NCBI GenBank assembly: GCA_964357045.1 | Contig: CAYHJV010000011.1 | Span: forward strand, 1 to 13,429 | Reading direction: 5' to 3' | From: Candidatus Woesearchaeota archaeon | Lineage (GTDB): Archaea; Nanobdellota; Nanobdellia; Pacearchaeales; GW2011-AR1 | Length of the DNA stretch: 13,429 bases | In this document: positions 1 through 13,429 of the stretch, in pieces | How positions within the stretch are numbered: position 1 is the first letter of the stretch | How the letters are laid out: every line of letters begins with the position of its first letter | Position numbers and translations under genes: made by a program | Notes under the pieces: model-generated | Seen by the model: only the letters and a program-made list of their open reading frames with translations | The model's database searches: none | What the model was told of the DNA's origin: nothing

Positions 1-935
1 TTTAATTGCTCTCCTTCCAGTCTTGAAAATATAGGGAAAAGCGCCACTGATAATGCTGTAAAAGCAGTGGCCGGACTTATCAAAAAGAAGGCAGCCGAAT
101 AGTAACCTATAAATTCAGGCGTGACAAATTTTCCAAGAAGGATTATATCAATCTGATCTAAAATTGTATAAAAAATAAGGGAGATTGAAAGAGGAGCAAT
201 AAATTTTTTTACATCCTTCTTCTCATTATCATTGAGTGGTTCGGCGCTAGTTTTCAGAAATGCTATTTTCTTTTTTGCTAGAAATATGAAAAAAATTAAA
301 GCGAGAGTATACGGTAAGAAAATTATCAATACAACTCCCATTACAGCTATTTCTTGAGTCAAGGCATACTTTAGTAGTATAATAATTAAAACAGGCGCTA
401 GTAAAATTCTAGCAATCTGAAAGAATAATTCTTTAAGGAAAATCCCATGAAACTGATTTGTCGATCGAAAAACACTTTCTATAAAACCTATTATACTCAG
501 GATAATTATAAACAAAGATCCTGCCAATAATGCTAAAAATATTGGTTTTTGATAATATGTTGTCGCAATAAATTTTGCAGAGACTATTAGTACTAAAAAA
601 CTTATCACCGTTATAAAAATTTTTATCTTGAGTAAATAAGAATAATATGATTTTGCCTTTTTTTCATCACTTTTAGCTAAAGCCATGGAAACAAAACGGG
701 TTAAAGCTGTTCCAACTCCCATATCTGCAAAGCTTATGAATGTAAAAATAGTGAAGAAAACCAAACTGTACAAGCCAAATAATTCAGGCATTAAGATTCT
801 TGCTATGATGGCTGTAAAAATTAGACTGCCAATTTTTGTTACAATAGTTGTAGAGATTTGATGCGTACTATTTTTTATTGCTAATCCAGAGTTCCCCCTA
901 AGCGTCTTTTCCTTAAATTTTTTAAAAACATTCAT
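1..935 (-). CDS. Wzx-type polysaccharide/oligosaccharide flippase (MOP superfamily, Polysacc_synt-like). N-terminal 311 codons only; the 3' end lies beyond the window start
   Basis: Not in the supplied ORF track. I translated the minus strand codon by codon. The ATG is the complement of 933-935, the upstream in-frame stop is at 951-953, and there is no stop down to base 3. The product begins MNVFKKFKEKTLRGNSGLAIKNSTHQISTTIVTKIGSLIFTAIIARILMPELFGLYSLVFF... and continues as successive hydrophobic helices. This is the usual N-terminal pattern of Wzx/RfbX-family flippases. Confidence 0.8.
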   Translation of the reverse strand, partial: MNVFKKFKEKTLRGNSGLAIKNSTHQISTTIVTKIGSLIFTAIIARILMPELFGLYSLVFFTIFTFISFADMGVGTALTRFVSMALAKSDEKKAKSYYSYLLKIKIFITVISFLVLIVSAKFIATTYYQKPIFLALLAGSLFIIILSIIGFIESVFRSTNQFHGIFLKELFFQIARILLAPVLIIILLKYALTQEIAVMGVVLIIFLPYTLALIFFIFLAKKKIAFLKTSAEPLNDNEKKDVKKFIAPLSISLIFYTILDQIDIILLGKFVTPEFIGYYSAAFFLISPATAFTALSVALFPIFSRLEGEQL

Positions 936-1088
936 CTTAATTATATTAAGTCAAATATACCGCCTTTGAAGGTCCTCTTTTCCTTTCTTCATAAATGCAA
1001 AAATCCATATAAAAACTCTTTGGATCTGAAATCTATATTAGAATTTTTCTTACACAAATCTTTTAAATGCTCTCTAAATGTTCATAAG
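936..1088. promoter_or_regulatory. Divergent intergenic region that should hold promoters for the flippase (-) and the TagF-like gene (+)
   Basis: This is 153 bp of non-coding AT-rich DNA between two divergently oriented genes. It contains a small palindrome, CTTAAT-TAT-ATTAAG, at 936-950. I cannot assert any specific -35/-10 or TATA element. Confidence 0.3.
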
Positions 1089-2852
1089 ATGCCTAAAGTA
1101 GGAAAAAAATTAGCTTTTTTGGAAAATGAAGACCAAGCTAAAAGTTACTTAAAAAATAAAATCAGATTTGAAAAAACTCTCCCTATAACGTTTTCTTTTG
1201 GACCAGAGCAGTTGTTAGATCTTCATAATATAGATTATAAAAAAGAGGAAGAATATGAAAAAAATCTAATTTACTCAGGAATTCATTTAGAATCTATGAA
1301 GGAGGCCAAAAAAATTTGTGATGTTCTAAAAATTAGATATAGGGGTATTGAACTTACTCCCTTATTTTATATGGAAATCTATCTAACTTTAGTTTCTTCG
1401 AAAAAGTTTTTGAGATTATTAAGCAAAATAATAAAAAAAGAGGCCCCAAAAGAAATAATTGTATTAAAAAATAATTCACTAGGGCCATCAGAAGAAGAAT
1501 TTTGTTCAAAAATTGTAAGCAACATTTTTAAAGGTAAGATCAGTTTTCATGCCTACTATTCAACTAATAAAAAGAATCCGAGAAATAATCTGCTTGTCAA
1601 GGGTTTTAGTTCTTTACAAAAAAAATTCACAAAAGCATTAATAAATTTTACAGGAGAATTAGATAACAATATATTTATGTCAGGGGGGAATTTATATTTT
1701 AAACCAATTGTAGATTTATTATCTTTAAACAAAAAAAATAGATTTTTTACTTTTGATAGTCAATTGAGAAAAAGTTTTTTTTCCAATAAAAGATATGTTC
1801 CTTTTTATGAGTTTTCCGGAAAGGAGTGTCCAAAACAAGAATTATTAAAGAAAGACCTACTAAATTTAAAGAAAAAGGTAATAGAATTAAACTTTTATAA
1901 AGAATTTGGAGTCAATAAGGGAATAGAAAAAATTTTGAAGGACAAATTAATTTTTTTAATTGAAACTAAGTTTTTTTGGATTTCTAGAAAAATAGAAGAG
2001 ATTCATAGTTTAATGAAAAAAAATAAAATAAATCTAATTTTACTAGCGAGCGATAACTCCTTTTTTGAAATAGCAATATTGGAAGTTGCAAAAATTTTTA
2101 AGATTCCTTCAATTGTCATTCAACACGCAATTAATTGCACCGAAATCGCTTTTCCTAGAAATTCTGAATATATTTTTGTTTTTGGTTCAGAAACAAAAAA
2201 ATGGTTAGTTAATAATATCTCCAAAAAAAATAAAATATTTGTTATTGGTTGTCCAAGGTATGATAAATTTATTTCTAAGAAAAAGAAAAAAAGAAGCGAA
2301 AAATCAATTTTGTATATAATGGAGGCAACAAATAGCAATAAATTTTTCCCTGAAAGAAGTCTTACAAAAAAAAGACAAAAACAACTCTTAAAAATGCTTT
2401 TTAAAGTTTTAAAAAAATTTCCAGAATATAAATTTATCATAAAAACTCGTTCCAATTGGGATATGGCAAAATTGCCTTCTATAATGGCAAAACAAGAAGG
2501 ATTTACAAACTTAGAGATTATTGAAAAAACGGACAATTTAGAATTACTTAACAATTCCGAGATTGTTATTATTAATCATACAACAATGGGTATTGAAGCT
2601 CTTTTATTAAATAAACCAGTTATTTCAATTTCATTTAAGGACTTGGATGATGGTAACCCTTATAAAAAAATGAAGATTGTTGATACTTGTTATAATGAAA
2701 AACAACTTGAAAGTGCAATAACAAAAAATAAAAATCAAAATAAATGGGATATTTCAAACAGAGGAAAAATCTTGAAAAATTATCTTCTTAATGATGGACA
2801 CGCATCTAAAAGGGCAGTGTACCTTGCAAACAATATACTTCAAAAAAATTAA
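1089..2852 (+). CDS. Large GT-B-fold transferase. The C-terminal half is TagB/TagF-like (CDP-glycerol glycerophosphotransferase-type); the N-terminal ~310 aa are unassigned
   Basis: The track ORF is 966-2852, but it opens with TTG and the first in-frame ATG is at 1089 (MPKVGKKLAF...). The C-terminal half has the TagF-family order of motifs: FVIGCPRYDKF (compare GxPRxD), then KSILYIMEATNS (compare ILYAPTxR), then a Rossmann-like block EIVIINHTTMGIEALLLNKPVISI. The stop is TAA at 2850-2852. Confidence 0.65.
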   Translation: MPKVGKKLAFLENEDQAKSYLKNKIRFEKTLPITFSFGPEQLLDLHNIDYKKEEEYEKNLIYSGIHLESMKEAKKICDVLKIRYRGIELTPLFYMEIYLTLVSSKKFLRLLSKIIKKEAPKEIIVLKNNSLGPSEEEFCSKIVSNIFKGKISFHAYYSTNKKNPRNNLLVKGFSSLQKKFTKALINFTGELDNNIFMSGGNLYFKPIVDLLSLNKKNRFFTFDSQLRKSFFSNKRYVPFYEFSGKECPKQELLKKDLLNLKKKVIELNFYKEFGVNKGIEKILKDKLIFLIETKFFWISRKIEEIHSLMKKNKINLILLASDNSFFEIAILEVAKIFKIPSIVIQHAINCTEIAFPRNSEYIFVFGSETKKWLVNNISKKNKIFVIGCPRYDKFISKKKKKRSEKSILYIMEATNSNKFFPERSLTKKRQKQLLKMLFKVLKKFPEYKFIIKTRSNWDMAKLPSIMAKQEGFTNLEIIEKTDNLELLNNSEIVIINHTTMGIEALLLNKPVISISFKDLDDGNPYKKMKIVDTCYNEKQLESAITKNKNQNKWDISNRGKILKNYLLNDGHASKRAVYLANNILQKN

Positions 2853-2873
2853 ACTTTAAATTTAATTATAGAG

Positions 2874-3680
2874 TTACCATGCAGTCCAACCACCATCAAA
2901 AACTAAATTAGCCCCGTTCATGTATTTGGAAGCATCCGAAAACAAAAATAATATCGCCCCAACATACTCGTCTTTTTCAGCCATTCTTCCCAACATTGTT
3001 TTGTTATTATAATTTTTATGGAACTCAGCATCCTGATTATTGAAAACACCTCCCGGGGTAAAAGTGTTTACTCTTACATTATTTTTATGCCAATATGACG
3101 CTAACCATCTGGTCATGTTAAGGACTCCTCCTTTTGTTGTTGCGTACGCAAGATTAGAATTAATCCCAGAATTTCCATAGATTCTCTGATCCGCACCAAC
3201 CACTCCATAAATTGAAGACACATTCACAATTACTCCTCCTCCATTTTCAGCCATCCACTCTCCAATTATTTTTACACACAAAAAGATGCCCGTTAAATTT
3301 ACTGCTAAAAATTTATCCCATTCATCAAGCGGAAAGTTACTCAATGGACCATGAACTAAAGGGGTTTGGGCTTGAGGATTATAACAAGCATTATTTAAAA
3401 GGCCATCAACTTTTTCGAACCTTTCTATTGTCTTTCTTAAAATATTCTTGACTTGATCCTCATTTGTTATGTCTGCTTTAATTAACAACACATTCTCATT
3501 CACCTGTTTTTCTAAATTATCTAACGCCTCCTCATTTATGTCTACTCCAACGATTTTAGATCCTAATTCACTTAAAGACTTGACGTAAACCTGTCCAAGC
3601 AATCCAGTAGCTCCAGTTATTATTATAACTTTATCTTTAATGGTTAATTTATCATTATAAAAATCATCTTTAAATGACAT
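2874..3680 (-). CDS. Classical short-chain dehydrogenase/reductase (SDR family oxidoreductase), PtmA-like by context
   Basis: The 268-aa ORF has the cofactor motif TGATGLLG, an NNAC motif (compare NNAG), the catalytic Ser in VNVSSIYG, and YATTK (YxxxK). It lies divergent to the cytidylyltransferase gene. Confidence 0.9.
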   Translation of the reverse strand: MSFKDDFYNDKLTIKDKVIIITGATGLLGQVYVKSLSELGSKIVGVDINEEALDNLEKQVNENVLLIKADITNEDQVKNILRKTIERFEKVDGLLNNACYNPQAQTPLVHGPLSNFPLDEWDKFLAVNLTGIFLCVKIIGEWMAENGGGVIVNVSSIYGVVGADQRIYGNSGINSNLAYATTKGGVLNMTRWLASYWHKNNVRVNTFTPGGVFNNQDAEFHKNYNNKTMLGRMAEKDEYVGAILFLFSDASKYMNGANLVFDGGWTAW

Positions 3681-3857
3681 ATCCTAGCTTACTTTAGACA
3701 TTTTATAAGTTTTTCTATTTTCAAGATGAAGTATCCTCTTGTCAATATTATATTAATATTACCTCTCAATTTTATACCAAAAGATTTATTTAGGGGGAAA
3801 ATTTTAACTGGTACATCCTCAAATAAAAACAAATGAATTTTTTGCGAAAAAACTAAA
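3681..3857. promoter_or_regulatory. Divergent intergenic region between the SDR gene (-) and the cytidylyltransferase operon (+)
   Basis: This is 177 bp of non-coding DNA between divergent starts. It contains a perfect inverted repeat, AATATTA-TAT-TAATATT, at 3744-3760. I cannot support a specific promoter motif. Confidence 0.3.
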
Positions 3858-4610
3858 ATGAAAATTCTGGCTTTAATTCCTGCACGTGGTGGAAGTAAGA
3901 GCATCCCTAAAAAGAATATTGCTCTTCTTGGAGAGTATCCTCTTTTAGCATATTCTATTGCTGCTGCGAAGCAATCAAAATTAATAAACAGAATCATCGT
4001 TACTACTGATGATTTAGAAATTGCAACCATTTCTAAAACTTTTCAGGCAGAAGCACCCTTTCTAAGACCTACAGGAATAGCAAAAGATTCTTCATTGGAC
4101 GCAGAATTTTTTATTCATGCTTTAGAGTGGTTAGAAAAAAATGAAGGATACATTCCCGATCTAATTGTAAATTTAAGACCAACAACCCCCTTAAGAGACT
4201 ATGTAGTCATTGATGATGCTATTATGAAAATCATAAATGATCGGAAAGCCACATCCTTAAGAAGTGCACATATTTTTGAGGATACTGGATACAAGTTATT
4301 TACAATAAAAAATAACTATTGCTACTTCTTTGGAAAAGAGGATTTTAAAAATGATGAATCTCATATCCTTCCAAGGCAAATATTGCCAGCAACCTATAAA
4401 CCAAATGGTTATGTTGATGTTATTATCCCAAAAAAATTTAAAGAGGATAGGGTATTATATGGAAAAAATATTTATCCATTTATAACTGAGAAGACAATAG
4501 ATATAGATTCTCCTAATGACCTAAATCAGGTCAGAAAGATTCTTAAAAGCCCTATAGCGAGTGCACTAATTCACAAAATAAAAGAATTAGAGAATTCAAA
4601 CATTAAATAA
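3858..4610 (+). CDS. Acylneuraminate cytidylyltransferase family protein (CMP-nonulosonic acid synthetase, NeuA/PtmB/LegF-like)
   Basis: The 250-aa ORF starts MKILALIPARGGSKSIPKKNI, the signature N-terminus of the CMP-NeuAc/CMP-Kdo synthetase-type cytidylyltransferases. Further on are IIVTTDD, FLRP...AKD and VNLRPTTPLR. It has the cytidylyltransferase domain only, with no C-terminal esterase or phosphatase extension. Confidence 0.9.
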   Translation: MKILALIPARGGSKSIPKKNIALLGEYPLLAYSIAAAKQSKLINRIIVTTDDLEIATISKTFQAEAPFLRPTGIAKDSSLDAEFFIHALEWLEKNEGYIPDLIVNLRPTTPLRDYVVIDDAIMKIINDRKATSLRSAHIFEDTGYKLFTIKNNYCYFFGKEDFKNDESHILPRQILPATYKPNGYVDVIIPKKFKEDRVLYGKNIYPFITEKTIDIDSPNDLNQVRKILKSPIASALIHKIKELENSNIK

Positions 4611-4619
4611 ATTTATATA

Positions 4620-5624
4620 ATGAAAATACTTTTTATTGGTCTAGGTTCTATTGGACAAAGGCATTTACAAAATCTAAGAAGAATAAGCAATGATAACGAA
4701 CTTTTTGCTTTGAGAAAATTTAACACAGACAAAATAATAAACAATTTTAAAACGTTCGACGTTAAAAGTTTATCTGAATTTTATGGAATTAAGACGGTTT
4801 ATTCACTAGAAGAAGCAAAAAAAATAAAGCCAGATGTTGTTTTTATCACTAATCCTACTTCACAACATATAAAAATTGCCTTAGATTTTGCAAGGGTTGG
4901 GAGCCATCTATTTATAGAAAAGCCATTAGGAAGTGACCTTAAATACCTAGACGAACTACAAAGAGTTATTTCTCAGAAAAAATTAATCACAATGGTCGGT
5001 TACCAAACAAGATTTAATCCAATTATAAAAAAGGTTAAAAAAATAATTCAAAAAAATCTAAAGAAAATTATTAGTGCTAGTTTCGAATGGAATAACTTTC
5101 TTCCTTTATACCACCAATATGAAAATTATTCAGAAAGTTATGCTGCAAAAGAATCGTTAGGTGGAGGGGTTACTTTAACTCTAATTCATGAAATCGACTT
5201 AATTTATAATCTGTTTGGACTACCAGAGAAAATTTTTGCATGGGGGGGAAAACTAAGCAACTTAAAAATAAACACTGAAGACACTATAATGTCCATCTTG
5301 AAATATAAATTAGTTGGAAGAAACATTTTTATCTATCTAAATTTATCTTTCGCTCAAACAAAAGAAACTAGAAAATTCAAGATACAATTCACCGATCTCA
5401 CTCTTTTTGTAGATCTCTTAGAAAATAGTTATGAGCTGTATGGTCAAAAAGGGAACCTAATAGAAAAGCATAAAGAGAATATATTGAGGAACGATTTATT
5501 TGTCAATGAATTAAGCTATTTTCTAGAATGCCTTAAAAAACAAAAAAATACTTTTATTGGAGTAGATGAAGGAAGAAAAAGTTTAGAAATTGCCTTAAAA
5601 ATTAAGAAATTAATAAGTGAATAA
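4620..5624 (+). CDS. Gfo/Idh/MocA family NAD(P)-dependent oxidoreductase (PtmF-like by context)
   Basis: The 334-aa ORF has the N-terminal Rossmann motif MKILFIGLGSIGQRHL and the family EKP motif in HLFIEKPL. It starts 9 nt after the cytidylyltransferase stop, which suggests co-transcription. Confidence 0.85.
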   Translation: MKILFIGLGSIGQRHLQNLRRISNDNELFALRKFNTDKIINNFKTFDVKSLSEFYGIKTVYSLEEAKKIKPDVVFITNPTSQHIKIALDFARVGSHLFIEKPLGSDLKYLDELQRVISQKKLITMVGYQTRFNPIIKKVKKIIQKNLKKIISASFEWNNFLPLYHQYENYSESYAAKESLGGGVTLTLIHEIDLIYNLFGLPEKIFAWGGKLSNLKINTEDTIMSILKYKLVGRNIFIYLNLSFAQTKETRKFKIQFTDLTLFVDLLENSYELYGQKGNLIEKHKENILRNDLFVNELSYFLECLKKQKNTFIGVDEGRKSLEIALKIKKLISE

Positions 5625-5827
5625 AATATATTTTATAAAAAAGAAAAACTATATATTCTACTTCCTCAAAATTTATAAACCTTTAATTTTTTTTATTGCA
5701 ACTTGCTAGATTTTAAAATGCCAAAGGATATTTGATTTAATTCCTACTTTGAGAATGTGACTTATTTAAATTATCTTAAAAAAATAGAATTTTTTAATAA
5801 AAAAGTGGAAAGAAATTGTGGTACAAG
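5625..5827 (+). promoter_or_regulatory. Unusually long (203 bp) same-strand intergenic spacer upstream of the NeuB-fusion gene; probable separate promoter
   Basis: The spacer is very AT-rich; I counted 9 G+C in 5761-5820. It holds a sigma70-like candidate, TTGAGA (5749-5754) - 17 nt - TATCTT (5772-5777), and a TATA-like TTTTTAATAAAAAA at about 5790-5804. Matches like these occur easily by chance in DNA this AT-rich. Confidence 0.25.
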
Positions 5828-8707
5828 ATGAAAGAAATGAAACAGGTTAAAATTGGTGAAAGACTCGTCGGAGAAGGATGCCCAACCTTTATCATTGCGG
5901 AGATTGGGGTAAATCACAATGGGCAGATAGACATTGTAAAAAAGTTGATTGATGTAGCTGTTCAAGGAGGGGCTGATGCGGTAAAGTTTCAAAGGAGAAG
6001 TCTAAATCAAATTTACCAGGAGGAGATTCTTAAAAACCCGAACCTAGGCGAGCAATCTTTCCAATATCTTCTTCCAATTTTAAAAGAATTCGAACTTTCT
6101 GAACAAGATTATCGCGAGATTGTCCGTATCTGTCGTGAGAAGAACATTATTTTTCTTTGTACCCCCTGGGATACTTTAAGTGTTGACTTTTTAGAGGACC
6201 TAGAAGTTCCGGCCTACAAAGTTGCCTCTGCAGATCTCACTAATTTTCCACTCATAGAGTATATAGCTTCCAAAAAAAAGCCAATGATCCTTTCAACAGG
6301 GATGTCTAGAGAGGATGAAATTAATAAGACTGTGAATTTTCTTAAAGAACGAAATGCAGAGTTCGTTCTTCTCCACTGCAACAGTACTTATCCAGCTCCT
6401 TTTAAGGAAATCCATCTAAGATATATGGAGAAATTACGAGAATTTGGTGTCCCTGTGGGCTATTCAGGGCATGAAAGAGGGATTGCCATCTCGACAGCTG
6501 CAGTGGCTCTTGGAGCATGTGTTATTGAAAGACATATTACTCTAGATCGAACTATGAGGGGTCCAGACCACGCAGCCAGCCTGGAACCACCGGGCTTCCA
6601 AAAAATGGTAAGAGACATCCGTCAGCTTGAATTGGCTTTAGGGGTTCCTAAGAAGAAAATTAATCAAGGAGAGGTTCTAAACCGAGAGCTTCTTGCCAAA
6701 AGTCTAGTAGCCAAAGTTTCCATTCCAAAAGGAACCATTATTTCAAAGGAGATGATAACTGCCAAGAGTCCGGGGAAAGGGATTTCTCCTCAGCGTCTTT
6801 ATGAATTAGCGGGGCGGACAGCCGCCAGAGATATTCAAATGGATGAGAATTTCATAGAAGAAGATTTTGGGAGTATTTCTTCCTCCAGCAACTTCGTCAA
6901 CAAACTAGATTCAACATACAAATGGGGGCTTAAGGTCCGTTTTAATGATTTCGACCAATTGGTTACTTACAATCCTAATTTCGTTGAGTTTCACTTTACT
7001 GATAAAGATATTGATGTTCCTTTTCAACCCAGCAGGAATTATGAGCAAGAGCTCTACGTTCACGCTCCCGAATACCAATTTCGTTCACTCATAGATCTTT
7101 GTTCCATGGATGAGAAAATTCGAGTGGCATCCGTTGAATTCATTCAGAGATCTATACAGAAAACGAAGGAAATAGCCCCTTATTTTAAAGGTAAACCACG
7201 GATGATTCTTCACGTAGGAGGAATGAGTTTAGAACCAATTTTAGATACCCGTCCGCTTCTTGAAAATCTTGAACGATCGCTTTCTGAACTTAGATTGGAT
7301 GGCGTGGAATTATTGCTTGAGAACTTGCCACCCAACCCTTGGTTTTTCGGAGGGCAATGGATCTCCAATGTTTTTATGGATGCCACTGAAATTCGCGATT
7401 TCTGTAGGAGGAAAGGATATCCAATATGTTTTGATTCATCACACGCAAAGCTTTATTGCAACTTCAAAGGCATTTCAATGGCAGAATATATTTCCACTGT
7501 CAAGCCTTTTACAAAACATCTTCATATTTCAGATGGGGCCGGCTTTGATGCAGAAGGACTACAAATAGATGAAGGAGAGATTGATTTCTCTGAAATTTTC
7601 CGTCTATTCCAAGGACAGGAGTATACATTGGTACCAGAAATTTGGCGGGGCCATCAAAACGGGGGCCAAGGCTTTTTCATTGCCTTGGAGCGTCTTTCAA
7701 AGTATTTTGTCTCGTTAATAGACAAGCACTCTCCTTATTCAAAAATAGATGAAATGAATAATAAAAAATGTTACCTCTGTGGATCGGAACACTTAAATGT
7801 AATTCGTGCTAAACTACGTTACGACATAAATAGAAATGTTCTTGAATGCCAAGAATGTAGCTTTGTTTTCTTAGAACCTCAATCAAAAAATCTTGAAGAG
7901 TATTATAGTGGGGATTATCGAAAAACATACTCTCCAGTTATTAATACTCCTCTTAGTAGCAAGGAAATATTTGATATATATCTTCCTCTCCAAAAGAGTA
8001 TTATCAATAGAATTAAATACTTACTGAATCCAGAATCAAGAGTCCTTGAGGTGGGCTGTTCTGCAGGGCACTTTTTGTATGCTATTCAGGACAAGGTTAA
8101 AGAATGCATAGGTGTTGAACTTAATAAACTAGATGCTAAATTTGTTAATGAGGAACTTAAAATAAAGGTATATAACTGTCAAATTGAAGAAACAGATTTA
8201 GAAGATAATTCATTTGATTTAATCTACGCAAATCAAGTTTTAGAGCATATAGGCAATCCAATAAATTTTTTAACAAAACTATCTAAGTATTTAAAACCAA
8301 CAGGAAAAATAGTTTTTCAAGTTCCAAATCTCCATGACCCCCTGTTAAGTTTATACCACTCAAAAGAATATTCTGATTTTTGGTTTAAAGAACCTCATAT
8401 TTCTTATTTTTCTCCTAAAACTCTTCTAAAAACATTTGAAAAAGCCAGCTTTTCTGGAAAAGTATTTCCTGTGCAGGATTATGGATTTATTAATCATTTA
8501 AACTGGATATTAAATGGAAAACCTCAAAAAAGTGTAACAGAAGGTGTCTCGGAACCTGTTCTACTAAATTCCAATTTGGTATCTGAGGAAGTTAAGAATG
8601 ATTTTAATGATTGGATAAAAAAAGTCAATGAAGAATACCTATCGCTTTTAAATAAACACAAATTTGGAGAATACCTTTTATTTATTGGAGAAAAAACTCT
8701 TTCATAA
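5828..8707 (+). CDS. Tri-domain fusion protein: NeuB-family nonulosonic acid synthase with SAF domain, xylose-isomerase-like TIM barrel, and Zn-ribbon class I SAM-dependent methyltransferase
   Basis: The track ORF is 5816-8707 with a TTG start; the first ATG is 5828, with another at 5837. The NeuB part (about 5849-6670) has FIIAEIGVNHNG, AVKFQ, LLHCNSTYPAP, GYSGHERG, IERHITLDR and GPDHAASLEP. The SAF part (about 6689-6868) has SLVAKVSIPKGTIISKEMITAKSPGKGISP. The TIM barrel (about 6917-7699) has LYVHAP, ILHVGG, LLLENL, CFDSSHA, HLHISD and VPEIW, the metal-ligand pattern of the AP_endonuc_2/xylose-isomerase-like fold. The methyltransferase (7754-8704) has CYLCGS...ECQECSF (CxxC...CxxC), the SAM motif I VLEVGCSAGHF, and DLIYANQVLEHI. 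Confidence 0.9.
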   Translation: MKEMKQVKIGERLVGEGCPTFIIAEIGVNHNGQIDIVKKLIDVAVQGGADAVKFQRRSLNQIYQEEILKNPNLGEQSFQYLLPILKEFELSEQDYREIVRICREKNIIFLCTPWDTLSVDFLEDLEVPAYKVASADLTNFPLIEYIASKKKPMILSTGMSREDEINKTVNFLKERNAEFVLLHCNSTYPAPFKEIHLRYMEKLREFGVPVGYSGHERGIAISTAAVALGACVIERHITLDRTMRGPDHAASLEPPGFQKMVRDIRQLELALGVPKKKINQGEVLNRELLAKSLVAKVSIPKGTIISKEMITAKSPGKGISPQRLYELAGRTAARDIQMDENFIEEDFGSISSSSNFVNKLDSTYKWGLKVRFNDFDQLVTYNPNFVEFHFTDKDIDVPFQPSRNYEQELYVHAPEYQFRSLIDLCSMDEKIRVASVEFIQRSIQKTKEIAPYFKGKPRMILHVGGMSLEPILDTRPLLENLERSLSELRLDGVELLLENLPPNPWFFGGQWISNVFMDATEIRDFCRRKGYPICFDSSHAKLYCNFKGISMAEYISTVKPFTKHLHISDGAGFDAEGLQIDEGEIDFSEIFRLFQGQEYTLVPEIWRGHQNGGQGFFIALERLSKYFVSLIDKHSPYSKIDEMNNKKCYLCGSEHLNVIRAKLRYDINRNVLECQECSFVFLEPQSKNLEEYYSGDYRKTYSPVINTPLSSKEIFDIYLPLQKSIINRIKYLLNPESRVLEVGCSAGHFLYAIQDKVKECIGVELNKLDAKFVNEELKIKVYNCQIEETDLEDNSFDLIYANQVLEHIGNPINFLTKLSKYLKPTGKIVFQVPNLHDPLLSLYHSKEYSDFWFKEPHISYFSPKTLLKTFEKASFSGKVFPVQDYGFINHLNWILNGKPQKSVTEGVSEPVLLNSNLVSEEVKNDFNDWIKKVNEEYLSLLNKHKFGEYLLFIGEKTLS

Positions 8708-8789
8708 TATTTGCTTATGCGTGAAAAAGATTTGTTGGATTTAGACACGGAAGATGATTTAAAGATTATATAAGCTTTGATGAAAAAAG

Positions 8790-9727
8790 TCAATAGTCTT
8801 TAGAATAAAGCCCACTCGGTGTTTTACCTATTAGCGCATGCCCTATAGCCGTAAAGTAAGGATTAATTAACTTTTTTTGTCTCCATTTTGTCAACCTAAA
8901 AATTGCAAGTGCCGTAGACTCTAATAAAAGGACAAAAAGAAAAAAAGCAAAGTTTTTATTTTTTCTAACAGTTAGTAGCCAATTTCTTATGTTATAATAA
9001 GTTGATATTTCATTTTCTTTTTTGTTCTTCTCTAGGGAAGCTGAAACCTTATGCCAAACTTTAGATTCCGGGACAAAAAGACACCCATATCCTCTATTTG
9101 TCATTCTTAGACACCACTCTGTAAACTCATGAATTACAAAGAACCTTTCATCAAATAAACCATATCTTTTCAAAACATCCGCTCTCATCATAAGGACACA
9201 ATCGCAAGCATCAACATAGCTTTCTTTTAAATTTCCTGTATCTATCTCTCCTTGATTTAATGGCTTAAAGCTTTTAATTGAATATTTACAGCCGGCACAC
9301 CATATTTTATTTTTTGGTTTCATATAGTAAATAATAGGAGTTGACACTGCTACTTTCTGATTTTTTTCCATCGACTCAACCAAAATATTCAAGAAATTTT
9401 TATCAACAACCATATCATTATTCAAAGTTAAAATATACTTGCTGTTCCACCTCAACCCCTCTCTTATTCCAACGTTAGTTCCTTCTGCCAATCCCAATTT
9501 TTTTTATTCTCTATCAAGGTGGCCATTTTGGAGTATTTTCTTCTAAATTCCTTTTGAGTGCCGTCACTGGATCCATTGTCTACGACAATTATGTCATAGT
9601 TTCTATAATTTATTTCTTTCAAAGAATCTAATAAGTCAAAAGTATGCTTCTTGCCATTCCAATTAACAAAAACAATAGAAACTCTTGGTTGATTACTATT
9701 TTTTTTTGTTTCAATTTTTTGTTTCAT
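8790..9727 (-). pseudogene. GT2-family glycosyltransferase split into two ORFs by a 1-nt frameshift at an A8 tract (T8 on the + strand, 9498-9505)
   Basis: ORF 9464-9727 encodes the GT2 N-terminus (VSIVFVNWNGKKHTFDLLDSLKEINYRNYDIIVVDNGSSDGT ... ATLIENKKN). ORF 8790-9497 continues in the -1 frame with LGLAEGTNVGIREGL...LTLNNDMVV. Together they rebuild the canonical N-x-G-x-A-x-G-x-N and DxD-region layout of one ~312-aa enzyme. The M that opens the downstream track ORF is really an internal TTG Leu codon. Confidence 0.75.
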
Positions 9728-9744
9728 TATTTACAACGAATCTA

Positions 9745-10524
9745 CTAGAAATCCATAATTCTCATTGGTTTAATTTTTTCTTTTTTAATAAATTTAAATA
9801 TTTCCTCCAATAGCCTTAATTTGAATCTTGCTTCAAATAAATCATGAATGTAAAAAGAAGAAAGCTCTCTTCTCTTCATAGTTTCTTTCATATAATCTAA
9901 TATTTCTGCATCTGATTTTCCTAAACTAACCATATACTCAATAACAGGAGTTCTTTTTTCTCCGCATATAGTTATGGGCACATTTTTTATTTTGCCATAA
10001 AATTTCGGCTTGTCTCCCTCAAAATCGCTTACGAATTTTATTCCATACTCCTCCAATATTTCAAGGACTTTTTCATTTGTACTAAAACCTGGAGCGCAAA
10101 AACTTGTCGGATTTCTATTAAAAATTAATCTGTACCTTCTAACTGCAGATGCAACGTGCTTTTCTATATCGACCTTATTTCCTCCTCTTGTCCATGCCCT
10201 ATGCTTCCAGCCATGCAGACCTAACTCATGACCTTCTTCTAAAATTCTTCTCAATACTCTCATATTTCTTTTAACGAAGTCTCTCGGGAAAAGAGCCATC
10301 CTTATTTTATCCTTTAAAGACCAAATTTTAATTCCTCTTTCTGAAGAAGAAGTCATTTTTCCTCTGTATTTAAGCAACTCAAAAATATTTGACTCCCCTC
10401 CCATTACTAGATAAAAAGACACTTTTATGTTACATTTTTTTAGCAAATCTAAAAGTTTAGGAAGACCTTCTTTAATGCCTTTATTTGACTCTAAGTCAAC
10501 TCTTAGCGTAAATTCTCTTCCCAT
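9745..10524 (-). CDS. Polysaccharide deacetylase family protein (CE4/NodB-type), ArnD-like
   Basis: The 259-aa ORF has LRVDLESNKGIKEGLPKLLDLLKKCNIKVSFYLVMG and HELGLHGWKHRAW. These parallel my recollection of E. coli ArnD ([36 protein letters not shown] and HEVGLHAWDHHAW). Its start lies 2 nt downstream of the stop codon of the upstream GT4 gene, so the two are probably co-transcribed and possibly translationally coupled. Confidence 0.8.
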   Translation of the reverse strand: MGREFTLRVDLESNKGIKEGLPKLLDLLKKCNIKVSFYLVMGGESNIFELLKYRGKMTSSSERGIKIWSLKDKIRMALFPRDFVKRNMRVLRRILEEGHELGLHGWKHRAWTRGGNKVDIEKHVASAVRRYRLIFNRNPTSFCAPGFSTNEKVLEILEEYGIKFVSDFEGDKPKFYGKIKNVPITICGEKRTPVIEYMVSLGKSDAEILDYMKETMKRRELSSFYIHDLFEARFKLRLLEEIFKFIKKEKIKPMRIMDF

Positions 10525-10526
10525 TT

Positions 10527-11747
10527 TTATTTTAACAATCGGTTGTATGTATTTAATAACCTATTGAGATCATCTTTCCAATGAAACCTCATTTTATAAC
10601 TATTTTTACCCATTTTTTTTCTTAACTTTTCATTTTTTAATATCTTTATAATACCTTCTGCAATTGCCTTGGGATCGTTTTTTACGATAAATCCATTTTT
10701 TTTGTTTTTAACAAACCTTCTCATTATTTCTAAATCTGTTGCTACTATGGGTAAACCAGCCGCTAAATACTCATATAGTTTGTCAGGATCTGCAGTTTCT
10801 GTGAGAAGAGTTTTTTGATGACATATTATTCCTAAATCAGCAGAACACACAAATTTAGCATATTTTTCTTCGTTCATCCACTCGCTAACTAAAATAACAT
10901 TATCGCTGATTTTGTTAATACTAATTTTATCTAACAATTTTTTATAATAAATTTTATCTTTTATTTCCTCTGCTATCTTTATAACAAATAAAGCTTTTGG
11001 AATTTTTTTTACAACTAAAGAAATTGAATCAATTAATAGATCTACTCCGAAGTATGGAACAATACTCCCCGTAAATAGAACTATTTTCTTATTTTCCCAG
11101 CCAAACTTTTTCTTATTTTTTCTTTTTGGATTAAAATATTTATTGTTTGCGGCAGCCGCAGAATTAGTTACTATTGTAAAATATCCTTCTTTTAATTTAT
11201 AGCCTTTCTTGAGGAATTCTTTCTGAGGCTCGCTCACTACAACTATATGATCTATATGTTTAAAACAAAATCTCTCAAATACATGGAAAAGTTTTATTTT
11301 CATCTTTCTCATAAAATTAACAGAATTTTTATCTAAGATTGTAGATTCTCCGCTCCAGGGGTCATGATAATCTAAAATTATTTTTGCCTTAATACCCATA
11401 AATTTAGATATATAAGCGGGAATAAGAGAAGAGTGTCTGTGGCAATGGATTAAATCTATTTTATTTTCTTTATCTATTTTTTTTAGTTTCCTTGCTCCAA
11501 AAACTCCAAAAATTACTATATCTAAAATAGTTAGATTATTAGAGGGTTTGTCTGTAAGAAATCTTTTTTTTTTAATTATTACAGTGTTAAAATTTTCATT
11601 ATACTCTTTTTTTATTTTATTTTTTTTAAATAACATCCTATAAACAGTAAATTTTTTTTCAGATAAATCCCTACACATTTGATAAATTCTTGGAGGTTCT
11701 TGAAAGTCTCGCGCAAACATCTGTACAATTACTTTTTTGTTATTCAT
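10527..11747 (-). CDS. GT4-family (GT-B, Glycos_transf_1) glycosyltransferase
   Basis: The 406-aa ORF has a C-terminal donor-binding region, VLFTGSIVPYFGVDLL...ADLGIICHQ...ETADPDKLYEYLAAGLPIVATD...NGFIV, which is the E-x7-E-type motif region. It contains an in-frame A10 tract at 11564-11573. Confidence 0.85.
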   Translation of the reverse strand: MNNKKVIVQMFARDFQEPPRIYQMCRDLSEKKFTVYRMLFKKNKIKKEYNENFNTVIIKKKRFLTDKPSNNLTILDIVIFGVFGARKLKKIDKENKIDLIHCHRHSSLIPAYISKFMGIKAKIILDYHDPWSGESTILDKNSVNFMRKMKIKLFHVFERFCFKHIDHIVVVSEPQKEFLKKGYKLKEGYFTIVTNSAAAANNKYFNPKRKNKKKFGWENKKIVLFTGSIVPYFGVDLLIDSISLVVKKIPKALFVIKIAEEIKDKIYYKKLLDKISINKISDNVILVSEWMNEEKYAKFVCSADLGIICHQKTLLTETADPDKLYEYLAAGLPIVATDLEIMRRFVKNKKNGFIVKNDPKAIAEGIIKILKNEKLRKKMGKNSYKMRFHWKDDLNRLLNTYNRLLK

Positions 11748-11772
11748 TTTTAAAAATATTTAATACCAAAAT

Positions 11773-12870
11773 TTACTTTATAGCTTCCGAATAAATTCTT
11801 TCTAATTTTTTATTACGTTCTTTAATAGAAAATTTTCCGGTTTCAATATTTTTCAAGCAATTTTTTCGCATCTTAGATCTAATTTTTGGTTTATCAATGA
11901 GAATTAATACTCTCTTAACAATCTCATTAATTATTAATTTTTCTTTTTTTCCTATTCTTTCTTGATCTACTTTTCCAACATTAGGTATAACAAATCCGGT
12001 ATTTCCATCATCAATTATTTCTTTTCTCGCATAACCATCTACTGTAACAGTGGGTATTCCAAAAGACATTGCTTCCAACATAGAAAACCCAAAAGTATCA
12101 CTGTAACCAGGATAGACAAAAATATCAACTTTAGGATATACCTCTCTAAATAATTTATTTTGTGGGAGAAGATCAATAAATATTATGTTTTTATTTTTAG
12201 AATATTTCTTCAACATCTTTTCTGTAACTACCGAAACAAATAAGCATTTTACGTTTTTTCTTTCTTTAGTTATTTTGTCAAAAACTTCTAATGCGTGTAA
12301 CCCCCCCTTCCTATTAAAATATCTTCCAACAAACAATAAAGTAATTTTATTGTTTTTTTTATTTATATTAGGTTTTTGTCTAGGTACAGCGGGATATACC
12401 ACCTCTACTTTATTTTCTATTTCTGGAAACATCCTAACTATTCCTCTTTTACATTCTTCTGTCCAAGCAATTATCTTTTTACAATTTTTTCTTTGTAAAA
12501 TTTTTCTCACAATTTTTCTCCCAATTGAAGTACTTCTCCAAGAAAGCCAAAACTGCCAGTGACACTCAAAATCTGCAACCCAACGAATATCTTTGTTTTT
12601 ACTTAGACAGTGTGCGCAGTGAATTAAATCATATTTTCCATTTTTTGTTTTATATGCATTTGGAAAAGGCAATCTAAGTTTATTTGCATAATTCCTTAAC
12701 CCTTTTAGACGACTAAAAAAAAGAAATTTGCTTTTCTCAGTTATAACCCCTTTCTGATTTCCTGCATTTAAATATCTAATTCCTTTTGGGGGATTCTCTA
12801 CCAAATATCTATAATATGGGGAATCAGGAAATTTCCATGGATATTGTAAGAATATGTCCATCTTATCCAT
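11773..12870 (-). CDS. GT4-family (GT-B, Glycos_transf_1) glycosyltransferase
   Basis: The 365-aa ORF has LLFVGRYFNRKGG followed by the canonical motif SDTFGFSMLEAMSFGIPTVTVDGYARKEIIDDGNTGFVI. It is the first gene of the minus-strand operon. An alternative ATG lies 9 nt downstream (MDKMDIF). Confidence 0.85.
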   Translation of the reverse strand: MDKMDIFLQYPWKFPDSPYYRYLVENPPKGIRYLNAGNQKGVITEKSKFLFFSRLKGLRNYANKLRLPFPNAYKTKNGKYDLIHCAHCLSKNKDIRWVADFECHWQFWLSWRSTSIGRKIVRKILQRKNCKKIIAWTEECKRGIVRMFPEIENKVEVVYPAVPRQKPNINKKNNKITLLFVGRYFNRKGGLHALEVFDKITKERKNVKCLFVSVVTEKMLKKYSKNKNIIFIDLLPQNKLFREVYPKVDIFVYPGYSDTFGFSMLEAMSFGIPTVTVDGYARKEIIDDGNTGFVIPNVGKVDQERIGKKEKLIINEIVKRVLILIDKPKIRSKMRKNCLKNIETGKFSIKERNKKLERIYSEAIK

Positions 12871-13000
12871 ATTGACGAAATAAGTGTACGACTTATAAAT
12901 ATTATGTACTATTATTATAATACCGATGCAATGTAGATAAATATATATAACCCCAATAAAATAAAAATGAATGCCAAACTATGATAAGAAAAGGTACGTT
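12871..13000. promoter_or_regulatory. Divergent intergenic region between the GT operon (-) and the acetyltransferase gene (+)
   Basis: This is about 100-130 bp of AT-rich non-coding DNA between divergent starts. I cannot support a specific motif. An in-frame alternative ATG for the acetyltransferase lies at 12971. Confidence 0.3.
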
Positions 13001-13429
13001 ATGAGTATTAAGATTGGTTTTTTCAGAAAATTTGTGAACAGATTTCTGTATGTTCTAGGATATTTTGGACCTGGAAATAGTTTAAGAGTTTTTGCAAACA
13101 GAGCCCGTTGAGTAAAGATAGGAAAAAATGTGTTCATAGATGCTTTCGTTCATATAGATACCGCAGTTCCCCATTTAGTAAAAATAGAAGATAATGTAAA
13201 ACTTTCCATTGGTGTAAAAATATTTGCACATAACTCAGTGTTTCAAGATATAAATTCTCAAGATCCAATAATAATCTCTCCAGTTTTAATAAAAAAAAGG
13301 GCTCAGCTTGCCCCCAATGTAATTGTCTTAGAAGGCGTAACCATTGGGGAAAACTCCATTATCGGTACTTCTGCAGTAGTTAATCACGATATACCAAATG
13401 GAATGATAGCGGTTGGGATTCCTGCAAAA
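13001..13429 (+). CDS. Left-handed beta-helix (hexapeptide-repeat) sugar O-acetyltransferase, WcaF/WbbJ-like. The frame is interrupted by an in-frame TGA at 13109-13111 (possible pseudogene), and the 3' end lies beyond the window
   Basis: Not in the ORF track; I translated it by hand. The sequence reads MSIKIGFFRKFVNRFLYVLGYFGPGNSLRVFANRAR-TGA-VKIGKNVFIDAFVHIDTAVPHLVKIEDNVKLSIGVKIFAHNSVFQ...APNVIVLEGVTIGENSIIGTSAVVNHDIPNGMIAVGIPAK, all in one frame. The homologue pattern (LRLFGAKIGKNVVI...) spans the stop. If the TGA is a real stop, the next usable in-frame start is GTG at 13130. Confidence 0.65.

Follow-up and report, generated by a model that had tools for sequence, protein, structure and literature searches.

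What should we make of a single open reading frame (ORF) that appears to string together three enzymes of sugar biosynthesis: is it a new machine, or are these neighbouring genes that have run into one another? The frame in question occupies 5828–8707 on the forward strand of the window (the whole stretch of DNA analysed, 13,429 nucleotides; features are on this strand unless stated otherwise), and the population that carries it lives in Hainich groundwater (well H41, 0.1 µm fraction). Our view, to which we would give a probability of about 0.6, is that a real, recent and lineage-specific mutation merged two genes lying side by side in a nonulosonic acid (NulO) cluster of the legionaminic-acid type into one frame. 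The fusion is probably tolerated, each module acting as its separate protein would, rather than selected as a new machine.

As assembled, the ORF runs for 959 codons from the ATG at 5828 with zero stops, according to both the ORF listing and the translation; the leftmost possible start, a TTG at 5816, would give 963 aa, and the second ATG, at 5837, fits the N-termini of homologues slightly better than that at 5828. The modules come in the order NeuB plus SAF, AP_endonuc_2 TIM barrel and Cys4-ribbon class I SAM methyltransferase, and the original prediction of one uninterrupted frame with three modules is borne out by translation, by Pfam scores and by confident structural models. Indeed, the four domains that it named (NeuB, SAF, AP_endonuc_2 and Methyltransf_23) are all recovered above their cut-offs, with residues numbered here from ATG 5828, while structure prediction and Foldseek return the barrel fold of the TIM module and the Rossmann SAM domain of the methyltransferase. 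The motifs are likewise all there in the translation, namely IAEIGVNHNG, KFQ, HCNSTYP, ERHITLD and DHAASLEP in the NeuB part, VHAP, LHVGG, LLEN, DSSHA, HLHISD and PEIW in the barrel, and MNNKKCYLCGS (at the in-frame ATG at 7754), CQEC and VLEVGCSAG in the methyltransferase. This agreement of domains and motifs far exceeds chance.

The NeuB part is the most familiar of the three. Its catalytic, PEP-condensing TIM-barrel domain (5945–6649; PF03102, residues 40–274, E 2e-87, 293 bits, cut-off 22.1) is followed by a SAF, or antifreeze-like, domain (6698–6847; PF08666, residues 291–340, 37.8 bits against 21), and residues 4–338 align to 4–339 of Neisseria meningitidis NeuB (1xuu) with an E value of 4e-53. 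H215, E216 and H236 never vary when the family is aligned (25 sequences for H215 and H236), and we take the metal-ligand histidines in the N. meningitidis structure to be His215 and His236; the NeuB domain, the C-terminal SAF and both metal-ligand histidines of a PEP-condensing NulO synthase are therefore all in place. Scores at the product-specific equivalog level (Neu5Ac or Pse) fall short, with 365.8 against 399.65 for NeuB_NnaB (TIGR03569) and 257.6 against 340.25 for PseI (TIGR03586), as do all equivalog-level NCBIfam scores. Characterised NulO synthases that stand alone (N. meningitidis NeuB, Campylobacter jejuni PseI, 8h2c, Bacillus subtilis SpsE, 1vli, and LegI) share the NeuB barrel and SAF domain and align end to end with this part (E 4e-53 to 4e-47) but, unlike the 959-codon ORF, have neither a TIM-barrel nor a methyltransferase extension. 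The predicted reaction is a condensation in which PEP and a 6-carbon aldose form a 9-carbon 2-keto-3-deoxy acid.

The second module, a xylose-isomerase-like TIM barrel (6869–7708; AP_endonuc_2, PF01261, residues 408–611, 58.2 bits against 31.1), has invariant His, Glu and Asp residues and a confident AlphaFold model (pLDDT 89.8), whose best PDB match is 3wqo (TM 0.68/0.72). This is MJ1311, a free-standing D-tagatose 3-epimerase-like protein of Methanocaldococcus jannaschii and the only PDB sequence match (E 1.9e-8), which shares the His/Glu/Asp-rich barrel at an identity of only 21%; our literature search on its function brought up nothing relevant. More distant relatives by fold are the ketose 3-epimerases, UlaE, endonuclease IV and xylose isomerase (TM 0.55–0.69 and identity 11–21% to ketose 3-epimerase, endonuclease IV and xylose isomerase), and the sole NCBIfam match, to a fructoselysine 3-epimerase model, reaches 19–22 bits against a cut-off of 305. 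From fold and neighbourhood, the most likely role of this fused, metal-dependent barrel would be to isomerise or epimerise the sugar substrate or product. We also considered the barrel as a stand-in for the HAD phosphatase found in the syntenic locus L003, and set this aside: HAD genes are partnered by short NeuB paralogues that lack SAF rather than by NeuB-SAF-TIM proteins, so that no such substitution is required.

Are these, as originally claimed, three normally independent enzymes? Here the answer is no, since NeuB-SAF-TIM is itself a very common and annotated two-domain protein, which means that only one of the two junctions in the ORF is unusual. All of the best 119 non-self matches (119/119) consist of NeuB, SAF and AP_endonuc_2 over 616–649 aa, without the methyltransferase, an exhaustive HMMER search agrees, and the family numbers at least 596 matches among GTDB species genomes, in many bacterial phyla and archaea. 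Among its hosts are Chloroflexota, Patescibacteria, DPANN archaea, haloarchaea and the cultured Thalassobacillus devorans and Catenovulum sediminis. NCBI labels these proteins of about 620–650 aa ‘N-acetylneuraminate synthase family protein’ and in JGI they appear as ‘sialic acid synthase SpsE/sugar phosphate isomerase/epimerase’; a CBS-bearing variant also exists, as does a split form (L169) in which a short NeuB adjoins a stand-alone AP_endonuc_2 gene. The family is colinear with ORF residues 1–627 at 55–73% identity, P0002 being closest, and has in common with the ORF its invariant residues and its GFO, SDR and CTP_transf_3 neighbours, but its members end 22–49 residues past EIW, whereas the ORF continues for 335 more codons into the methyltransferase. 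Across 80 NeuB-SAF-TIM loci, CTP_transf_3 is a neighbour in 65, SDR in 54 and the GFO oxidoreductase in 40 (we take the PtmA/LegF/PtmF naming of these types from PMC4481668).

The first junction, from SAF to TIM at about 6850–6930, is unbroken in every homologue and is thus no artefact. Related genomes, in which a stop at either junction would have betrayed merged genes, therefore clear the first and speak against the second, since L003 and L004 have a stop ahead of the methyltransferase. Of the claimed novelty, the three-part form stands unmatched, while the NeuB-SAF-TIM join is already widespread. In the literature that we searched, we found no biochemical characterisation of this family or of the role of its barrel, and nothing relevant on NeuB fusions to xylose-isomerase-like domains or on NulO in Patescibacteria/CPR. 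We consider this family a better lead than the three-part ORF: the role of the barrel, once worked out, could amount to an extra step or a new sugar in NulO biosynthesis, and cultured hosts exist in which to pursue it.

The third module is a 317-aa class I SAM methyltransferase (7754–8707; Methyltransf_23, ORF residues 728–875, 82.5 bits against 27; pLDDT 91.1), in which a Cys4 zinc ribbon (7769–7858; C6, C9, C32 and C35 of the module, invariant in 24 family members) precedes the SAM-binding motif I, VLEVGCSAG (8042–8068), with L-x-x-G-C-S-x-G-H conserved in the family. The best 120 matches are stand-alone proteins without exception (120/120, 182–342 aa), and the closest of the Cys4-ribbon type found in NulO clusters, P0121 (76% identical) and P0122 (73%), are about 315 aa long and align over all 317 residues. 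They share the start M-N-x-x-K-C-Y-L-C-G-S and a place just downstream of NeuB but, unlike the module, are separate genes with a stop codon and an 11–30-nt spacer in front. More widely, 45 of the 49 methyltransferase loci of at least 5 kb contain NeuB, TIM or CTP_transf_3; the methyltransferase lies directly 3′ of NeuB in eight loci, and in L111, L115 and L148 it is a separate gene 3′ of NeuB-TIM. The top Foldseek matches of the model (E about 1e-13) are the sugar C-3 methyltransferases TcaB9, KijD1 and MtmC, which likewise place an N-terminal Cys4 zinc ribbon ahead of a Rossmann SAM domain; TMq reaches only about 0.5, identity lies at 17–20%, and the module is without their C-terminal domain (317 aa compared with about 405 aa). 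The Pfam signatures of these enzymes, Methyltransf_13 (zinc) and Methyltransf_14 (C-terminal), are absent from it at E ≤ 0.01, and the model for the PtmH or Pse-associated methylase (TIGR03587) scores 21.5–23.3 bits, below its cut-off of 112.05. Judged by fold and neighbourhood, the most likely target is a NulO or a nucleotide-hexose precursor. The methyltransferase downstream in the closest NeuB-TIM locus (L001) was examined as a possible orthologue and set aside, being only 22% identical and of a different subfamily.

The surroundings of the ORF are those of a NulO cluster. No more than 3 kb upstream lie a PtmF-like Gfo/Idh/MocA oxidoreductase (4620–5624), which is part of the conserved cassette, a LegF/PseF-like CTP_transf_3 CMP-sugar synthetase (3858–4610; PseF 124.6 bits, below the cut-off of 205.7) and, on the reverse strand, a PtmA-like SDR oxidoreductase (2874–3680; FlagModPtmA 153 bits, below 350). 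Further out, a protein of 628 aa (966–2852) whose C-terminal half is Epimerase_2-like is a candidate NulO transferase, with matches to TIGR04396 surf_polysacc and the BFO_1060 family that are both below cut-off; scans of the window for tRNAs and Rfam families gave no match. In the closest syntenic relatives, L003 and L004, a plain NeuB is followed by a stop and then by the same methyltransferase start (MNKGKCYLCGS). Every one of the flanking genes is 60–75% identical to its counterpart in L003, while the NeuB part is 42% identical to the L003 NeuB and 73% to P0002, which sits on a contig of 51% GC; GC3 is 0.35 in NeuB-TIM compared with 0.20 in the methyltransferase and flanks. These differences indicate, as a first step, that a higher-GC NeuB-SAF-TIM gene replaced the lineage’s own plain NeuB by xenologous displacement. 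A chimeric assembly on the 5′ side is ruled out by L005, an independent assembly whose sequence over the transition from native spacer to NeuB is 100% identical.

It is the second junction, then, on which everything turns. Homology to P0002 stops at 7708, at the end of a run of four Ts (7705–7708), and the 15 codons that follow (7709–7753; VSLIDKHSPYSKIDE) have a GC content of 0.31 and lack homologues in both parent families. Two to three codons past the conserved ...LSKY, in frame +1, stands a tandem stop, TAATAG (7716–7721), which is probably where the NeuB-SAF-TIM gene originally ended. Removing one T from the run gives ...ALERLSKYLSR and then the double stop; the tail that results, RGHQNGGQGFFIALERLSKYLSR, has 23 aa, inside the modal 22–25 of the family, its end matches P0005 (...KYLSR) and resembles P0002 (...KYLSH), and by manual count the nine nucleotides past the TAT agree with L001 at five positions when corrected and at one as assembled. 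From the sequence, we read the linker as the former gene end and intergenic spacer, now translated. In a second and third step, one extra T would thus have shifted the frame past the gene’s own stop, and the frame would then have crossed 11 stop-free spacer codons to enter the methyltransferase at its ATG. That this ATG is the old start of a stand-alone gene, as originally proposed, is confirmed by L004, in which the equivalent site follows a stop and a 30-nt spacer; the proposed loss of a stop codon also holds, in the sense that the stop was bypassed through a one-nucleotide frame change beside the out-of-frame TAATAG. A promoter and terminator scan of 5500–9000 did no better than shuffles, with no signal at this junction. 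The position of the indel rests on a short stretch, and the assembled KYF is also seen in the family (P0014 ends ...SKYFL).

Might the extra T simply be an assembly or sequencing error, so that the organism has two genes, a NeuB-SAF-TIM ending ...LSKYLSR at the TAATAG and a 317-aa methyltransferase from ATG 7754? We regard this as a serious if lesser prospect. The second junction is continuous in the present contig alone, and the three-module protein is a singleton across all the databases covered, which excluded the phage, plasmid and E. coli collections as irrelevant, no other protein covering all three modules among 5.8 billion clusters or 1.84 billion representatives. Look-ups for exact copies of the 959-aa protein, the methyltransferase alone and the downstream GT2 fragment gave no match, a homology search with a 168-aa query across the junction found no near-identical fragment, and nothing independent, whether contig, read set or protein fragment, was found to cover 7700–7760. 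Close relatives all carry separate genes, sister assemblies of the population have only 2–3x coverage, and a one-base homopolymer correction restores, as described, a family-typical C-terminus and double stop. Against an error, the T run is short, and indels in Illumina consensus sequences are rare in short runs of this kind; the acquired gene’s 5′ boundary also recurs exactly. In addition, a glycosyltransferase gene (GT2; 8790–9727, reverse strand) that is intact in L003 is split here at a run of eight As, and this break is seen again in L006 and L007, which are two more independent assemblies, so that the contig’s indels are not obviously noise. On balance, we lean towards the extra T being a real mutation.

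If the fusion is real, has it been selected as a dedicated trifunctional enzyme in which a nonulosonic acid, modified by isomerisation or epimerisation and by methylation, is channelled between three fused active sites? We think this unlikely, even though gene neighbourhood links the three activities, NeuB is often a fusion partner, and all three modules look intact with their invariant residues kept. No second case was found, and the linker, a former stop and spacer, is not conserved; one neutral base change suffices, with a chance of roughly 0.1 (a base-composition estimate) of landing in frame without a stop; and the glycosyltransferase in the same window is broken, so that selection on the cluster may be relaxed. 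Since the junction is unique to one contig and is explained by a one-nucleotide frame change, channelling cannot be read from a conserved architecture, and the ‘channelled synthesis’ of the original prediction was overstated for a fusion that may be neutral or artefactual. The boldest version we consider a long shot: a real and active trifunctional 959-aa protein, whose barrel would carry out an isomerisation or epimerisation not yet described in NulO synthesis and common to the whole family of about 630 aa in hundreds of species, and whose tethered methyltransferase would yield a methylated, legionaminic-acid-like surface sugar of an ultra-small groundwater organism. Least probable of all is that the frame change is one sign of a glycan locus decaying in a reduced genome, with a non-functional or irrelevant product. 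The GT2 is indeed split, the SDR is inverted, and the window lacks the radical-SAM/SPASM and HAD genes that L003 has, but the 959-codon frame is free of internal stops, the catalytic-type invariant residues of all three modules are kept, and the eight other genes in the window are intact.

On the favoured reading, that of two genes joined by a recent mutation, the three-part ORF is by itself a minor curiosity, a one-off join that serves mainly as Rosetta-stone evidence for NeuB and this methyltransferase family working together. The functional link between the parts is real, as shown by the conserved neighbourhood and by an independent fusion inside another NulO cluster, P0357 (649 aa; GCA_034680565.1), in which a Zn-ribbon Methyltransf_23 is joined to NeuB and SAF. 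Here the methyltransferase is N-terminal, in reverse order to the ORF, and only 27% identical, and there is no TIM barrel; its existence means that such fusions are viable, which is one more reason to lean towards a real mutation. Besides this reverse-order methyltransferase, the other partners to which NeuB is found fused are CBS, CTP_transf_3, GT29 and a PglD-type acetyltransferase.

A single forward-strand reading frame does indeed run from 5816 (TTG) or 5828 (ATG) to 8707, as the original prediction had it, translating without a stop and containing every motif that had been quoted for it, and the three modules proposed there are recovered by Pfam as four domains, each of which clears its gathering score: NeuB (residues 40-274, E 2e-87), SAF (291-340), AP_endonuc_2 (408-611) and Methyltransf_23 (728-875). 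Over its full length the NeuB part can be aligned with N. meningitidis NeuB, PseI and SpsE, and the ORF scores below the cut-offs of both the NeuB_NnaB and the PseI equivalog models. All three modules are intact and keep their family-invariant residues, namely the H215/E216/H236 set in NeuB, an abundance of His, Glu and Asp in the xylose-isomerase-like TIM barrel, and the Cys4 ribbon and motif I in the methyltransferase.

The junction between NeuB-SAF and the barrel is ordinary. In a collection of 5.8 billion clusters, all of the best 119 non-self matches have NeuB, SAF and AP_endonuc_2 together (616-649 aa, 55-73% identity), with source annotation that includes "N-acetylneuraminate synthase family protein", and a pattern-based scan with each GTDB species represented by one genome finds at least 596 encoded relatives. 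Chloroflexota make up the majority of the matches listed from that scan, among which are also Nitrospirota, Planctomycetota, Elusimicrobia, Woesearchaeota, haloarchaea, the Patescibacteria groups Doudnabacteria and Saccharibacteria, and the cultured Thalassobacillus devorans and Catenovulum sediminis. The neighbourhood is conserved too, with CTP_transf_3 at 65 of 80 loci, an SDR at 54 and a Gfo/Idh/MocA oxidoreductase (GFO) at 40, usually in the order GFO-SDR-CTP-NeuB/TIM; the GFO, SDR and CTP_transf_3 neighbours are of the kinds called PtmF, PtmA and LegF in legionaminic acid loci (names after PMC4481668). For the window's own copies, the PtmA model is the fourth-best NCBIfam match of the SDR and PseF the best match of the cytidylyltransferase, both below cut-off. 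The two-domain fusion also has a split equivalent, at locus L169 (1823-3671), where a short NeuB (294 aa) directly precedes a stand-alone AP_endonuc_2 protein (277 aa); the same locus also holds a NeuB-SAF-TIM gene and a SIS_2 isomerase gene. No paper on a fusion of NeuB with a xylose-isomerase-like barrel was found in the literature searched, and to our minds the role of the barrel in this very common family is a more interesting question than the three-part ORF.

The junction between barrel and methyltransferase, on the other hand, is unique to the ORF at 5828-8707. The best 120 relatives of the methyltransferase module are all free-standing proteins of 182-342 aa, a fused NeuB-TIM and methyltransferase occurs at none of 80 NeuB-TIM genome loci and none of 80 methyltransferase loci, and when 1.84 billion representatives were searched exhaustively by HMMER with the 959-aa query, none of the best 150 proteins spanned the three modules together. 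What is conserved is the co-location of all the partners in nonulosonic acid (NulO) clusters: of the 49 methyltransferase loci that measure 5 kb or more, 45 also contain NeuB, TIM or CTP_transf_3, and the methyltransferase directly follows NeuB in eight loci and, as a separate gene, NeuB-TIM in three.

How, then, were the frames joined? Similarity to P0002, the closest two-domain protein, stops at window position 7708, and frame +1 contains the double stop TAATAG at 7716-7721. Taking one T out of the TTTT run at 7705-7708 lets the protein end in ...EIWRGHQNGGQGFFIALERLSKYLSR, a tail of 23 residues past EIW where the family's modal range is 22-25; its last five residues are those of the family member P0005 (...KYLSR), and it reads much like P0002 (...KYLSH...). 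By our own count, the nine bases after TAT match those of L001, the contig carrying P0002, at five positions when corrected and at one as assembled. The 15-codon linker of the assembled frame (VSLIDKHSPYSKIDE, GC 0.31), which reaches the ATG at 7754 in frame, has a counterpart in neither parent family. Since the similarity to P0002 ends just there, the stops lie in frame +1, the corrected tail is typical of the family and the linker has no counterpart, we conclude that the fusion most plausibly arose when one base was inserted and carried the frame past the gene's own stops.

We put the chance that this extra T is a real mutation at roughly 60-65%. An assembly or sequencing error strikes us as less likely: it would fit a three-part architecture that is a singleton and the mere 2-3x coverage of the sister assemblies, but the T run is only four bases long, and the window's other frame break is reproduced in the independent Hainich assemblies L006 and L007. 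This second break, located in an A8 run (~9497-9505), divides a GT2 glycosyltransferase (8790-9727, reverse strand) into two overlapping ORFs of 87 and 235 aa, unlike the intact, single 305-aa gene of the relative L003; because the 87-aa fragment recurs in both of those assemblies, the split probably reflects a genuine pseudogene or a tract prone to slippage. In the collections searched, nothing else covers 7700-7760, whether contig, gene product or protein fragment.

The methyltransferase was evidently once a gene of its own. In L003, a true syntenic relative of 31% GC, the order is an Epimerase_2-like gene, CTP_transf_3, GFO, a plain 327-aa NeuB, a stop and a stand-alone methyltransferase, with GT2, deacetylase and GT1 genes farther off, and, apart from the NeuB part, every gene shares 60-75% identity with its counterpart in the window. 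L004 has the same NeuB-stop-methyltransferase arrangement, its methyltransferase beginning MNKGKCYLCGS where the window has MNNKKCYLCGS at 7754, so that this ATG, as originally suggested, is where a gene of its own began ancestrally. The window's NeuB part shares no more than 42-44% identity with the NeuB of L003 and L004, its NeuB and TIM parts are both 73% identical to P0002 from a 51%-GC contig, and GC3 is 0.35 in the NeuB-TIM part against ~0.20-0.29 in the methyltransferase and flanking genes. We read this as a xenologous replacement, in which a NeuB-SAF-TIM gene took the place of the native NeuB. An assembly chimera on the 5' side of the ORF is ruled out by L005, an independently assembled contig (Hainich groundwater well H41, 0.1 um fraction, replicate 3) that is 100% identical across the boundary, through the native spacer and 393 nt into the NeuB-SAF-TIM gene.

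NeuB is a frequent fusion partner. Examples are the widespread CBS+NeuB+SAF+TIM form (P0259, ~740-770 aa), a tandem NeuBx2+SAF+CTP_transf_3 protein (P0356, 963 aa), NeuB+SAF+GT29, which is sialyltransferase-like (P0362), a PglD-type acetyltransferase (PglD_N/Hexapep)+NeuB+SAF (P0364), and a zinc-ribbon methyltransferase+NeuB+SAF (P0357, L171 6001-7950), in the reverse of the window's order and with a methyltransferase 27% identical to ours (E 7e-17). Many NeuB-SAF-TIM proteins carry an extra domain of ~110-130 aa, N-terminal in L083, L085 and P0259 and C-terminal in L055, L066 and L068, which Pfam calls CBS in the P0259 N-terminal extension only and which looks CBS-like by eye in the other five; members of ~740-770 aa with an N-terminal offset of ~110-135 residues make up a good part of the top 150 HMMER representatives. 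The window ORF joins neighbouring genes of one pathway in a one-off event and does not amount to a new enzyme class. The original interpretation thus holds for the domains, the 7754 start and the bypassed stop; its picture of three normally independent enzymes gives way, the NeuB-SAF-TIM part being already a common protein. What the three-part ORF offers is support for a role of this methyltransferase family in NulO synthesis.

Structures predicted from family alignments are confident for both the barrel and the methyltransferase. The barrel model (pLDDT 89.8) best matches the D-tagatose-3-epimerase-like MJ1311 of Methanocaldococcus jannaschii (3wqo, TM 0.68/0.72; also the only PDB match by sequence), followed by endonuclease IV, ketose 3-epimerases, UlaE and xylose isomerases, while the methyltransferase model (pLDDT 91.1) is closest to MtmC, KijD1 and TcaB9, which are sugar C-methyltransferases with a zinc ribbon, though the TMq is a modest ~0.5. 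In the pathway that we envisage, PtmF- and PtmA-like enzymes would help to supply a hexosamine precursor, which the NeuB module would condense with PEP; the barrel, of metal-dependent isomerase or epimerase type, might ready the aldose or tailor the product, the methyltransferase might methylate the NulO or an NDP-hexose intermediate, and the CTP_transf_3 enzyme would make the CMP-sugar, to be installed by the product of ORF 966-2852 and glycosyltransferases. This 628-aa forward-strand protein, 74% identical to its L003 counterpart, is a candidate NulO transferase; its C-terminal half shows weak similarity, below cut-off in each case, to Epimerase_2, to TIGR04396 ('surface carbohydrate biosynthesis protein', surf_polysacc) and to the BFO_1060 glycosyltransferase family.

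Elsewhere, tRNA and Rfam scans of the whole window gave no match, and neither contig end (1-965 and 12871-13429) holds an ORF of at least 60 aa. A 113-aa reverse-strand ORF at 3689-4030 is probably not a gene; it has no Pfam match and overlaps the 5' end of the oppositely oriented CTP_transf_3 gene. A GT4/GT1 glycosyltransferase (10527-11747, reverse strand) is without counterpart in the otherwise syntenic L003. Set against L003 9006-13699, the window has lost a radical-SAM/SPASM gene and a HAD (Hydrolase_3) phosphatase; across loci, HAD genes are partners of short SAF-less NeuB paralogues, not of NeuB-SAF-TIM. The window's SDR gene has been relocated and inverted relative to L003.
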